A DNA stretch of 64,000 nt from Candidatus Latescibacterota bacterium (lineage in GTDB: Bacteria > Latescibacterota > UBA2968 > GCA-2709665): the NCBI GenBank assembly GCA_965219455.1, contig OZ244744.1, positions 3,067,907 to 3,131,906 on the forward strand. Direction: 5' to 3'. Below the pieces are notes generated by a model, which did not search any database, was not told the origin of the DNA, and saw nothing but the letters and a program-made list of their open reading frames with translations. Below, piece by piece: positions 1 through 64,000 of the stretch. Position 1 is the first letter of the stretch. Every line of letters starts with the position of its first letter. The position numbers and the translations under genes were made by a program.

Positions 1-112
1 AGATAGGTGGCAGGAACAGAGAGTCCGTTGGTTGTTCTGAGTAATGAATGAAAATCGGCGAGCCGTCGCGGGGAGTCTTGATATCAAAATGGATCCAGCC
101 GAGCCGCAGCAT

Positions 113-1630
113 ATGAAAAAAATCCTCTTTCCCTTGCTCATCTCGATGTTTTCGATCCTGTCCTTTGCCCTTCCCGGTTACGGTCAATATTTCACTGAAC
201 GCAACGACGAGACCTATCTGATTCTCGCCCTGAAAAAGCAAAAAGCCCGTTTCGACGCCGCCAGGGTCGAATACATCGCGGCCGTGGAACTTAAACAAAG
301 AAATCTGATCGCGCTGAACGAATTTGAACGGATCAAAACAAACTACATAAACGAAGAGATCAGCTACCAGCAGGCGATGCTGCGGGTGATCTTCGATCAG
401 CCCCATATCCTCATCGAAGAAGCGGTCAAATACCAGGCCGAAGACGGCAAAAAGCGCGTGCGGCTCACCCTCAGAAACACCACGGGCGGCGTGGCCGATT
501 ACGAAAAGCTGGTGCAAACCGATGAGAGCGTGTTCGATCCCGCGCTCCAGCCTGACAAGATCAATAACGTGTTTATCTCTCTGCACGAGAGCACGGAAGC
601 CGGCGCCGTCGGTCCCATCATCAGCCAGCCTTACGAAGACAAGATTGAAACCCTGCGCTTCGGAGATTCCGCCCGGGTCGATTTTCTTCTGCTCAAGGAC
701 GTGGAGGAAGTGATCGTGAGCATGACGTATGCGGGCACGACCGACCGGAAACATATCTACCTGCAAAAAGATGCCAGTGCCAACCGGGTGATTGTCTCCT
801 CGCCCAACTTCTCCCAGGAGTCCTATCTGGGCGAAAGCGCCACCTACTCGCTTGAACTGGAACGTTTCTCCAACGAAAACGACGTCTTCCGTCTGGCCGT
901 GGTCAACCTGCCCCGCCAGATCACGTACAACTTCCTGGACCCCACCTCGGTGCAGATCCAGCGACTTTCTCAAGTCAACTTCACCCAGGGCGTCACCAGC
1001 AAACAGCTTGCGCTGACAGCCTACCTTCCGGAACGGTCGGACGCTCAGGTGGAAATCGACAAAACCATCACGTTCTACGCGCTGGTGCTGCCCCAGGAAG
1101 TCTGGCGAGACGTGCAGACTTTAGACAGCAAGTCGTTCACCGAAAAAGAGGTCGACGGTCTCAACGCCGGTAAAGTCAAACTGGAACTCATTCCGCGGGG
1201 CGTCGGCCGCATCGAAGTCCGAGCATTGAATCTGTACCATGAAATCCGAACGGATGAAGACGTCTCCATGGACATCACCGTCCTCAATGATGGCACGAGG
1301 CGGCTGGACAACATTCGCATCCGCACCAATATGCCGCCCAACTGGCAGTCAGACATCCAACCCGACGTCATCTCCGATCTGATGCCCGCCAAAGAATCCA
1401 TCGTCAAACTCCAATTCCTGCCGCCCGAAAACGTCGACGTCGGCGACTACGAAATTCAGATCCAGACGCAGGCGCTGGCGGACAACCGTCCCGTGGAAAC
1501 ACAGGACAAAACCGTGCGCATCCACATCAGCGCCCTGACCAACCTCTGGTTGAGCGCGTCCCTCGTTTTGTGCGTTATCGGCGTGCTCGTTGGCATCGTC
1601 TGGTATTCAGTCAAACTGACGAGACGTTAA
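113..1630 (+). CDS. Secreted, C-terminally membrane-anchored NEW3/CARDB-like domain protein (COG1470-like)
   Basis: ORF 44..1630. ATG at 113 gives signal-like MKKILFPLLISMFSILSFALPGYG. NEW3-like block DITVLNDGTRRLDNIRIRTNMPPNWQ...VGDYEIQIQTQA. Terminal TM helix LWLSASLVLCVIGVLVGIVWY. Followed by an ABC ATPase gene. Confidence 0.55.
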   Translation: MKKILFPLLISMFSILSFALPGYGQYFTERNDETYLILALKKQKARFDAARVEYIAAVELKQRNLIALNEFERIKTNYINEEISYQQAMLRVIFDQPHILIEEAVKYQAEDGKKRVRLTLRNTTGGVADYEKLVQTDESVFDPALQPDKINNVFISLHESTEAGAVGPIISQPYEDKIETLRFGDSARVDFLLLKDVEEVIVSMTYAGTTDRKHIYLQKDASANRVIVSSPNFSQESYLGESATYSLELERFSNENDVFRLAVVNLPRQITYNFLDPTSVQIQRLSQVNFTQGVTSKQLALTAYLPERSDAQVEIDKTITFYALVLPQEVWRDVQTLDSKSFTEKEVDGLNAGKVKLELIPRGVGRIEVRALNLYHEIRTDEDVSMDITVLNDGTRRLDNIRIRTNMPPNWQSDIQPDVISDLMPAKESIVKLQFLPPENVDVGDYEIQIQTQALADNRPVETQDKTVRIHISALTNLWLSASLVLCVIGVLVGIVWYSVKLTRR

Positions 1631-1643
1631 GCCCTGACCCCTG

Positions 1644-1827
1644 GTGTCCCGTCCCAGAAAGTTGTCACCATTCATCCGTCGGTTCATCCCGTCTCGCGGC
1701 GTTGCCTTCCCTCGCCGACCTTGCGTAGGTCGCCTCACTCAGGCGCTGGTTCCTGAGCCTGTCGAAGGATGCCAGCCGGGCGACTCGGCGGCCGAATTTA
1801 GGCAATCTTTTTCCGGGACAGAACACT
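1644..1827 (+). repeat. MITE-like intergenic element (copy M1) with imperfect terminal inverted repeats
   Basis: Left tip GTGTCCCGTCCCAGAAAG..CACCATTC. Right end CGGCCGAATTTAGGCAATCTTTTTCCGGGACAGAACAC, whose reverse complement starts GTGTTCTGTCCCGG. Interior CCTGAGCCTGTCGAAGG module is shared with 10753..10949. Confidence 0.55.
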
Positions 1828-1940
1828 AGCCTTCGCTCCTGCCAGAAGACGGGCAGCAATTCTGTTGATTGGCGGGTTATATTCCTTTCCCCGCCAAGGA
1901 GGGAGGAGGCGGGCGCGGGTTCAATACAAAGGAGGCACCC

Positions 1941-2693
1941 ATGATTGAAGCCATCGATCTGACGAAGCGGTACGAAGACGGGATACTGGCCCTGGACCAC
2001 CTCAACCTGAAGGTCTCACCGGGAGAAATCTTCTGCTTGCTGGGCGCCAACGGCGCCGGAAAATCCACCGCCATCAACCTGATGCTCAACTTTATCGAGC
2101 CAACCGAGGGCACGGCCAAAATCAACGCCATCGATGTCACCCGTGAACCCCTGGAAGCCAAGAAGTACGTGGCCTACCTTTCGGAAAACGTCATGTTGTA
2201 CGGCAACTTCACTGCCCGGCAGAACCTGGACTTTTTTGCGGGGCTGGCCGACAAACAAACGGACCGGGATGGCTATTACCGGATCCTGAGACGGGTGGGC
2301 TTGCCCGAAAGAGCCTTCGAGCAGCGGATCAAGGAATTCTCGAAGGGGATGCGCCAGAAGGTGGGCATCGCCATTGTCATAATTCGGGACGCGCCCGCGG
2401 TCATCATGGACGAGCCCACGGCCGGCCTGGACCCGCAGGCGGGCGCGGGATTCCTGGATCTTCTGGAAGAACTGAAAGGCGAAGGCAAGTCGGTCTTCAT
2501 GTCCACCCACGACATTTTCCGGGCGCGGACGCTGGCGGACCGCGTGGGCATTATGAAGTCCGGGCGTCTGATTTTTGAGCGCACTCGCCAGGAACTGGAA
2601 AACGAAGACCTCGAAAAACTCTACCTGGATTACATGTACGGCACAAATGACGGCGGGCAGGAGCGGACCGGAAGCGCGCCTGCCCCAGACTGA
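1941..2693 (+). CDS. ABC transporter ATP-binding protein (ABC-2/export type)
   Basis: ATG 1941 preceded by AAGGAGG. Walker A GANGAGKST, signature-like FSKGMRQKV, Walker B VIMDEPTAGLD, H-loop STHD. Confidence 0.9.
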   Translation: MIEAIDLTKRYEDGILALDHLNLKVSPGEIFCLLGANGAGKSTAINLMLNFIEPTEGTAKINAIDVTREPLEAKKYVAYLSENVMLYGNFTARQNLDFFAGLADKQTDRDGYYRILRRVGLPERAFEQRIKEFSKGMRQKVGIAIVIIRDAPAVIMDEPTAGLDPQAGAGFLDLLEELKGEGKSVFMSTHDIFRARTLADRVGIMKSGRLIFERTRQELENEDLEKLYLDYMYGTNDGGQERTGSAPAPD

Positions 2694-2776
2694 AGCCGAA
2701 GCCCGGGCGACCCATGGGTCGCCCGGGCGAAAACCTGAAACGTGACACATTTTGTGGCTCATCCCCTGGTTTTCCT

Positions 2777-2815
2777 CCCCCTTTCCTTTAGGAGAGGGGG
2801 CCGGGGGGAGAGGTC
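2777..2815 (+). repeat. Family-A GC-rich palindromic core (solo copy)
   Basis: CCCCCTTTCCTTTAGGAGAGGGGGCCGGGGGGAGAGGTC. The same core recurs at 3974-4012, 5262-5300, 21864-21902, 62141-62179 and inverted at ~48888-48930. Confidence 0.8.
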
Positions 2816-3022
2816 TCGCTTTTCCTGACTCCAGTCAGCTCATCGCTGATCACTGCTTCCCGCCGTGCGAAAAACCCCTTGTTCCGTCTGACGAAATCGA
2901 ATATACTCCCGTTCGCCCTTTCGCCGCCTCATTACCGCTGCGATTCCGCCCCATGTCGCGTGAGGCTCGAGTGCCTCGCCTTCATGCCGCGTGGTGTCGT
3001 GGCGTTCCTGTTTTCTTATCTG

Positions 3023-3811
3023 ATGCAAAACCCACCCATAATTACCGTAGAGAATGCGTGCAAGACCTTTACCGGAGACCGCGGGGAGGTGCAGGCCCTG
3101 GACGGCTTCGATATGGCCGTGCGGGAAGGCCAGTTCGTTTCCATTGTAGGTCCCAGCGGCTGCGGCAAGAGCACCCTGCTGTGGGCGATGGCCGCGCTCT
3201 GGCCGCTTACGGCTGGAAGGATAACCGTTAACGGCCGGGAGGTCCTGGAACCCCGGCGCGAGATCGGCATGGTCTTCCAGACCTCCAACCTGCTGCCGTG
3301 GCGGAACCTGCTGCAGAATATCCGTTTTCCATTTGAAATCATGCGGGAAGATCCCGAACGCTACCGGGACCGCATCGACGAACTGATAGAGATCACGGCA
3401 CTGAAGGGCTTTGAACGTCACTATCCGCGCGAACTCTCGGGCGGCATGCAGCAGCGGGCTTCCATCGTCCGGGCGCTGGCGTACGACCCCGGGGTTCTGC
3501 TGATGGACGAACCCTTCGGCGCTTTGGACGCGTTCACACGGGATGAAATGAATCTGATGCTCCTCAACATCTGGGAACAGTCCCGTAAGACCATCGTCTT
3601 CGTCACCCATCAGATCCCCGAAGCCGTCTACCTCTCAGACCGGATCTACGTGATGACCCCCCGTCCGGGCAGGAACTCAAAGATCTACGACATCGATCTG
3701 CCACGCCCCCGCCCGTTATCCGTTACGGCCGAAACTCATTTTTTCGAGATCGTCGCGGAAATCAAACAGACCATTTTCCATGACGTACAGAACGACACCG
3801 CGTCGGCCTGA
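3023..3811 (+). CDS. ABC transporter ATP-binding protein, NitT/TauT (nitrate/sulfonate/bicarbonate) type
   Basis: ATG 3023 inside ORF 2879..3811. Walker A GPSGCGKST, signature LSGGMQQR, Walker B LLMDEPFGALD, H-loop VTHQ. Confidence 0.85.
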   Translation: MQNPPIITVENACKTFTGDRGEVQALDGFDMAVREGQFVSIVGPSGCGKSTLLWAMAALWPLTAGRITVNGREVLEPRREIGMVFQTSNLLPWRNLLQNIRFPFEIMREDPERYRDRIDELIEITALKGFERHYPRELSGGMQQRASIVRALAYDPGVLLMDEPFGALDAFTRDEMNLMLLNIWEQSRKTIVFVTHQIPEAVYLSDRIYVMTPRPGRNSKIYDIDLPRPRPLSVTAETHFFEIVAEIKQTIFHDVQNDTASA

Positions 3812-3827
3812 CCAAAGCCGGCCACGT

Positions 3828-4130
3828 GCAGCGGAGCGCAAGACCTACCCCCTTTCCCCCTTCCTGAAGGAAGGGGAGAACTGTCATTGGTTCAAGCCAG
3901 ATTGAACGATAAAGAACCACGCGACATATTGTGATCGCGCGACACTACGGTTCTGCTCCCCCTCTCCCCCCGGCCCCCTTTCCTTTAGGAGAGGGGGCCG
4001 GGGGGAGAGGTCACGGCGCTGACGTCAACTGATTGGGTTTTTGATTCAAGCTGACGGCTTATAGCTGATAGCTGTATTTGCTGCTTCTGGACGGCCGAAT
4101 TTCGGCAATCTATTTCCGGGACAGAACACT
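3828..4130 (+). repeat. Composite family-A intergenic repeat (about 300 bp)
   Basis: Near-colinear with 21738..22018. Modules in order: GCAGCGGAGCGCAAGACCTACCCCC, hairpin CCCTTCCTGAAGGAAGGG, long palindrome 3955-4012, CAACTGATTGGGTTTTTG, AGCTGA-rich tract, and terminal CGGCCGAATTTCGGCAATCTATTTCCGGGACAGAACAC. Confidence 0.8.
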
Positions 4131-4148
4131 TCGCCTCGGGTTCGCTCC

Positions 4149-4949
4149 ATGCCTTCTAAGGACGAAAAGCAACCCCTCAACTGGTCAGCCCTGACCTCCG
4201 TGAGTTTCGCCGGCGTTCAGATCGCCGCGATCGCCGGTGTGGCGCTGGTCGTCGTGGCGGCTTCCGAACTCCTGGTCCGCGCCTGGGACGTCCCGTCCTA
4301 TGTGTTCCCGCTACCGAGTGAGATCGCATCCGCGCTCTACCGGACCTTCCCGTTGATCTGGCCGCATCTCGTGGTCACGCTTCAGGAACTCGGTCTGGGA
4401 TACGCTATCGGGGCTGTCGTCGGCATTCTTCTGGCCGCTCTCATCACCCAGTTTCCCTTTGTGGAAAAAATCGTTACGCCGTATATCCTCATTCTGGTCA
4501 CCACGCCCATGCTCGCCCTGGTGCCCCTGCTGATCCTCAAGTTCGGGTTCGGCCAGACGCCACGGGTTATCGCCGTCGCTCTCGCGGTCGGCCCGATGGT
4601 GATGATCAACGCCGCCACGGGCTTCCGCAGAACCGACCTGGCAAAAATCGCCCTCGCACGCTCGTACGGCGCCACGACATTTCAGATTTTCCACAAGGTC
4701 CGCTTTCCGCTCGCTCTGCCGATGATCATCGTCGGACTCATGGTGGGAGGCATCTTCGGCCTGCTGACCGCGATTGGCGCGGAGATGGTGGGGGGCGGTT
4801 CCGGCCTGGGCAATCGCCTGGTGTACTATTCCTCCCTCGCACGCATGTCCAGCTTTTTCGCCGTAATTATCCTGATTGCCGCGATCGGCATCGGGCTTTA
4901 CGTCGCTTTTTACCTGATCGGAAAGAAATGGGCGAATTGGGAGAATTAG
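4149..4949 (+). CDS. ABC transporter permease, NitT/TauT type
   Basis: 266 aa, multi-pass hydrophobic. Binding-protein-dependent transport inner-membrane signature region ARSYGATTFQIFHKVRFPLALPMII. Lies between the ATPase and the binding protein. Confidence 0.8.
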   Translation: MPSKDEKQPLNWSALTSVSFAGVQIAAIAGVALVVVAASELLVRAWDVPSYVFPLPSEIASALYRTFPLIWPHLVVTLQELGLGYAIGAVVGILLAALITQFPFVEKIVTPYILILVTTPMLALVPLLILKFGFGQTPRVIAVALAVGPMVMINAATGFRRTDLAKIALARSYGATTFQIFHKVRFPLALPMIIVGLMVGGIFGLLTAIGAEMVGGGSGLGNRLVYYSSLARMSSFFAVIILIAAIGIGLYVAFYLIGKKWANWEN

Positions 4950-5180
4950 TGTTCCGTCCGGGAAATATCTAACCATTCTTCCAACCCCAAACGTCCCCTA
5001 TTCCCTTGCCGTTTTTCGAATGGCCGGGAGACGCAAGACGGGAGAGATTGCCTGCCCCGTGAGGTTTCAGTTCAGACCGGAGGCATAGAGGAAGGGCAGA
5101 TCGGGCAAGGATTTCTTCTACCGTCTACCGTTTCACGTCTTCCCGCTTTTTCACGAAGGGCGCCGCTCGGCGCGGGGCCG

Positions 5181-5300
5181 GACCTACCCCTAACCCCCTT
5201 CCTGAAGGAAGGGGGAACGATGATTGGTCAATATATCGGCGAGGCGACTCTTAGTTTACCTCCCCCTTTCCTTTAGGAGAGGGGGCCGGGGGGAGAGGTC
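5181..5300 (+). repeat. Family-A repeat (short composite copy)
   Basis: GACCTACCCC..CCCTTCCTGAAGGAAGGGGG hairpin followed by CCCCCTTTCCTTTAGGAGAGGGGGCCGGGGGGAGAGGTC. Confidence 0.75.
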
Positions 5301-5342
5301 CCGCTTTCGCCAATCGCCAGGAATCAACAAGGAGGTCTTCAG

Positions 5343-6455
5343 ATGAACAAAGACACCCTCACACGCCGCCAGTTTCTGGGTTATTCATCCGCCATGGGCG
5401 TCCTGTTTTGTCTTCCGGCAAACCCACTCAGCGCTGGCGAGGCCGACAAAATCGTCTGGGTTTCGCCCCGTGGGAACCTGGAAGTGATGGACGACTTCAA
5501 CCTGTGGGTCGCCCACGAAAGGGGCTACTTCAAGGAGATGAACCTGGACGTCGTGTTGCAACCCGGTCCCACGGAAGCCATGGCGGTTACCAAACTCGTG
5601 GGCCAGAAACAGGCCGACATCGGTTTTCCGTCTCCCGGCGTTCTGCTGTCCAGTGTCGACGCGGGTATCCCGGTTGTGCTCGTCTGGGAAATGGTGATGA
5701 AGCAGGTCTTCGACTTCGCCCTGCCCGAAGACAGTCCTATTGCGAAGGTCCAGGACCTGGAAGGCAAAACCATTGCTGTCGCCTCCGAAGGATGGCGTGT
5801 GATCATTGACCCCATCCTGGTGGAAGCCGGTGTCGATCCCAAGGCCGTGACCTACCTCAACGGCGGCCCGCAGTGGGGGCAGATGGTCGCTCTCGGCCGC
5901 GCGGACGCGGGACTTGCATGGCGAGGGCTGGCCGCCCAGTGGAAGGCCCTTGGAATGAAGCTCAAGTTCCTTGTCGGGATGGAGTTCTCCAATCATCCAT
6001 CCAACGGATATGCCATCCACCGCGACGACCTGAAGGACGAAATCCGCGTCGACGTCTGGACGCGCTTCTTCAAGGCCAATTGCCTGGCCTACGAGTTTAC
6101 ACGAGCCAATCCGCGCGCAGCAGGTCAGATCACCTACGGCCGCTTTCCGGACTTGCGCGAACAGATGGCGCCCCAGCTTGCGATGGATTCCATGCTCGAG
6201 TTGGGCACCATGTACTTTGACGGCGGCCGCGTCGGCAAAGGATACGGATACAGCGACCTGGAATCCTGGCAGGCCTACATCGACACCGTGCACAAACTTG
6301 GGCAGATCGAGAACCACTACAAGGCCGAGGACGTCGTCAGCAACGCCTTCGTCAAGGAGGCCAACAACATCGACAAGGCGCGCGCCCGTGCGGAAGGCAA
6401 GGCCTTCAAGCTCAACGATCAGTTTAAGGATCTGAAAGTCAACTATCCGGTGTGA
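5343..6455 (+). CDS. ABC transporter substrate-binding protein, NMT1/THI5-like (SsuA/TauA-type), Tat-exported
   Basis: RBS AAGGAGG before the ATG. Twin-arginine signal LTRRQFLGYSSAMGVLF. Size and operon position fit the NitT/TauT binding component. Confidence 0.7.
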   Translation: MNKDTLTRRQFLGYSSAMGVLFCLPANPLSAGEADKIVWVSPRGNLEVMDDFNLWVAHERGYFKEMNLDVVLQPGPTEAMAVTKLVGQKQADIGFPSPGVLLSSVDAGIPVVLVWEMVMKQVFDFALPEDSPIAKVQDLEGKTIAVASEGWRVIIDPILVEAGVDPKAVTYLNGGPQWGQMVALGRADAGLAWRGLAAQWKALGMKLKFLVGMEFSNHPSNGYAIHRDDLKDEIRVDVWTRFFKANCLAYEFTRANPRAAGQITYGRFPDLREQMAPQLAMDSMLELGTMYFDGGRVGKGYGYSDLESWQAYIDTVHKLGQIENHYKAEDVVSNAFVKEANNIDKARARAEGKAFKLNDQFKDLKVNYPV

Positions 6456-6477
6456 GTGTGAAAAGCCGTGAAGGGGA

Positions 6478-6695
6478 AGAATCTTCCCCACCCCCATGAC
6501 GTCCCCTATTCCCTTGCCCTTTTTCTTGCATCGCCCAAGAAAAAGGGCGAAAAAGAAGGACGCCGCTCGGCGCGGGGCCGGTTTTTCCGTGAACCACATC
6601 AGGGGAACAAATGGGATTCAGGTGCCCTGAGAGCCCCTCAGGTGTACCAATACACCGGTGCTGGACGGAATAGCACGGAGAATCCGCCTCCGCCC
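6478..6695 (+). repeat. Family-B intergenic repeat (about 210 bp)
   Basis: Shares GTCCCCTATTCCCTTGCCCTTTTTCTTGC(A/T)TCGCCCAAGAAAAAGGGCGAAAAAGAAGG(A/G)CGCCGCTCGGCGCGGGGCCGGTTTTTCC with 12150..12365 and 61765..61985. Contains a 12-bp-stem hairpin CCCTTTTTCTTG/CAAGAAAAAGGG. Confidence 0.8.
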
Positions 6696-7293
6696 GCGCA
6701 GCGGGTGACCTGTTGTTCCGGTGATTCTACGGGACAACAGGGGACGTCTGTTTCTGGCGTTCGAGGCTGATGGTGAGCGGCGCGTTTCTTGCCGCGAACA
6801 AACCCCCCACTTCGCCACCGGACGGCAGCAAGTTTGACCGGAATGGACCGCCGCGTGGATTTGCGGTTTTCCCGCTGTTTGTTGTTAGCTGACTGCTGAC
6901 GGCCAATTGCTGCTCGCTACTCAGGTAGCAATATGGTTGTCTCACGCGATTCCTATACGGAGCAATACCAGAGCAGAGCGCGCGGTTCCGTTCAGCACCC
7001 AGGATCGTTGATTTTCTGTGGCCGGCAGGGCTGATGATCATGTGCATCCCGTGTGGCAATTCGCGCAATGCATATGGCAGGCCCCGCGCCCAGCGGCGAC
7101 TTTTGGTTCCTTTTGGTCGCTTCAAAAGGAACCCGCCGGAGGCAGGGAATTTGGGGAGATGTGGATGTTGAACTTGGGTTTCGCCTTTGGCTGACGGCTT
7201 ACTGCTGATAGCTTATAGCTCCTCGCTCACGGGATACCAATCCTAATACGCTCGGAATGCCTTGCGAGAGGACTTTCATAGGAGACACTGACG

Positions 7294-8475
7294 ATGGCCG
7301 ATGAAGGCAGCGCGAAATATCCCGGTATCAGGATCACCGCCGTGGACACCTTCCTGGTGGAAGGCAACTGCTGTTTCGTGAAGATCAGTACCAACGAGGG
7401 GATCACGGGACTGGGCGAGGGCTCGATCAGCGACAACAAGGTGGGCACGATCGCCCAGTGCATCAAAGACCTGGAGGGCCACCTCATCGGCAAGAATCCC
7501 ACGGACATCGAGTATCTTTGGCAGGGGCTCTACCGCTGGAACCGCTGGCACGTGGGCGTGCTTTTCAGCACCGCCCTCAGCGCCATCGATATCGCCCTGT
7601 GGGATATCCTCGGAAAGATCGCGGGCCTGCCGATCTACAAGCTCCTCGGAGGCGCCGCGCGGGACAAGGTCCGCATCTACGCCGGCGGCAGCGGGAAGTC
7701 GGGCGTGCAGCGCGCCCGGAGCATGGGATGCAATGCCGTCAAGACGGGGCCGCCGGTGACCAGGGTCGACGACCCTCTCACCGTGCCGATGCCCTGGGAC
7801 CTGAAACGGGCAGCCCGGCAGATCGAGGAGATGCGGGTCGAAGGGGGAGATGACTTCGACATCCTCATCGACGCCCACGGCCGGCTGACGCCGACTATGG
7901 CGCTGGAGTATTGCAAGGCCGTGGAGCCCTACCGCCCCTTCTGGGTGGAGGAACCGATCCAGGTGGAAGGATCGAACGACGCCCTCGAGTGGCTGAGCGA
8001 CCGCACGACGGTGCCCCTGTGCATGGGCGAGCGGAACTTCACCAAGTGGGGCTTCCAGGACATCATCGCCAAGCGCCTGGTGAGCTACCTCAATCCGGAT
8101 ATCGTCCACTGCGGCGGCATCTCGGAGTTCAAGAAGATCGCGGCCATGGCGGAGGCGCAGTACATCCAGGTTTCTCCCCACATCACCTACAGCAGGGTTG
8201 GAGTCACCGCCGAGATCCACATGGGCCTGAACTGCCCCAACAGCGTCATCCAGGAGATGGCCTCCTACGCGGACGACCCCACCAGGGAGACGACCGACTG
8301 GAGGGACGACCTGTTCTACGGGCACCGGTACCGGATCGAGGACGGTTTCGTGACGTTGCCCGACACCCCCGGTCTCGGACTCGAGCTGAACGAGGAGGTA
8401 GCCCGGGCGCATCCCTACGAACCGCAACTCCGCGAGGAACTCAGGTACGAGGACGGGTCGGTGGAGGACAACTGA
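7294..8475 (+). CDS. Enolase-superfamily enzyme, mandelate racemase/muconate lactonizing family (galactonate dehydratase-like)
   Basis: N-terminal capping domain RITAVDTFLVEGNCCFVKISTNEGITGLGEG. Metal-ligand regions DILIDAHGRL, PFWVEEPIQ, PLCMGERNF. Confidence 0.85.
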   Translation: MADEGSAKYPGIRITAVDTFLVEGNCCFVKISTNEGITGLGEGSISDNKVGTIAQCIKDLEGHLIGKNPTDIEYLWQGLYRWNRWHVGVLFSTALSAIDIALWDILGKIAGLPIYKLLGGAARDKVRIYAGGSGKSGVQRARSMGCNAVKTGPPVTRVDDPLTVPMPWDLKRAARQIEEMRVEGGDDFDILIDAHGRLTPTMALEYCKAVEPYRPFWVEEPIQVEGSNDALEWLSDRTTVPLCMGERNFTKWGFQDIIAKRLVSYLNPDIVHCGGISEFKKIAAMAEAQYIQVSPHITYSRVGVTAEIHMGLNCPNSVIQEMASYADDPTRETTDWRDDLFYGHRYRIEDGFVTLPDTPGLGLELNEEVARAHPYEPQLREELRYEDGSVEDN

Positions 8476-8604
8476 AGAGCGAGAAGTCGAAGCACTCTCT
8501 GACCGGCTGAAGGGGTAGCAGTCCGTTGAAAAAGTCGCTCTGCAGCCCGGATGGACTTTATCAACGGACTGTTAGTTCATTTATTGACCCACGCTTGTAG
8601 CCAA

Positions 8605-10731
8605 TCAAGTATTCATCACTACCGCTGCATGGCTATCCGGGCCGCAAACCCCCGCGCTGTTGCGCGCCTTGAGCCGCAGTTGGTTCAGGCCTTCGTGCAG
8701 TCTCCACTCCAGCGAGGGGTCTGTTTGTTCGCTCCATTCGGCTCTGTCGATCTGCACCAGAAATGCGTCAAAGCAAGGCGTCTCGGTATCCACGTCCACG
8801 CGCAGGACATCCGGCTCGGCGGTTTCGCTCAAGTAGAGTTCCGTCTGGTTGAGCGGGGGACTGAAATCCTGCCAGCGCCTGGTGTGTTGGGGATATTCGC
8901 GTTTGCGGGGGAACACATCGCTGTAGAAGCAATAGAAGAGATCGCTTCCCCAGTTGCTGGAGAGTCGCCACGGTAGCGGCCAGGGCCGGCTGACAAAGTC
9001 GTTGCGCCGCACCATTTGCAAGTGTCCTTTGAGCATCAGGTGCTCCGGCCCTCCGCTCAGGTCGTCAATCGAAAAAGCATTGTCGCCCTGGCGATAGGCA
9101 ACGCGCGCGGCACGGAGCATTTCGAGGTCCGGCAGGCGCCACTGGATGGGATATTCCCAGGTCGCCGGTCCCGGCATGATTTCGGCCAGGCGTTCGCTGA
9201 TTTCCACCAGACTCAGGGGAATGCCCGTGTCGGGATCGTAAATGTAGTAATCGCGCGTCGCATCCAGGAATATCCACTTGTCGAACTCGTTGGACCATAC
9301 TTCGGCCACTTCGTGCCCGTACGTGTGCTTGGTGGAGATGTTGACCCAGCGGGCCGGAAAGCCCATGGCCAGACAGGCGGCGATTAAGGTCAGGTTACAG
9401 TAGAGGCAGTGGCCATCGCGTCGGCGTTTCCGGTCGTCGCCCGGCAGACCGGGGCGTCCACTTGCATCCCTATCGAGTCGAGGCAGATCAAAGTAATTCC
9501 ATTGGTAGGCATCCAGGCGACCGAGCGGCACTTTGTAGGCCCAGTGCATGAGTTGCAGCTGGGCTTCGAACTCAGTCGCCGCGCCTGAGACCATCGCGTC
9601 CAGTTCAAAGCGGTGGCGCAGTTCGTTCAAGCGGGCGAATTCTTCGTGGACGTAGGGTAGGGATGGACGGATGACGCGACCGTTGCGGAACCGGAGAAGG
9701 TGGTAACGTCTATTGGAGCGGTGCTTGTGCTCGCGGCACTTCGCTTCAACGGAAATACCTTTGAATACCGGCGTCACCAGCGGATTGTGGGCGTACATGA
9801 CAATCTTGAACTGCAAGTAGCGTCCAGCAGGAGCGCACCATGTCCTGGAGAAATTCGCTACGGACTCGAAAGGGGACCACGCGGCCGCTGTAGGCACTGG
9901 ATTGTCGCCCAGACGCGCCTCTATTTCTACCTGGCTTCCCTCGGGCACATCCACCTCCCATCCTACCCGGCACGCTTCGATGTCGAGCAATTTCGCTATT
10001 CTTTTTGTATCCTCTCCTGTAGCCAGGTCGATCACCGGCGAGACAAAGGTGCCCTGCGGTACGCTGCGATCCAGACTTAGGCGGATGGTGTACTCCCCGT
10101 CGATTTCATCTTTCCAGCCCAGGTGCTCAAAATCCCAGGTACGGCCTCCGTCCCGGCTCTTGGCGCTGCGGTCAGGGTGGCAGAGCCGCGTTTCAGAGCC
10201 CCGCTTGTATTCTCCATCGGCTGCCACCATGATTTCCCAACTGGTCTCCTCCGATTCGGCCCACAGGACGAACTCATTGGTACCCTGCCGCAGGGCGCCC
10301 ACCGGCACGGCCACCACGAACCAGTTGTCGAAGTGCGAGCCTCCCCAGTCGGTGGTGTAGTAGTGGCGGGCAGAGGGGTGGGCTATCTTGCTCGGAGGGC
10401 GGATCAAGTGGTGACCATTGATGGAGACGTGGAGTGCATGGTCATTGTCGTCCATTTCCCGTCCGTTGAAGATCAGATAGGCGGCTATGGCGCGAGGATC
10501 ATCCAGGACCAGATCTTTGCGCGCCATCACGCCTTCCTGCAATTTCTCAAACCACGACCGGTCCTCAGCGCCCTGGGGCCGGCCGATGGCTGGCGCATCG
10601 TCTTCGACCAGGAGCATATCATTGAGAACGATAGCCTTTTTCAGCTCGCAGTATCGGAGTTGATCGAACTGACCTCGTACTTCGAGCGCCGTGGCATCGA
10701 GCGCAAAACTGAAACTGCTCTCTATCGACAT
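8605..10731 (-). CDS. Transglutaminase-like (Cys-His-Asp core) domain protein
   Basis: ORF 8605..10752. ATG at 10731 has GAGGAG 10 nt upstream. Core CLYCNLTLIAACLAMGFPARWV ... YGHEVAEVW ... WIFLDATRDYYIYD. Confidence 0.6.
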   Translation of the reverse strand: MSIESSFSFALDATALEVRGQFDQLRYCELKKAIVLNDMLLVEDDAPAIGRPQGAEDRSWFEKLQEGVMARKDLVLDDPRAIAAYLIFNGREMDDNDHALHVSINGHHLIRPPSKIAHPSARHYYTTDWGGSHFDNWFVVAVPVGALRQGTNEFVLWAESEETSWEIMVAADGEYKRGSETRLCHPDRSAKSRDGGRTWDFEHLGWKDEIDGEYTIRLSLDRSVPQGTFVSPVIDLATGEDTKRIAKLLDIEACRVGWEVDVPEGSQVEIEARLGDNPVPTAAAWSPFESVANFSRTWCAPAGRYLQFKIVMYAHNPLVTPVFKGISVEAKCREHKHRSNRRYHLLRFRNGRVIRPSLPYVHEEFARLNELRHRFELDAMVSGAATEFEAQLQLMHWAYKVPLGRLDAYQWNYFDLPRLDRDASGRPGLPGDDRKRRRDGHCLYCNLTLIAACLAMGFPARWVNISTKHTYGHEVAEVWSNEFDKWIFLDATRDYYIYDPDTGIPLSLVEISERLAEIMPGPATWEYPIQWRLPDLEMLRAARVAYRQGDNAFSIDDLSGGPEHLMLKGHLQMVRRNDFVSRPWPLPWRLSSNWGSDLFYCFYSDVFPRKREYPQHTRRWQDFSPPLNQTELYLSETAEPDVLRVDVDTETPCFDAFLVQIDRAEWSEQTDPSLEWRLHEGLNQLRLKARNSAGVCGPDSHAAVVMNT

Positions 10732-10752
10732 ATTTGAATACTCCTCTGGCAA

Positions 10753-10949
10753 GTGTCCTGTCCCAAAGCTACCTCACCATTCGGCCGCCTGCCTGCGCCA
10801 AGCAACGCGCGGCAGGCAGGTCCCGCGGCGTTGGGCCGACCTTACGCAGGTCGCCTGCGTTCAGGCGCTGGGTCCTGAGCCTGTCGAAGGATGCGAGACG
10901 GGCGACTCGACGGCCGAATTTTGGCAACTTATTTCCGGGACAGAACACT
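10753..10949 (+). repeat. MITE-like intergenic element (copy M2) with terminal inverted repeats
   Basis: Left GTGTCCTGTCCCAAAGCTACCTCACCATTCGGCCG. Reverse complement of the right end is GTGTTCTGTCCCGGAAATAAGTTGCCAAAATTCGGCCG (11/12 at the tips, identical ATTCGGCCG block). Interior hairpin CCTGCCTGCG..CGCGGCAGGCAGG and a CCTGAGCCTGTCGAAGG module. Confidence 0.6.
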
Positions 10950-10958
10950 CGATCCTGG

Positions 10959-12014
10959 TCATCTCCACGCCGCGCGCAGCAAGCGGACCCAGTTTCCGTG
11001 CATGATGTCGGCAACGTCGGTCTGCGAGTAACCGCGTTTTTCGAGGATGGCGGGAATCTTCCGCAGGTCGGCGATGGTGTCGAGATCGGAGGGGCACTGC
11101 TCCTTGCCGTAGCCGCCGTCCAGGTCGGTGCCGATGGCGGCGTGGCGGGAACTCCCGGTTAGCTGGCAGACGTGGTCGATGTGGTCTACCGCGGTCTCCA
11201 GCGTGATGCCCGTGTTGTCCATGGCTGCCGGGTCCCACAAGGGGGAGATCATCCAGATGTCCATGGCTGTGCCAATGACGCCGCCGCGCTGCGCCAGCAT
11301 TTTGATCTGTCGATCGTCGAGCTGGCGGTCGTGGTCGCACAGGGTCCGACAGCAGTTGTGCGTGGCCAGCGCGGGACCGGTGAAAATCTCCAGGGCTTCC
11401 CAGAATGCCTGCTCGGCCAGGTGGCTCACATCGAGGATTATCCTGGCCGCCTCCAGGGCTTCGAGCATGGGGCGGCCCCTGGCCGTCAGGCCACCGGGAG
11501 CCTGGGTCCCGTGTGAGTAGGAGCTGACCCCGTAGTGACACAAGCTCACGATCCGCAGGCCTTCATCCCACCACGCGGCTACCTGTTCGGGCGCCACAAT
11601 GCCGTCCGCCCCTTCCATGCTGAGAACAAACCCCAGCGGGGTCGTCTGCGGATCGTTGTCCCACTCGGCCAGATGGGCGTCGAGTTCAGCGCGATCGCGT
11701 ATCTGGCGCAAGACTCCCTTGGCCTCCATCAGGCGGTAGTAGGCTAACTCGCCCTTGCACCTGGCGTAGGCAATGTCCTGGGTGCGCACCCCGGGAAAAC
11801 GCTTGCCCATCGAAGCAAGCCGACAGCCCATGGTGACGAAGAAGAGGCCGATCCCGCCGCGCCGCAGTTCGGCGAAATTCACCACGTTCAGGCCGCGGCC
11901 CTTCTGCGCCATTCCGGCCTCGGCCTCGCGTATTTTGGCGATGGGCTGGAGCAAGTCCCGGTCCCATTCGAGCGCGTTGTAGGCGATATCGAGGTGGGCG
12001 TCGACGATCAGCAT
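10959..12014 (-). CDS. Membrane (renal-type) dipeptidase, peptidase family M19
   Basis: Motifs VDAHLDIAYN, ILDVSHL, THNCCRTLCDHDRQLDD, AIGTDLDGG. Confidence 0.8.
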   Translation of the reverse strand: MLIVDAHLDIAYNALEWDRDLLQPIAKIREAEAGMAQKGRGLNVVNFAELRRGGIGLFFVTMGCRLASMGKRFPGVRTQDIAYARCKGELAYYRLMEAKGVLRQIRDRAELDAHLAEWDNDPQTTPLGFVLSMEGADGIVAPEQVAAWWDEGLRIVSLCHYGVSSYSHGTQAPGGLTARGRPMLEALEAARIILDVSHLAEQAFWEALEIFTGPALATHNCCRTLCDHDRQLDDRQIKMLAQRGGVIGTAMDIWMISPLWDPAAMDNTGITLETAVDHIDHVCQLTGSSRHAAIGTDLDGGYGKEQCPSDLDTIADLRKIPAILEKRGYSQTDVADIMHGNWVRLLRAAWR

Positions 12015-12149
12015 GGAGGTTCTCCCATCAATAATATTCTGGCGAATTTAAAAGCCGGTTTTGTCCGCCGAAGGCAGGGGCCCTAGGGAAATGTGGATGT
12101 TGAATCTCGTATTTTGTTCTTTTTTCGTTCTTGCTTTCTCTTTACTTCT

Positions 12150-12365
12150 TCCCCGCCCTCTAAATTCCCCTATTTCCTTGCCCTTTTTCTTGCTTCGCCC
12201 AAGAAAAAGGGCGAAAAAGAAGGGCGCCGCTCGGCGCGGGGCCGGTTTTTCCACGAATCTGGCCAGCGGCGTTAACGAACGATTGTGCCCTGCGTACGCA
12301 TATAGCTTCACGGAACTGCAGTGGTGGACGGATTAGCGTGGAAAAACCCCCAACACCGCCACCGG
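12150..12365 (+). repeat. Family-B intergenic repeat
   Basis: See 6478..6695. Same hairpin CCCTTTTTCTTGCTTCGCCCAAGAAAAAGGG and the CGCCGCTCGGCGCGGGGCCGG block. Confidence 0.8.
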
Positions 12366-12499
12366 GCGGCCGTGAAGGGTCCTCTTCAAGGATTGCCGAT
12401 AGGTTCCATGCCTTTACCGCTTTTCGCTGACAGCTGAAAACTGATGGCTGACAGCTTACGGCTGATAGCTGACGGCTTTTTTCCCCGGCTGCCGATGTA

Positions 12500-13993
12500 T
12501 CAATTCCTGATTTTTTCGAACAAGGCCTCGACCTCCGCCTCCTTCTCCTCGCTGCGCTTGCTGATATAACCCTCGCCGAAGTAGATGACCAGTGCAACCA
12601 GGATCTCCACCCCCGTGTATAGTTCGAACCTGTCGGTGAACTGAATCATGATGAAATAGGTGATCACACCGCCGATAAACGACAGGATTGCACCCCGCGC
12701 CGTCGGGCGTTTCCATATCATACCGAACATCAATGGGATCGCGATGGGCGACAGGAGGCCGCCGAACAGTTTTACGGTGAGAGCAAACACCTTATTCATT
12801 CCCTGACTCTGGGAGATCACAATTGCCGTCACCACAACCGCGATGCCGAAAATTGCCGTGATGGTCATGCCCGCCCTGAACAACGCCCTGTCATCGATCT
12901 CCGGCCTGAAATTGCGCTGGTAGAAATCCTTGGTGAACACCGCGGCAAGCGCGTTGATATCGCTGTCTATCATGGACATGGTCGCGGCAAACATGGAACA
13001 TACAAGCAGTCCGATCAGCCCTGGCGCCAGCGTCGACAGTATTTTCTGCGTGACAAGGATATATGTCTGATCCAGATCGAAGCCGGCGACCGGCTGGAGC
13101 GTGACCGGATCGAAGTATTCGGGCATCAGCAGCGGCGCGGCCCACGCGGGGACGAAAATGACGATGGGATAGAACAGATAGAGAATCGCCGACAGAAGCG
13201 CCGCCTTCTGGGCATCCCTCGGCTTTTCCACCGACACGAATCGCTGCGCCAGTCCCCAGGTGCCCCCATTGTAGCTGAAAATGATCACAACCAAATAAAC
13301 CAGCCAGAAGCTCACGCTGATTCCACCCGAAGCATTGAAAAAGCCGGCGCGCTCTCGGGGCAGGCTGTCCCACATCGCGTTCCAGCCTCCCACCATATCC
13401 AGCGCGATAAACAGCACGGCCAGACTCATGACGAGTTGTACCACGAACTGTACCAGGTCCGTGAGTACAGTCGCCCACAACCCGCCTATAAACACGTAGG
13501 CGATGGTAATCAGACCCGAAACGACGATAACAGGGACTACCGCCCAACCGGTAACCACATGGACGACAATTGAGATTGCGAACAACTTGATCCCGAGGTC
13601 GATGAACTTGATGAGAATTCCGGAAATCGCGATCAGACCTCTCACGGAATTGCCGTAACGCGCTTCCAGATATTCCACTGGCGTCAGGACTTTCAACCTC
13701 GACCATCGCGGCGCCCAGGCGAGGCATCCGATCACCAGCGCCACGAACACGCCAAGCGAAAACAGGGTCCACATGCTGAACCCCGTGACCGCGGCACGTC
13801 CGGCAAAACCCACGAACGCGACCGCGCTATATCCCGACACATGGTGTGAGATGGCCGCCATCCACCAGGGCAACCCGTGCCCCGCCGCGAAGTACTGTTC
13901 CACGTTGCCGGACTTCCGCTTTGCCAGAATTCCGATCCAGGCCATCAATGCGGCGTAGACCGCGATTACGGCATAATCGGTTAGTGTGAGCAT
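12500..13993 (-). CDS. Sodium:solute symporter (SSS) family transporter
   Basis: ORF to 14017; ATG 13993 gives MLTLTDYAVIAVYAALMAWIG. About 13 hydrophobic segments. SSS-like GGLWATVLTDLVQF block. Confidence 0.8.
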   Translation of the reverse strand: MLTLTDYAVIAVYAALMAWIGILAKRKSGNVEQYFAAGHGLPWWMAAISHHVSGYSAVAFVGFAGRAAVTGFSMWTLFSLGVFVALVIGCLAWAPRWSRLKVLTPVEYLEARYGNSVRGLIAISGILIKFIDLGIKLFAISIVVHVVTGWAVVPVIVVSGLITIAYVFIGGLWATVLTDLVQFVVQLVMSLAVLFIALDMVGGWNAMWDSLPRERAGFFNASGGISVSFWLVYLVVIIFSYNGGTWGLAQRFVSVEKPRDAQKAALLSAILYLFYPIVIFVPAWAAPLLMPEYFDPVTLQPVAGFDLDQTYILVTQKILSTLAPGLIGLLVCSMFAATMSMIDSDINALAAVFTKDFYQRNFRPEIDDRALFRAGMTITAIFGIAVVVTAIVISQSQGMNKVFALTVKLFGGLLSPIAIPLMFGMIWKRPTARGAILSFIGGVITYFIMIQFTDRFELYTGVEILVALVIYFGEGYISKRSEEKEAEVEALFEKIRN

Positions 13994-14062
13994 AGCCCCT
14001 TCCTGTAAAAACAACAACTCAGAATACCGGTTTCATGGTAGGTCCACCCTCGGTGGGTTCAT

Positions 14063-15799
14063 TCACCAACCGATGGCATACGACGTAGAACGTGGATCTG
14101 CACCGCCGACGCGTGTGCCCGTCTCAGGATCAACTGTAATCGCACACACCCGGCTGACCCCTGCGCTCCAATCGTCATCATCTTTAACGAGGTGCCCGCG
14201 ACCTCGCAACGCCTCACGCACCGGTGGGGAGATGCGGGCTTCAACCGTTACCTCGCCGGGCAATGATCCGTGGGGCCAGAACGAATTCGGAAAACTGTGA
14301 CTGATGACACGGGGGGCCTCGATCGCTTCCTGCGGTTCCATTCCGAATTCAATGATATTGAGGAACACCTGCAGCATCCCCTGGACCTGTGCATCACCAC
14401 CGGGACAACCAAAGGGCATAAACGGCTTTCCATCTTTAAGTACCAGTGCAGGGTTCGGGGTGAGGCGTGGACGCTTCCACGGCTGCAAACAGGAGGGATG
14501 CGCCGGATCGAGCCACGTCTGCGTACCCCGTCCCGAGACGGGAAAACCCAGGCCCGGAACGACCGGGGACCAACCAACGACGTCCGAAGGGGTTGCCGAA
14601 AACGCGTTGCCCTGTTCGTCCACCGCGCAAAGGTAACTGGTATCGCTCTCCCAATGTGATATACGCTCCGGTTGCGGGCGATCCGGATCCAGGGTCGGGA
14701 AGGGACCGTTTTTCCCACGCGGTTCCGGATGGAATGGCCACGGATCACCGGCGGGCGGCATGTCACGAGCAGCTCGTTGGGGGTCAATGGCGCCCCGTCT
14801 TTCAGCGGCATAGCGCTCATCGAGCAGACCCGCCATCGGCACCTGCACAAAATCGGGGTCGCCGAAGTACGCCTCCCGATCGGCAAACGCCAATTTGAGT
14901 CCCTCGATAATTGTGTGGAGATAGTCCGCGGATTCGTGCCCCATCCTCTGCAAGTCAACCCCTTCGAGAATCTTCAGCGCCATGTTCAACGTTGGCCCCT
15001 GACACCAGGGTCCGCAGGTATATACATCATAGCCTTTGTAGGTGATGTGCGTCGGTGGTTCGACCCGAACCGAAAATGCAGCGAGATCTTCGTAGGTCAG
15101 CAGCCCCCCCTCCTGCGCATGGAAATCGGCAATTTCCCTGGCAATTTCACCCCTGTAAATCAGATCGCGCGCGGCTCTGATTCCCGTTTCCCGATCCCCC
15201 CCTGCCCCTCGTTCGGCGTCGATCATCCGCTGGAAGGTGTTCGCCAGATCCTTCTGGAAAAAAATTTCCCCGACTTGTGGAATATGTCCACCGGGATTAA
15301 AAACAGCAGCCGTCGATGGCCGATCTCCCAGCTCCCCGCTGACAAAGGCGTGGAACTGATCATCGACCGGATGACCGTTTTCGACGAGGTCCAGCGCGGG
15401 CTGGATGACCTGTTCAAAGGTCATGGTGCCAAACCGCGCCAACGCCGTCAACCACGCATCGGGCGATGCCGGTGTAAGGGTTCGCAAGATTCCGGGGGGC
15501 AGGTCGCTCCCGTGATATTTTCGGAAGTAGTCGATGCTTGCCGCCTGGGGCCAGCGTCCGAGTCCGCTGATGGTTTCAACGGGTGCGCCCGAACCCGGGC
15601 AATAGATAATTGGTGCAACACCGCCAAAATGGGTGGATCCCGGTTGAAGCACGTTGATACAGATACCGACGGCGACACCGGCGTCGGCAGCGTTGCCGCC
15701 GTTTTCGAGGATACGGACCCCGCCCATGGTTGCGAGATAGTGCAACGACGAGACAACGTACCGTTTCCCGCGGACCGACGGGCGATGACTTTCTGGCAT
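14063..15799 (-). CDS. ggt: Gamma-glutamyltranspeptidase
   Basis: ATG 15799 (MPESHRPSVRGKRYVVSSLHYLATMGGVRILENGGNAADA). Autoprocessing nucleophile region ESDTSYLCAVDEQGNAFSATPS. C-terminal FGCPGGDAQVQGMLQVFLNIIEFGMEPQEAIEAPR. The 868-aa track ORF is an upstream run-on. Confidence 0.9.
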   Translation of the reverse strand: MPESHRPSVRGKRYVVSSLHYLATMGGVRILENGGNAADAGVAVGICINVLQPGSTHFGGVAPIIYCPGSGAPVETISGLGRWPQAASIDYFRKYHGSDLPPGILRTLTPASPDAWLTALARFGTMTFEQVIQPALDLVENGHPVDDQFHAFVSGELGDRPSTAAVFNPGGHIPQVGEIFFQKDLANTFQRMIDAERGAGGDRETGIRAARDLIYRGEIAREIADFHAQEGGLLTYEDLAAFSVRVEPPTHITYKGYDVYTCGPWCQGPTLNMALKILEGVDLQRMGHESADYLHTIIEGLKLAFADREAYFGDPDFVQVPMAGLLDERYAAERRGAIDPQRAARDMPPAGDPWPFHPEPRGKNGPFPTLDPDRPQPERISHWESDTSYLCAVDEQGNAFSATPSDVVGWSPVVPGLGFPVSGRGTQTWLDPAHPSCLQPWKRPRLTPNPALVLKDGKPFMPFGCPGGDAQVQGMLQVFLNIIEFGMEPQEAIEAPRVISHSFPNSFWPHGSLPGEVTVEARISPPVREALRGRGHLVKDDDDWSAGVSRVCAITVDPETGTRVGGADPRSTSYAIGW

Positions 15800-15942
15800 A
15801 CCAGTTTTTCCTTTCGAAGGGCATTGACTTTCAAGAATTGCGATCGAACTCGACCGGGTACCTGCCCACGATACCATCGGTAATCCCACGGGCGAACGAA
15901 GTCTGGACGGAGCTGCCCGCCACGCCGGCGTTCCCGATCTGC

Positions 15943-16701
15943 TCAGAACACACCCGGGATGAGGGCATGGCGGTTGGGCGGGTAGTCCGGGAAGCGTTCC
16001 AGGTACCAGCGGTGATTGCTGCGTGCCCGGGGGGCCAGATTGGCGACCGTATAGACGCAAAACGCGAGCCCGGCGAGCGACCACGTGGCGAACGCCCAGC
16101 CCGTCCATTCCAGAATCTCGCCGAGGTAGTTCGGGCAGGAGACGTATCGGAAGGCTCCGCGTTCCGGGACGACATAACCTGTCTTCCCGTGTTTTCGCAG
16201 GCTGAGCAGGATATTGTCGCTGTGTAAGTTCAGAACGATGCCGCCGATAAAAACCGCCACGCCTATAAGGAAACACGGGTTGATTAACCACGAAACACCG
16301 TACTCGACGAAGTGGGAGACAAACCGGGCGTTGACGTAAGCGTTCAGCACATTGATGAAGAACCCCGATCCAACGACAACAAGCGGCATTCTTCGCCCGG
16401 TCCGGGTCCGGAACGGGTAGATGAGCGTCCGGTTCAGGTAATGGCTCTGCCACATCGCCAGGAAAACCAGCGACAGGAGGCTGCACCTCGAGCTCCCTTG
16501 CAGATAGACGAACAGGAAGAAGAAGACCGCCGGACATTCCATGCCGATCCAGCCCGCCGTGCTGGAGACGGTCGGCCCCCAACCGTATCCCGGATAGTGG
16601 CGGCCGTAAGGCGCTGGCGTCCTGAGCAAATACAGGAAGGTCCCGCCGGCCAAGCCGAATATGATCCACACCAGCAGGCGGTAGATGTCCGGCTCCGTCA
16701 T
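15943..16701 (-). CDS. 3-oxo-5-alpha-steroid 4-dehydrogenase (steroid 5-alpha-reductase) family membrane protein
   Basis: APYGRH, HYLNRTLIYPF, FRYVSCPNYLGEILEWTGWA, RARSNHRWYLERFPDYPPNRHALIPGVF at the C-terminus. Confidence 0.85.
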   Translation of the reverse strand: MTEPDIYRLLVWIIFGLAGGTFLYLLRTPAPYGRHYPGYGWGPTVSSTAGWIGMECPAVFFFLFVYLQGSSRCSLLSLVFLAMWQSHYLNRTLIYPFRTRTGRRMPLVVVGSGFFINVLNAYVNARFVSHFVEYGVSWLINPCFLIGVAVFIGGIVLNLHSDNILLSLRKHGKTGYVVPERGAFRYVSCPNYLGEILEWTGWAFATWSLAGLAFCVYTVANLAPRARSNHRWYLERFPDYPPNRHALIPGVF

Positions 16702-16748
16702 ATCAGCCGTCCTGCATCAGGATGAGATTGGTACGGAACTTGTATTTG

Positions 16749-17750
16749 TCAATGCGCGTCCTCCACGGTATTCGGGAGTGTTCGGACCCACCTTTCAGAC
16801 TGGTCCCACAGGCGTTCAGCGGCGACTTCGTCCTGGCTGTCCACGGTGGGTTCCACGATGCCACACCGCTCGTAATATTTCCCGCCCTGCAATGCCCTCG
16901 TGCTCGCACACATCACGGTGGTTTGCGCGCCGGCATTCGGGGTCAGCAGGACCAGTGAGGTCAGCGCGGAACTGATTCGATGCGCAGCCTTGCCCATCCG
17001 GCCCCGAAACGCCTGCGGCAGGGTCAGGTTGGTCATTACGACTCCCGGATGTACAGCCACCGCGTGCAGGTTGCATGATTCACCAAAACGTCTTTCGATT
17101 TCACAGGCCATGTGAATCATCGCCAGTTTTGACAGGCCGTACGCGTCCCAGGAGTGGTAGAGCGCCATATCGGTGAAAAGGTTTTCGTTCCCGACCCGGT
17201 CGTGGAGGCCGGAGGACAGGTTGACCACCCGTGCATCGCCGCTTTCGAGTCCACTTCGTTGCAGGAGTGGAAGCAGCGCCCAGGTCAGGTGAAAGGCGCC
17301 GAGATAATTGGTCCGCCAGTGTATTTCGCGGCCATCTTCGGCTAACGGGGGCTCCTTACGCGGCGTGAAGGTCTTCCTGTGAATGCCCGCGTTGTTTACC
17401 AGCACATGGAGTTTATCCTGGTGCTTTTCGCGATACCTTGTGGCGAAGCCATTGACGCTGTCCGGATCGCAGAGATCCAACCTGTGCGCCGTGATGTTGT
17501 TCTCGCTGGCGCCGATCTTTCGAAGTTCATCTTTCAGCGACGATTCCATTAGAGGCACATTGCGCACGCAGGTCGCCACGACCGTCGCACCCCAGCTTGC
17601 CAGGATCCTCGCGGTTTCGAACCCGAGGGAATTCGGCGACGCCCCGGTTACGATCACGTGGCGGTCCGTCATATCGACCGGCGTCGCCGACGGTTGACGG
17701 GTGCACAGCTGAATCAGATGCCTGGTGAATTTGGACAGGATTCGTGGCAT
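16749..17750 (-). CDS. Short-chain dehydrogenase/reductase (SDR) family oxidoreductase
   Basis: VIVTGASPNSLG (TGxxxxxG), NNAG, catalytic YGLSK (YxxxK). A later start at 17672 (MTDRHVIVTGAS) is possible. Confidence 0.85.
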   Translation of the reverse strand: MPRILSKFTRHLIQLCTRQPSATPVDMTDRHVIVTGASPNSLGFETARILASWGATVVATCVRNVPLMESSLKDELRKIGASENNITAHRLDLCDPDSVNGFATRYREKHQDKLHVLVNNAGIHRKTFTPRKEPPLAEDGREIHWRTNYLGAFHLTWALLPLLQRSGLESGDARVVNLSSGLHDRVGNENLFTDMALYHSWDAYGLSKLAMIHMACEIERRFGESCNLHAVAVHPGVVMTNLTLPQAFRGRMGKAAHRISSALTSLVLLTPNAGAQTTVMCASTRALQGGKYYERCGIVEPTVDSQDEVAAERLWDQSERWVRTLPNTVEDAH

Positions 17751-17854
17751 GTTTCTGTGTATGCTGACGTAGCTCCCGCGATTTCGTCCCAGGGCTTCAC
17801 TGGCTTCCTGCAGTCTGATTTCGTTTTCGAGGTCAACCGCGGCAGGCCCGACGC

Positions 17855-18712
17855 TCAGAAGTTCGCGCGGTAGTTGATTGCCTGCAAGTTTACGTGACGT
17901 CTTACGTCCCCTGGTAGCTGGAAAAGCCCGGGTTTCTGGCGGAATTCAAAGAGCCGGTAGAGATGGAATGCGTTCGCGTTCGCCTTGGAGAATCGGACCT
18001 CGCCGGCGCTGATGTAGAATGGCGTTAGCTTGCCGTAACGTGTCGTTTTGACCTCGATGAATCGATCACGTCCGCTGACTTCGTACGACCGGATATCAAA
18101 GCCGGCACGGTCGCCCACGGTTTTGGAGACCTGCTCGACGTTTCTGGCCAGGCGGTCCTTGCCTTCACGCAGCAGGCGGGTGCGCTCAAACTTCATGACC
18201 AGTGCTTCTCCGGCATCTCCGAGAGATCGATTCAGCGCTTCCATCTGGAGATAGTTGATCGGTGGGCCAGGTTGGCTGGAAACTACGTAATCAATCGATC
18301 CCTCACCTACCGAACCAGAAGCAGGCACAGGCGGATCGACACCGATACCGAGCACATCGACCACTGTGAAACGGTCCTGGAGTGCCGTGACATCGGCTAC
18401 GACCAGGTCCTCAAGCGACGAAAGGTGCTCGCGCACCACGTCCCTCAGCATGTGCTGGATGTTACGGAGCGGTTTGTAACCGTTGATGTACGGGAACCCC
18501 AACTCGATCAGGACTGCGCTGATGTTCTGATGTTTGCGCTCTACCGCGCCATGTGACCGGTCATCCAGCCGCGCACGGAGCGCCCTATTGCGGGCGGCTT
18601 TGTTATAGGGTCCACCGGAAAGTTCCGAAGCCAGCATATCGAAATAGTCTCGAACAGTGGCTTCGACCTCCTGTCGGCTCCAACTGCTAAGGCTCGGCAC
18701 ATTCCCCTTCAT
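17855..18712 (-). CDS. DUF3883 (NO VEIN C-terminal, restriction-endonuclease-like) domain protein
   Basis: C-terminal block GEALVMKFERTRL...GFDIRSYE...RFIEVKTTRYG...ISAGEVRFS...FHLYRLFEF, with a D...E-x-K arrangement. Confidence 0.55.
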   Translation of the reverse strand: MKGNVPSLSSWSRQEVEATVRDYFDMLASELSGGPYNKAARNRALRARLDDRSHGAVERKHQNISAVLIELGFPYINGYKPLRNIQHMLRDVVREHLSSLEDLVVADVTALQDRFTVVDVLGIGVDPPVPASGSVGEGSIDYVVSSQPGPPINYLQMEALNRSLGDAGEALVMKFERTRLLREGKDRLARNVEQVSKTVGDRAGFDIRSYEVSGRDRFIEVKTTRYGKLTPFYISAGEVRFSKANANAFHLYRLFEFRQKPGLFQLPGDVRRHVNLQAINYRANF

Positions 18713-18764
18713 GACGATTCCAGAATCCCGCGCAAGTCATCTGTGATATGATTTGTTATTTGAG

Positions 18765-19979
18765 TTACTCTGACGGGACCTCTACAACATAAATATCAAA
18801 AGTCCTCTCGGGGCTGGAGAGAAAGGCGATTTTCCTGCCGTCAGGCGACCAGGCCGGAGTGTACTCGGCAGTTTCTCTATTCGTTAATCGTTTGACATTC
18901 GTACCGTCAGCGTTCATTACTAAGAGTGGGCCGTCTCCCTCAGCTGAGTAAACGACTCTGGCGCCGTCCGGCGACCATGCGGCATCTACCCACAAATCAT
19001 CCCAGATATCCTGAGAGGTCAGGCGAGTGACCTCGCTACCGTCAGCATTCATCACATACATATCGCCATAGTTTGTGCGGGCATTGTCGCGCCTTGACCA
19101 GAAGGTAATTCTTGTTCCGTCAGGCGACCACGTAGGCAGAATGCTACCTTCGGTATCTGCGGTGAGTTGCGTAACCGTTGCCGACTCAACATCCACCACA
19201 GAAATCACGGCGAACCTATTTTCATTGGAATCAACACCTATAGACATAAAGGCGATCTTTTTACTGTCGGGTGACCAGACCGGAAGCCAATCCTGGACAG
19301 TACTGTTCGTTAGCCGTGTGAGATCTGCGCCTTCCGGACCCGCCACGTAAATTTCAAAGTTCCCGTCCTGGTTGGAAGAAAAGGCGATCCTGGCGCCGTC
19401 AGGTGACCAGGAAGGGTATATATCTTCTGCGTCATTATTTGTAAGGCGAGTGAGACCTTCACCATTTGCACCTACCTTATAGATCTCTGCATTCCCGTCC
19501 CGAGCAGAGGAAAAAGCGATGTGCTCACCGTCCGGCGACCAGGCTAGCGTCGTGTATAATTCGGTATCCACTGCAATTGAAGTGGCTAATCTTATTGAAT
19601 CACCACCATCCGCATTCATCACCCACAACTCCGGATCTTCAATACCGGAGAGATAAGCAATCTTTCGGCCGTCCGGCGGTGACCACGTGGGATGTAATTC
19701 GATGGTCTCGCTATTCGTCAAACGGGTGAGTTCGACAACACACGGTTTACCGAACAACCTCGCGAAGGCCAGAAAGTCGGCCAGATTAATTGCGCCATTG
19801 GTATCCAGATCCATTGCAGCGTTATAACCCGCTTCACCCTGCTGACCCCCAAATACAACGGCGAAGGCAAGAAAATCAGCGAAGTCAACCCGCCTGTCGT
19901 TGTCGAAGTCACCTGGACAACCGGAAGCCGGGGCTGTGATAACCAGGACCGCGAAGAGGACAACTGATCTGAAAAACAT
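18765..19979 (-). CDS. Secreted dockerin-like plus PD40/TolB-type beta-propeller repeat protein
   Basis: Signal peptide. Two dockerin/EF-hand-like repeats (GDFDNDRRVDFADFLAF, MDLDTNGAINLADFLAF). Seven or more repeats of WSPDG(x)IAF...E(I/L)Y(V/K). Confidence 0.75.
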   Translation of the reverse strand: MFFRSVVLFAVLVITAPASGCPGDFDNDRRVDFADFLAFAVVFGGQQGEAGYNAAMDLDTNGAINLADFLAFARLFGKPCVVELTRLTNSETIELHPTWSPPDGRKIAYLSGIEDPELWVMNADGGDSIRLATSIAVDTELYTTLAWSPDGEHIAFSSARDGNAEIYKVGANGEGLTRLTNNDAEDIYPSWSPDGARIAFSSNQDGNFEIYVAGPEGADLTRLTNSTVQDWLPVWSPDSKKIAFMSIGVDSNENRFAVISVVDVESATVTQLTADTEGSILPTWSPDGTRITFWSRRDNARTNYGDMYVMNADGSEVTRLTSQDIWDDLWVDAAWSPDGARVVYSAEGDGPLLVMNADGTNVKRLTNRETAEYTPAWSPDGRKIAFLSSPERTFDIYVVEVPSE

Positions 19980-20234
19980 AAATGGCTCCCTAGTAGAAAA
20001 CCAGATACCTATTAATATAGTCTGAATTACAAGTAAAAAAAGGTAGTTTCCTTACACAAGTCATTGTATTATATTATGGTTAGCCCAATAACCAAACAAC
20101 AATGAACTTGGAAGAAACTACCGTGGAAGGGCAAGATAGACATCAAAGGCTGTCTTGCGCAAGTGTTTCGGGCGAGCCGGTAAAAGCCGCCTTCGCCAGC
20201 AGTCCTGCCTGCGCCGCTACCGTCGCGGCAGGCA

Positions 20235-20330
20235 GGCATCTTGACGAGCGACAGCGGGGCGATGCTGCTTCGCAAGGTGGCGTCCAGGATCGGCATTTTG
20301 TATCGGATCGTTGAGGCGATAACTGTTAGA
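20235..20330 (+). pseudogene. Short relic of a DDE transposase N-terminus (IS1380/IS4-like)
   Basis: Frame from 20235 reads GILTSDSGAMLLRKVASRIGILYRIVEAITVR, resembling the conserved LTSDAGLLLLRE..RLGL..LA motif. No downstream transposase body. Confidence 0.3.
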
Positions 20331-20498
20331 ATCGGCTTTAAATTAAACAGTAGCAACGGTATAAAGGTGGACACTTTCGTGAAGAATGGGTTGTAGGAAG
20401 AAGAGAAGCTCTGCCTGTGCGTGCTGCCTCACGCACGCAGCCGGGGCCGAATCCAGGCAATTAATCCGTGGACAGAACACGAGGGAACCGGAGACAGG

Positions 20499-20762
20499 AT
20501 GCGAAAGGTTGAAAAGCACCAACACGGAACGCCGTGTTGGGTTGATCTGGCGACAACTGATTTGGCTGGAGCGAAAGCGTTCTACGCCGGGTTATTCGGT
20601 TGGGAGTATGTGGACGAGGAGATGGGGGAGATGGACATCGGGGTCTATTCGATGGCGATGCTGGACGGGTCTGCGACGGCGGATCGTGAACTCACGCCCT
20701 CCCACCCGTCAAAATTGACACCACCTGAGGGACTGCCTCTTCCACGCTTTCATCCACTTTAG
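20499..20762 (+). pseudogene. VOC/glyoxalase-family gene fragment (N-terminal ~55 aa only)
   Basis: MRKVEKHQHGTPCWVDLATTDLAGAKAFYAGLFGWEYVDEEMGEMDIGVYSMAML is a typical VOC start. Similarity is then lost, and the tail overlaps the convergent gene 20692..21429. Confidence 0.45.
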
Positions 20763-21429
20763 CGCCTTCCATGGGTGCAGCGTGCGCACGCAGTTCGATA
20801 TTCCGGTAGCCCGCGACGCCGTCAAGAGTACTGGACCAGGCGCCGGCTCCGCGAGGCCTGATTCCGGCTTCCAGTTCCTTTCGAGGATACTCCCATATCA
20901 GGTCCTTGCCGCGGTAGCGAACCCGGTCCCCCGCCTTCACGTCGCTCATCCTCATCCTGCGGTGTACACCGAAGTGAATCAGCCTGTGATGGACGTCGTC
21001 TGACTGCGGTCCGGAGGCCTCCCATCCCTCAACCAGATAGTTTCCCGTTGCATGCGACAGGCTGAATCCATCACCATCGCGTTCGATCATTGGTACTCTT
21101 CCTGCGGCCGTGATGTAGGCGGTTGGTATGCCTCTCATCTCGAACTCCAGCATATCGTGCAAACTGCACGAACTGGCGCCGCATCAATCCACAACGCCCA
21201 TAACAAGCCCGTCGCACCGTGGAACGATTGCCTCCAGAAGCTTCTTCGTGCAGACGCGGTAGGGGGATGACTTTTTCCAGGGTCCCACCACATTCGCGTT
21301 GTACTCTGCCGCGAGCCGCTCCCCAACAGCATTGAGAACGGCTCCCGCGGTACGCTTTCCCGGGTCCAGAAGTCCGATCCTGGCGTCATTCAGGCGGGTC
21401 AGGCGGGATGCGGGTTCAATTCTTGACAC
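20692..21429 (-). CDS. Candidate selenoprotein (UGSC-family-like); in-frame TGA at 21184..21186
   Basis: Track ORFs 21184..21429 and 20692..21162 are in the same frame, separated only by TGA plus 7 sense codons: ...DGLVMGVVD-U-CGASSCSLHDMLEFEMRGIPTAYI... GTG start with AAGGAG 7 nt upstream. Hairpin 12 nt after the TGA. Confidence 0.5.
21155..21171 (-). other. Candidate bacterial SECIS-like hairpin
   Basis: On the coding strand, UCGUGCA-GUU-UGCACGA (7-bp perfect stem, GUU loop) begins 12 nt downstream of the UGA at 21186..21184. Confidence 0.35.
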
Positions 21430-21575
21430 AGGTCTTCTCCTTTCTGATCTTACCTCTCGGTTAACGTCCGAAATGTCAGCGTATAGGGCAAGTCCCGGGC
21501 CTGGGCGCGTTCGAGCGCTTCTACCCTAGATTCCCGGCCTAATATAGCCGAAGAAAGGTCCGATGTCTGCTAAAA

Positions 21576-22018
21576 GTGTCCTGTCACAAAGATATCTCAC
21601 CATTCTCCCGCCGACTCATCTTGTCTCGCGGCGTTGTTAAAAGACGGTGAGACGGAAGACGTAAGCCGTGTTAGTTACTTTCCCGTACCACTCGTCCGCT
21701 AATGGACACTCGTTGTGCGAAACGAGAAGTGGATTGGGCAGCGGAGCGCAAGACCTACCCCCTTTCCCCCTTCCTGAAGGAAGGGGGGAACTGTCATTGG
21801 TTGACGACATAACGACAGTTAAAGAATCCACGCGACATATTGTTACGGGTCAACGCTCGTCTCCCCCTTTCCTTTAGGAGAGGGGGCCGGGGGGAGAGGT
21901 CACGGCGCTGATGTCAACTGATTGGGTTTTTGCTTCAAGCTGACGGCTGAGAGCTGAGAGCTGTTATTGCTGCTTCTGATCGGCCGGATTTTGGCAAACT
22001 ATCTTCCGGACAGAACAC
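21576..22018 (+). repeat. MITE-like composite element (copy M3) enclosing a family-A repeat
   Basis: Left tip GTGTCCTGTCACAAAGATATCTCACCATTC. Right end CGGCCGGATTTTGGCAAACTATCTTCCGGACAGAACAC. Interior 21738..22018 is colinear with 3828..4130. Confidence 0.6.
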
Positions 22019-22087
22019 AAGTTGGCGTAATCACCCCTGGTCGCGTTTGCGCGACCGAAGTAGCCGAGCGAATTTGAGGAGGTCTTA

Positions 22088-22825
22088 ATGTTAACTGACG
22101 AACAGGTCCGGCAGTTTCGAGAAGATGGGTATCTCGTTTTTGAAGCCCTGATACAAGGCGAACGATTGGCCTGTTACAAGCGCGTGTTTGATGAACTGGT
22201 TGCAGAGGGGCGTAAAATGACCGGGGAGACGCCGCACTGGGCGCTCGAGTTGGACGAACGCGGTAAACCCCGGGCAGGTTTGTTGCACAAAGTTCAGGGG
22301 GTTTGCGTGGTCGATGCCCGCGTGTTGAAACTGGCGCGTGAACCGGCGATTTTAGACCGCGTCGCAGGTTTGATTGGTGAAAATATCGATGTGTTTGGCA
22401 CCAAGTTTTTTCCGAAGTTGCCCAACGGCGGCACGTCAACGAGCTGGCATCAGGACAATTTTTATTTTGGCACCGATACGGATCGCATTGTCAGTTGCGG
22501 AATTTATCTGGAAGATTCAGACGTGGAGAATGGGTGTCTGCGGGTGGTACCCGGCAGCCACCGGACAGGCGAGATTGTCACGCACCGCAAAAATCCAGGC
22601 AGGCATGGCAGTTGGACGGAGGTCGATGATTCGCGGTCCGTGGATCTGGTCATTCCCGCCGGCACGGTTGTTCTGTTTTCCGCCAATCTCTTGCACGGCG
22701 CCTATGATAACCACAGCAATCGCACGCGCTACAGTACGGCCTGGCATTATCTGCCGGAGGAACTCAATCCGGAAAGGTTTCCAAAGGGAAGTTACGAAGA
22801 TCGACACGTGGCGCGTAAGCATTGA
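22088..22825 (+). CDS. Phytanoyl-CoA dioxygenase (PhyH) family Fe(II)/2-oxoglutarate oxygenase
   Basis: MLTDEQVRQFREDGYLVFEALI start; WHQDNFYF (H-x-D); LRVVPGSHR; distal His in LLHGAYDN. Confidence 0.85.
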   Translation: MLTDEQVRQFREDGYLVFEALIQGERLACYKRVFDELVAEGRKMTGETPHWALELDERGKPRAGLLHKVQGVCVVDARVLKLAREPAILDRVAGLIGENIDVFGTKFFPKLPNGGTSTSWHQDNFYFGTDTDRIVSCGIYLEDSDVENGCLRVVPGSHRTGEIVTHRKNPGRHGSWTEVDDSRSVDLVIPAGTVVLFSANLLHGAYDNHSNRTRYSTAWHYLPEELNPERFPKGSYEDRHVARKH

Positions 22826-22956
22826 GAAGCGGGGTCCGGGGGCTGGTCGGTGTGTTGATGAACTGCCCTGAAAGGTTGCCAGTTGTACCGCGTTCCGCTG
22901 ATTCGTGTAGGGCTGCCGGCGGTGCCCCTTCAGACGGCCCCGCCTCAGCCGCAATT

Positions 22957-23082
22957 CGAGTTCGCCGCTTAACCTCCTCCGCGATTCGCACCCTGCCCCG
23001 CGAGCCGTAGGGAGGAGTAGACCCTACGCTGCCCGGTTGATCCCTGAAACGCGCCGATATTTTCCGCAACGGTACTGAGAGA
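22957..23082 (+). repeat. Family-C intergenic repeat
   Basis: TTCGAGTTCGCCGC..CCTCCT.CGCGATTCGC.CCCTGC..GAGCCGTA.GGAGGAGT...GATCCCTGAAACGCG...GGTACT(CT)GAG, shared with 43165..43296. Confidence 0.7.
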
Positions 23083-23192
23083 AATCCCGAAAGATCAGGT
23101 GCGAGGAAAAGCGTCTATTTCATAATATAGCTTGTTTCCCAGGAAGCGAAACATTATATTTAGTGAAACGACTTTAATAGCGTAGGAGATCC

Positions 23193-24272
23193 ATGCCTCT
23201 CCCAGACAAACAGCCGCCGACCGCAACACAGGTCGCGCGCCACGTCGAAAGCGCTCTGGCTGAACGAATTCCGTCCGGCTGGTCACTTTCCGCTCGGACC
23301 AGGGCGCCTGCTGGTCGCTACCAGGTGGATCTGCTGGCAGAGATCGCGTCACCCGCCGGAGCTACCGCGGTCCTTGCCATTGAGGTCAAGCGCACTCTGG
23401 AACCACGCGGCGTCCTCCATGCGATCGAGCAACTCACCGCGATCACGGCCGGCGCGATGCCTCGGGCGGTACCTGTGGTAGCGTCATCCTACCTCTCCCC
23501 CCGCGCCCGTACTCTCCTTCGTGAACGAGATGTCGGCTATATCGACACTACGGGCAATGTTCGCATCGAAGCTTCCAGGCCGGGGCTGTTCATTTCTGCC
23601 GACGGGGTTGATCGTGATCCCTGGCCAAGGGATCACAAGCTACAGTCGCTGCGGGGCCGGGGTGCTGCACGTGCAGTGAGGGCCATCATCGACACAATTC
23701 CCCCGTACGGTGTCCGAGAGCTGGCCCAGTCCACCAGCGCGTCGGCGCCGACCCTGTCGCGCGTGTTGGACTTGCTCGAACGGGAAGCCATCGTGACCCG
23801 CGTACGAGGAGGAGTATCCGCCGTCGATTGGAAAGGCGCGATCAGGCGGTGGACTGAGGATTACGACCAGACGGACTCGAACACGTCTACGATGGCTCTT
23901 GAGCCACGGGGGATGTCGGCTCTCGAGAAGAAACTCCGCGCGACGAAGCTCGCGTACGTCGCCACCGGCGCGTTCGCCGCCCAGCGATTCGATCCGATTG
24001 CCCCGGCAGCACTGGCGGCCATCTACGTCACTGACTCGATCGAGTTCATCCAGCAACTGGATCTTCGGGAGACGGAAGCCGGCGCCAACGTGGTGATTCT
24101 AGAGCCTCTCGACCCCGTCGTCTTTGATCGGGCGGTCGACCGTGACGGCCTTCGTTGCGTCGCTCCCAGCCAGCTCGCCGCGGACCTCCTGACCGGTCCG
24201 GGTCGCGAACCATCGCAGGGTGAACACGTACTGACGTGGATGGAGAAGAACGAACATGTCTGGCGCTTCTGA
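23193..24272 (+). CDS. Putative antitoxin-like protein: PD-(D/E)xK-like N-domain plus winged-HTH (AbiEi-like)
   Basis: YQVDLLAEIASPAGATAVLAIEVKRTLEP (D...E-x-K). wHTH YGVRELAQSTSASAPTLSRVLDLLEREAIVTRVRGG. Its 3' end overlaps the next gene. Confidence 0.4.
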   Translation: MPLPDKQPPTATQVARHVESALAERIPSGWSLSARTRAPAGRYQVDLLAEIASPAGATAVLAIEVKRTLEPRGVLHAIEQLTAITAGAMPRAVPVVASSYLSPRARTLLRERDVGYIDTTGNVRIEASRPGLFISADGVDRDPWPRDHKLQSLRGRGAARAVRAIIDTIPPYGVRELAQSTSASAPTLSRVLDLLEREAIVTRVRGGVSAVDWKGAIRRWTEDYDQTDSNTSTMALEPRGMSALEKKLRATKLAYVATGAFAAQRFDPIAPAALAAIYVTDSIEFIQQLDLRETEAGANVVILEPLDPVVFDRAVDRDGLRCVAPSQLAADLLTGPGREPSQGEHVLTWMEKNEHVWRF

Positions 24273-25084
24273 CCCTCTGTACGTACGCGCGCACTGCGCT
24301 TCTCGACGCCGCCGAGGCGCTGGCCGAACAGCTCGATGCCGTCGTGCTCGTCGGCGCTCAGGCCGTCTATATCCACACAGGGGATGCGGATTTCGTCGCC
24401 ACAGCTCCGTACACGACCGACGCCGACTTCTGCATAGCGCCAGAACATCTGAACGACACGCCTCTTCTGGATGAACTGCTGACCGCGCGCGGGTTCTCGC
24501 CCGGTGAGCATCCCGGCGCCTGGCTCAGCCCAGACCGCATTTCCGTTGACCTCATGGTCCCCGTAGTGCTGGCCGGAGCCGGTTCAAGGGGAGCCCGCCT
24601 GGGACCCCACGGCAAGAGAGTTGCAAGGCGTGCCAAAGGCCTGGAGGCAGCGCTTGTCGATCGGAAGCCAACAGTGATCACATCACTCACGCCAGGCGTC
24701 GAACGATCAGTCACAATGCTTGTCGCCGGGCCGGCGGCGCTTCTCGTCTCCAAGATACATAAGATCGCGGAGCGCACGGGCGCCGGTGATCGCATCACGG
24801 ACAAGGACGCGCTTGATATCCTGCGTCTGCTGCAGGCCATAGATACTGAAGCACTCGCGCAAGGCTTGGTTTTACTTGCGGCCCACAAGTTCTCCACGGA
24901 GGTAACAGCCGAAGCGATGTCCCAGCTCACGTCGTTGTTCGGTAGCCCACACGATGTGGGAATACGCATGGCGATCCGCGCCGCCCGCCCCAGCGTCGAG
25001 CAGGATGTGATTGCCGCTTCGTTCGCTGTACTCGTTTCAGATTTACTCGCCGCAACCGATAGACTGCTCGTTAACAGGCACTGA
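24236..25084 (+). CDS. Putative nucleotidyltransferase-fold protein (AbiEii/MNT-like toxin candidate)
   Basis: VLVGAQAVYIHTGDADFVATAPYTTDADFCIAP resembles the G-x...D-x-D minimal NTase core. GTG start at 24236 is uncertain. Overlaps the upstream gene by 37 nt. Confidence 0.4.
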   Translation: MDGEERTCLALLTLCTYARTALLDAAEALAEQLDAVVLVGAQAVYIHTGDADFVATAPYTTDADFCIAPEHLNDTPLLDELLTARGFSPGEHPGAWLSPDRISVDLMVPVVLAGAGSRGARLGPHGKRVARRAKGLEAALVDRKPTVITSLTPGVERSVTMLVAGPAALLVSKIHKIAERTGAGDRITDKDALDILRLLQAIDTEALAQGLVLLAAHKFSTEVTAEAMSQLTSLFGSPHDVGIRMAIRAARPSVEQDVIAASFAVLVSDLLAATDRLLVNRH

Positions 25085-25272
25085 GGAAATCCACGAATGC
25101 TCAATAGAGGCTCTCAATGGAACCTGCGGGATCCGCATATCCATACTCTTATTAAGCAACCGGTTCGACGGAGCCCAACCGCGATGCGTGGAAGGGCCCT
25201 GGTGAAAGTACAGTCGTCGTACTGGTTCAGTACGAATTGTCACAGCATCGCATGGATAAAAATGTGAACACC

Positions 25273-25980
25273 TCAGGTGTTTTGCTTCCTTAAAACGCAT
25301 GTGAATTTCTCTTTGTTCAAAACTGAATTGACAACCTGAAACGGAGATGCTTTCAGTTCTGCTATGAGATCTTCAGCGAAGAAAAAATGCAGGTAATTTG
25401 GTGATCCAAATGCAAATCCGTCCCCTTCTTCCAGGGTGTTATAGTTGAGAGCAAATCGATGATGGTTGTCATCGTATACCTCCTCGTAATTCTTCAGTAC
25501 AGAATCCAGCACTGTCTGAGACATTAAAACTTCGCCATTTGGATATAACACACGCGAGATCTCTTCCAAGAAAGCGATTCTTGATGCGCGGTGGGGGACA
25601 TAACAGTATACGTTTCCCATAAATGCAGCTGCAAATGATGTATTGGAAAAAGGTAGCGTCGGCATTTCATATTGTAGGAATGTCACGTCGATGGGTTCCT
25701 TTGCAGCATTTCGCCGTGCCTGTTCAATCTGCTTTTTTGCGACATCAATACCGGTGACGCTATATCCAAGCCGCGCAAGTGCGAAGCATAGTCGTCCTGT
25801 CGCACATCCGATGTCTAACAGGCGGCTGTCTACAGGGTACTTTCCAATAAACGCTTGTTCTTCCTCCCTGATACCGATTTTTAGTTCTTCTTTTCGGATT
25901 TCAAGTTCTGCAGGATCGTTGTACTTTTCCTTTACAGAGTCCAGTAATCTTTGGGATTCTTGTGAAATTTTAGCTTTCAT
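25273..25980 (-). CDS. Class I SAM-dependent methyltransferase
   Basis: Motif I LLDIGCATGRLCFALARLG, motif II-like VTGIDVAKKQIEQAR. AT-richer than the surrounding DNA. Confidence 0.85.
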   Translation of the reverse strand: MKAKISQESQRLLDSVKEKYNDPAELEIRKEELKIGIREEEQAFIGKYPVDSRLLDIGCATGRLCFALARLGYSVTGIDVAKKQIEQARRNAAKEPIDVTFLQYEMPTLPFSNTSFAAAFMGNVYCYVPHRASRIAFLEEISRVLYPNGEVLMSQTVLDSVLKNYEEVYDDNHHRFALNYNTLEEGDGFAFGSPNYLHFFFAEDLIAELKASPFQVVNSVLNKEKFTCVLRKQNT

Positions 25981-26026
25981 GTGGAAGTTTAGCTCCCGTT
26001 GCTTGAGTCGCCTGGCCCCCGACTGA

Positions 26027-26965
26027 TTACCTCAGTCCATTGATTTCGTATCTTGAAACAAAGTTCCATATCAGCGCGCTTGTATTGGAGCCGTCGTAGT
26101 TGATATCAAACCAGACGTGTCCTCCGTCGATAACCTTATAGTGGTCAACAGAAGTATTGTCGTCTCCATCTGTATAGGAATAGCGTTCGATTGTTATTGC
26201 ACCATCAGTCGCGCGATTTACCGTGGGAGTCGCACCGGTATTATTGAAACCTGTCCAATATGCAAGCACGTCGTCAATTGATTTTAATCCTTCAGTCCCG
26301 CCACCATAGGGGACATAGGCGTCCGATGTACCATGGATGTTTATCATGGCCGTGGGGTGTGACGGACTGCAGTTGTAATATGTTTCCTCCATCATTGTTC
26401 CTGCAACGGATCCTATAGCCGCTATTTTATCACTATGATAGCAGGCAAGTGAATATGAAAAAAAGGCGCCATTTGAGTAACCACAGGAATATACGCTTGC
26501 CGGGTCAATTTTGTAATTGGACGAGATTTCGTTGATCAGCGCTTCCACAAAGCCGAAGTCATCCGCATCACTTTTGTTGTCATCTGACTTTAAGCCGGCA
26601 TTCCAGTGCGGGTCTCCATTCAGCAAGGTACCTTGAGGATAAACCAGAATAAAATTCCCTGTATCCGTCAATGACCGCATATCTGCGAAATTCAAATATT
26701 TGTCTGCGGTCTGACCAAATCCGTGAAAGTTGAGCATCAGTGGGACGCTAGCATCTCCATCATAAGAATCCGGCACATACACGATATATTCTCTTGTTAT
26801 TCCGTTATGGGACAGTGTTTGTGCAAATAATCCTGCTGTAGCAGGTGCATCGAGTGGCACGTCGTCATTTCCTGAGCAGGAAAACAGGCTTGACAATGCC
26901 ACAGTGACAACAAAAAAAAGCCTCAACATCAAGGCGGTCCCAAAGTTCTGTTTTGTAAGTATCAC
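26027..26965 (-). CDS. Secreted lipoprotein esterase, alpha/beta hydrolase (PHB depolymerase/LpqC-like)
   Basis: Lipobox LSSLFSC, LMLNFHGFGQTADKY, nucleophile elbow CGYSNGA (G-x-S-x-G), HGTSD. Confidence 0.7.
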   Translation of the reverse strand: MILTKQNFGTALMLRLFFVVTVALSSLFSCSGNDDVPLDAPATAGLFAQTLSHNGITREYIVYVPDSYDGDASVPLMLNFHGFGQTADKYLNFADMRSLTDTGNFILVYPQGTLLNGDPHWNAGLKSDDNKSDADDFGFVEALINEISSNYKIDPASVYSCGYSNGAFFSYSLACYHSDKIAAIGSVAGTMMEETYYNCSPSHPTAMINIHGTSDAYVPYGGGTEGLKSIDDVLAYWTGFNNTGATPTVNRATDGAITIERYSYTDGDDNTSVDHYKVIDGGHVWFDINYDGSNTSALIWNFVSRYEINGLR

Positions 26966-27864
26966 ACGATTCTTCCGGTGATTTGAAATCCTCCCCCAAC
27001 CCCTTAACGTCCCCTATTCCAATGCCCTTTTCGAAAGGCGGGGAGACGGAAGAGGGTAGACGCAAGAGCACCACGCTTCACATCACAGGGCACACGCTAC
27101 CCTAAGCAATTCTCTTCCCTTTAGATATTGCGAGAGTCCTGTCGCGGACGCCTCGTATGACAGAGTTACCAACACCTCTAACGTGACTTAGTCTGCCAAC
27201 ACCGATTTTGTTTTTGACAGATCCACCGGTTTTTAAAATTAACACTCTTGATAGCGCGCGAGGTATGATCAAGGTGGCATGTGGTGCTTCTTTTTAGGTA
27301 TCGTGATGGGTGCGTGTAGTCAGTCCGGCGGTAGTTATCGCGCTCCCAAACCCTTTCCACAGACACCAAAGAACCACTTGGAAAGGAGACCCAAAACACT
27401 AATTACATACCCCGTCCGAAACCCCACAATCGCCACTTCCAAGTGGCCTGATTAGACCTTACAGTCAGACTTTCAGGCAAGATGCTTTCATGTTTCTTCA
27501 TGCTGCCAGCTAACGAAAGGCGTTGAAATGTCCTCTCCGCATCAGCCGTCGCAGGCCCTTCGGTGCTTCGACAACGCTTCGACAAGCTCAGGGCAAGCCT
27601 CAGGGACATCAAGATCACGGACCGGCTCGGCTTCTGCCTGCCTGTCTGCGGACGCAGGCAGGCGACTCCCCCTCAACGGGGAGTGATTAGACCACTTAAC
27701 GGGCTCGCGCGTTCAATGTGCCGCCTATTTGGTTGCTGCTGAGTACAGCGAAGCCGCGTTAGGGCGATCAGTGACAAGGTTATGTCACCAATATGCGGAC
27801 AAAAAAGAACGCCCTGGACCGGAGTATAACCCAGGGGCGGACAATGCGTGAATATGTCTCTAAA

Positions 27865-28368
27865 TCAATCCCTCCAGCGAGTTGTCTTCAAGAACCATTC
27901 CCACTCCTTTTTTGCTTCTTGATACTCGGATCTCATAGTGTCGATGGAGTCTACCGGAGCGCCTTTTATCTCCATATTTTCTAGTTTCAATCTTAAAAGT
28001 TCTGTCTGATTCATAAGACTAAAGCCCTTAATATGGATGAGGTTATTGGGGACGTCAAGATTTCTGTATTCCCAACTGAGCAGTTTATAACGAGCTATAG
28101 AAAGAGAATCAGCCGGCACTTTGAAAGTAAGTACAAGGTCTTTCGGATAGCGAAAACCCGTATATAACTTTATGGGTCCTGAATATCGTCGAAAAAGGGC
28201 CAAAATGTCGCCAAACTCTGATACCCATTTTTCACATCGTTCGACACTAAGTAGAAAATCACGCCGAGAAAATTGTTCAGGTTTCACATAGGATTCATCC
28301 ATATTTTCTACAGCCGTACTGGGAGACCAGGAAAGGAGGAATACCAAGAGGAAGATGAATTTTTTCAT
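27865..28368 (-). CDS. Hypothetical secreted protein
   Basis: Signal peptide MKKFIFLLVFLLSWSPSTAVEN. 5-nt gap to the upstream gene. AT-rich composition. No family recognised. Confidence 0.5.
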   Translation of the reverse strand: MKKFIFLLVFLLSWSPSTAVENMDESYVKPEQFSRRDFLLSVERCEKWVSEFGDILALFRRYSGPIKLYTGFRYPKDLVLTFKVPADSLSIARYKLLSWEYRNLDVPNNLIHIKGFSLMNQTELLRLKLENMEIKGAPVDSIDTMRSEYQEAKKEWEWFLKTTRWRD

Positions 28369-28373
28369 AACTC

Positions 28374-28973
28374 CTACTCCCTCGCTATTCGGGCTTGCTT
28401 TATTAAGGCGCCTTCAACGGCAGAGAGGTCAAATTTGAAGGTCCATTTATCCAGGTGTTTTACTACTTCTGAAGGGTGCTGGCCCGGTTTTCGTTTAGGG
28501 AGTTCCCGTAGAAATACATAGAGTGTACGAAATTCACCAGTCTTTAATTGCCGGAGCATAGGTTTCGAATCATGGGCCGAGAACAAGAGAAGATTACGAT
28601 TTTTGTAATATTCCGTAAAGGTACAAGGGAATATCCCCATTAATTCCGAACCATGCTTAGTATTTAACCGAAATACGACATCTTGAGTGAATTCATTTTT
28701 CTGTTTGGGATTAACAAAACGGTCATATGGGTAATCAATAACAATGAAGGTAGGTGCGATAAGAAGTGTGCAATGAAGCGGATCTGCTTGATCCTTAGCG
28801 TCAAATCGATACCGAGAACCAATCTCACCCCGTTTTTCCAACAAAGTTACTTCTTCGAAAGGCGCACGTGTCCGAGTCATCGTCCAACCCGAATCAAGTG
28901 TATCAGGAAGACTCGCCAATGCGTGATGATCAGCAAAAATCACTAGAAACAGCAATAGGATCAGGCGATACAT
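28374..28973 (-). CDS. Hypothetical secreted protein
   Basis: Signal peptide MYRLILLLFLVIFADHHALA. Same operon and composition as its neighbours. No family recognised. Confidence 0.5.
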   Translation of the reverse strand: MYRLILLLFLVIFADHHALASLPDTLDSGWTMTRTRAPFEEVTLLEKRGEIGSRYRFDAKDQADPLHCTLLIAPTFIVIDYPYDRFVNPKQKNEFTQDVVFRLNTKHGSELMGIFPCTFTEYYKNRNLLLFSAHDSKPMLRQLKTGEFRTLYVFLRELPKRKPGQHPSEVVKHLDKWTFKFDLSAVEGALIKQARIARE

Positions 28974-29004
28974 TTAGTCCACACCTATTCGGTGATTGTG
29001 TCTT

Positions 29005-30441
29005 TCAAAACGGACAATAGCCCTGCTCAATAAAATGGTAGGAACGGACGGCCGCTTCTCGAACAGCTAATTCTGGATCATTCATAATCAGTTCTTTTAA
29101 AAGAGTCATTATTTCTTCACCACCGTAATATATAAACAAACTGACTATTTGCGCGCGGGTAGCATTATTTGAAGAACGAGCCGCCTGGAGCAATGCCTCT
29201 CTTATCTGATTTCTTCGTTGCTCGCTAGGGGACCCGAGCAACCCATGGTGTACTATCCCTGTGCGAAGCATTTTAACTAGGGTTTGTTGGCGATCAGGAA
29301 ACTGATGTTGCAGGAGGATCTTTGTGATACTCTCAGTCACCTGCTCAGAAGAATGGTCTAACCACACACCAAATTCCTCTAGAAAAGTAACAAAACGTTC
29401 GTCTGCCTGATCAACAATCATAGCGTAAAGCGCCCTACTTCGTACCGAATCAATCGCTGAGGATTTGAAAACAGAATAGCGAAGGTCGTGGGATCTAGCT
29501 GAATCGATATAGTGATTTGTTATTTTCAATAATAATTGTCGATATGGCTCCGGCCACTGTTCTTGCGGCAAGGTGTTCAAGTTATCGATCAAGGTAAAGG
29601 CGATCCAAAAGTCCATCGGTACGCTCACGCGTTCCCAATCTTCCAGTTGTTGTAAGCGTGGGTATTTAATCTCTGCAAACCATTCTGACGCTTCTGGTAT
29701 CACTTTTATAACATTCCAAGCCTTATTGCGTTCACGTAATCTTGGTGCATGTCTACTGACCGAATCTAATATCGCGAACATATGCCGGTCAGCCGAGTCT
29801 GAAAAATTACTTAGAGCTTCCAAGGCTGTTTCTTTAGCCCTTCCATTGCGAACTACGTGTAGCAATCCCTTCTTGATCTGTTCCCACTCTTTCCCTTCCT
29901 TTAATAGGAATGGTCCTTCTTTGAACATCTTTTTAAAGGTATTTATGGCATAGTATTGATAGTGCCAATTATTGTCGTGATACAAGGCTCTTGCAGTAGC
30001 CTCAACAGCACCTGCACCAATAGCGACTAAACCATCAATGCTTTTATTTGAACCATGGTGCAACCAACTTGCCAGAAAAGGCGCAAAACGAGCATCTTCT
30101 TGTCTCCCAGCTAACGCTACAAACTCATATTCAAGCTCCATGTTTGTATCGTAGTCAGGTCTTCCTCGTTCTCCCCAATCTACTTCGCTAGGATTCCTCT
30201 GCAAGGCGGTACGTATTTCATTATATTTTTCTAAAGTCTCCAGCAAAAAAACCCTGGCATGCTCCGGTAGGGGTGGCAAATATATACTCATTTGATATAG
30301 TACGTCGTACACCGTGCTCGCGTTTCCATCTCCCAATGCTGTTCTCCACTCATGTACCTGTTCTTTGGATATAAGTTCATCCGCTTGTATCGTCAGCGGC
30401 GTGAGGCCCACAATAACAATAGCAAATACGGCAATTCGCAT
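29005..30441 (-). CDS. Hypothetical secreted alpha-helical (HEAT/ARM-like) repeat protein
   Basis: ORF to 30561; ATG 30441 gives signal peptide MRIAVFAIVIVGLTPLTIQA. Helix-rich with HEAT-like ending NDPELAVREAAVRSY. Confidence 0.5.
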   Translation of the reverse strand: MRIAVFAIVIVGLTPLTIQADELISKEQVHEWRTALGDGNASTVYDVLYQMSIYLPPLPEHARVFLLETLEKYNEIRTALQRNPSEVDWGERGRPDYDTNMELEYEFVALAGRQEDARFAPFLASWLHHGSNKSIDGLVAIGAGAVEATARALYHDNNWHYQYYAINTFKKMFKEGPFLLKEGKEWEQIKKGLLHVVRNGRAKETALEALSNFSDSADRHMFAILDSVSRHAPRLRERNKAWNVIKVIPEASEWFAEIKYPRLQQLEDWERVSVPMDFWIAFTLIDNLNTLPQEQWPEPYRQLLLKITNHYIDSARSHDLRYSVFKSSAIDSVRSRALYAMIVDQADERFVTFLEEFGVWLDHSSEQVTESITKILLQHQFPDRQQTLVKMLRTGIVHHGLLGSPSEQRRNQIREALLQAARSSNNATRAQIVSLFIYYGGEEIMTLLKELIMNDPELAVREAAVRSYHFIEQGYCPF

Positions 30442-30730
30442 CACACTATTCCCTGCGTTTAAAAGAGACCGGCAGGATAACGCCGAAAACGGGAGGCTTC
30501 GACTATTGGTTCTCCGGACACGGCTACTTACTGTCATAAATTCCAGGCTTACCAGTCTCACAGTAATCCTACGGAAGCCATTTTGCTCTGCTCTCCCTTT
30601 CCTTTAGGAGAGGGCTTCGAGGGGAGGAGGTTTAGCTGACGGCTGTTGGCTGAGTGCTGCCGTTGGGGTGCTTTTCGTCGGCTCGGTCAACGATTCACAG
30701 GCTCCCTGCAAGGACTTCGCGGGGCCCCTC

Positions 30731-31381
30731 TCAATAAATGCCGGGAATAATCCGGTACTTCACCCGCGCCTGATATTCCGCCCACTTTTCGGGGCCGTAT
30801 TTCTCGGCACAGCGCCTGTCGTCCTGAACCTGACGTATGGTGAACAACGTGACGATGAAGACAAAGTAGGTCCAGGCCCAGAGATTGGTGAAGTGGCCGA
30901 ACACCAGGGCGATTGACAGGGAAAGAAACCCCTCGCCCAGGTAGTTGAAGTGGCGGGCGACACCCCATAGAACGCTGCACAGGATCTTGCGGTCACCGGC
31001 CTCAATAGATTCAGGCTCGATGAGACCCAGAAACTTGCGCTCCGGCCATCGCTTGAACGTGTATTTCTGCATATTGGCGCCGCGCGAGATCCCCCACCCG
31101 ACCAGAAACAGCGCAGGCGTTCCGATGAGCCAAAACTTCGACCACGCCGGCGAGAATCCGGGGTCCGGGTAAGCGGCCATGGCCCACAGCGCCAGGAGCG
31201 CATTCTTTATCCTGCCTTGCGGCTGGCTGAACACCGCTACGACTGTAAAGATAGTGGTGAAAACCGTTCCGCCGGCCACGGCATAGATCGATGACCGGTA
31301 GAACCAGTCGCGCGTCAGCCCGGTGAGCTCGAACGCCCACACGATCAGCGCGATTGTAAATACCAGAATACCGTTCAGCCG
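30731..31381 (-). pseudogene. C-terminal part of an ERG4/ERG24 / DUF1295-type (sterol-reductase superfamily) membrane protein, cut by an IS
   Basis: ARHFNYLGEGF...RQVQDDRRCAEKYGPEKWAEYQARVKYRIIPGIY C-terminal signature. The frame stays open upstream of the GTG (RLNGILVFTIALIVW) up to the IS junction. Confidence 0.6.
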
Positions 31382-31385
31382 TTAG

Positions 31386-33272
31386 TCTCTAATTAAGCGG
31401 GTTTTTTGAGATTTTTATGTACAAAAGTACCGGAAAGACTTATCTTAGTTGGAGTTAGAAGTATCAGACAGTCTGTTGATACACCAACGAAGGGGGTCTT
31501 TCCGGTGAAGAGAATATCGGTAAAAGAAAGCCGCAGGAACAGTGTTAATTGTGGGCGCAAGGTACGTACTCGGCAAAAGCTTGGCGGTCGTTTTTGTGCA
31601 CAAGGCAAGCCGATGTTTGGCAGCACCTATGTGCATTACGAGGTCAGCGCGCAAGCAGCAGCGATGAGCTGCGGTGGCATTGCGGCCGTGCATCGTCTGG
31701 TGACCAAATTGGGATTGGTCGAAGAGATAGACGAGAAGTTGAAGTTGTTGAAGGTTCATCTGCCGTATCATGAGTCGGATCACGTGTTGAACCTTGCCTA
31801 CAACGTGATGTGCGGTGGCACGCGTCTGGAAGACATCGAGCGTTTGCGGCACGACGAGGCCTACATGAATGCGTTGAACGCGAAGCTGATCCCGGACCCG
31901 ACGACTGCGGGCGACTTTACGCGTCGCTTCACGGAAGCTGACGTGATCGGGCTGATGGACTGCATTAACGCGGTACGGTCTAAGTTGTGGCGCACGCGGG
32001 CCGCCAGTTTGCTTTCTTCGGTAGCGTACATCGACGTGGATGGCACAAGCGCCCCAACGTATGGGGAGAAGAAGGGCGGCATGGACATCTCCTACAAGGG
32101 CGTGTGGGGGTATGCGCCCCTGATCGTATCGTTGGCCAATACCAAAGAGGTGCTGTATATCGTCAACCGTCCGGGCAACGCGTCTTCTCACCAGGGGGCC
32201 GCCCCCTGGATCGATGCGTCCATCCGGGTGGTGAAGCCCCACGCCAAGCGCGTGTGCCTACGCGGCGACACGGACTTTTCGCTTACGGCTCACCTCGATC
32301 GCTGGGCAAAGGACGTCGATTTCATCTTCGGGATGGACTGCAATGACGCCTTACGAACACGGGCCAAGGCCCTTGACGAAGCCAACTGGCAGCGCCTGCA
32401 CCGACCTCACGCGCCCCAGAAAAGGCAGCGGCGCGACAATGAGAAGCAGCGTATCGTCAAGGCGCGGGGCTACCTCAAGCTGGCGCTGAACTTCGAAGAC
32501 GTGGCCGAGTTTGACTACCAGCCCGGCAAGTGCAAACGCCCCTACCGCGTTGTGGCGCTGCGAAAAAACATCAGTAAGGCCAAAGGTGAGCAGACCCTCT
32601 TCGACGAAATCCGCTATTTCTTCTACATCACCACGCGCGACGACCTGACGCCCGCCGAGGTCGTCTTTGCTGCCAACAAACGATGCGACCAGGAAAACGT
32701 CATCGAACAGCTCAAGAACGGCGTCAATGCCCTGCGCGTGCCCTTGTATGACTTGATCAGCAACTGGGCCTACATGGTCATCGCCGCGCTGGCCTGGAAC
32801 ATCAAGGCGTGGTTTGCCTTGATGATGCATCGAAAAAAACACCGCCGACACTATATCCGTATGGACTTCCGGACCTTCCTCTCACACATCATCCTTTTTC
32901 CCTGTCGTGTCGTGCGACACGCCCGAAGCACCACCGTGCGCATCATCGGCTATCAGCCGTCACTGAATAGACTCTTGAGCGCCTGGGCTACCATCGAACG
33001 CACCGGCTTCACATGACACCCGCACGAACCGTCATCACATACCACGGGATCCACGACGCCCACGGCGACGTAACGGACAAATACGCCTACACCACAACCA
33101 GACACCAACAACACACCCCTAACGCTGCGCTTTACCACACCAACTTACACTCCACAAACCTCAAAACGACCTCCCGCGCACCTCAATAGACAACACACAT
33201 ACGTCATTCAACCACAACGTCGCACAAATCTGCAATTCTGTTCACCAAACACCAATACTCGCTTATTTTAGG
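31386..33272 (+). mobile_element. IS1380-family insertion sequence (about 1.89 kb) with target-site duplication
   Basis: Single DDE transposase ORF. Imperfect ~15-bp terminal inverted repeats: left CTAATTAAGCGGGT, right reverse complement CTAAAATAAGCGAGT. GTTAG (or TTAG) direct repeat at 31381-31385 and 33273-33277. Confidence 0.7.
31613..33016 (+). CDS. IS1380-family DDE transposase
   Basis: ATG 31613 within ORF 31406..33016. SCGGIAAVHRLVTKLGL N-terminal motif; YKGVWGYAPLIVSLANTKEVLYIVNRPGNASSHQGA; VCLRGDTDFS; CDQENVIEQLKNG. Confidence 0.8.
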   Translation: MFGSTYVHYEVSAQAAAMSCGGIAAVHRLVTKLGLVEEIDEKLKLLKVHLPYHESDHVLNLAYNVMCGGTRLEDIERLRHDEAYMNALNAKLIPDPTTAGDFTRRFTEADVIGLMDCINAVRSKLWRTRAASLLSSVAYIDVDGTSAPTYGEKKGGMDISYKGVWGYAPLIVSLANTKEVLYIVNRPGNASSHQGAAPWIDASIRVVKPHAKRVCLRGDTDFSLTAHLDRWAKDVDFIFGMDCNDALRTRAKALDEANWQRLHRPHAPQKRQRRDNEKQRIVKARGYLKLALNFEDVAEFDYQPGKCKRPYRVVALRKNISKAKGEQTLFDEIRYFFYITTRDDLTPAEVVFAANKRCDQENVIEQLKNGVNALRVPLYDLISNWAYMVIAALAWNIKAWFALMMHRKKHRRHYIRMDFRTFLSHIILFPCRVVRHARSTTVRIIGYQPSLNRLLSAWATIERTGFT

Positions 33273-33273
33273 G

Positions 33274-33462
33274 TTAGTTGCGGGGCTCGCCGGTCTCCGG
33301 ATTGATGACGTAGCCGGGAACCCGTTTTCCAGGCCGTATGAGCTGCGCCAGGAAAAACACGGCGAAGATCACGAGCGGGGTGAAATACCCCGCAATCGCT
33401 TCCGTCCCTGAAAGTTCGAAAAGGTGGCCAATACCGAGCCATTCAATCATCGTCGAATGCAC
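33274..33462 (-). pseudogene. Probable N-terminal part of the IS-split membrane-protein gene
   Basis: MHSTMIEWLGIGHLFELSGTEAIAGYFTPLVIFAVFFLAQLIRPGKRVPGYVINPETGEPRN. Same frame as 30731..31381 once the IS and one TSD copy are removed. The stop lies in the TSD. Confidence 0.45.
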
Positions 33463-33577
33463 CTTCCTCCAGTGACGGGGTCATTCTCGATGATAGTCTC
33501 CATCAGCTTGCCGGAGGGGAGTCGACGGTGGTAAGTTCGCGGGCCGCCGGCCAACGCAAAGAGCAGTTTGGCCGTGT

Positions 33578-34051
33578 TTAACCGGACTCGCGCAGCGCCC
33601 TTAGCACCGCCGCGCCGTGCTCGGCGGGCCGGGCCCGTTTCCAAACCCTGGTCAGTATTCCATCGGGGCCAATGATGAAAGTCGACCGCGTCATTCCCTG
33701 GAACCGACGACCATAGAGGACTTTCTCACCCCATGCGCCATAGCGCGTGGCGACGGTTGCTTCGTCATCTACCAGCAGGGGAAACGGCAGCCGTTGGCGT
33801 TCGCGGAAATCCCGGTGCGAATCGGCATCGTCTCTCGAAACACCGAGCACGATTGCACCCTCGGCCAGGATTTCGGCGTGATGATCCCGAAAAGAGCAGG
33901 CCTGAGTCGTACAACCCGGGGTCTCATCGCGCGGATAGAAGTAGAGGACGACCGTCCGGCCCCGGTATCCGGCCAGCGAATGGATGTTGCCGTCCTGGTC
34001 CGCGAGCGCGAATTCCGGGGCAACGTCGCCTGCCCCCAGCGTGATTGCCAT
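33578..34051 (-). CDS. bcp: Thioredoxin-dependent thiol peroxidase (peroxiredoxin Q/BCP)
   Basis: VVLYFYPRDETPGCTTQACSFRD active-site block, 157 aa. Confidence 0.9.
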   Translation of the reverse strand: MAITLGAGDVAPEFALADQDGNIHSLAGYRGRTVVLYFYPRDETPGCTTQACSFRDHHAEILAEGAIVLGVSRDDADSHRDFRERQRLPFPLLVDDEATVATRYGAWGEKVLYGRRFQGMTRSTFIIGPDGILTRVWKRARPAEHGAAVLRALRESG

Positions 34052-34220
34052 CGTGGTCCCTTCTTATACTACCTTCAACGAATATGCGCTGCAGGCCGAA
34101 GTGCGGCTTCGGGACGAATTGCTCTACGTCAATGACGCGTTGTCGACTGATGCCCTGCATTCCGCGCCTATCTCGGCTCCTCGGATGCTCGGATGCCGCC
34201 GTGGCGAGCACCCGATGAGA

Positions 34221-36356
<2,136 letters not shown>

Positions 36357-36861
36357 TTACCTCCCGTTAGATGTTCTGGATATGGCGCAACCCTACGGAA
36401 CCGTTGCAAGCCTGGTGTATTGTTGGCGTATAGGAAGAAAATACGACGTTCTCTCGTTCACAGGCAAGGGGAATCTGGCGGGAAATGGGACAGGTTCGGG
36501 CGTCCAGCCCCCGCAGGAGCGGTGCTACCGGGATGCGTGGCGGAGCATGCACCAGCCTGCTGCCGGATGCCGGGCGTCGGATACGTCGAATTGCCGCGAT
36601 GTGGGTCTGGCTGCCGGCGCAGGTGGCCATTCACGCCACGCGAGGACACAATTCTCCCCGGTCGCACGTAAGGCGGCCAAGGGAAAGGCCGGGTTAGCCC
36701 GCGTGTTCGAATTCGGTCTGAGGTTGGAGCGTTAAGGTGTGATGGGTGGTGGACGCGAGGCAAGACCGGCCCCGGCGAGGCAGGTGCGAATGGCCAGGGG
36801 CCGGATGAGTGCGGTGACGGTCTTCATCGAAGGACCTGATTGAGGAAAGTGCAGGTGCCAA

Positions 36862-37731
36862 TCAGCGGATCTGGATGCGTAGTAATTTGCTCCGGACTGC
36901 ATCCAGGAATCTGTTTTTCTCTCGACGATTGAAATACTCAGCCGTCCGTTGTGCGCCGTATATATTGCCCAGGTGGAAAAGTCCTGCTATGGAAATTGCA
37001 AAGTAGGTCGTCAGGTGACTGTTTTTCTCACTCCGGTTAAATTTGTACATTGCGTAAGAAGAAAAGGCAAATGCCGTGACAAAACCCAATGCCTGTAGTC
37101 CATCGTAGTAGTGTTTAGAGTAAATCTGACCGCTTCCAGGCAGAAAGGCCGACATGGTGGCTGCCAAATGCGGATTTCTCCGGGGCAGATTACCTGCCTG
37201 CAAGGCATCCTGCGAAACATCACTGGCGATCTGTCCGACCAGAGTCTGTGGATGGGTCAGGGCAATTTCGCTGAAATCCTGGCTGGCTCTGCGCCAGTTG
37301 CCGGACTCCAGGATCAGCAGCCCCAGATAACAGGCGGCCAGGCCATTGCTGTCTATCGCTGCTGCCTGCCTCCAGTAACTCCGAGCCTTGGAATGCAATT
37401 TCATTTGATAGTAATTCAGTCCCAGAAATATCAGTGCCTTGTAATGGTAGTTTTCTTCTATATTGGGATGGTTCAGCAGACGAGAAAGGAATGTTATGGA
37501 AGCTTTGTAGCGGTGACTATTGTAGTAGGACAAGGCAATCTGCGCCAGGCAGTACTGTTCAAGGGATCGCTTACCCGTATAGTACAAGGCTTCTTTGTAA
37601 GCCGATATCGCCCTATAAAAGTCCTTGTCTTTGAACAGATGGTCGGCGTAATCCAGTTGCGTTTGAGCCGGGATGGTGCTGTGAATCGCGAATATCAGAA
37701 TGACAACCGTGAGGACTCTGTTTCTATACAA
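36862..37731 (-). CDS. Secreted TPR-repeat protein with DUF5683-like C-terminal membrane segment
   Basis: Signal peptide. TPR-like helices (YRAISAYKEALYY, YKALIFLGLNYYQM). LPGSGQIYSKHYYDGLQALGFVTAFAFSSYAMYKF. AT-richer DNA. Confidence 0.55.
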   Translation of the reverse strand: MYRNRVLTVVILIFAIHSTIPAQTQLDYADHLFKDKDFYRAISAYKEALYYTGKRSLEQYCLAQIALSYYNSHRYKASITFLSRLLNHPNIEENYHYKALIFLGLNYYQMKLHSKARSYWRQAAAIDSNGLAACYLGLLILESGNWRRASQDFSEIALTHPQTLVGQIASDVSQDALQAGNLPRRNPHLAATMSAFLPGSGQIYSKHYYDGLQALGFVTAFAFSSYAMYKFNRSEKNSHLTTYFAISIAGLFHLGNIYGAQRTAEYFNRREKNRFLDAVRSKLLRIQIR

Positions 37732-37753
37732 TTCGACCTCCGTTCAGACCGGC

Positions 37754-38281
37754 CTATTTGGTGGGGGAGAACTGGACGATGCAGAGCCTCGAGTATTGTC
37801 TTGAATTTTCCGGTGGGCCTACGATGCTGGTCGACAGCTGCTGGTAACCGGGAGTTTGAAGATGAGGTTTATCAGTTTCCGGATATAAGAAAAAACTGTC
37901 ATCCAGCTTTAGCACACCATCTTTCGATTCTCTTAGACCGTAATGCCAAAAACTGCTCGAGTTCTCCCGATAGAAGTACCGGTCAATGAAAACCGAAACA
38001 CCCAGTATCAACCCGTACTTATCTATTGCCTGTCGGGCATAGTTAGAGCAGGATATATGAAACGGACAGCGACTTATGGAATTCGGTCCTATTTTTTTTT
38101 GATAAAACTGAATCATCCTGTCAGTTATCAGCCTTCCCAGACCTGGACGAGAAAAAAAACGGGCAGCAGGCAGGGAGATATCTTCCGGTTCCCAGGCCGA
38201 TATTTCTATATAGTCATCCTGGGCACTCACAGTACTGGAAACAAAAAAACATGCAATCAGAAAGGTGGCTGCTTTTCCCAT
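37754..38281 (-). CDS. YidD-domain (membrane protein insertion efficiency factor-like) protein with N- and C-terminal extensions
   Basis: MIQFYQKKIGPNSISRCPFHISCSNYARQAIDKYGLILGVSVFIDRYF matches the YidD core (C-x-F-x-P-[ST]-C-S). 175 aa, against about 80 aa for canonical YidD. N-terminal signal peptide. Confidence 0.6.
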   Translation of the reverse strand: MGKAATFLIACFFVSSTVSAQDDYIEISAWEPEDISLPAARFFSRPGLGRLITDRMIQFYQKKIGPNSISRCPFHISCSNYARQAIDKYGLILGVSVFIDRYFYRENSSSFWHYGLRESKDGVLKLDDSFFLYPETDKPHLQTPGYQQLSTSIVGPPENSRQYSRLCIVQFSPTK

Positions 38282-38285
38282 TGAC

Positions 38286-38894
38286 TTACTGCCTGATGAA
38301 AGGCACGGTCAAAGTTCTTACATGGCCATGATGGCGAGTGTGGAATACCAAATAAGTCTCGTTGATATTCTGATTTGAGAGCGCTGTGACCAGATTGATG
38401 GCAATCTGACCCGCACCAAGATCTCTCACGGGGCTAAAGAGGCGGTTTACGCCGAAGCCCTCACCGCCTATCCAACGTAAGTCGCAACCACTTAAGTCGC
38501 AATCATCCGAGTCGCAATCATCCGAGCCGCAATCATTCGAGTCACAATCATTTGGGTCGCAGAGGTCGAAAGACCAGTCAGAATCTCTCTTCTTTTCCTT
38601 CTCCTCCTTTTTCTCTTCCTCCTCCTTTTTAAATACAAAGGGATTCTGCTCTTTGTAACCTGGCAGGATAAATAACACGGAAAAGTCACCCCCGGGTGGA
38701 ATCCTGACAGTGGCCGGGGTAACACCTCGAAACACTTCAACGCCTTCAGAGTTCCTCAAAACAACCTCGGCATTGTTTTGCGTAGAACGAGTCAAGGCAT
38801 TTTGTTTAAATGTCGTGGCACAGCCGACAAACGCCAGCAAGAATATCACGATACAAAAGGCGGATACCCCTCGAGCTAATGAACCAATAGACAT
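38286..38894 (-). CDS. Lipoprotein with PEGA-like domain, Glu/Lys-rich linker and Cys/Asp pentapeptide repeats
   Basis: ATG 38894 with AGGAGG upstream. Lipobox LLAFVGC. PEGA-like VFRGVTPATVRIPPGG. KKEEEEKKEEKEKKR. CDPNDCDSNDCGSDDCDSDDCDLSGCDL. Confidence 0.55.
   Translation of the reverse strand: MSIGSLARGVSAFCIVIFLLAFVGCATTFKQNALTRSTQNNAEVVLRNSEGVEVFRGVTPATVRIPPGGDFSVLFILPGYKEQNPFVFKKEEEEKKEEKEKKRDSDWSFDLCDPNDCDSNDCGSDDCDSDDCDLSGCDLRWIGGEGFGVNRLFSPVRDLGAGQIAINLVTALSNQNINETYLVFHTRHHGHVRTLTVPFIRQ
38478..38572 (-). repeat. 15-nt tandem coding repeat (about 6 units)
   Basis: Plus-strand units GTCGCAATCATCCGA / GCCGCAATCATTCGA / GTCACAATCATTTGG etc., encoding (D-C-x-S/P-D/N)n. Confidence 0.75.
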
Positions 38895-39269
38895 GTCGAG
38901 GCCTCCTATGGTTAAAGTTAGTCCATCATTCAGTTGGAAACTCAAACCCAAATTTAATGGCTGGACGATGCACAGGTTTTGCACCTGCTTCTATCGTTGT
39001 CGGGAGATTCAAGATCATGTCGACAATTCATGAGAATCAGACGTGATCATTAAAATAGATTAATCACACGGACAAGTGATGTCAACACCTAAGGTTTGTC
39101 CAATAATTCGAGAATTTGTCCCATCCTCCACTTTTTTCGATTTGAGGTCGGATTGTCTCCATATTTTGCTTGAAATATCCTCCTGAACTACCGTTCCGGG
39201 GCAGCGGTGTTGACCGCCGCCGCCGAATTCCATGGCGGCAGTATCGAAAGCGTCAACTTCACGCCCGCG

Positions 39270-39391
39270 GTCGAGCGCGCCAACGCGGCTTGCAGCATCC
39301 GCCTGGCACCAACACGAATCAGGGCTTCCAGGCTCAACGACACTTCATCTTTGACTATCGTCTCAACTTCGGAGGCTGTATATTGTCTCAT
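39270..39391 (-). pseudogene. Relic of an IS256-family transposase N-terminus
   Basis: MRQYTASEVETIVKDEVSLSLEALIRVGARRMLQAAL resembles the conserved L..LIREGAR.ML..ALEAEV start. Similarity ends after about 35 aa. Confidence 0.3.
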
Positions 39392-39580
39392 CGAGCGTAT
39401 CCTTTCTCCCTCGTCTGAGGGATCTCGGGTTAATTGTGATACTATAGGATACGCTCTTTTTTTTATCTCATCCACAACTATTGAATATAACTCTGGCATT
39501 TCTGAAAATGAGCAAGTTCGATATCGCCGAGTTGGAGAAGGCGTTTCGCAATGCGTAAGCCCAGGCCGAAAGGAAAACCC

Positions 39581-39769
39581 ATGCACAAGACCAACCAGTT
39601 GAGAGCCGGAGCGGCGATGATTGACATCACGCCACCGACGCGGGCCGCCTACGCCCGAGGCGGACACGAGGCCAACAAAGACGTGACCTACTGGGCCAAA
39701 CTCGCCCCCGGCTGCCTTGAAACCGTGGTTGAGCGGGCCCGGACGCTGGTACAAGACCTGTTTGTATGA
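39581..39769 (+). pseudogene. Internally deleted paralog of the ceramidase-like gene 43557..44972
   Basis: MHKTNQLRAGAAMIDITPP | TRAAYARGGHEANKDVTYWAKLAPGCLETVVERARTLVQDLFV. The first 19 aa and last 43 aa of the 471-aa paralog are fused in frame at a CCG-ACG microhomology. Confidence 0.7.
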
Positions 39770-39861
39770 ACGATTTATCGGGCTACGTCCAGGATGTGGA
39801 ACGTCGAAAATGTAATTGTCCACAGACAAAACGCAGATTCATAACCGGGAAAAAGTAAACA

Positions 39862-40455
39862 ATGCCGCGCAAAAACAGGGTCCTCAGCGTCGACGATACG
39901 ACCCCCTTATTTACCCTCCCCTCGCATCAGCAACGACACGTGTCGCTGGCATCCCATCGGGAAAACGAACACGTCGTTCTGACGTTTTTTCGGGGGACCT
40001 GGTGAAGGAGAAGCCGTCGTCAGTTGGCGACTGTGCAAGAACATATAGACGCTTACGCCGAACGTAACGCGACATCTATTGCTATCGCCGCAGGGCGGCA
40101 GCTTTGCGAACTGCGCGAATATGCCGAACGCAGTGGCATCACCTATCCTCTTTTGCCGGACGAAGACTGGAGCATCATCAAGAGTTATGGGGTATATCAC
40201 GGGTTCGGCCTGGCGATGCACAACCTCGCTTACAACATCGTCCGCCCCACGACGTTCATCATCGACAATCTCGGCTATCCTTTACACAACTGGATCGGCC
40301 TGGCGGATCACAATCTCAGCAACAGCATTGCCCGCCCGGCGACGTTCATCATCGATAGCTTCGGCACTATCAGATATATGTACATCGGCTCGAATCAGTT
40401 TGATTTGGCCGAACAGGAAGAAATTCTCGAACATTTGAATTCGCTGACGCGGTGA
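39862..40455 (+). CDS. AhpC/TSA (peroxiredoxin-like) gene with in-frame TGA at the catalytic Cys position: candidate selenoprotein or decaying pseudogene
   Basis: From ATG 39862: MPRKNRVLSVDDTTPLFTLPSHQQRHVSLASHRENEHVVLTFFRGTW-TGA(40003)-RRSRRQLATVQEHIDAY...RPATFIIDSFGTIRYMYIG. The family motif here is W-C-P-x-C. Hairpin 10 nt after the TGA. Contains a 90-nt internal tandem duplication. Confidence 0.4.
40016..40031 (+). other. Candidate bacterial SECIS-like hairpin
   Basis: GUCGUC-AGUU-GGCGAC (6-bp stem including one G-U pair, AGUU loop), starting 10 nt after the UGA at 40003..40005. Confidence 0.3.
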
Positions 40456-40772
40456 GGTCCGAATGAGTAATTTCGTCGCCGCGACCCGGTCAGGTAGAAC
40501 CACTTGCCCGACGGCCACAGTCCGCGATTGAGGACGTCGCCCGAGTGCTTGATTTCGGCCGAATGGCCGCGCCAATCGGTGTGCCACCCTACGGGAGCCG
40601 AACCAGTCCGGCGGATGATGGCAGCTGAGCGGTGGATCGTCAACTCGTCGGTGGCAATCAGGTGCCGGTTAATAACCATGAAGGGCTCGTAGTCGAGCAC
40701 CTCGCAAGCACCCGGCGGTAGCCCAAGTCCGGCTTTTGAATGTGCGAATAGTCTGCCATGACTTTCCTCCAT
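40395..40772 (-). pseudogene. Truncated phytanoyl-CoA dioxygenase family fragment
   Basis: GACEVLDYEPFMVINRHLIATDELTIHRSAAIIRRTGSAPVGWHTDW...WFYLTGSRRR resembles the N-terminal half of PhyH proteins (WH.D motif). Only 125 aa. The tail overlaps the convergent gene. Confidence 0.4.
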
Positions 40773-40831
40773 ACAAGTGCCCGGTTATTAGAGTCGCGAT
40801 TGGCGGGGTAGCGGGAAAATACATGGCCCTG

Positions 40832-42376
40832 TTAGAAGCGCTGCGCCTGAGCACCGTTTGCAAGCGCCAGCTCGTAGCAGGCAGCCTCGCTGTCCGTGCG
40901 CACTAACAGATAGGGTGTGGCAAAGGCCGGGGGATTCCAGGTTTTGCCGTCGAAGGCCGTCATGCGCGCTAGTTCTACGTGGCGGTCGGGGCGAGCCTCG
41001 ACCAGTAACACGTCACCCGATTCGCTCATTATCAGCAGGATATCGTCTATCAGGATGAGCTGGCCGTGGCCGTAGCGCCCGCGCTTCCAGCGACGCTTGC
41101 CGTCTTGCGGGTCGAGGCAGACCAGTACCCCATCGTCGAGGCCATAGACAAAACCATCGCAATAGACCATGTTGGCAAATTTGGCCTTGATCCGGGGGCT
41201 TTTCCAGACGATATCGGTCGTCAACTCGCCGTTGGGCGCGGCATTCACTTGATACAGCTTGGCTCCAATGCCGTAGCCGGTGGAGACCAGAACCCGGTTC
41301 CCGGGCAAGGGCAGGGGATTGGCAATGCATTCAACCCGATCCCAGGGCTGACGCCAAAGGGGAGTTCCGCTCTGCGGATCGTGCGCGACAACGCTGTGGT
41401 TGTTGAAGATCAGGATCTGCTCGCGTCCAGCCAACGTGACCAGACGCGGCGAACTGAAGCCGGCCTTGTCTGTGCCCCCACCCCAGACAAATGCGCCGTT
41501 TTGGCGGTGATAGGCCACGAGCGAGCGCTCATCCGAGCCTCCGGCACTGACCACGACCAAGGTGTCGAGGACCAACGGCGAACAGCTAATGCCCCACATA
41601 TGGGCCTCAGCCTGGTTGGCGGCGAGGATGTCCCGCGACCAAATCAGCGCCCCGCTGGCCAGATCCAGGCAGTTGAGGATGCCAGTAGCGCCCAGCGTGA
41701 AAACCCGGTCTCCAGCGATGGTGGGCGTAGCGCGCGGGCCGACGCCGGCTACGGCGGTCTCGTAGCGAGTCGAGTCGGCGTGTTGCCAGAGCTTGCGGCC
41801 CGTTGCCAAGTCGTAGCAGACGACCTGCTCCTCGGGGCCGTGTTGCTCCTGGGTTACGGCCCGGCCGCCGACAATGGCAAAGGAGGACCAGGCTGCGCCG
41901 ACGGGGCGACGCCAGATTTCGCGCGGCGGGTGCTTGGCCCAGTCGGGCTCGAGGTGGACGCCGCGGAGGCGGTTGTTGCGTTCGGGGCCGAGAAATTGCG
42001 GCCAATCGCGGGCGTCGAGCGCGGTGGCGTCCCCTCCTTCGACCTCGGTGGCTTCCCCTTTGGTGCTCCAACGCCATTCGAGGACCGGTACGAAGTCGCC
42101 GCTCATACCCTTAATGCGAATAAGTCCAATACCAAGCGCAATGACGAGGACGGCACCGCCGAAATAGCGCAGACGCCGTCCCCAGGCCAGCCGCGACGCG
42201 AAGAGCAACCAGAGCAAAGCAAAGAAAATCGCGAGAATGAAGGTGGCCATGCTGCGCATGACCTGTTGCTGGCGATGGGGGGCTTCGGGCAACCAGATCA
42301 GCAGGAGCGCCAGGACGACGATGCCTCCGAGGAAATAGAGAGGCCATAAGCGAGGGCGAGCCGAGGACATGGGCAT
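40832..42376 (-). CDS. Membrane-anchored PQQ-like (BamB-type) beta-propeller repeat protein, copy A
   Basis: N-terminal TM helices. Recurrent blades VVCYDLATGRKLWQ, LNCLDLASGALIWS, VVAHDPQSGTPLWRQ, LVCLDPQDGKRRWK. Confidence 0.7.
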   Translation of the reverse strand: MPMSSARPRLWPLYFLGGIVVLALLLIWLPEAPHRQQQVMRSMATFILAIFFALLWLLFASRLAWGRRLRYFGGAVLVIALGIGLIRIKGMSGDFVPVLEWRWSTKGEATEVEGGDATALDARDWPQFLGPERNNRLRGVHLEPDWAKHPPREIWRRPVGAAWSSFAIVGGRAVTQEQHGPEEQVVCYDLATGRKLWQHADSTRYETAVAGVGPRATPTIAGDRVFTLGATGILNCLDLASGALIWSRDILAANQAEAHMWGISCSPLVLDTLVVVSAGGSDERSLVAYHRQNGAFVWGGGTDKAGFSSPRLVTLAGREQILIFNNHSVVAHDPQSGTPLWRQPWDRVECIANPLPLPGNRVLVSTGYGIGAKLYQVNAAPNGELTTDIVWKSPRIKAKFANMVYCDGFVYGLDDGVLVCLDPQDGKRRWKRGRYGHGQLILIDDILLIMSESGDVLLVEARPDRHVELARMTAFDGKTWNPPAFATPYLLVRTDSEAACYELALANGAQAQRF

Positions 42377-42388
42377 TGATCCGTTGTG

Positions 42389-42493
42389 TTAGACGCCGCC
42401 GGTGACGGTCTCCAAGCGGACCCAATCGCCGCTTGCGACCGAGCGGGCAATGGCGGCCATCGCCCGCATAGCTTGAGTTCCATCCTCCACACT
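42389..42493 (-). pseudogene. Relic C-terminus of a Gfo/Idh/MocA-type oxidoreductase
   Basis: Minus frame reads PPSVEDGTQAMRAMAAIARSVASGDWVRLETVTGGV-stop. The copy at about 47190-47290 carries W->TGA. Confidence 0.4.
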
Positions 42494-42506
42494 TGGCGGT
42501 CTTTGT

Positions 42507-42893
42507 TCACGCACTTTCGGTGGGCAAAATGGCGTAGGCTTCGATCTCGACGACCAGATGCGGCTTTAGCAGCGCAGCTATGATGACCAGGGTCGAAGCC
42601 GGCAAAATCTCGCCAAATACCTCGTGGTGAGCGCGGGTGACGCCAGCAGCATGAGCCGCATCCGTGATGTACACGACCGTTCGCACCACGTCGTCGAGGC
42701 TGGCACCGGTTTCGTCGAGCGCTTTGGCGATGATCTGTAACGCGCCCCTGGCCTGCTCGTAGGCATCGCCCTGGTCGTCAGGCGGCTGGGCGCAGGTGCC
42801 AGCGACGTGGACGTGCCGGTCCACGCGCACGGCGCGCGAGTAACCGAATTCCGCGCCAAATGCGCTGCTGGTAGCTATGTTTTTGCGTTTCAT
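42507..42893 (-). CDS. RidA (YjgF/YER057c/UK114) family protein, copy A
   Basis: 128 aa. YSRAVRVDRHVHVAGT...GDAYEQARGALQIIAKAL...VVRTVVYITD...PASTLVIIAALLKPHLVVEIEAYA. Confidence 0.85.
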   Translation of the reverse strand: MKRKNIATSSAFGAEFGYSRAVRVDRHVHVAGTCAQPPDDQGDAYEQARGALQIIAKALDETGASLDDVVRTVVYITDAAHAAGVTRAHHEVFGEILPASTLVIIAALLKPHLVVEIEAYAILPTESA

Positions 42894-43164
42894 GGGTCTC
42901 CTTTATCCATGGCTTCCTCTGCCTCCACCCACTCCTCCAAGAGGGCCGCCAACGTACGCTCGATATCCGCCTGTTCGCATCTGCTTTTCTCCTTCAATAA
43001 TTCGACAGTAAAGGTATAACTAAAGGAAATCAAAATCAAAGCCCAAGTGCGCCTGTTCAATGTGCTGGGTGTATAGCAACCCATAGCCCCGTTGGAAGTA
43101 CGGTTCAGGAAGAACGAGCTGCTTCCTCCGTTTTGCCAATATTGCATCGTCTCCCTACCCCCTC

Positions 43165-43296
43165 CGCCGCAGTTCGAGTTCGCCGCCTGGCCTCCTACGC
43201 GATTCGCTCCCTGCGTGAGCCGTACGGAGGAGTGCGCCATCAAGTGCCATGCCGATCCCTGAAACGCGACAAAATCCTTTACCGCGGTACTCTGAG
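43165..43296 (+). repeat. Family-C intergenic repeat
   Basis: See 22957..23082. Confidence 0.7.
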
Positions 43297-43556
43297 CATT
43301 CACGAACGATTCTGTGGGACGACAGGCGATTCATGAGGGACCCTGCTGGATCCTTGCGTACGTTTTCGGCGAACTGCATATTACCAATATCGGTACCTTA
43401 TTTTTCCTCAGGCCGAACAACGCACACGTTCGCGTGACCGCCTGGATCCTTTCCAAATCAGCCAAAATTCCGTTTATCCTGCCTATGCACCAGAGGCGCT
43501 GACCGACGCCGAGCCTTTTGTGCGCTTTGACGCCCTCGGCGTCGAAAGGAAAAACC

Positions 43557-44972
43557 ATGCATGAGACCAATCTGCTGAGAGCCGGAGCGGCGATGATTGA
43601 CATCACGCCACCGCCGGGGACGCATCTGGCGGGAAGCGGGGCTGGCGAGCACCGCCCGGCCCAAACCGTGATGGATCCGCTTTTTGCCAAGGCCATCGTC
43701 TTTGAAGTCGGCCAGCGGCGCGTCTGCATGGTGATCCTGGATCTCACCATTGTCACCTGGGACTACACGGACCAGATCCGCGCCGCTATCGGCGGGCATA
43801 CGGGCATCGCACCGGAGGCGATCATGGTCCAGGCGACCCAGACGCACTCCGCCCCGAGCCTCGGCTACTTTATGCTGGATCCGGATTTCCCTTTGGAGAC
43901 CCACGCGGAGACGGAGTATCTGCGCGGAGGCGAGCGCGCCTACGGCGACCGGGTTGCTGCCGCCGCAGTGGAGGCTGCGGTCGAAGCGGTGGGCAAGCTG
44001 CAACCCGTGCGCATCGGTTTGGGGCGCGGCGTGTTGGGGGACCTGGCTTTCAATCGCCGCGGCATACGCCGGGACGGCGCCATCGCCATGCCCAAGCCGC
44101 TGGGCCGGGAACAACAGCCGTTCGGGAACGCGGATATCTGCTATCTCGAAGGGCCGATGGACCCGGAAGTCGGCGTGTGCTGCGTCCAGGACATGGATAT
44201 GCGGCCGGTGGCCTTTCTCCTGCACTACACCTGTCACCCGGTCAATGCGTTCGGAAATCCCAAGTCCTACCGGACGGTGTCGGCGGATTGGCCTGGCGCC
44301 TGGACGCGGGAGATGCAGCAGCTGTTCGGCTTCGACGCGGTGCCGTTGGTCGTCAACGGCTGTTGCGGCAACATCAACCCCTGGCATCCTTTCGACCCGG
44401 ATTGCCGGCCGGACCACCGGCGAATGGGGCGCGAATTGGCGCAGATGAGCGAACGAATTGTTCACAATATGGCGTTTACCAACAACGCTGCGTTGGCTTG
44501 CAGCGTCGAAAAGGTAGGCCTGCCCTTCCGCGAGATTCCGGCCAAGCGCTTGCGCGAGGTCAATGCGATTCTCACTGAGAATCCACAACCGCCGCGCGGA
44601 GCAAACGGCGAAGTGGATCCGCACTGGTTTCGGGCCGCTTCGACCCGCAGCGTCGAACTATGCCGGCAGCGGGACGCCGAGTTCCCCTATGAAATCCAGG
44701 CTTTCCGCATCGGCGACCTGGGCGTTATCGGCCTGCCCGGAGAACCGTTTGTCGAAGGACAACTCGCACTCAAAACGAACTCGGCGGCGCCCTTTCTCTT
44801 TCCGGCGCACCTTACGACGCACTATGTCGGCTACCTGCCGACGAGGGCGGCCTACGCCCGAGGCGGACACGAGGCCAACGAAGACGTTACCTACTGGGCC
44901 AAGCTCGCCCCCGGCAGCCTCGAAACCGTGGTCGAACAGGCTCGGACGCTGGTACAAGAGCTGTTTGTATGA
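43557..44972 (+). CDS. Neutral/alkaline ceramidase N-terminal-domain-like hydrolase
   Basis: ATG 43557. LLRAGAAMIDITPPPGTHLAGSG start is typical of this family. 471 aa. Confidence 0.55.
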   Translation: MHETNLLRAGAAMIDITPPPGTHLAGSGAGEHRPAQTVMDPLFAKAIVFEVGQRRVCMVILDLTIVTWDYTDQIRAAIGGHTGIAPEAIMVQATQTHSAPSLGYFMLDPDFPLETHAETEYLRGGERAYGDRVAAAAVEAAVEAVGKLQPVRIGLGRGVLGDLAFNRRGIRRDGAIAMPKPLGREQQPFGNADICYLEGPMDPEVGVCCVQDMDMRPVAFLLHYTCHPVNAFGNPKSYRTVSADWPGAWTREMQQLFGFDAVPLVVNGCCGNINPWHPFDPDCRPDHRRMGRELAQMSERIVHNMAFTNNAALACSVEKVGLPFREIPAKRLREVNAILTENPQPPRGANGEVDPHWFRAASTRSVELCRQRDAEFPYEIQAFRIGDLGVIGLPGEPFVEGQLALKTNSAAPFLFPAHLTTHYVGYLPTRAAYARGGHEANEDVTYWAKLAPGSLETVVEQARTLVQELFV

Positions 44973-45020
44973 ACGATCCGGGGTACATCCAAGCGGAACC
45001 CGCGGCTGAATCGAGCTGAG

Positions 45021-45164
45021 GGGCTGCTGGCGCTCAGTCGGCAGGTGCGGGCGGTGGATGTCGCGCCGACGCTGTGCTACTTGCTCGGCATCCCCATGCC
45101 CGAGCAGGTGGGGGGCGGCGTGGTCTACGAGGCGCTTGAAGACGCAGACTGGCACCTGCGATGA
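45021..45164 (+). pseudogene. Relic C-terminus of an alkaline-phosphatase-superfamily (phosphodiesterase/nucleotide pyrophosphatase-like) gene
   Basis: GLLALSRQVRAVDVAPTLCYLLGIPMPEQVGGGVVYEALEDADWHLR-stop. No upstream body. Confidence 0.4.
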
Positions 45165-45230
45165 AGGCGGCCTGCTACTGCGGCGACAGCACGGTCGAAA
45201 TTTGAATCGACACCCAAGGGCGGAGGATGT

Positions 45231-45605
45231 ATGAGTGAAAGTGAACGCTACGAAGCAGGGCGCAGAGTTCTCTCGACGATGCTCGGAGAGGCCGCTGCAG
45301 AGGCCTCTGCCAAGAAGATGCGCACACTTCATCCCGAGTTCGAGCGACTCGTGATGGAGCACGTGATGCATGACCTGTACGGACGGGACGGGCTGGACAT
45401 CAAGACCCGTCTGCTGTGCACGATCGCGGCCTTGACGGTTCTCGGCAGGCCGGAACAACTTGCTGTTCACATCGACCGAGCCCTTGGTTGTGGATCCACA
45501 AGGACGGAGATTGAGGAGGTCATGTTGCAGATGAGCGCTTTCGGCGGATTTCCGGCGACGTGGGATGCTCTGACCGTTCTTCAAGGACAGAACCAGGGGG
45601 AATAA
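45231..45605 (+). CDS. Carboxymuconolactone decarboxylase (CMD/AhpD-like) family protein
   Basis: 124 aa. PEFERLVMEHVMHDLYGRDGLDIKTRLLCTIAALTVLGRPEQLAVHIDRALGCGSTRTEIEEVMLQMSAFGGFPA. Confidence 0.75.
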   Translation: MSESERYEAGRRVLSTMLGEAAAEASAKKMRTLHPEFERLVMEHVMHDLYGRDGLDIKTRLLCTIAALTVLGRPEQLAVHIDRALGCGSTRTEIEEVMLQMSAFGGFPATWDALTVLQGQNQGE

Positions 45606-45633
45606 CAAGGGGATTTCTTTAAGCTCGACGGAC

Positions 45634-47181
45634 TCAATCCAGGCGTGCCGCGTGCGGCTCTCGCCCGTTTGCAAGCGCCAGTTCGTAGCAGGCGGCCTCG
45701 CTGTCCGTGCGCACCAACAGATAGGGTGTGGCAAAGGCCGGGGGATTCCAGGTTTTGCCGTTGAAGGCCGTCATGCGCGCTAGTTCTACGTGGCGGTCGG
45801 GGCGAGCCTCGACCAGTATCACGTCGCCCGATTCGCTCATTATCAGAAGGACATCGTCTATCAGGATGAGCTGGCCGTGGCCGTAGCGCCCGCGCTTCCA
45901 GCGACGCTTGCCGTCTTGCGGGTCGAGGCACACCAGCACCCCATCGTCGAGGCCATAGACAAAACCGTCGCGATAGACCATGTTGGCAAATTTGGCCTTG
46001 ATCCGGGGGCTTTTCCAGACGATATCGGTCGTCAAGCCGCCGTTGGGCGCGGCATTCACTTGATACAGCCTGGCTCCAATGCCATAGCCGGTGGAGACCA
46101 GAACCCGGTCCCCGGGCAAGGGCAGGGGATTGGCAATGCATTCGGTCCGATCCCATGGCTGACGCCAGAGGGGAGCTCCGCTCTGCGGATCGTGCGCGAC
46201 AACGCTGTGGTTGTTAAAGATCAGGATCTGCTCGCGTCCAGCCAACGTGACCAGACGCGGCGAGCTGAAGCCGGCCTTGTCTGTGCCCCCACCCCAGACA
46301 AATGCGCCGTTTTGGCGGTGATAGGCCACGAGCGAGCGCTCATCCGGGCCTCCGGCACTGACCACGACCAGGGTGTCGAGGACCAACGGCGAACAGCTAA
46401 TGCCCCATATATGGGCCTCAGCCTGGTTGTCGGCGAGAATGTCCCGCGACCAGATCAGCGCCCCGCTGGCCAGATCCAGGCAATTGAGGATGCCAGTAGC
46501 GCCCAGCGTGAAAACCCGGTCTCCAGCGATGGTGGGCGTAGCGCGCGGACCGACGCCGGCTACGGCGGTCTCGTAGCGAGTCGAATCGGCGTGTTGCCAG
46601 AGCTTGCGGCCCGTTGCCAGGTCGTAGCAGACGACCTGCTCCTCGGAGCCGTGTTGCTCCTGGGTTACGGCCCGGCCGCCGACAATGGCAAACGAGGACC
46701 AGGCTGCGCCAACGGGGCGACGCCAGATTTCGCGCGGCGGGTGCCTGGTCCAGTCGCGCTCGAGGTGGACGCCGCGGAGGCGGTTGTTGCGCTCGGGGCC
46801 GAGAAATTGCGGCCAATCGCGGGCGTCGAGCGCGGTCGCGTCTCCTCCTTCGACCTCGGTGGCTTCGCCTTTGGTGCTCCAACGCCATTCGAGGACCGGT
46901 ACGAAGTCGCCGCTCATACCCTTAATGCGAATAAGTCCAATACCAAGCGCAATGACGAGGACGGCACCGCCGAAATAGCGCAGACGCCGTCCCCAGGCCA
47001 GCCGCGACGCGAAGAGCAACCAGAGCAATGCAAAGAAAATCGCGAGAATGAAGGTGGCCATGCTGCGCATGACCTGTTGCTGGCGATGGGGGGCTTCGGG
47101 CAACCAGATCAGCAGGAGCGCCAGGACGACGATGCCTCCGAGCAGATAGAGAGGCCATAAGCGAGGGCGGGTCGAGGACAT
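45634..47181 (-). CDS. Membrane-anchored PQQ-like beta-propeller repeat protein, copy B
   Basis: ATG 47181 (MSSTRPRLWPLYLLGG) by analogy with copy A. The C-terminal 10 aa differ from copy A because the duplication boundary lies inside the gene. Confidence 0.7.
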   Translation of the reverse strand: MSSTRPRLWPLYLLGGIVVLALLLIWLPEAPHRQQQVMRSMATFILAIFFALLWLLFASRLAWGRRLRYFGGAVLVIALGIGLIRIKGMSGDFVPVLEWRWSTKGEATEVEGGDATALDARDWPQFLGPERNNRLRGVHLERDWTRHPPREIWRRPVGAAWSSFAIVGGRAVTQEQHGSEEQVVCYDLATGRKLWQHADSTRYETAVAGVGPRATPTIAGDRVFTLGATGILNCLDLASGALIWSRDILADNQAEAHIWGISCSPLVLDTLVVVSAGGPDERSLVAYHRQNGAFVWGGGTDKAGFSSPRLVTLAGREQILIFNNHSVVAHDPQSGAPLWRQPWDRTECIANPLPLPGDRVLVSTGYGIGARLYQVNAAPNGGLTTDIVWKSPRIKAKFANMVYRDGFVYGLDDGVLVCLDPQDGKRRWKRGRYGHGQLILIDDVLLIMSESGDVILVEARPDRHVELARMTAFNGKTWNPPAFATPYLLVRTDSEAACYELALANGREPHAARLD

Positions 47182-47825
47182 AGGTACTATACGCCTCCGG
47201 TGACGGTCTCCAAGCGGACTCAATCGCCGCTGGTGACCGAGCGGGCAATGGCGGCCATGGCCCGCATCGTTTGGGTTCCATCCTCCACATCGGCCCCAAT
47301 TTGGGGCCGTAGCCCAACACGCCAATAGACAGGACTTGGCGGTCTCTGTTCACGCACTTTCGGTGGGCAAAATGGCGTAGGCTTCGATTTCGACGACCAG
47401 ATGCGGCTTTAGCAGCGCGGCTATGACAACAAGGGTCGAAGCCGGAAAAATCTTGCCAAACACCTCGCGGTGAGCGCGGGTGACGCCATCAGCGTGTGCC
47501 AAATCCGTGATGTACACGACCGTCCGCACCACGTCTTCGAGGCTGGCACCGGTCTCGTCGAGAGCTTTGGCGATGATCTGCAATGCGCCCCTGGCCTGCT
47601 CGTAGGCATCGCCCTGGTCGTCAGGCGGCTGGGCGCAGGTGCCAGCGACGTGGACGTGGCGGTCCACGCGCACGGCGCGCGAGTAACCGAATTCCGCGCC
47701 AAATGCGCCTCTGGTAGCTATGTTTTTTCGTTTCATGGGTCTCCTTTATCCATGGCTTCCTCGACCGCCGCCCACACCTCCATGAGGGCCGCCAACGTGC
47801 GCTCGATATCCGCGTGTTCGCATTC
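45664..47825. repeat. Segmental duplication, copy B
   Basis: Partner of 40852..42975. Carries an extra ~45-nt insertion at about 47290-47335 in the spacer. Confidence 0.85.
47350..47736 (-). CDS. RidA family protein, copy B
   Basis: 128 aa, differs from copy A at only about a dozen positions. Confidence 0.85.
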   Translation of the reverse strand: MKRKNIATRGAFGAEFGYSRAVRVDRHVHVAGTCAQPPDDQGDAYEQARGALQIIAKALDETGASLEDVVRTVVYITDLAHADGVTRAHREVFGKIFPASTLVVIAALLKPHLVVEIEAYAILPTESA

Positions 47826-47997
47826 AATGGCCTTGATCTGGTCGGGCGAGGTGTTGACGCAATGCAAGCGCAGGCGCCGCCACCAGGAGTTTTTGCAGTT
47901 TCTCAACCATATCCACCAAGACGTCGAAGCCCTTCCTCTGGACGGACACGGCAGATTCCATCCTCCAGAAAATCCAGGTTGAGTTATGCCTCGGAGT

Positions 47998-48756
47998 TCA
48001 CTCCACGTCCAGGATGTAGCGCGCCAGCGGCAAGAGCCGTTGCGCGGTTTCGGGCCGAAGGTACTGGCGCTGGTTCGTCTGCTGCGGGTGCTCGCGGGCG
48101 ATAAAGGCGCAGTGCAGGGTGCGGCGGGGGGCGTCGCTGAGGTTGCGATATGAGCTGTGCAAGAGGCTGCCGTTGAATACGGCGACCGAGCCGGCGCGTC
48201 CAGTTAGTTGTACTTGATCCGGATGATCGGCCAGGGGATCGGCTACGTGGTCGGCGATTCTGCCGGGTTTGCGGTGGCTGCCGGGGACGCAGCGGGTCGC
48301 GCCGTTGACCCGGGTGAAATCGTCGAGCATCCACATGGAGTTGACGACGTGGTACGGTCCGCCAGGCGCGGTGGGCTGTCCCCAATCCGCGTGCAGGCCC
48401 TGTAGCCCGCTGCCGGGCAGTGGATCGTGCCCGTTGAGCGAGTGCAGCTTGAACGGCCGCTGCAAGACGTGAAAGACCGCCGTCAGCAGCGCTGGTTGCA
48501 GGTACACGGCGTCGAAGACCGTCCCCTTGTTGACCAGGTCGGCGAGGCGGCGCACGCCGTCCATCTGGGCGACCTCAGTACCGGCTTTGTCGCCCTCGAG
48601 GGCAAAGATCGCGTCAAAGGCATGGCGCAACCCGGCCAGCCAGTCAGGCGCGATGACGCCTTCCAGAATGACGAAGCCGTTGGTGTCCAGCGCGCTGTAT
48701 TGCGCGGGCGTCAGCGACTGGGGGACGAAGCCCCTTTGCAACAATTCACTGTCCAT
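47998..48756 (-). CDS. Phytanoyl-CoA dioxygenase family oxygenase
   Basis: ATG 48756 (MDSELLQRGFVPQSLTPAQYSALDTNGFVILEGVI). GLHADW (H-x-D), RCVPGSH, distal His in LLHSSYRN. Confidence 0.8.
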   Translation of the reverse strand: MDSELLQRGFVPQSLTPAQYSALDTNGFVILEGVIAPDWLAGLRHAFDAIFALEGDKAGTEVAQMDGVRRLADLVNKGTVFDAVYLQPALLTAVFHVLQRPFKLHSLNGHDPLPGSGLQGLHADWGQPTAPGGPYHVVNSMWMLDDFTRVNGATRCVPGSHRKPGRIADHVADPLADHPDQVQLTGRAGSVAVFNGSLLHSSYRNLSDAPRRTLHCAFIAREHPQQTNQRQYLRPETAQRLLPLARYILDVE

Positions 48757-48770
48757 AGCGGATGTTCCTC

Positions 48771-49044
48771 GTGTTCTGTCACGGAAACAGATTGTCGAAA
48801 ATCGACCGACCAGAAGCAGCAAAAACAGCTATCAGCTCTCAGCCGACAGCTTGAATCAAAAACCCAATCAGTTGACGTCAGCGCCGTGACCTCTCCCCTC
48901 TGCCCCCTCTCCTAAAGGAAAGGGGGAGGGAAAACGGGCGATGGCTTGTCAAGACATTTCACCTGGATATTTTCAACCATCGAAATGTTGCCAACCATTG
49001 ACAGTTCAGCCTTCCTTCAGGAAGGGGGATAGGGGTAGGTCTCG
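48771..49044 (-). repeat. Family-A composite repeat, inverted orientation, with TIR tip
   Basis: Starts GTGTTCTGTCACGGAAACAGATTGTCGAAAATCGACCG, 15 nt upstream of the PhyH start. Continues with AGCTGA tract, CAATCAGTTGACGTCAGCGCCGTGACCTCTCCCC, CCTAAAGGAAAGGGGG and CCTTCCTTCAGGAAGGGGG. Confidence 0.7.
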
Positions 49045-49054
49045 TCCTCACTCC

Positions 49055-49177
49055 CGTCCGGCGACGTTTATCATCGATAGACGCGGCATAATCACATACA
49101 CGTACATCGGATCGAGTCAGTTTGATTTAGCCGAACAGGAAGAAATCTTGGTCCACCTGGATTCGCTGACGCCATGA
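49055..49177 (+). pseudogene. Relic C-terminus of a peroxiredoxin-like gene (paralog of 39862..40455)
   Basis: RPATFIIDRRGIITYTYIGSSQFDLAEQEEILVHLDSLTP, compared with RPATFIIDSFGTIRYMYIGSNQFDLAEQEEILEHLNSLTR. Abuts the repeat directly. Confidence 0.55.
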
Positions 49178-49275
49178 GGTCCGATGTCTTCAGTTTTGAG
49201 CGGAAAGGAAATCCTCGTTTGTCTGTCCCGCACCCACGACTTGTACGCAACTCGTCAATTTAAGGGGTAACGAAG

Positions 49276-49575
49276 ATGTACAAAGACATAATCAGTTACG
49301 AGTTGGCAGAGAATATCTCGGAGGAACATCTATTGAATGTTGCCGGTGATGTTCTGGAGAATTGGATGAGCAAACAGTCAGGATTCAAAAAGTGGGAGAT
49401 TCACCGGAATAGTGATGGAGGTTATACCGACATTGTTTACTGGGAATCAGAGGGCAACGCGAAGGATGCACAAGCAGACATGGTGAATATCCCAAACGCT
49501 ACTGATTGGTATTCTTGCTATGAGGAAGGTTCAATTTCCAGCAAGAATCTCAATCAGGTAGCAACTTTCAAATAG
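49276..49575 (+). CDS. Hypothetical small protein (possible ferredoxin-like/ABM fold)
   Basis: 99 aa, AT-richer, RBS-like AAGGGG upstream. No family recognised. Confidence 0.4.
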   Translation: MYKDIISYELAENISEEHLLNVAGDVLENWMSKQSGFKKWEIHRNSDGGYTDIVYWESEGNAKDAQADMVNIPNATDWYSCYEEGSISSKNLNQVATFK

Positions 49576-49659
49576 CAGGGGTCCGCCAGGAAATCAATCC
49601 AAATCCCGCGTCGGCGGCTTGATTTCCAAAATATAATTCAATCTATCCAGGAGACGTCT

Positions 49660-50430
49660 ATGCTTTCACAGGAGCAAATGGCGCAGTATGACCGGGATGG
49701 GTATGTGCTGGTGTCGGGCTTAATTCCGGAAGAGACAATCGCCAATGCGGAAGCTGCGATGTGGTCCGTACTCGGGATGGACAGGGACGATCCGGCTTCG
49801 TGGTCTCCGTTGCCGGACGATACGGATGGGGTGACAACAACCGTCAGCCAGGGGGTGATTGAACATTTCGGGGTTCAGGATCCCGCGTTGCTGGCTTGTT
49901 GTACTCCCGCATTCTACGATGTGCAGAGCCAACTGGCCCGGGAAAATGCAGGCGCATTTCACTGTCAGAAACCACAGCCTGAGGCCGTGTGGGCACGCAG
50001 TGTATTTCCGGTTTCGAAAGGCTGGGACTATCACAATGGGCATGCCGATGGTGGACATCGGTCCTTCAATGTCTTTCCCGGGTCATTCCGCGTATCTTCC
50101 CTGACCTATCTCGATTCCGGTGTTGCGCAGGGCGGTGGTACCGCGGTCTGGCCAGGGGCCCACCGGAAACTCAGCGAGGCGGCGGTGCGTGACCCTGGCC
50201 GGTATCGAATGCTGTCGGATTTAAAGAACCCGCAGCAGAGGTTCGATCTGGGAGAGCCTGTTGAGCTGACGCCTTCCCGGGGAGACGTACTGTTTTTTCA
50301 TTATCTTTTGGTGCACGCCGGATCTCTCAACACAAGCAACAAACCGCGTTTCGCCCTCCGGTGGATGTGCGCCTGCGACACCTGCCGCATCTGGGAAAAA
50401 TACGGCAAGTGGAATATCTGGATGCCGTGA
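49660..50430 (+). CDS. Phytanoyl-CoA dioxygenase family oxygenase
   Basis: MLSQEQMAQYDRDGYVLVSGLI start, RBS AGGAG upstream, GHADGG (H-x-D), AVWPGAH, distal His in LVHAGSLN. Confidence 0.8.
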   Translation: MLSQEQMAQYDRDGYVLVSGLIPEETIANAEAAMWSVLGMDRDDPASWSPLPDDTDGVTTTVSQGVIEHFGVQDPALLACCTPAFYDVQSQLARENAGAFHCQKPQPEAVWARSVFPVSKGWDYHNGHADGGHRSFNVFPGSFRVSSLTYLDSGVAQGGGTAVWPGAHRKLSEAAVRDPGRYRMLSDLKNPQQRFDLGEPVELTPSRGDVLFFHYLLVHAGSLNTSNKPRFALRWMCACDTCRIWEKYGKWNIWMP

Positions 50431-50559
50431 TGGTGGCGTATGGACTAGGTGCAATGTTTCTGGGAACGTCCCGGAGCGGCCTCGGTATAGTGCTTAGTTG
50501 CATTATTTCCTGTCAAAACCTATAATGGGGGCATTCCATTCCCCGTGAGCCCAATCTAG

Positions 50560-50840
50560 TTGACGGAAGAAGAACGCACCACGCTGTCGCAGCGGACGCG
50601 GCCGGGTCCACCCAGGCGGTATGTCGTGGAAAGCGAGCGGCGCCTCATCGACTTGGTGTCCCAGCCGGCGCCTTGCTGGCGGAAACTACCCGCCGGTGTT
50701 GGTCCATTACGTGTGGAGCGTGTTGCGTCAGCATAGCATCCTTATGCGGCGACGACGGTCCCGTGAAGGGAGCGCCCATCTTGAGTTTTCGGCCAAGACC
50801 GCCGATTTCGTTGGGATTGTACCTTCGAGCACCAAGTGAC
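50560..50840 (+). pseudogene. Frameshifted relic of an IS630-like transposase N-terminal (HTH) region
   Basis: LTEEERTTLSQRTRPGPPRRYVVESERRLIDL, then in another frame VHYVWSVLRQHSILMRRRRS...FSAKTADFVGIV, reminiscent of LS.EER..L / vS.stV.RiL..h.LkPhr / DP.F..K..dIvglY. Weak. Confidence 0.25.
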
Positions 50841-50881
50841 GTCTCTTTCTCGGACGAATCAACCGAAGGAGAAAAATCACA

Positions 50882-52405
50882 TTGGCATCATACGATTGGA
50901 TCGACCTTGAGGCCATTGAAGGCTACGACCGTCTCATCCAAGTGCTTGACCCGGAATTCGATCCGAAGGGAATTGCAGAGAGACTCAGGTCTCAAGTCAC
51001 CGATGCTGCCAAAGGCGTGCTTGTGGAGCACGGGTACGTCGACAAGGACTATCGGAGTACGTTCTATAACTTCTATGCGAAGATGGGCCGTCAGTACCGA
51101 ACCGATTGCGTCCGACTGCATTTCTTTGACGGTTTCGTTCAATATAAGGAAACCCAAACTGACATCACCTGCAGCGACGGCCGTCTGCAAGACCATTACT
51201 ACGGATACATCGTGTTGAGACCAACGATCGTCGCCACTTTGGGGCGATCCGTGCTCTCTCCAGACATTCGTTTAGGCGCGCGCGGCAGAGCGATCCAGTC
51301 CCTACACCACGTCAACCTGCTTGGTCATCGACTCCCCGTATGGGGTTTCCCGTCGATGGCTCAGCATGTTGACATCGCGGTCTGCGCTCATGTGTCGTGC
51401 TGGGCCATTCTCCGATATTACAGTGAGACATATTCGCGACATAGGGAGTATCTCGTCCACGACGTAACAAAGCTCGTCGCCCCGTTCGACCCTGGCGGAT
51501 TGGTGCCGTCACTTGGCTTCAATGTCTTGGAAGCTGAACGTGTATTTCAGGCGGCTGGCTGTTTCCCGGTGCTCGTCGGCAAGCGTAATTCCTCTTCCGA
51601 TGGGGCGTTTTTCTCCCAGTTGCTTGCCTATCTCGAATCGGGTTTCCCGTTGTTCGTTGCCATGCCCAGCGAGACCCACGCCGTAGTCATCGTCGGCCAC
51701 AATTGGAAGCAAACCGCAATACCACGGCAGGCTTCGTCATCGCATGTCTGGACGCAAGTTGAAACACTGCTGACCGTAGACGACAACCTGCTTCCCTACG
51801 CTACCGTTCCGCTGTACTCGCCCGGAACTCAAGCCGGACAGCCGTCGTATTCCGCCGACTCGTTCGACGCGTTTATCGTTGCACTGCCTGACAAAATCTA
51901 CTACCCCGCCGATGCTATAGACGCCTTGAGCCAGCGGGTCGAGGGATCCTTGGCGCGCGCGCGCGGACCAAGCCAGGAGCCGCTCGAGTTACGGCGTTAT
52001 TTCATCACGACGGTCTCCAATCTTCGTGAGCACGCAAGCAACCACCGTACGAATCTCGGCGACGGCCTCGTCGGTCTATTGATGCATCTAGACACGGCTA
52101 AATTCGTGTGGGTTGTCGAGTACTGCAGTGTCGCGCAATGGCAAGCCGGGCACGTTGCCGCAAGGGCGATCGTAGACGCTACCGCTAGTCCAACGGACAA
52201 AGTGCCGATCTGGTTGCTACATGATGAGGAAGTGGCGCACGTCTTCGATCGGACGTCGGCAGAGATGAACCCCACGTCCATCCGCCTCAGTCGCACTAAC
52301 CTCGGACTTCTACCACGGATCGAGCTCAATCTGCGCCCGGTCCACGAATCACCGGCATCCACGAGTACGAGCGGAGGAGCCGCAGAAACTGGAGGAGACG
52401 AATGA
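50882..52405 (+). CDS. Papain-fold (C39-like) cysteine peptidase domain protein with uncharacterised N- and C-terminal regions
   Basis: Q-x7-C block MAQHVDIAVCAHVSCWAILRYY. His block SETHAVVIVGHNW followed by LLTVDDNLLPY, giving a Gln/Cys/His/Asp order as in C39-type peptidases. 507 aa. Confidence 0.5.
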   Translation: MASYDWIDLEAIEGYDRLIQVLDPEFDPKGIAERLRSQVTDAAKGVLVEHGYVDKDYRSTFYNFYAKMGRQYRTDCVRLHFFDGFVQYKETQTDITCSDGRLQDHYYGYIVLRPTIVATLGRSVLSPDIRLGARGRAIQSLHHVNLLGHRLPVWGFPSMAQHVDIAVCAHVSCWAILRYYSETYSRHREYLVHDVTKLVAPFDPGGLVPSLGFNVLEAERVFQAAGCFPVLVGKRNSSSDGAFFSQLLAYLESGFPLFVAMPSETHAVVIVGHNWKQTAIPRQASSSHVWTQVETLLTVDDNLLPYATVPLYSPGTQAGQPSYSADSFDAFIVALPDKIYYPADAIDALSQRVEGSLARARGPSQEPLELRRYFITTVSNLREHASNHRTNLGDGLVGLLMHLDTAKFVWVVEYCSVAQWQAGHVAARAIVDATASPTDKVPIWLLHDEEVAHVFDRTSAEMNPTSIRLSRTNLGLLPRIELNLRPVHESPASTSTSGGAAETGGDE

Positions 52406-52602
52406 ACCAAAAGCTCAAGGACTACTTGGGGAAATTCAGCCCGGCAACAGAGGACCAAACCATGCTCGATGACTTGCGCCAAGAGATGGAACAAGCCGTC
52501 CCGGAGATCGCTAAGAGCATCCGAGAGCGTGAGGAATTGGCTGCCGAATTACGAATTGCCGCATCAAAGCCGTCTCAGTCCGACAAGGACAAGCAGGATT
52601 AG
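52402..52602 (+). CDS. Small acidic helical protein, translationally coupled to the peptidase gene
   Basis: ATGA stop/start overlap at 52402-52405. 66 aa, predicted helical, Lys/Asp-rich tail. No family recognised. Confidence 0.4.
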   Translation: MNQKLKDYLGKFSPATEDQTMLDDLRQEMEQAVPEIAKSIREREELAAELRIAASKPSQSDKDKQD

Positions 52603-52958
52603 GGATCTGACGACGGACGCTTAAGCCTCTCGTACGCTGTAGTGATGATGGCCTCCAACGCATCGGCGCCGTGCTCATCGAGGTTCGGGTCTGCACGGAG
52701 CAACCTCGACACCATGGCAACCGGTTCAGCGTCGTTCTTCGGTGCGGCCGTGAAATCCACGGGGTTGAGGCCCGACCACGCGCAAAGCGCCGTTAGGCTG
52801 GCGGCATCCGGTTGCCGCCCCTTCGACATCCTGGACAACGTCGACTGCGAGACACCTGTCTGCTCGCTTACCGCCTTCCAACTGATATCACGGGCCGTCA
52901 CGGTAGCGCTTAGTGCCTTGTAGAAAGCTTTAAAGTCGAAGTTCAGACGCTGGGTCAT
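52599..52958 (-). CDS. XRE-family helix-turn-helix transcriptional regulator
   Basis: ISWKAVSEQTGVSQSTLSRMSKGRQPDAASLTALCAWSGLNP is a Cro/C1-type HTH. 119 aa. Lies 94 nt downstream of the JAB-E1 gene on the same strand. Confidence 0.75.
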   Translation of the reverse strand: MTQRLNFDFKAFYKALSATVTARDISWKAVSEQTGVSQSTLSRMSKGRQPDAASLTALCAWSGLNPVDFTAAPKNDAEPVAMVSRLLRADPNLDEHGADALEAIITTAYERLKRPSSDP

Positions 52959-53052
52959 TATTGGCTGTTTCCCTTATGGTCGCAGGCCGGATGATGGCAC
53001 ACTCTCGATTGATCCAGCCCCGAACGATTGACGGAGCCCCTTGGATACCACG

Positions 53053-54420
53053 TTATCCCTCCACTACCGGAAGTTCGAGCGCGTCACCCATGGCCAATCT
53101 GTGGACGCATTCCCTACATTCCGGATCACGACGCGGAATTACGCGTTGCGCCTTGCCGCGATGAAAATGGAAGTGCTGATAGGCTGCTTCTACTTCACCG
53201 GTTCGGAGCCCCAGGAAGTCGAATAGGAAGTCATTGACCGCATGTGCAGCAGCGACAGCGTTCAAGGTAATCACGCTAGGGTTGGCTTCCTGAACTCCGT
53301 AGGCCTGTTCCTTGCGTTCCCTGTCCGACTTCGCCTCGATCGCCAGCTGCGTCGGATCAATCAGTCCGTTGCACCAAAGGCAGCCGGTGCCTGGCCTGAT
53401 ATGTCGCACCGCACACATGGCATCTTCGAGCTTGCCGCGATACCCTCGCCGTATCTTTGCACCCATTTGAATCGTAGGAATGAGATACTGGTGGGCAAGA
53501 GCATTGACGACGAGCCGGGCTCGCATGGAGTCTGCGGCCAGGAAGATGAAGTCACAATCGCGCAGAATCTGGGCGACGGACTGACGCGAAACGTCGGCGG
53601 CGACCGGATGCATCGTAGCATCAATCGCCATCTCGCGTGCGTGACGAATCGCGATCTGGGTTTTGAGTTGGCACGTTTCGACGTCAACGCGGGTCGCGCC
53701 AACCACACGAGAAAGGTTGCTGCTCTCAATCTCATCCGGATCGATGAGTACGAGGTTCCCGACCCCAAGTCGCGCAAGGTATTCCGCCACTAATGAACCA
53801 ACACCGCCGAGCCCAATGACAGCTACCTTGCTCGCTTTCAGGATCTGCTGTCCAGCCGCGCCGAACATACGTACTTGGCGATCATGCTCGCCGTTCGACC
53901 CACGCGCTCGGCGGGGTTTGGTGTAAAGCCTCGTAATCTCGTCTCCGACGATACGATAGGTCCCGAGAGATCGACGGCCGCCATCCGGCAGCCAGATATC
54001 GGCGGCGACCGAGCGTCGGCCATACACAAGTGCGCCAATCGGGACTCCGCGGCCAATGTCGAGGAGCGCGGGATAACCGCGCTCGTGGGATTCAATATCG
54101 ACGCGGCTGAAATCGACACGCCGACTGCTTCCGTGATTGTGGACAGCAAGGTAGGCTAAGCCCGAGTCCCGGCACTGGAGGATCTCGCGGTGAATGAAGG
54201 TTGGAGACAGCGCTCGGTAGCCGTATTGGCCCGCGACGTAGTCCGTTCCAAACTCCGCCGGCTGAACATGCTGCACCAACAGGCGCATGTAAGACCCGTT
54301 GCGCACGACGCCGGCGCGCAGGATTGCACCGTACTCGTCCCGGTCGCCGGGAAATAGGTGCTCCATGATTCGCTGGTGATTCTCGGAAGTCACCAGGATG
54401 TCGCAAGATTCCCGCGTCAT
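53053..54420 (-). CDS. JAB (JAMM) metallopeptidase fused to ThiF/E1-like adenylating enzyme
   Basis: ATG 54420. JAMM elements DEYGAIL and HNHGSSRRVDFSRVD. E1 Rossmann VAVIGLGGVGSLVAEYLARLGVGNLVLIDPDEIESSNLSRV. FLAADSMRAR. CxxC pairs GCLWCNG and ECRECVH. Confidence 0.85.
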   Translation of the reverse strand: MTRESCDILVTSENHQRIMEHLFPGDRDEYGAILRAGVVRNGSYMRLLVQHVQPAEFGTDYVAGQYGYRALSPTFIHREILQCRDSGLAYLAVHNHGSSRRVDFSRVDIESHERGYPALLDIGRGVPIGALVYGRRSVAADIWLPDGGRRSLGTYRIVGDEITRLYTKPRRARGSNGEHDRQVRMFGAAGQQILKASKVAVIGLGGVGSLVAEYLARLGVGNLVLIDPDEIESSNLSRVVGATRVDVETCQLKTQIAIRHAREMAIDATMHPVAADVSRQSVAQILRDCDFIFLAADSMRARLVVNALAHQYLIPTIQMGAKIRRGYRGKLEDAMCAVRHIRPGTGCLWCNGLIDPTQLAIEAKSDRERKEQAYGVQEANPSVITLNAVAAAHAVNDFLFDFLGLRTGEVEAAYQHFHFHRGKAQRVIPRRDPECRECVHRLAMGDALELPVVEG

Positions 54421-54803
54421 CGGAGTTCCTCCAGGAAATGCAGTACTTTGACGAACTTGGCCACCGCCGTCTGAGGGTAGTTTTGAGTTTGATTGTTGCG
54501 CCTGGAAACCTGTAGGGCGGGTCGGTCGAAGAATTGGGCACCGGCAGTAACGGGCGGCTCGAAGGCCACGCCGTCCAAGCGACACACGTTGTCGCCGATG
54601 AACATTGGGTAAATGTCGGCGTATGGATAGAGTGGCGAGATATGGCCCCCTAGCCATGTGGACGAAGGATTATATCGTTCCCCAATGTTGACGGGTTCGA
54701 CGACAACGTATGCGCCCCCGCTCCCGTCCTCCCGACTGCTTACATCCGAAGTCGGAAACGCCCGCTTCAGTTCCTCGATCGCGCTAGCGGCATCCTGCTT
54801 CAC
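54417..54803 (-). CDS. Prokaryotic E2 (UBC-fold)-like protein, family-E type
   Basis: GTG start 21 nt after the Ubl stop. The stop overlaps the JAB-E1 start (ATGA). ISPLYPYADIYPMFI flap-like motif, single Cys in DNVCRLDG, QVSRRNN. Operon context with Ubl and E1. Confidence 0.5.
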   Translation of the reverse strand: MKQDAASAIEELKRAFPTSDVSSREDGSGGAYVVVEPVNIGERYNPSSTWLGGHISPLYPYADIYPMFIGDNVCRLDGVAFEPPVTAGAQFFDRPALQVSRRNNQTQNYPQTAVAKFVKVLHFLEELR

Positions 54804-54824
54804 GGTGTGTCCTAACTGATACGG

Positions 54825-55094
54825 TCAGCTGTTATCGTCCGCAGCGATGGCGGTGAAGGCTAGGTGTTCGGTCAACAGAACTTTGTCGTCGTTTCCGATC
54901 ACCTTGCTCGATCCGTTCGGCAGTTGGACCTGCAGCACGAAGTTCAGCTGAATGTTGACATCCTGCTTGATGGCGGCCTCCTTAATCTCAAGTCCCGTCG
55001 CTGGTCCGGCAGGCATCGCGACCTTGTGGTCGTTGACTTCAATGGTAACGGTCTTGAGGCGAATGTCCTCTACCACAGCGTCTTTAGCTGTCAT
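54825..55094 (-). CDS. Ubiquitin-like beta-grasp protein (Multiubiquitin-family-like, single domain)
   Basis: ATG 55094 with AAGGAGAG upstream. TVTIEVNDHKVAMPAGPATGLEIKEAAIKQDVNIQLNFVLQVQLPNGSSKVIGNDDKVLLTEHLAFTAIAADDNS. First gene of the E2/E1 operon. Confidence 0.55.
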   Translation of the reverse strand: MTAKDAVVEDIRLKTVTIEVNDHKVAMPAGPATGLEIKEAAIKQDVNIQLNFVLQVQLPNGSSKVIGNDDKVLLTEHLAFTAIAADDNS

Positions 55095-55161
55095 TTCTCT
55101 CTCCTTATGAAGATGGGTGTATGTTTGTAATAGAAATATAATCATTGCTCATTTGAAAGTC

Positions 55162-55179
55162 AATTGCTTTTTAGCAATT
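55162..55179. promoter_or_regulatory. Candidate operator palindrome upstream of the Ubl operon
   Basis: AATTGCT-TTTT-AGCAATT (7-bp arms), 68-85 nt upstream of the Ubl ATG, in an AT-rich 230-bp intergenic region. A further ATTGCT half-site lies at 55144-55149. Confidence 0.25.
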
Positions 55180-55379
55180 TTTTCCGGTGATGAAAATCAG
55201 CCATGTAGATGTTCACTTACCATACCACGGCCTTGAGGGTTTGCAGCGCCCAACCTGACGGATCAACCCTACGTGTCAATTAAGTATTAGACGACTTCCC
55301 GTGAGAGTTTGTTGTCGAATATTGGGCGTACTCCCATTTAGCCAGAATCCCGATCTCGGCCATCAGCGCGCGACCGCAC

Positions 55380-56258
55380 CTACCCCTTTGCTTCCATGAA
55401 CGCCTCGTACAACGCCAGGGGCTGCGCCATCGATTCATCGATTTCGGTGACGGCGAACCTTACCTCCACGGTCCGTTCATCGCCAACGCGGAAATCGTCC
55501 CCGAACAGCGAGAGGTAGAGGGGGTTCTGATCCCTGAACGGATCCTTCATGTTCTCACTCTCGTACCCGCTGATCACCGCGTAACAATCCTGGGGCCTGG
55601 ACATCAGTACGCCCGCAATGCCCTTTTCCAGGTTCGCGCTCATGATCACCGGCAATTCAAAATACCGTTGCGGATTCCACTGGTAGAGGCCCCAGATTCG
55701 GTCCCATCGCCCGTCGGTGGACCGCCGGGCCGCGTGTTGATCCCTCGAGAATACCAGTCCCGTTCCCACAAATACGTCGTTCACTGCCGGCGCTATCCAT
55801 CGCGCCTGGTCTGCCGGGATATCGAACGGACTGCCCTGAACGTACACGTACGGCCGCAGCGACAGATCGAAATAGTTCGACAGGAACACTTCATAAGCCG
55901 GGTACGGCCAGTTGGACGCCACGGTTATCGACAGATCCACCGCGTTCGGTTCCACAACTTCGTACCTGGCCGTCATCTCCGCCTTGTGATCGTCCGTTGG
56001 CGCCCAGTGCACGTCGATCGCATTGCCGTCGGATGTAATGGTGCGCTCGTTCTCACGAGCCTGCCCCATACAGTGATTCTGTGAAAACATGAAAAACAGA
56101 TTCAGGAGGTCGTACTTCGGATGCACCACCTGCTCCCCGGTGGGCTTATGGGTCAACGCCTTGATCCCATGCCGGTCCCCGTCCGGCTGTATGTGTCCCG
56201 TCATCTCCTCAGTCTCAAAGTGCCACACGTCCCGTTCGGCATCGTGTCTCAACGCCAT
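55380..56258 (-). CDS. Hypothetical protein
   Basis: 292-aa ORF with coding-like composition, upstream of and co-oriented with the glycoside-hydrolase-like gene. No family recognised. Confidence 0.5.
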   Translation of the reverse strand: MALRHDAERDVWHFETEEMTGHIQPDGDRHGIKALTHKPTGEQVVHPKYDLLNLFFMFSQNHCMGQARENERTITSDGNAIDVHWAPTDDHKAEMTARYEVVEPNAVDLSITVASNWPYPAYEVFLSNYFDLSLRPYVYVQGSPFDIPADQARWIAPAVNDVFVGTGLVFSRDQHAARRSTDGRWDRIWGLYQWNPQRYFELPVIMSANLEKGIAGVLMSRPQDCYAVISGYESENMKDPFRDQNPLYLSLFGDDFRVGDERTVEVRFAVTEIDESMAQPLALYEAFMEAKG

Positions 56259-56310
56259 CTCTCAGCCTCCTGTTTGGATGGGCAATCGCAATCTTCTTTC
56301 GTCCGCCGTC

Positions 56311-58845
56311 TCACCTGATTTCAAGACATCTCGAAAACCCATACGGATGCATCGGTAACAGCGCACCCGGCATCGGCGGTCTATCCTGGACAATCGTCTG
56401 CCTGGCGGGCGCCTCGTATCCCGTGATCCAGGCTTTTACCGTCAGTTCTTCGAGGTCGTCGCCCGTAATATCCACCGTTACGGACGACCATCCGCTGTCG
56501 TGAATGGCGAAGAGATAGTCATCTCTTTCTCTGGGACCCACGGGAGGCAGAAACCTGGACGTGCCGTGGTCGCTGCGATCCTGCCGGTGGATGCGTTGGG
56601 TCACGTACGAGTAACGAGCGGGCACACCCCGGTACCGCGATCCGCCGGCGCGGACGTCCACGCTGTCCAGCACCTTCTCCGGCCCGGTCAGGACAACCTG
56701 CAGTTCGGGGTGCTCGAACCGGTGGGAAACCGCAACGTACCATTGCATCCTGTGCATCCCGTCGTTCAGGTCGTCGCACGTTGCCTCGGCGGAGAGACCG
56801 GGAATCTGCATATCCGGATGCACCACCGGCCCCACGTCGTCCGTGAGTCGCCGGTCCCCTGGAAACCGGTATTCACACCCGCCATCGCATAGCCGCGCCA
56901 TGAACGGCGCGCCGGGTATCGGAGAGACGTCCTCCTGCTTGTCGGCGAAGATCTTCAGCAGCCGTACTTCGTTCCCCAACACCGTCACCGACCCTTCCAG
57001 GTCCTGCCAGAAAGGATAAACCTGTCGGATGGCGCCCGGCACATATCCCAACCCGTAATCCACGCGAAGGTCCACAGCCTGCGGCTCGACGGACGGATTT
57101 CGCAGCATGAGCCACGCGCTTCCGTCCGACGGATGCAGGAAACCATAGACTTCGCCGAAGGCCGGACTCCCCAGCACCATTTGCGTTCCCTTCGTGCCCA
57201 GTTGGTCCGCGTTGAACCGCATCCAGTCCATCATTGACTGAAGCTGTTCCGCGCGATCGGCCCTCAAACTTTCGGGATTTATCGGCATCGGCATATAGGT
57301 GGTGCCACGGCAGGCCGCCAACACGAGGTTGTCCAGCCACGTATGGTCCGGGTCTGCAAACGCGTTGGTCAATGCCTGCACGAATTCGTGATTGTCGTAC
57401 GCGTCGAAAAAGATGGGCGTTTCCGCCCGGCGCATGATCTGATAGTAAACCGCGTCCCGATGCGTCAGGGCCCGGTCGCGCTGGGTGCGAGACGGCCACG
57501 ACGCATACTCACAATCTCCCGAATGCACCAGCCACGTGTGGTTCGCCAGGCACAACCACCACGGGCTCGGCCACCACCCGTTCCGTGTCACCAGGTCCGG
57601 ATTGATCGCCCGCAGCCGGCGGTCGATCCGATTGAACGCGTTTACCGAAGCCTCACGCATGTGCTCGGGTGTGGGGAAACGGTCCCGGAAATCGGGATGG
57701 GTGGCGCACTCGTTGTCCCAATCGATTTTCAAGTGCACGGCTCCCACGTCTCTCACCAGCCGCTCCCAGCGCTGAGCCAGGGCCTCTTCGAAGGACGGCT
57801 GCGCCATGACCACGAACGTTCCGCTTCCATAGGAGCCGGGACCCTCGCCGACCCGCCATCCCTGTTCCTGGATCCAATCGGTGTCAAAACCCACGGGGCC
57901 GTTGTGGGTCACCCACAATGCCAGCGAGAACCCCTTTTGTTTCAGGTCTTCGGAAAACGCGATAAGCCGTGAGTCATTCTCGTCGTCTCCCTTATGCCGG
58001 TAGATGGACTTCCGGTCGAACCACCCCGCGTCAAACGCCAGGGAATCCGGCTTCAGGCCTAGGTCCGATACCGCCTCTGCATAGGCCTGATTCATCTCGA
58101 ACGAGTCGATATACTCCCGGTTTCCGAGATACCGCACGGACCATCCGACGGAAAGATGGAAAATAGGCTTTGAAAGCCGGGGCAGGCGGATCTGCCACAG
58201 ATAGTCCATAAACGCGTCTCGCACGGTCTCGTGACTTTCTGCCGCGCCGTAGACCGCCGTGTAGCTCTCGATGCGTCGCTCTTTGTCCCATACAGGGTGG
58301 TGGATGAGTTCCAGCCTTTCTCCGGGAACGGCAAACCCCACCGGATGCTCCAGACCGGCGAACCAGTCACCGGCCCAGACCGGATACCCGCACCCCGGTA
58401 CCGGGGGGGCGTACGAGTCGAGCCCGGTCTGTTCTTCTGCGTCGGGCCCGCCGCGGACGCCGTATCCGACCCGCCGAATCGGCCGCGGAGGTTGGTCCTG
58501 TAGGTCCACCCAGAGCCGGTCCGGCGTCGGCGCGCTTGGACTGTCCGGCGCCTGAAGCTTCAATTGCTTCCTGAACCAGGGATTGTCTCCATCGATCCAG
58601 TACCGCACCCGGACCCGAATGCCGGTCGCTTCGTGCCGATAGTCGAACCCCACCTCATCCGTACCGGACTGCATACCGGTCCGGATAAAGCGGTCGGCAG
58701 GAATCTCCACGTCTCCCAGACGGATCATGAATGCCGGAAAGTCAAACGAGCGGCGCGTGCCCGAAAGCCGATTCTCCACCTGCAGATCCCCACCCTCCCA
58801 TTTCAGACAAAGGGCGCTGTTTTGTAGCATGCACTGATCGGTCAC
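56311..58845 (-). CDS. Putative glycoside hydrolase (clan GH-D, alpha-galactosidase/GH36-like TIM barrel)
   Basis: LAFDAGWFDRKSIYRHKGDDEND (compare DDGWF), GFSLALWVTHNG, VHLKIDWDNE (compare K-W-D-x-N nucleophile block). 844 aa. Confidence 0.45.
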   Translation of the reverse strand: MTDQCMLQNSALCLKWEGGDLQVENRLSGTRRSFDFPAFMIRLGDVEIPADRFIRTGMQSGTDEVGFDYRHEATGIRVRVRYWIDGDNPWFRKQLKLQAPDSPSAPTPDRLWVDLQDQPPRPIRRVGYGVRGGPDAEEQTGLDSYAPPVPGCGYPVWAGDWFAGLEHPVGFAVPGERLELIHHPVWDKERRIESYTAVYGAAESHETVRDAFMDYLWQIRLPRLSKPIFHLSVGWSVRYLGNREYIDSFEMNQAYAEAVSDLGLKPDSLAFDAGWFDRKSIYRHKGDDENDSRLIAFSEDLKQKGFSLALWVTHNGPVGFDTDWIQEQGWRVGEGPGSYGSGTFVVMAQPSFEEALAQRWERLVRDVGAVHLKIDWDNECATHPDFRDRFPTPEHMREASVNAFNRIDRRLRAINPDLVTRNGWWPSPWWLCLANHTWLVHSGDCEYASWPSRTQRDRALTHRDAVYYQIMRRAETPIFFDAYDNHEFVQALTNAFADPDHTWLDNLVLAACRGTTYMPMPINPESLRADRAEQLQSMMDWMRFNADQLGTKGTQMVLGSPAFGEVYGFLHPSDGSAWLMLRNPSVEPQAVDLRVDYGLGYVPGAIRQVYPFWQDLEGSVTVLGNEVRLLKIFADKQEDVSPIPGAPFMARLCDGGCEYRFPGDRRLTDDVGPVVHPDMQIPGLSAEATCDDLNDGMHRMQWYVAVSHRFEHPELQVVLTGPEKVLDSVDVRAGGSRYRGVPARYSYVTQRIHRQDRSDHGTSRFLPPVGPRERDDYLFAIHDSGWSSVTVDITGDDLEELTVKAWITGYEAPARQTIVQDRPPMPGALLPMHPYGFSRCLEIR

Positions 58846-59105
58846 GGAAATGCCTCCTCAATATGTCTATCAACGGGGAACCCTGTGGTCCCTGGGCCCC
58901 CTGAGCAACGCAGGCAGCGTGCATTTTAAGAAGCTCAATGACGGCGTTTCGACAAGCTCAACGAACGTCATTGAGCCCGCATCCTGAACTGTGGCACCTA
59001 TACCGTCCCGTGAGCCGCTCCCTGAGCTTTTACCCTGAGCCTGTCGAAAGGGGTGTCGAAGGGTCGGCGAAGGACTTTCTAAGGGCAACGAACGGTTGCA
59101 GTCAT

Positions 59106-61523
59106 TCACTTTCCGAGTCGTATGGTCTGCCCGGCGTCGACCGCCCGCTCCTCGCCCTCATCTTCACCGCTTGCGAATTCGACCATCAGGTTATCCGTAT
59201 CGTTATTCGTTAAATAGATTGCGCCATCGGGCACGGCATCCACCCGTATGTCGCCCTTTACGCGCAGCGTATGCGATACTCCAAGCATGCAGGCGCTCTC
59301 ACTGTTGAGCGGCACGTCATATCGTACAGTGTCTCCAGTCGCATCCACCGCGGCGCCGGCATAAACGTGGATTTCCTCCCGGCGGGTATGCGTAAACTGA
59401 CACACCCTGCGCTCGGTGTCGAAATTGGCTGCAGCCAGGTAGCCGTCCGCAACCACGCAGGCGCTCTGTTCCGGTCCGGTCAGGACGTTGAGGCGACTTG
59501 AAGCCGTGTCGTCGTGGGCCTGCTCGGGAATCAGCAACGCCGCCAGGGATCCGCCTTCCTCACCCGCCCGCAACGCCCTTTCTTTCCCCTGACGCGAGAG
59601 CGTGAGATCATCCGCGATGGCGCGATACGGTTTGTAATAGTGCCGATTGAGATAAACCGCGTCGCCCGTTCCCGAAAATACAATGCCCAGCCGGTCGTCA
59701 ATATTCAGCCAATCGGGCTTGACGATGCGATCCTCGATATCGTCCTCCTCGCGATCGCCGAGCCAGCCTCTGTAGTCGGTTGACCCGTCGGGGCGATACA
59801 GTGTGCGGACCCCTCTGCAGTTCGGCTTGAGTAACGGGAAATGTTCATTGGTGATCCGCAGGAACCCCTGGTCGAGCGATTCCACCGTCAGATCTTCCAT
59901 GGCGGTGAACCGCTCGAAGGACAGTGCCCGTCCATCCGGCAGACTGGCGAACAAAACCTGCTGCCGCAGTGACTCCTGGCACCGGTCCATGACCATCGCG
60001 GCGGCGAATCCGTCGTCATAGTCGGTCACCCGCACCCGCTTCAGTCGATGGCTGTCCGGCCGTCCCTTCACCACCGGCCTGCCCAGCCAGCTATCCGAAC
60101 AGGGCGCGATCGTATAGATTCCCTCTCTCGTGAGCGGCATCGCCATCACGGAATTCCGCCAGGAAAAGGAAGTCTGCCCTTTGGGATGCCGGTGATGGAC
60201 GAAACCCGCGTGCGGGTATTCCCGCACGCCTGCCAATCGCCGTTCCAGTTCATCTTCCGGGGTGGGTTTCGGGCCGGGACCGAACAAGCGGTGAAAAAGA
60301 TACTGGTGCGCGATGGCGCCGATGGTGACTTCCCGCATAATCATCGGATCCTGCTGGTCGTGCGCCCTCATGGAGAATTCCCTGTCGTACATCCGACCCC
60401 CGTTTCCATCCTGCCGCAGTTCCGTGTTCCGGAGTCCTCTGCGCAGCAGCGCGGCGGCGTCCGGGTCGTCAAAAAATACAGCCGCCGCGGAATGCGGGGT
60501 CTCGCTTCCCGTGGACGGCAGATAGTGCCAGTCCATCCCCTGCACGGCCTGGGCATATCCGGACCCGTCGGTCATCGCCTTAAGGTTCTCATACACCCTG
60601 CGGCGGTTCCAGAACACCTCCGGCGGCAGTTCCCGTCCCCACAGCTTCAATTGTGCTCCCGCCGAGGTGAGCGGCCGAACGCCCGACGCGGTGTAGTTCG
60701 GATGCACCATCCCGTGGTTTTCCGCCCAGTAATCCGGCAGCGCCGTAAACGTCTTTCCTGCAAGCGCCCCCGCCGTGGCGCCGTTCAACTTTCCGCGGTC
60801 CTTCGCGTCCTGGGGCGCCGCACAGGTGGAATACATCCACCGCCTGCACGTGGCCTCCCACTGAGCCGCACTTTCGTGGCGTTCCAGAAACAGGAAGCAC
60901 GACGTCAATCCGTTGGACGTCCAGGCATTCTCTTCCATCTGCGTGTCGACGTAGATCCCGCTCTTCGGCGCCATATCCCCGAACCTGCCGGCATAGTCCG
61001 CGTGGACACGAGCCATCATCATCCAGGTTTCATCGTCCACCCGGTCCCGCAGCAACAGGCAGACGCGCCCCATGGCCGAGATCCCGTGGCCGCACTGGCT
61101 TTCCTTGAAGAACCCCAGCCCTCGTTCCCCCCACTTGGTTCCGCAGATCTCCGGCCGGCCCATTCCCACGCTGGGCCGCACGCAATCCGCCGGCCCGGAG
61201 TCGTGTGTGAAACAAAGATAGCGCAATCCCATAATGGCCATGCGCTGAAGGTCGTCCCGGGATACGCCAACCCCTTTCTCATCGTACTCCGGCGAGACGC
61301 TGGCCAGGGCGAATGTCTCCACGGGCGGCGCCGTCTCGTTTCCGTACCAGTGGCACCCGCCGAAAAAATGCCCGCAATCCGGCCTGTCCGGCCATTCCTG
61401 AAAATACTCGATGCCCACCGGAATCCATTTCTCGATCATCCGCAGGTAGCGGCGGCTCAATTCATTCTCCTCCGCCGGCAAGAACGGCGCCTTCAATTCC
61501 GTAGTGTCTGTCATCTGCGTCAT
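59106..61523 (-). CDS. Large hypothetical protein (possible polysaccharide-active enzyme)
   Basis: 805-aa ORF lying between a GH-like gene and a heparinase-family gene. No motif recognised with confidence. Confidence 0.45.
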   Translation of the reverse strand: MTQMTDTTELKAPFLPAEENELSRRYLRMIEKWIPVGIEYFQEWPDRPDCGHFFGGCHWYGNETAPPVETFALASVSPEYDEKGVGVSRDDLQRMAIMGLRYLCFTHDSGPADCVRPSVGMGRPEICGTKWGERGLGFFKESQCGHGISAMGRVCLLLRDRVDDETWMMMARVHADYAGRFGDMAPKSGIYVDTQMEENAWTSNGLTSCFLFLERHESAAQWEATCRRWMYSTCAAPQDAKDRGKLNGATAGALAGKTFTALPDYWAENHGMVHPNYTASGVRPLTSAGAQLKLWGRELPPEVFWNRRRVYENLKAMTDGSGYAQAVQGMDWHYLPSTGSETPHSAAAVFFDDPDAAALLRRGLRNTELRQDGNGGRMYDREFSMRAHDQQDPMIMREVTIGAIAHQYLFHRLFGPGPKPTPEDELERRLAGVREYPHAGFVHHRHPKGQTSFSWRNSVMAMPLTREGIYTIAPCSDSWLGRPVVKGRPDSHRLKRVRVTDYDDGFAAAMVMDRCQESLRQQVLFASLPDGRALSFERFTAMEDLTVESLDQGFLRITNEHFPLLKPNCRGVRTLYRPDGSTDYRGWLGDREEDDIEDRIVKPDWLNIDDRLGIVFSGTGDAVYLNRHYYKPYRAIADDLTLSRQGKERALRAGEEGGSLAALLIPEQAHDDTASSRLNVLTGPEQSACVVADGYLAAANFDTERRVCQFTHTRREEIHVYAGAAVDATGDTVRYDVPLNSESACMLGVSHTLRVKGDIRVDAVPDGAIYLTNNDTDNLMVEFASGEDEGEERAVDAGQTIRLGK

Positions 61524-61537
61524 ATCATGTTCTCCTG

Positions 61538-62302
61538 GTTCTGGTCGGAAAATAAGCTATCAGCGGTCACATCACCCGCCCAACCCAACCCGTGGCAAGA
61601 CGGGAGACGGAAGAGGGTAGAAAAATCAAAGAGCGAAGAGCCGGTAGAGGGAAGAGGTCAGCTCAAACCGAAAATCAAAAGGCGGGACCTCTCCCCCCGA
61701 CCCCCTTCCTCTTGCAGCTTTTTTGAACTGCGTTCCGGGACGTTCATTTAATTCGGAGCGGCAAAGAATCTTCCCACCCCCGAACGTCCCCTATTCCCTT
61801 GCCCTTTTTCTTGCTTCGCCCAAGAAAAAGGGCGAAAAAGAAGGGCGCCGCTCGGCGCGGGGCCGGTTTTTCCGTGAACCACCTCAGGTGCACAAATGGG
61901 AATTTAGTGGCCTGCGAGCCTTACAGGAACGCCCGGCCTGTGGAGATGAACGGAATAACACGGAAAAACCCCCCACACCACCAGTTCCACGTGAAGTAAA
62001 CCGGCAAGGCCCGCCGCCTGGTTTTGCGGTTTTGGCTAACAACAGAACACTGTTCGCTGTCTTTCCCTCTGTGTCTTCGTGTCTCCGTGTGAGCCGAATC
62101 TCGTCGTTGCCGGCGTCCGCTGGATATATAGGTTTTCCACCCCCTTTCCTTTAGGAGAGGGGGCCGGGGGGAGAGGTCACCGCGCTGACGTCAATTGATT
62201 GGGTTTTTGATTCAAGCTGACGGCTAATGGCTGATAGCTGAAAGCTGTTTTTGCTGCTTCCGGTCGGCCGAATTTCGGCAATCTATTTCCGGGACAGAAC
62301 AC
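61538..62302 (+). repeat. Composite intergenic repeat array (family B, then family A) with TIR-like ends
   Basis: Degenerate left tip GGTTCTGGTCGGAAAATAAG at 61538. Family-B copy 61765..61985. Family-A copy 62140..62302 ending CGGCCGAATTTCGGCAATCTATTTCCGGGACAGAACAC. The left boundary is tentative. Confidence 0.4.
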
Positions 62303-64000
62303 GATGTCTTACGTCCATAATCTCAAATCGATTCTCTCCGTCCCAGGATCGTCGGGGGAAATAAACTTGCCGGCTCGTCCCGTCCGGACCCATTTCGAAT
62401 CCGGGATCGTCCGCCAGCACCAGGATCGTCCGTCCTTCCCGTCTTACGACATCCGATAACCTGAGCCCAAGCGTAAACCCTGCCACGTCCTTAACCACAA
62501 CCGTCAATCCCCTCAGCCCCTCCCCTTCGGGAACGTTTCCGTCCACCACCAGACCGTCCAAATCGGCACCGTTTTCCTTCCGAAATACGCCCAGGATCTT
62601 ACCCCTGATGATACCCTCTCCCGACAGGTGGACGTTTCCCTTTTGCAGCAGCCTCCCGCCCACCAGGGTCATCCTCTCCACGGCACCGTCGCGCTCACGC
62701 ACAAACCCGATCCGGCCATCCAGCGCCATGTCTTCCACAACCATCCGTTTACCGTCCGGGTTACAGAACAGATAGTCCGTATAACCCTCTCCTGAAATTT
62801 TCAGCGCCAGGCCGTCGGAATCTGTGCCCAGCCGCGTCACCGAGCGGATAAAAGGTGCTTCGCCAATCGGCTCCAGCACATTCACGAATACACTGGAGAG
62901 ATCCTTCCCCTCCCGCCGATGAATCAATGCCGGCATGGTGCAATCATCAAGTCTGCCTTCGCTCTCTTCCGCACGCCGAACGGACGGCATGCTCCCGAAG
63001 AGCAGTTCACCATCCAGCTCTGAGACCCCGTGGGTACGAATACGACCCTTCGGCTCGCCCTCGCTGGCGAAGACCACGTTCCACGGCGTGGAGATTTCAG
63101 CCCGGCTCACGTCCCGCACGTAACCGTAGACGAAATTGTGTCCCTCCGCGTAACCCGGCACGGTCTCGCCGCTGGGAAACACGACCTCCACGTCGGGCGG
63201 CAGCAGTGTCTCACCATAGGTCGACCGATCCAGATCCGTCTCGATAGACCCATCGTTATTCGCATCTCCCACCAGCACGTAGTCGTGCCGCGTTCCCCCG
63301 TCAACGCGAAACACATCCACCACGTACGCATCCTGCGCCGAGACGCCGATCATCACGAGCAAACGTCTGTAATCCCTTACGACCCCGGGATACGCCCGAT
63401 TGCCCTGTGCAGCCACCGCCTGAAACCAACTGTTTCCCGGCACAAACAGCAGCAAGTTGCCATCGGAAGGGTCGTTTTCATTGCCCCGCGCCTGGTCCTC
63501 GCCATTCACGACCACGGTGCTGTGTGATAGCGTACTCGACGCCCACTGCCGCTGGTGGGTCCAGGTATAGCCGATATCTGACAGACGCTCCTGCCCGTGT
63601 GAAAACAGGGAAATGCTCAACAAATCGGCATGGGCGTGTCCGTAAGCGCCCGAAAAATGCAGGTGCGCCTGCATCTGATACGCGCCGTTGCCCCGCCCCA
63701 GCCAGGCATGTCCGACGCCGGCCAGCAGATGTGGAGCGGTCTCCGTGGTTGGCGCCCTTTCCTGCCAGGCCCACGTATCGTGCACCGCGACAAGGCGCCC
63801 GTTCGGATATCGCAAGAGATCCGGAATCCGTCTGGCCCTTTCAAAAAACGGGAAGCTGTCCAGGAGATCCAGGTTGTCGTAACGCTCGCCGCTTTTAGGA
63901 TTCGAGTAACCCTTTGGATCACTGTATCCCGTCAACAGGTCCATGACGGACACCAGGCCTTCCACCGTCTGATTATGATAGGAGACGGCCCCTTCCCGCC
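62283..64000 (-). CDS. Heparinase II/III-family protein (5' end beyond the window)
   Basis: GAYGHAHADLLSISLFSHGQERLSDIGYTWTHQRQWASSTLSHSTVVVNGEDQ is the heparinase II/III C-domain signature. The frame stays open upstream of the track start (…REGAVSYHNQTVEGL) to position 64000. Confidence 0.75.
   Translation of the reverse strand, partial: REGAVSYHNQTVEGLVSVMDLLTGYSDPKGYSNPKSGERYDNLDLLDSFPFFERARRIPDLLRYPNGRLVAVHDTWAWQERAPTTETAPHLLAGVGHAWLGRGNGAYQMQAHLHFSGAYGHAHADLLSISLFSHGQERLSDIGYTWTHQRQWASSTLSHSTVVVNGEDQARGNENDPSDGNLLLFVPGNSWFQAVAAQGNRAYPGVVRDYRRLLVMIGVSAQDAYVVDVFRVDGGTRHDYVLVGDANNDGSIETDLDRSTYGETLLPPDVEVVFPSGETVPGYAEGHNFVYGYVRDVSRAEISTPWNVVFASEGEPKGRIRTHGVSELDGELLFGSMPSVRRAEESEGRLDDCTMPALIHRREGKDLSSVFVNVLEPIGEAPFIRSVTRLGTDSDGLALKISGEGYTDYLFCNPDGKRMVVEDMALDGRIGFVRERDGAVERMTLVGGRLLQKGNVHLSGEGIIRGKILGVFRKENGADLDGLVVDGNVPEGEGLRGLTVVVKDVAGFTLGLRLSDVVRREGRTILVLADDPGFEMGPDGTSRQVYFPRRSWDGENRFEIMDVRHRVLSRK

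Follow-up and report, generated by a model that had tools for sequence, protein, structure and literature searches.

Which kind of ubiquitin-like (Ubl) conjugation system does this locus of a Candidatus Latescibacterota bacterium encode, and how might that system work? Bacterial Ubl pathways are a current route to the origins of eukaryotic ubiquitination and its use in genetic conflict. The window analyzed here, that is, the whole stretch of 64,000 nt, covers positions 3,067,907–3,131,906 of the forward strand of contig OZ244744.1 (assembly GCA_965219455.1). The original prediction placed in it a three-gene minus-strand operon encoding a Multiubiquitin-type beta-grasp protein, a protein resembling the prokaryotic E2 family E (Prok-E2_E) and a JAB-E1 fusion, the last 2 genes overlapping at an ATGA. 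All 3 ORFs were found at the coordinates it gave, tightly coupled in the order Ubl-E2-JAB/E1, and every motif quoted from them is present:

55094 to 54825, minus strand: Ubl gene (89 aa, ATG start, AAGGAGAG 6–13 nt upstream).
54803 to 54417, minus strand: E2-like gene (128 aa, GTG start, 21 nt past the Ubl stop).
54420 to 53053, minus strand: JAB-E1 gene (455 aa; its ATG and the TGA of the E2-like gene overlap as ATGA at 54417–54420).

The 3 genes occur together in 32 other genome loci (L001–L032) with 54–95% amino-acid identity, and dN/dS values of 0.07–0.2 were obtained for five cassette genes, indicating that the trio consists of real genes and not of chance ORFs. The gene neighbourhood of the trio is thus conserved; the operon is not limited to 3 genes, as had been proposed, but forms a six-gene cassette. 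In every related locus with enough flanking sequence (about 40, from more than 8 phyla) the trio adjoins genes for a helix-turn-helix (HTH) protein, for a 507-aa protein (p507) and for a 66-aa protein (p66), which in the window are:

52599 to 52958, minus strand: HTH gene (119 aa, XRE-type).
52402 to 52602, plus strand: p66 gene (66 aa, ATGA overlap with the p507 gene).
50882 to 52405, plus strand: p507 gene (507 aa).

The six genes are complete in 30 of the 30 loci with enough flank, in 2 arrangements that keep the block [p507>p66> <HTH] constant, and divergent p507 homologues have the same six-gene surroundings.

To place the trio among known systems, the JAB-E1 fusion is the most informative protein. 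Its closest solved relative is Citrobacter BubCD (PDB 9ea4; phmmer E 5.8e-29 over residues 8–400, both domains), which puts the operon beside the 6E/Bub family. Operons of the 6E kind were characterised biochemically in 2024 under the name Bub, with Tyr and Ser oxyesters and JAB processing (bioRxiv 10.1101/2024.11.21.623953). The original statement that this architecture has no defined substrate or phenotype consequently holds for the biology, since neither a phage-defence phenotype nor a natural substrate is known for canonical Bub (PMC13373217), but no longer for the biochemistry. The fusion comprises a JAB domain (residues ~1–165) and an E1 adenylation domain (~180–455). The E1 half matches Pfam ThiF with an E value of 8e-40 and also matches MoeB, ThiF and MccB, and the JAB half gave no direct match in Pfam (up to E=10), NCBIfam, PADLOC or PHROGs. 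Three codons of the trio are central to the chemistry discussed below:

53299 to 53301, minus strand: Tyr374 codon of JAB-E1 (crossover loop, aligns with the catalytic Y370 of BubCD).
54504 to 54506, minus strand: Ser100 codon of the E2-like protein (candidate nucleophile, followed by an invariant Arg101).
54828 to 54830, minus strand: Ser89 codon of Ubl (last residue of the DDNS tail).

The JAMM site had been described as apparently intact, and E29, H94, H96, S105 and D108 are indeed all invariant in 34 sequences. The same 34 sequences keep R238, Y374 (34/34) and 4 Cys residues of the E1 domain (C347, C350, C435 and C438), which are the 2 CxxC pairs that had been noted. Two such pairs are the typical structural Zn site of MoeB/ThiF-type enzymes, and this tetrad accounts for all conserved Cys of the E1 domain, C336 being a Cys in 15 of the 34.

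The E2-like protein gave no direct match in Pfam (up to E=10), NCBIfam, PADLOC or PHROGs; none of its 419 close homologues matches Pfam, a PDB sequence search with its narrow profile returned nothing useful, and no relative was detected in the viral contigs scanned. With regard to Prok-E2_E (PF14462, gathering threshold 25 bits), the window protein is unmatched even at E=10 and a 55% identical copy from Bradyrhizobium reaches 18.3 bits, but 25 of the 73 members of the wider family match it (best 1.4e-9). The proposed resemblance is therefore transitive: it is upheld by these family members and by the family profile, which aligns with Citrobacter BubB (hhalign probability 92%, E 5e-7), and not by a direct HMM match. 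The crystal structure of BubB is a diverged UBC fold (bioRxiv 10.1101/2024.11.21.623953), and homology to BubB suggests a UBC-like fold for the E2-like protein as well. Its AlphaFold2 model reached a pLDDT of 38 (alignment of 22 sequences at >=75% identity), too low for a fold to be read from it. Members fused to Multi_ubiq domains, which reproduce the BubAB architecture, appear only among more distant relatives, and Ubl and the E2-like protein are unfused in 32 of the 32 cassette loci. The protein carries the motif YPxADxYP, and P60, Y65, P66 and S100 are invariant across the broad family (73 sequences), Ser100 being its only invariant polar residue. In both aligners used, Ser100 lies one column off S333 of BubB, and the S-R dipeptide falls within one column of S333-R334. 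The +2 position is Arg or variable and not His (H335 in BubB), and D299 has no clear counterpart. The single Cys that had been pointed out in the sequence DNVCRLDG exists, as C74, but is not conserved: the position holds C, R, S, Q, G, N or A, and among the 34 cassette copies it is Cys in 5, Arg in 18 and Ser in 6. Being variable, C74 cannot be catalytic, and such a role was rejected for it.

These patterns bear directly on how the tag would be carried. Because Ser100 and the crossover-loop Tyr374 are invariant and the E2-like protein has no conserved Cys, the chemistry is likely a Bub-type oxyester relay rather than a relay of Cys thioesters. A classical cascade, in which Cys74 of the E2-like protein or a Cys of the E1 carries Ubl, could draw on C74 in the window protein and on C336 near the crossover loop and the CxxC pairs in the E1. 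The counts of Cys at positions 74 and 336 (5/34 and 15/34) speak against it, however, and the Cys residues that are invariant sit in the pairs typical of a structural Zn site, so that we give this explanation a very small chance.

Ubl is a single beta-grasp domain that matches Pfam Multi_ubiq (PF14452) over residues 16–84 with 29.4 bits (cut-off 24.5), so that its assignment to the Multiubiquitin type was correct. Among the Pfam families named in the original prediction, Multi_ubiq and ThiF were thus recovered, for Ubl and the E1 half, but Prok-E2_E and JAB were not recovered with the window proteins. Together with the BubCD and BubB-profile matches, these results uphold the identification of the trio as an operon for ubiquitin-like conjugation, of the Multiubiquitin / Prok-E2_E-like / JAB-E1-fusion (6E) kind. 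The C-terminus of Ubl reads FTAIA[AP]DDNS-stop in 31 of the 32 full loci and ends in DDDS in the remaining one; plasmid-borne relatives have the same DDNS end, and in relatives in which Ubl is fused to the E2 the DDNS sits at the Ubl-E2 junction. A C-terminal Gly is thus absent, whereas the control BubAB has ...VNNG229. [quoted passage not shown] A PDB sequence search with Ubl returned nothing useful. We know of no precedent for a C-terminal Ser as an E1 substrate.

An Asn-Ser tail in place of Gly-Gly also fits a reading without protein tagging, in which the E2-like protein would be a dead RWD-like adaptor and the E1 would adenylate the tail for sulphur transfer (ThiS/MoaD-like) or for MccB-like Asn-Ser chemistry. 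Iyer et al. predicted in 2006 that 6e E2-like domains are inactive (PMC1779556), and both the four-Cys Zn site of MoeB/ThiF type and the matches to MoeB, ThiF and MccB would suit such an enzyme. However, BubB is active through its Ser (bioRxiv 10.1101/2024.11.21.623953), and here the Ser-Arg motif and the crossover-loop Tyr are invariant. The conserved cassette holds no rhodanese, sulphur-transfer or biosynthetic gene, and sulphur carriers require Gly-Gly. In addition, the repressor, the mobile context and the neighbouring conflict genes, described below, fit a conflict or stress system. Altogether, we consider this reading improbable and retain conjugation as the probable function of the trio.

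The cassette measures about 4.3 kb and has its own promoter, putative operator and putative repressor. In 2 loci (L043 and L044) it lies inside conjugative-element or plasmid genes; dS between phyla is only 0.6–1.9, and the neighbouring context includes mobile elements, HicAB, SIR2_2 and NTase-conflict genes. Cassette copies were not found in viral contigs, and none of the PADLOC models fits the cassette. Cultured copies are present in Bradyrhizobium sp. GM24.11 and Novosphingobium olei TW-4, the latter cut at a contig end. The explanation that we favour, and hold to be rather probable as a whole, is that the locus is a self-contained, horizontally mobile, repressor-controlled cassette for Ubl conjugation that travels between phyla and represents a sister variant of Bub (6E). 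Its role would be, as a best guess, in conflict with phages or mobile elements.

Sites that could control the cassette lie in a short region upstream of the Ubl gene:

55135 to 55163, minus strand: sigma-70-like promoter TTGACT-17-TATATT of the Ubl operon (10 of 12 positions matched).
55163 to 55178, no strand: palindrome ATTGC-N6-GCAAT, putative operator of the HTH repressor, overlapping the -35 box.

The promoter is the only promoter-like site in 50300–55500, and TTGACA and the spacing are kept in related loci. The palindrome is the sole perfect match in the 64-kb window; 31 of 42 loci, across phyla, carry a single TTGY-N6-GCAATTGA at ~60–85 bp ahead of the Ubl start, and the loci in which the HTH gene is divergent have 2 copies of the palindrome in the shared HTH/Ubl intergenic region. 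The XRE-type HTH protein, the putative repressor of the cassette, consists of an N-terminal HTH (HTH_26, HTH_3) and a conserved C-terminal helix. All 30 loci with sufficient flanking sequence have its gene, which follows JAB-E1 in some and is divergent from the Ubl operon in others, and always converges with p66-p507. Searches of PDB with the HTH profile gave generic XRE matches, none of them specific to CapH, the likeness to an ImmA-paired HTH of Rhizobium is confined to the HTH motif, and no BLAST similarity was found to the HTH of L040. An operator was sought upstream of p507 and not found, that region not being conserved, and no conserved element was found in the JAB-E1/HTH spacer.

The remaining 2 proteins have no counterpart among annotated functions: all of the ~980 homologues of p507 are annotated as hypothetical, and p66 matched no family. 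p507 has three domains, the central one (~160–335) resembling papain/C39 cysteine peptidases. Its AlphaFold2 model (pLDDT 83, pTM 0.87) was matched by Foldseek, with probabilities of 0.96–1.0 and E values of 3e-3 to 6e-2, to the PDB structures of the phytochelatin-synthase-like Alr0975, staphopains, the ZUFSP/Mug105 deubiquitinases and the C39 domains of ComA/PCAT1. The Pfam match to Peptidase_C39_2 was weak and below threshold, a PDB sequence search with the p507 profile returned nothing useful and a Foldseek search of BFVD was uninformative. Across 79 p507 sequences, Q161, C168, H170, W174, H266, D300 and D301 do not vary. The model thus predicts a papain fold with a Gln-Cys-His-Asp/Asn active-site set, for which Q161, C168, H266 and D300/D301 are the candidate residues:

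51383 to 51385, plus strand: C168 codon of p507 (candidate active-site Cys).

The charged p66 is translationally coupled to p507, lies downstream of it in all cassette loci (L029–L031 included) and has the conserved motif [VI]PEI...R[ER].LAAE.R.

In every context examined, and down to 42% identity, p507 was found only beside the Ubl trio, an exclusivity that would also suit p507 as a deconjugase, an effector or a target. p507 could accordingly be the second peptidase of the pathway and not a regulator: a deconjugase replacing BubE, possibly specific for DDNS linkages, or an effector or toxin that conjugation switches on and that p66 inhibits or chaperones. CapH/CapP-like general regulators accompany many systems, and p507 was found with this one only. 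Its fold neighbours include deubiquitinases (ZUFSP/Mug105) and staphopains, and the genes for staphopain inhibitors (staphostatin) follow the protease gene on the same transcript, a position comparable to that of the coupled p66. Moreover, a second peptidase, BubE, is a constant part of canonical Bub and is missing here: with BubE of C. braakii as tblastn query the best E value in the window and 47 loci was 1.1, as against 1e-74 in the control locus of Citrobacter braakii; the motif CxCxC...S...CxxH is absent from the six frames of the window, and no neighbour gene matches DUF6527/BubE in Pfam. However, BubE is also missing from sister trios of the DDNS type that have no p507, so that the presence of p507 is not tied to BubE loss; its candidacy as a BubE replacement was downgraded for this reason. 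In addition, p507 and the ImmA/M78 partner of the HTH are mutually exclusive, the [p507-p66-HTH] block stays constant while the trio changes place, and the Foldseek matches are generic to the papain fold (best E 3e-3). We therefore rate a second-peptidase role as rather unlikely, if a serious contender, and prefer p507 as part of the regulation.

In the mechanism that we propose, the HTH protein, probably as a dimer, would bind ATTGC-N6-GCAAT over the -35 box and keep Ubl, the E2-like gene, JAB-E1 and its own gene off. p507 and p66 would form a clade-specific module in place of the ImmA/IrrE (CapP-like) peptidase found beside the HTH in sister systems, and this module would most likely sense a stress or infection signal and inactivate the repressor. 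After induction, the E1 domain would adenylate the C-terminus of Ubl at Ser89 of the DDNS tail. Ubl would then be handed on as an oxyester, first to Tyr374 in the crossover loop and next to Ser100 in the E2-like protein, before being joined to an amino group of its target protein. The fused JAMM domain would most likely strip Ubl from targets or trim its tail, since the domain is intact although an unfused Ubl needs no release. The more specific proposal that the cassette is a third Bub-like type, combining a Ser-ended (or Asn-Ser) tag on Tyr/Ser oxyesters with p507/p66 as a repressor-destroying sensor, the cysteine-protease counterpart of CapP/ImmA, is one that we advance tentatively, as possible and short of probable.

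The cassette matters in several respects. It keeps the catalytic signature of Bub but not 3 features by which Bub is defined: a Ubl fused to the E2, a Gly at the Ubl C-terminus, and BubE. Should Ser89 prove to be the activated residue, the need for a C-terminal Gly that is assumed in E1 chemistry would be relaxed. The strict linkage to p507 offers a concrete handle on what Bub-type systems sense and do, and a compact unit of ~4.3 kb that carries its own control elements and is almost the same in different phyla is convenient for transplantation into a model host.

Compared with known systems, the cassette is, judged by sequence, a sister variant of Bub (6E) that falls outside the Bub types as these are defined in print, being unfused, BubE-less and Ser-ended. 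With Type I Bub (6E.1; BubAB, BubCD and BubE; Citrobacter, PDB 9ea4 and 9eae) it shares the JAB-E1 fusion and its crossover-loop Tyr, the Multi_ubiq beta-grasp type of Ubl, and a BubB-homologous E2 in which Ser-Arg is invariant and no Cys is conserved. The 2 systems also agree in the gene order Ubl-E2-JAB/E1, in apparent control by an adjacent repressor and in residence on mobile elements. In Type I, however, Ubl is fused to the E2 and released by the JAB, whereas here the 2 are separate ORFs divided by a stop and a 21-nt spacer; the Type I tag ends in ...NNG229 and not in DDNS; DUF6527/BubE and the His at +2 of the E2 Ser belong to Type I and not to the cassette; and the four Cys of a Zn site, absent from BubCD, are retained in the cassette E1. 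The cassette adds p507, p66 and an HTH of its own. Type II Bub (6E.2; BubA, a BubBD E2-E1 fusion and BubE) resembles it in the stand-alone Ubl and in Tyr and Ser replacing the catalytic Cys, but fuses the E1 to the E2 where the cassette fuses it to the JAB and has no BubE.

Also related are the sister trios on plasmids of Rhizobium ruizarguesonis, Mycolicibacterium chubuense NBB4 and Nostoc linckia, which are likewise unfused (33–47% identity), end in DDNS, have no BubE and carry a repressor beside the operon. In these and in L040 the HTH is paired with M78/ImmA and p507 is absent, whereas the p507 loci have no M78; p66 is also absent from the plasmid trios. Their proteins are annotated as 'multiubiquitin domain-containing protein', 'hypothetical protein' and 'ThiF family adenylyltransferase', and we found no paper describing them as a system. 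Bil (BilABCD), with a phage protein as its proven target, follows the same bacterial conjugation logic of Ubl, E2, JAB and E1, but differs in its Cys thioesters, separate JAB, IAD-AAD-CYS E1 and ISG15-like Ubl ending in Gly; a conserved catalytic Cys, as in Bil and in classical cascades, is absent here, both C74 of the E2-like protein and C336 of the E1 being variable. CapH and CapP, which regulate CBASS, Bil and Bub, provide the parallel for a promoter-bound repressor by a conflict operon with an adjacent protease gene. CapP is of the ImmA/IrrE type, whereas p507 is a far larger cysteine peptidase of 507 aa with 2 further domains and a 66-aa partner, and its gene converges with that of the HTH and does not share an operon with it, unlike CapH/CapP. 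What was already known is thus the Bub-type conjugation chemistry; what is new is a six-gene version with its own repressor, p507 and a Ser-ended tag.

The original prediction had placed an operon for ubiquitin-like conjugation on the minus strand of the window, and its three open reading frames (ORFs), encoding a Multi_ubiq beta-grasp protein (Ubl), an E2-like protein and a JAB-E1 fusion, are present as stated. They are listed here with their promoter and 3 adjacent genes.

55163 to 55135: promoter-like site TTGACT-17-TATATT, some 40 nt ahead of the Ubl gene
55094 to 54825, minus strand: Ubl, 89 aa, ATG start with AAGGAGAG ahead of it
54803 to 54417, minus strand: E2-like protein, 128 aa, GTG start 21 nt past the Ubl stop
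54420 to 53053, minus strand: JAB-E1 fusion, 455 aa, ATG overlapping the upstream TGA as ATGA
52958 to 52599, minus strand: XRE-type HTH gene, 119 aa
52402 to 52602, plus strand: p66, 66 aa, start overlapping the p507 stop
50882 to 52405, plus strand: p507, 507 aa

A scan with one genome per species identified 34 loci with the E2-like gene. All 3 genes co-occur in 32 full loci from other genomes (L001–L032), with Ubl and JAB-E1 on either side of the E2-like gene and 54–95% identity, and pairwise dN/dS is 0.07–0.2. These sequence comparisons show that the ORFs of the trio are real genes. The profile searches supported the family assignments in part: the Ubl exceeded the Pfam Multi_ubiq threshold (29.4 versus 24.5 bits) and the E1 half of JAB-E1 gave a strong ThiF match (8e-40), but the expected direct matches to Prok-E2_E and Prok-JAB were not obtained, and neither the E2-like protein nor the JAB half directly matched any family in Pfam (even at E = 10), NCBIfam, PADLOC or PHROGs. 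The identity of the JAB-E1 fusion was settled by a sequence search of the PDB because its top match was Citrobacter BubCD (9ea4, E 5.8e-29, residues 8–400), in an alignment that takes in both the JAMM and the adenylation domains. The JAMM residues E29, H94, H96, S105 and D108, as well as R238 and the glycine loop of the adenylation domain, are invariant in 34 sequences. An exhaustive HMM search extended the E2-like family to 235 representative clusters, several of which fuse 1 to 3 Multi_ubiq domains to an E2-like domain at the C-terminus and so have the architecture of BubAB. Prok-E2_E was matched by 25 of the 73 sequences of the family alignment (best 1.4e-9), the top PDB match of the family profile was Citrobacter BubB (E 0.07), and hhalign aligned this profile to BubB with 92% probability and an E of about 5e-7. 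Because the AlphaFold2 model of the E2-like protein was unusable (pLDDT 38), we infer its UBC fold from BubB, the crystal structure of which is a diverged UBC fold (bioRxiv 10.1101/2024.11.21.623953).

The label of ubiquitin-like conjugation operon is correct, and the operon is of the 6E type. Type '6e' was predicted in 2006 as a combination of a poly-Ubl, a Cys-less E2/RWD-like domain, a JAB-E1 fusion and a small metal-binding protein (PMC1779556), and these operons were renamed Bub when their biochemistry was worked out in 2024 (bioRxiv 10.1101/2024.11.21.623953). The statement that no substrate or phenotype is defined for this architecture stands, whereas the view that it is known from comparative genomics alone has been superseded by that work. 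In Bub, the JAB domain cleaves BubAB behind Gly229, the Ubl is adenylated by the E1 and passed on as an oxyester, first to the crossover-loop Tyr370 and then to Ser333 of the E2, and BubE, a DUF6527 protein, is a Ser-His protease (bioRxiv 10.1101/2024.11.21.623953). Type I systems consist of BubAB, BubCD and BubE, and Type II systems of BubA, BubBD and BubE (bioRxiv 10.1101/2024.11.21.623953).

The original prediction had stressed a cysteine of the E2-like protein (C74, DNVCRLDG), which turned out to be poorly conserved: among 34 cassette copies, just 5 have Cys at position 74, as against 18 with Arg and 6 with Ser. The only invariant residues across the wide E2-like family are P60, Y65, P66 and S100, with R101 nearly so. 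Both aligners set the serines of BubB (QRWS333-R-H335) and of the window protein (LQVS100-R-R) one column apart, and despite this offset we infer that Ser100 is equivalent to Ser333. In the E1, Tyr374 is invariant and aligns exactly with Y370 of BubCD, and C336 is variable. Because Tyr374 and Ser100 are kept while C74 and C336 vary, the predicted catalytic signature is Bub-like (Tyr and Ser) and not thioester-like. The 2 CxxC pairs noticed earlier correspond to the 4 invariant cysteines of the E1 (C347, C350, C435 and C438), whose positions match the structural zinc site of MoeB/ThiF-type enzymes. A further difference concerns residues 54 and 67 of the E2-like protein (window 54642–54644 and 54603–54605, respectively). 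After the conserved Asp, most of the wider E2-like family reads YPH[FY], and the cassette clade has Met or Leu in place of this His. Proteins of the clade carry a near-invariant His54 (GGH) instead, perhaps an active-site residue that has moved.

The trio proved to be part of a larger unit than the 3-gene operon first proposed, as the HTH, p507 and p66 genes accompany it in 30/30 loci with enough flank. The 6 genes occur in 2 arrangements. In that of the window, Ubl-E2-JAB/E1-HTH is convergent with p66-p507; the alternative has p507-p66 converging on an HTH gene that is itself oriented divergently to the Ubl operon. Both arrangements keep the block [p507> p66> <HTH] intact. Searches that started from p507 homologues with only 42–48% identity to the window protein led to the same cassette. 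Its hosts belong to Gemmatimonadota, Latescibacterota, Acidobacteriota, Chloroflexota, Spirochaetia, Alpha- and Gammaproteobacteria, Verrucomicrobiota and Binatia, and many are sponge or soil MAGs. The dS between copies of different phyla is only 0.6–1.9, a low divergence which implies that the cassette moved by horizontal transfer. Two copies are located among conjugative-element or plasmid genes (one with ParAB and a relaxase, the other with TraG, ArdC and RepB), other copies adjoin HicAB and IS elements, and the window copy is slightly below its flanks in G+C. The cassette of 6 genes, 4.3 kb long in the window (50882–55200), is mobile, and purifying selection on it is strong.

Several loci contained altered copies or rearranged surroundings. 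A short Ubl/E2-like junction remnant (L034, Spirochaetia OZ253572.1, 5951–6063), in a genome that also holds a full cassette (L014), looks like a decayed second copy. In Bradyrhizobium sp. GM24.11 (L043, 12054–13428), JAB-E1 is called as 2 ORFs (84 and 368 aa) and may carry a frameshift or be a pseudogene; this cassette has ParA/ParB/relaxase genes on one side and, on the other, a SIR2_2-domain gene and then a 912-aa ORF. In one of 4 near-identical contigs (L036, 5898–9260), the MTTB-family gene beside the cassette is split by inserted DUF6788 and UPF0236-like genes, which points to recent mobile-element activity there. In the window, the flanking ORFs at 55380–56258 (minus), 56311–58845 (minus), 59106–61523 (minus) and 49276–49575 (plus), of 292, 844, 805 and 99 aa, respectively, had no Pfam match and lie outside the cassette in other phyla; synteny with L001 extends to the genes of 292, 844 and 99 aa, and synteny with L002 to those of 292 and 844 aa. 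The 99-aa ORF is contained in a low-GC stretch (0.48–0.49 at about 48.8–49.8 kb) bracketed by 2 genes of the PhyH type (phytanoyl-CoA dioxygenase family), at 47998–48822 (minus) and 49660–50430 (plus).

The Ubl promoter is the sole promoter-like site within 50300–55500. The sequence ATTGCTAAAAAGCAAT, which overlaps the −35 box, is the window's sole perfect ATTGC-N6-GCAAT palindrome. In 31 of 42 loci, from different phyla, this element joined to TTGAC is present in a single copy at the corresponding position; among them is a fused-type relative whose HTH protein is 40% identical to that of the window. In loci with a divergently oriented HTH gene, 2 copies of the palindrome are found in the intergenic region shared with the operon. 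Together, these features match those of an autoregulated repressor, for which the palindrome would be the operator. The region upstream of p507 is not conserved. Besides the palindrome, single GCAA[CT] half-sites, which may be extra repressor contacts, recur in many loci; they lie between the −35 and −10 boxes, downstream of −10 and in the ribosome-binding site (AGGAGCAA), within window 55100–55160 and its counterpart in related loci.

An AlphaFold2 model of p507 built from a 79-sequence alignment (pLDDT 83, pTM 0.87) was compared by Foldseek, and its central part (about residues 160–335) matched papain-fold cysteine peptidases: Alr0975, staphopains, the ZUFSP/Mug105 deubiquitinases and the C39 domains of ComA/PCAT1. 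Probabilities reached 1.0 and target-normalised TM-scores 0.71, with E values of only 3e-3 to 6e-2. p507 contains the motif Q161-x6-C168-A-H-x2-C-W-x2-L-R-x-Y-S, which is similar to the catalytic helix of C39 peptidases, and Q161, C168, H266, D300 and D301 are invariant in the alignment; Pfam Peptidase_C39_2 gave below-threshold matches only. The N-terminal (1–160) and C-terminal (340–490) domains are strongly conserved and matched nothing. BubE had no Pfam match among the neighbours, its signature motif is absent from the window, and tblastn with the C. braakii protein found none in the window or 47 loci (control locus, 1e-74). An HTH gene paired with an M78 gene, the CapH/CapP arrangement, controls about a third of Bub operons (bioRxiv 10.1101/2024.11.21.623953). 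This pairing of HTH with an ImmA/IrrE (M78) metallopeptidase, without p507, is also found in sister trios (unfused, DDNS-ended and BubE-less) on plasmids of Rhizobium ruizarguesonis, Mycolicibacterium chubuense and Nostoc linckia, and in a fused-type relative adjoining an integrase, and no p507 locus has an M78 gene beside the HTH gene. Because BubE is missing from p507 loci and M78 sister systems alike, p507 does not follow BubE and tracks the absence of the M78 partner. From this genomic context, we favour p507 (with p66) as a signal-sensing protease that would remove the repressor. The size of p507, its occurrence only beside this trio and its likeness to deubiquitinases and staphopains would also suit a deconjugase or an effector, a function that we consider less likely but still plausible.

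Considering the regulation and context of the cassette, our best guess for its role is conflict with phages or mobile elements, which is not established even for canonical Bub (PMC13373217). Beside the sister trio of R. ruizarguesonis plasmid p4 (L045) are a 'Pol beta NTase in conflict systems' protein (866–2428, PF20697, 6e-35) and an N-6 DNA methylase (1–466), neighbours that suggest a conflict-island setting. The ORFs that come after a fused-type relative in L039 (3123–6231) encode 108, 339, 211 and 281 aa, the 211-aa one being dCTP-deaminase/dUTPase-like, and may be an accessory or effector set.

In contrast to Bub Type I, Ubl and E2 are separate genes in 32/32 cassette loci. FTAIA[AP]DDNS-stop closes the Ubl in 31 of 32 full loci, and the remaining one has DDDS, whereas the Ubl part of Citrobacter braakii BubAB, used as a control, ends in ...DVNNG229; the Ubl profile gave no significant alignment to BubA. 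DDNS also ends plasmid-borne Ubl relatives of Rhizobium, Mycolicibacterium, Nostoc and Bradyrhizobium and is found at the Ubl/E2 junction of fused relatives. Because the stop codon always directly follows the Ser, Ser89 is by position most likely the mature C-terminus. Some cassette copies (L027, L043 and L044) have a Ubl with 2 beta-grasp repeats, of 163–175 aa where gene-called, and DDNS at the end of the last repeat only. Unlike in Bub, the E2-like protein has no His two residues past the Ser, and the E1 retains the four-Cys zinc site that Citrobacter BubCD does not have. The cassette is distinguished by its unfused trio, Ser-ended Ubl, lack of BubE, zinc-site E1, dedicated putative repressor and operator, and new candidate cysteine-protease module; it lies outside the defined Bub types, yet it is not uncharacterised territory.
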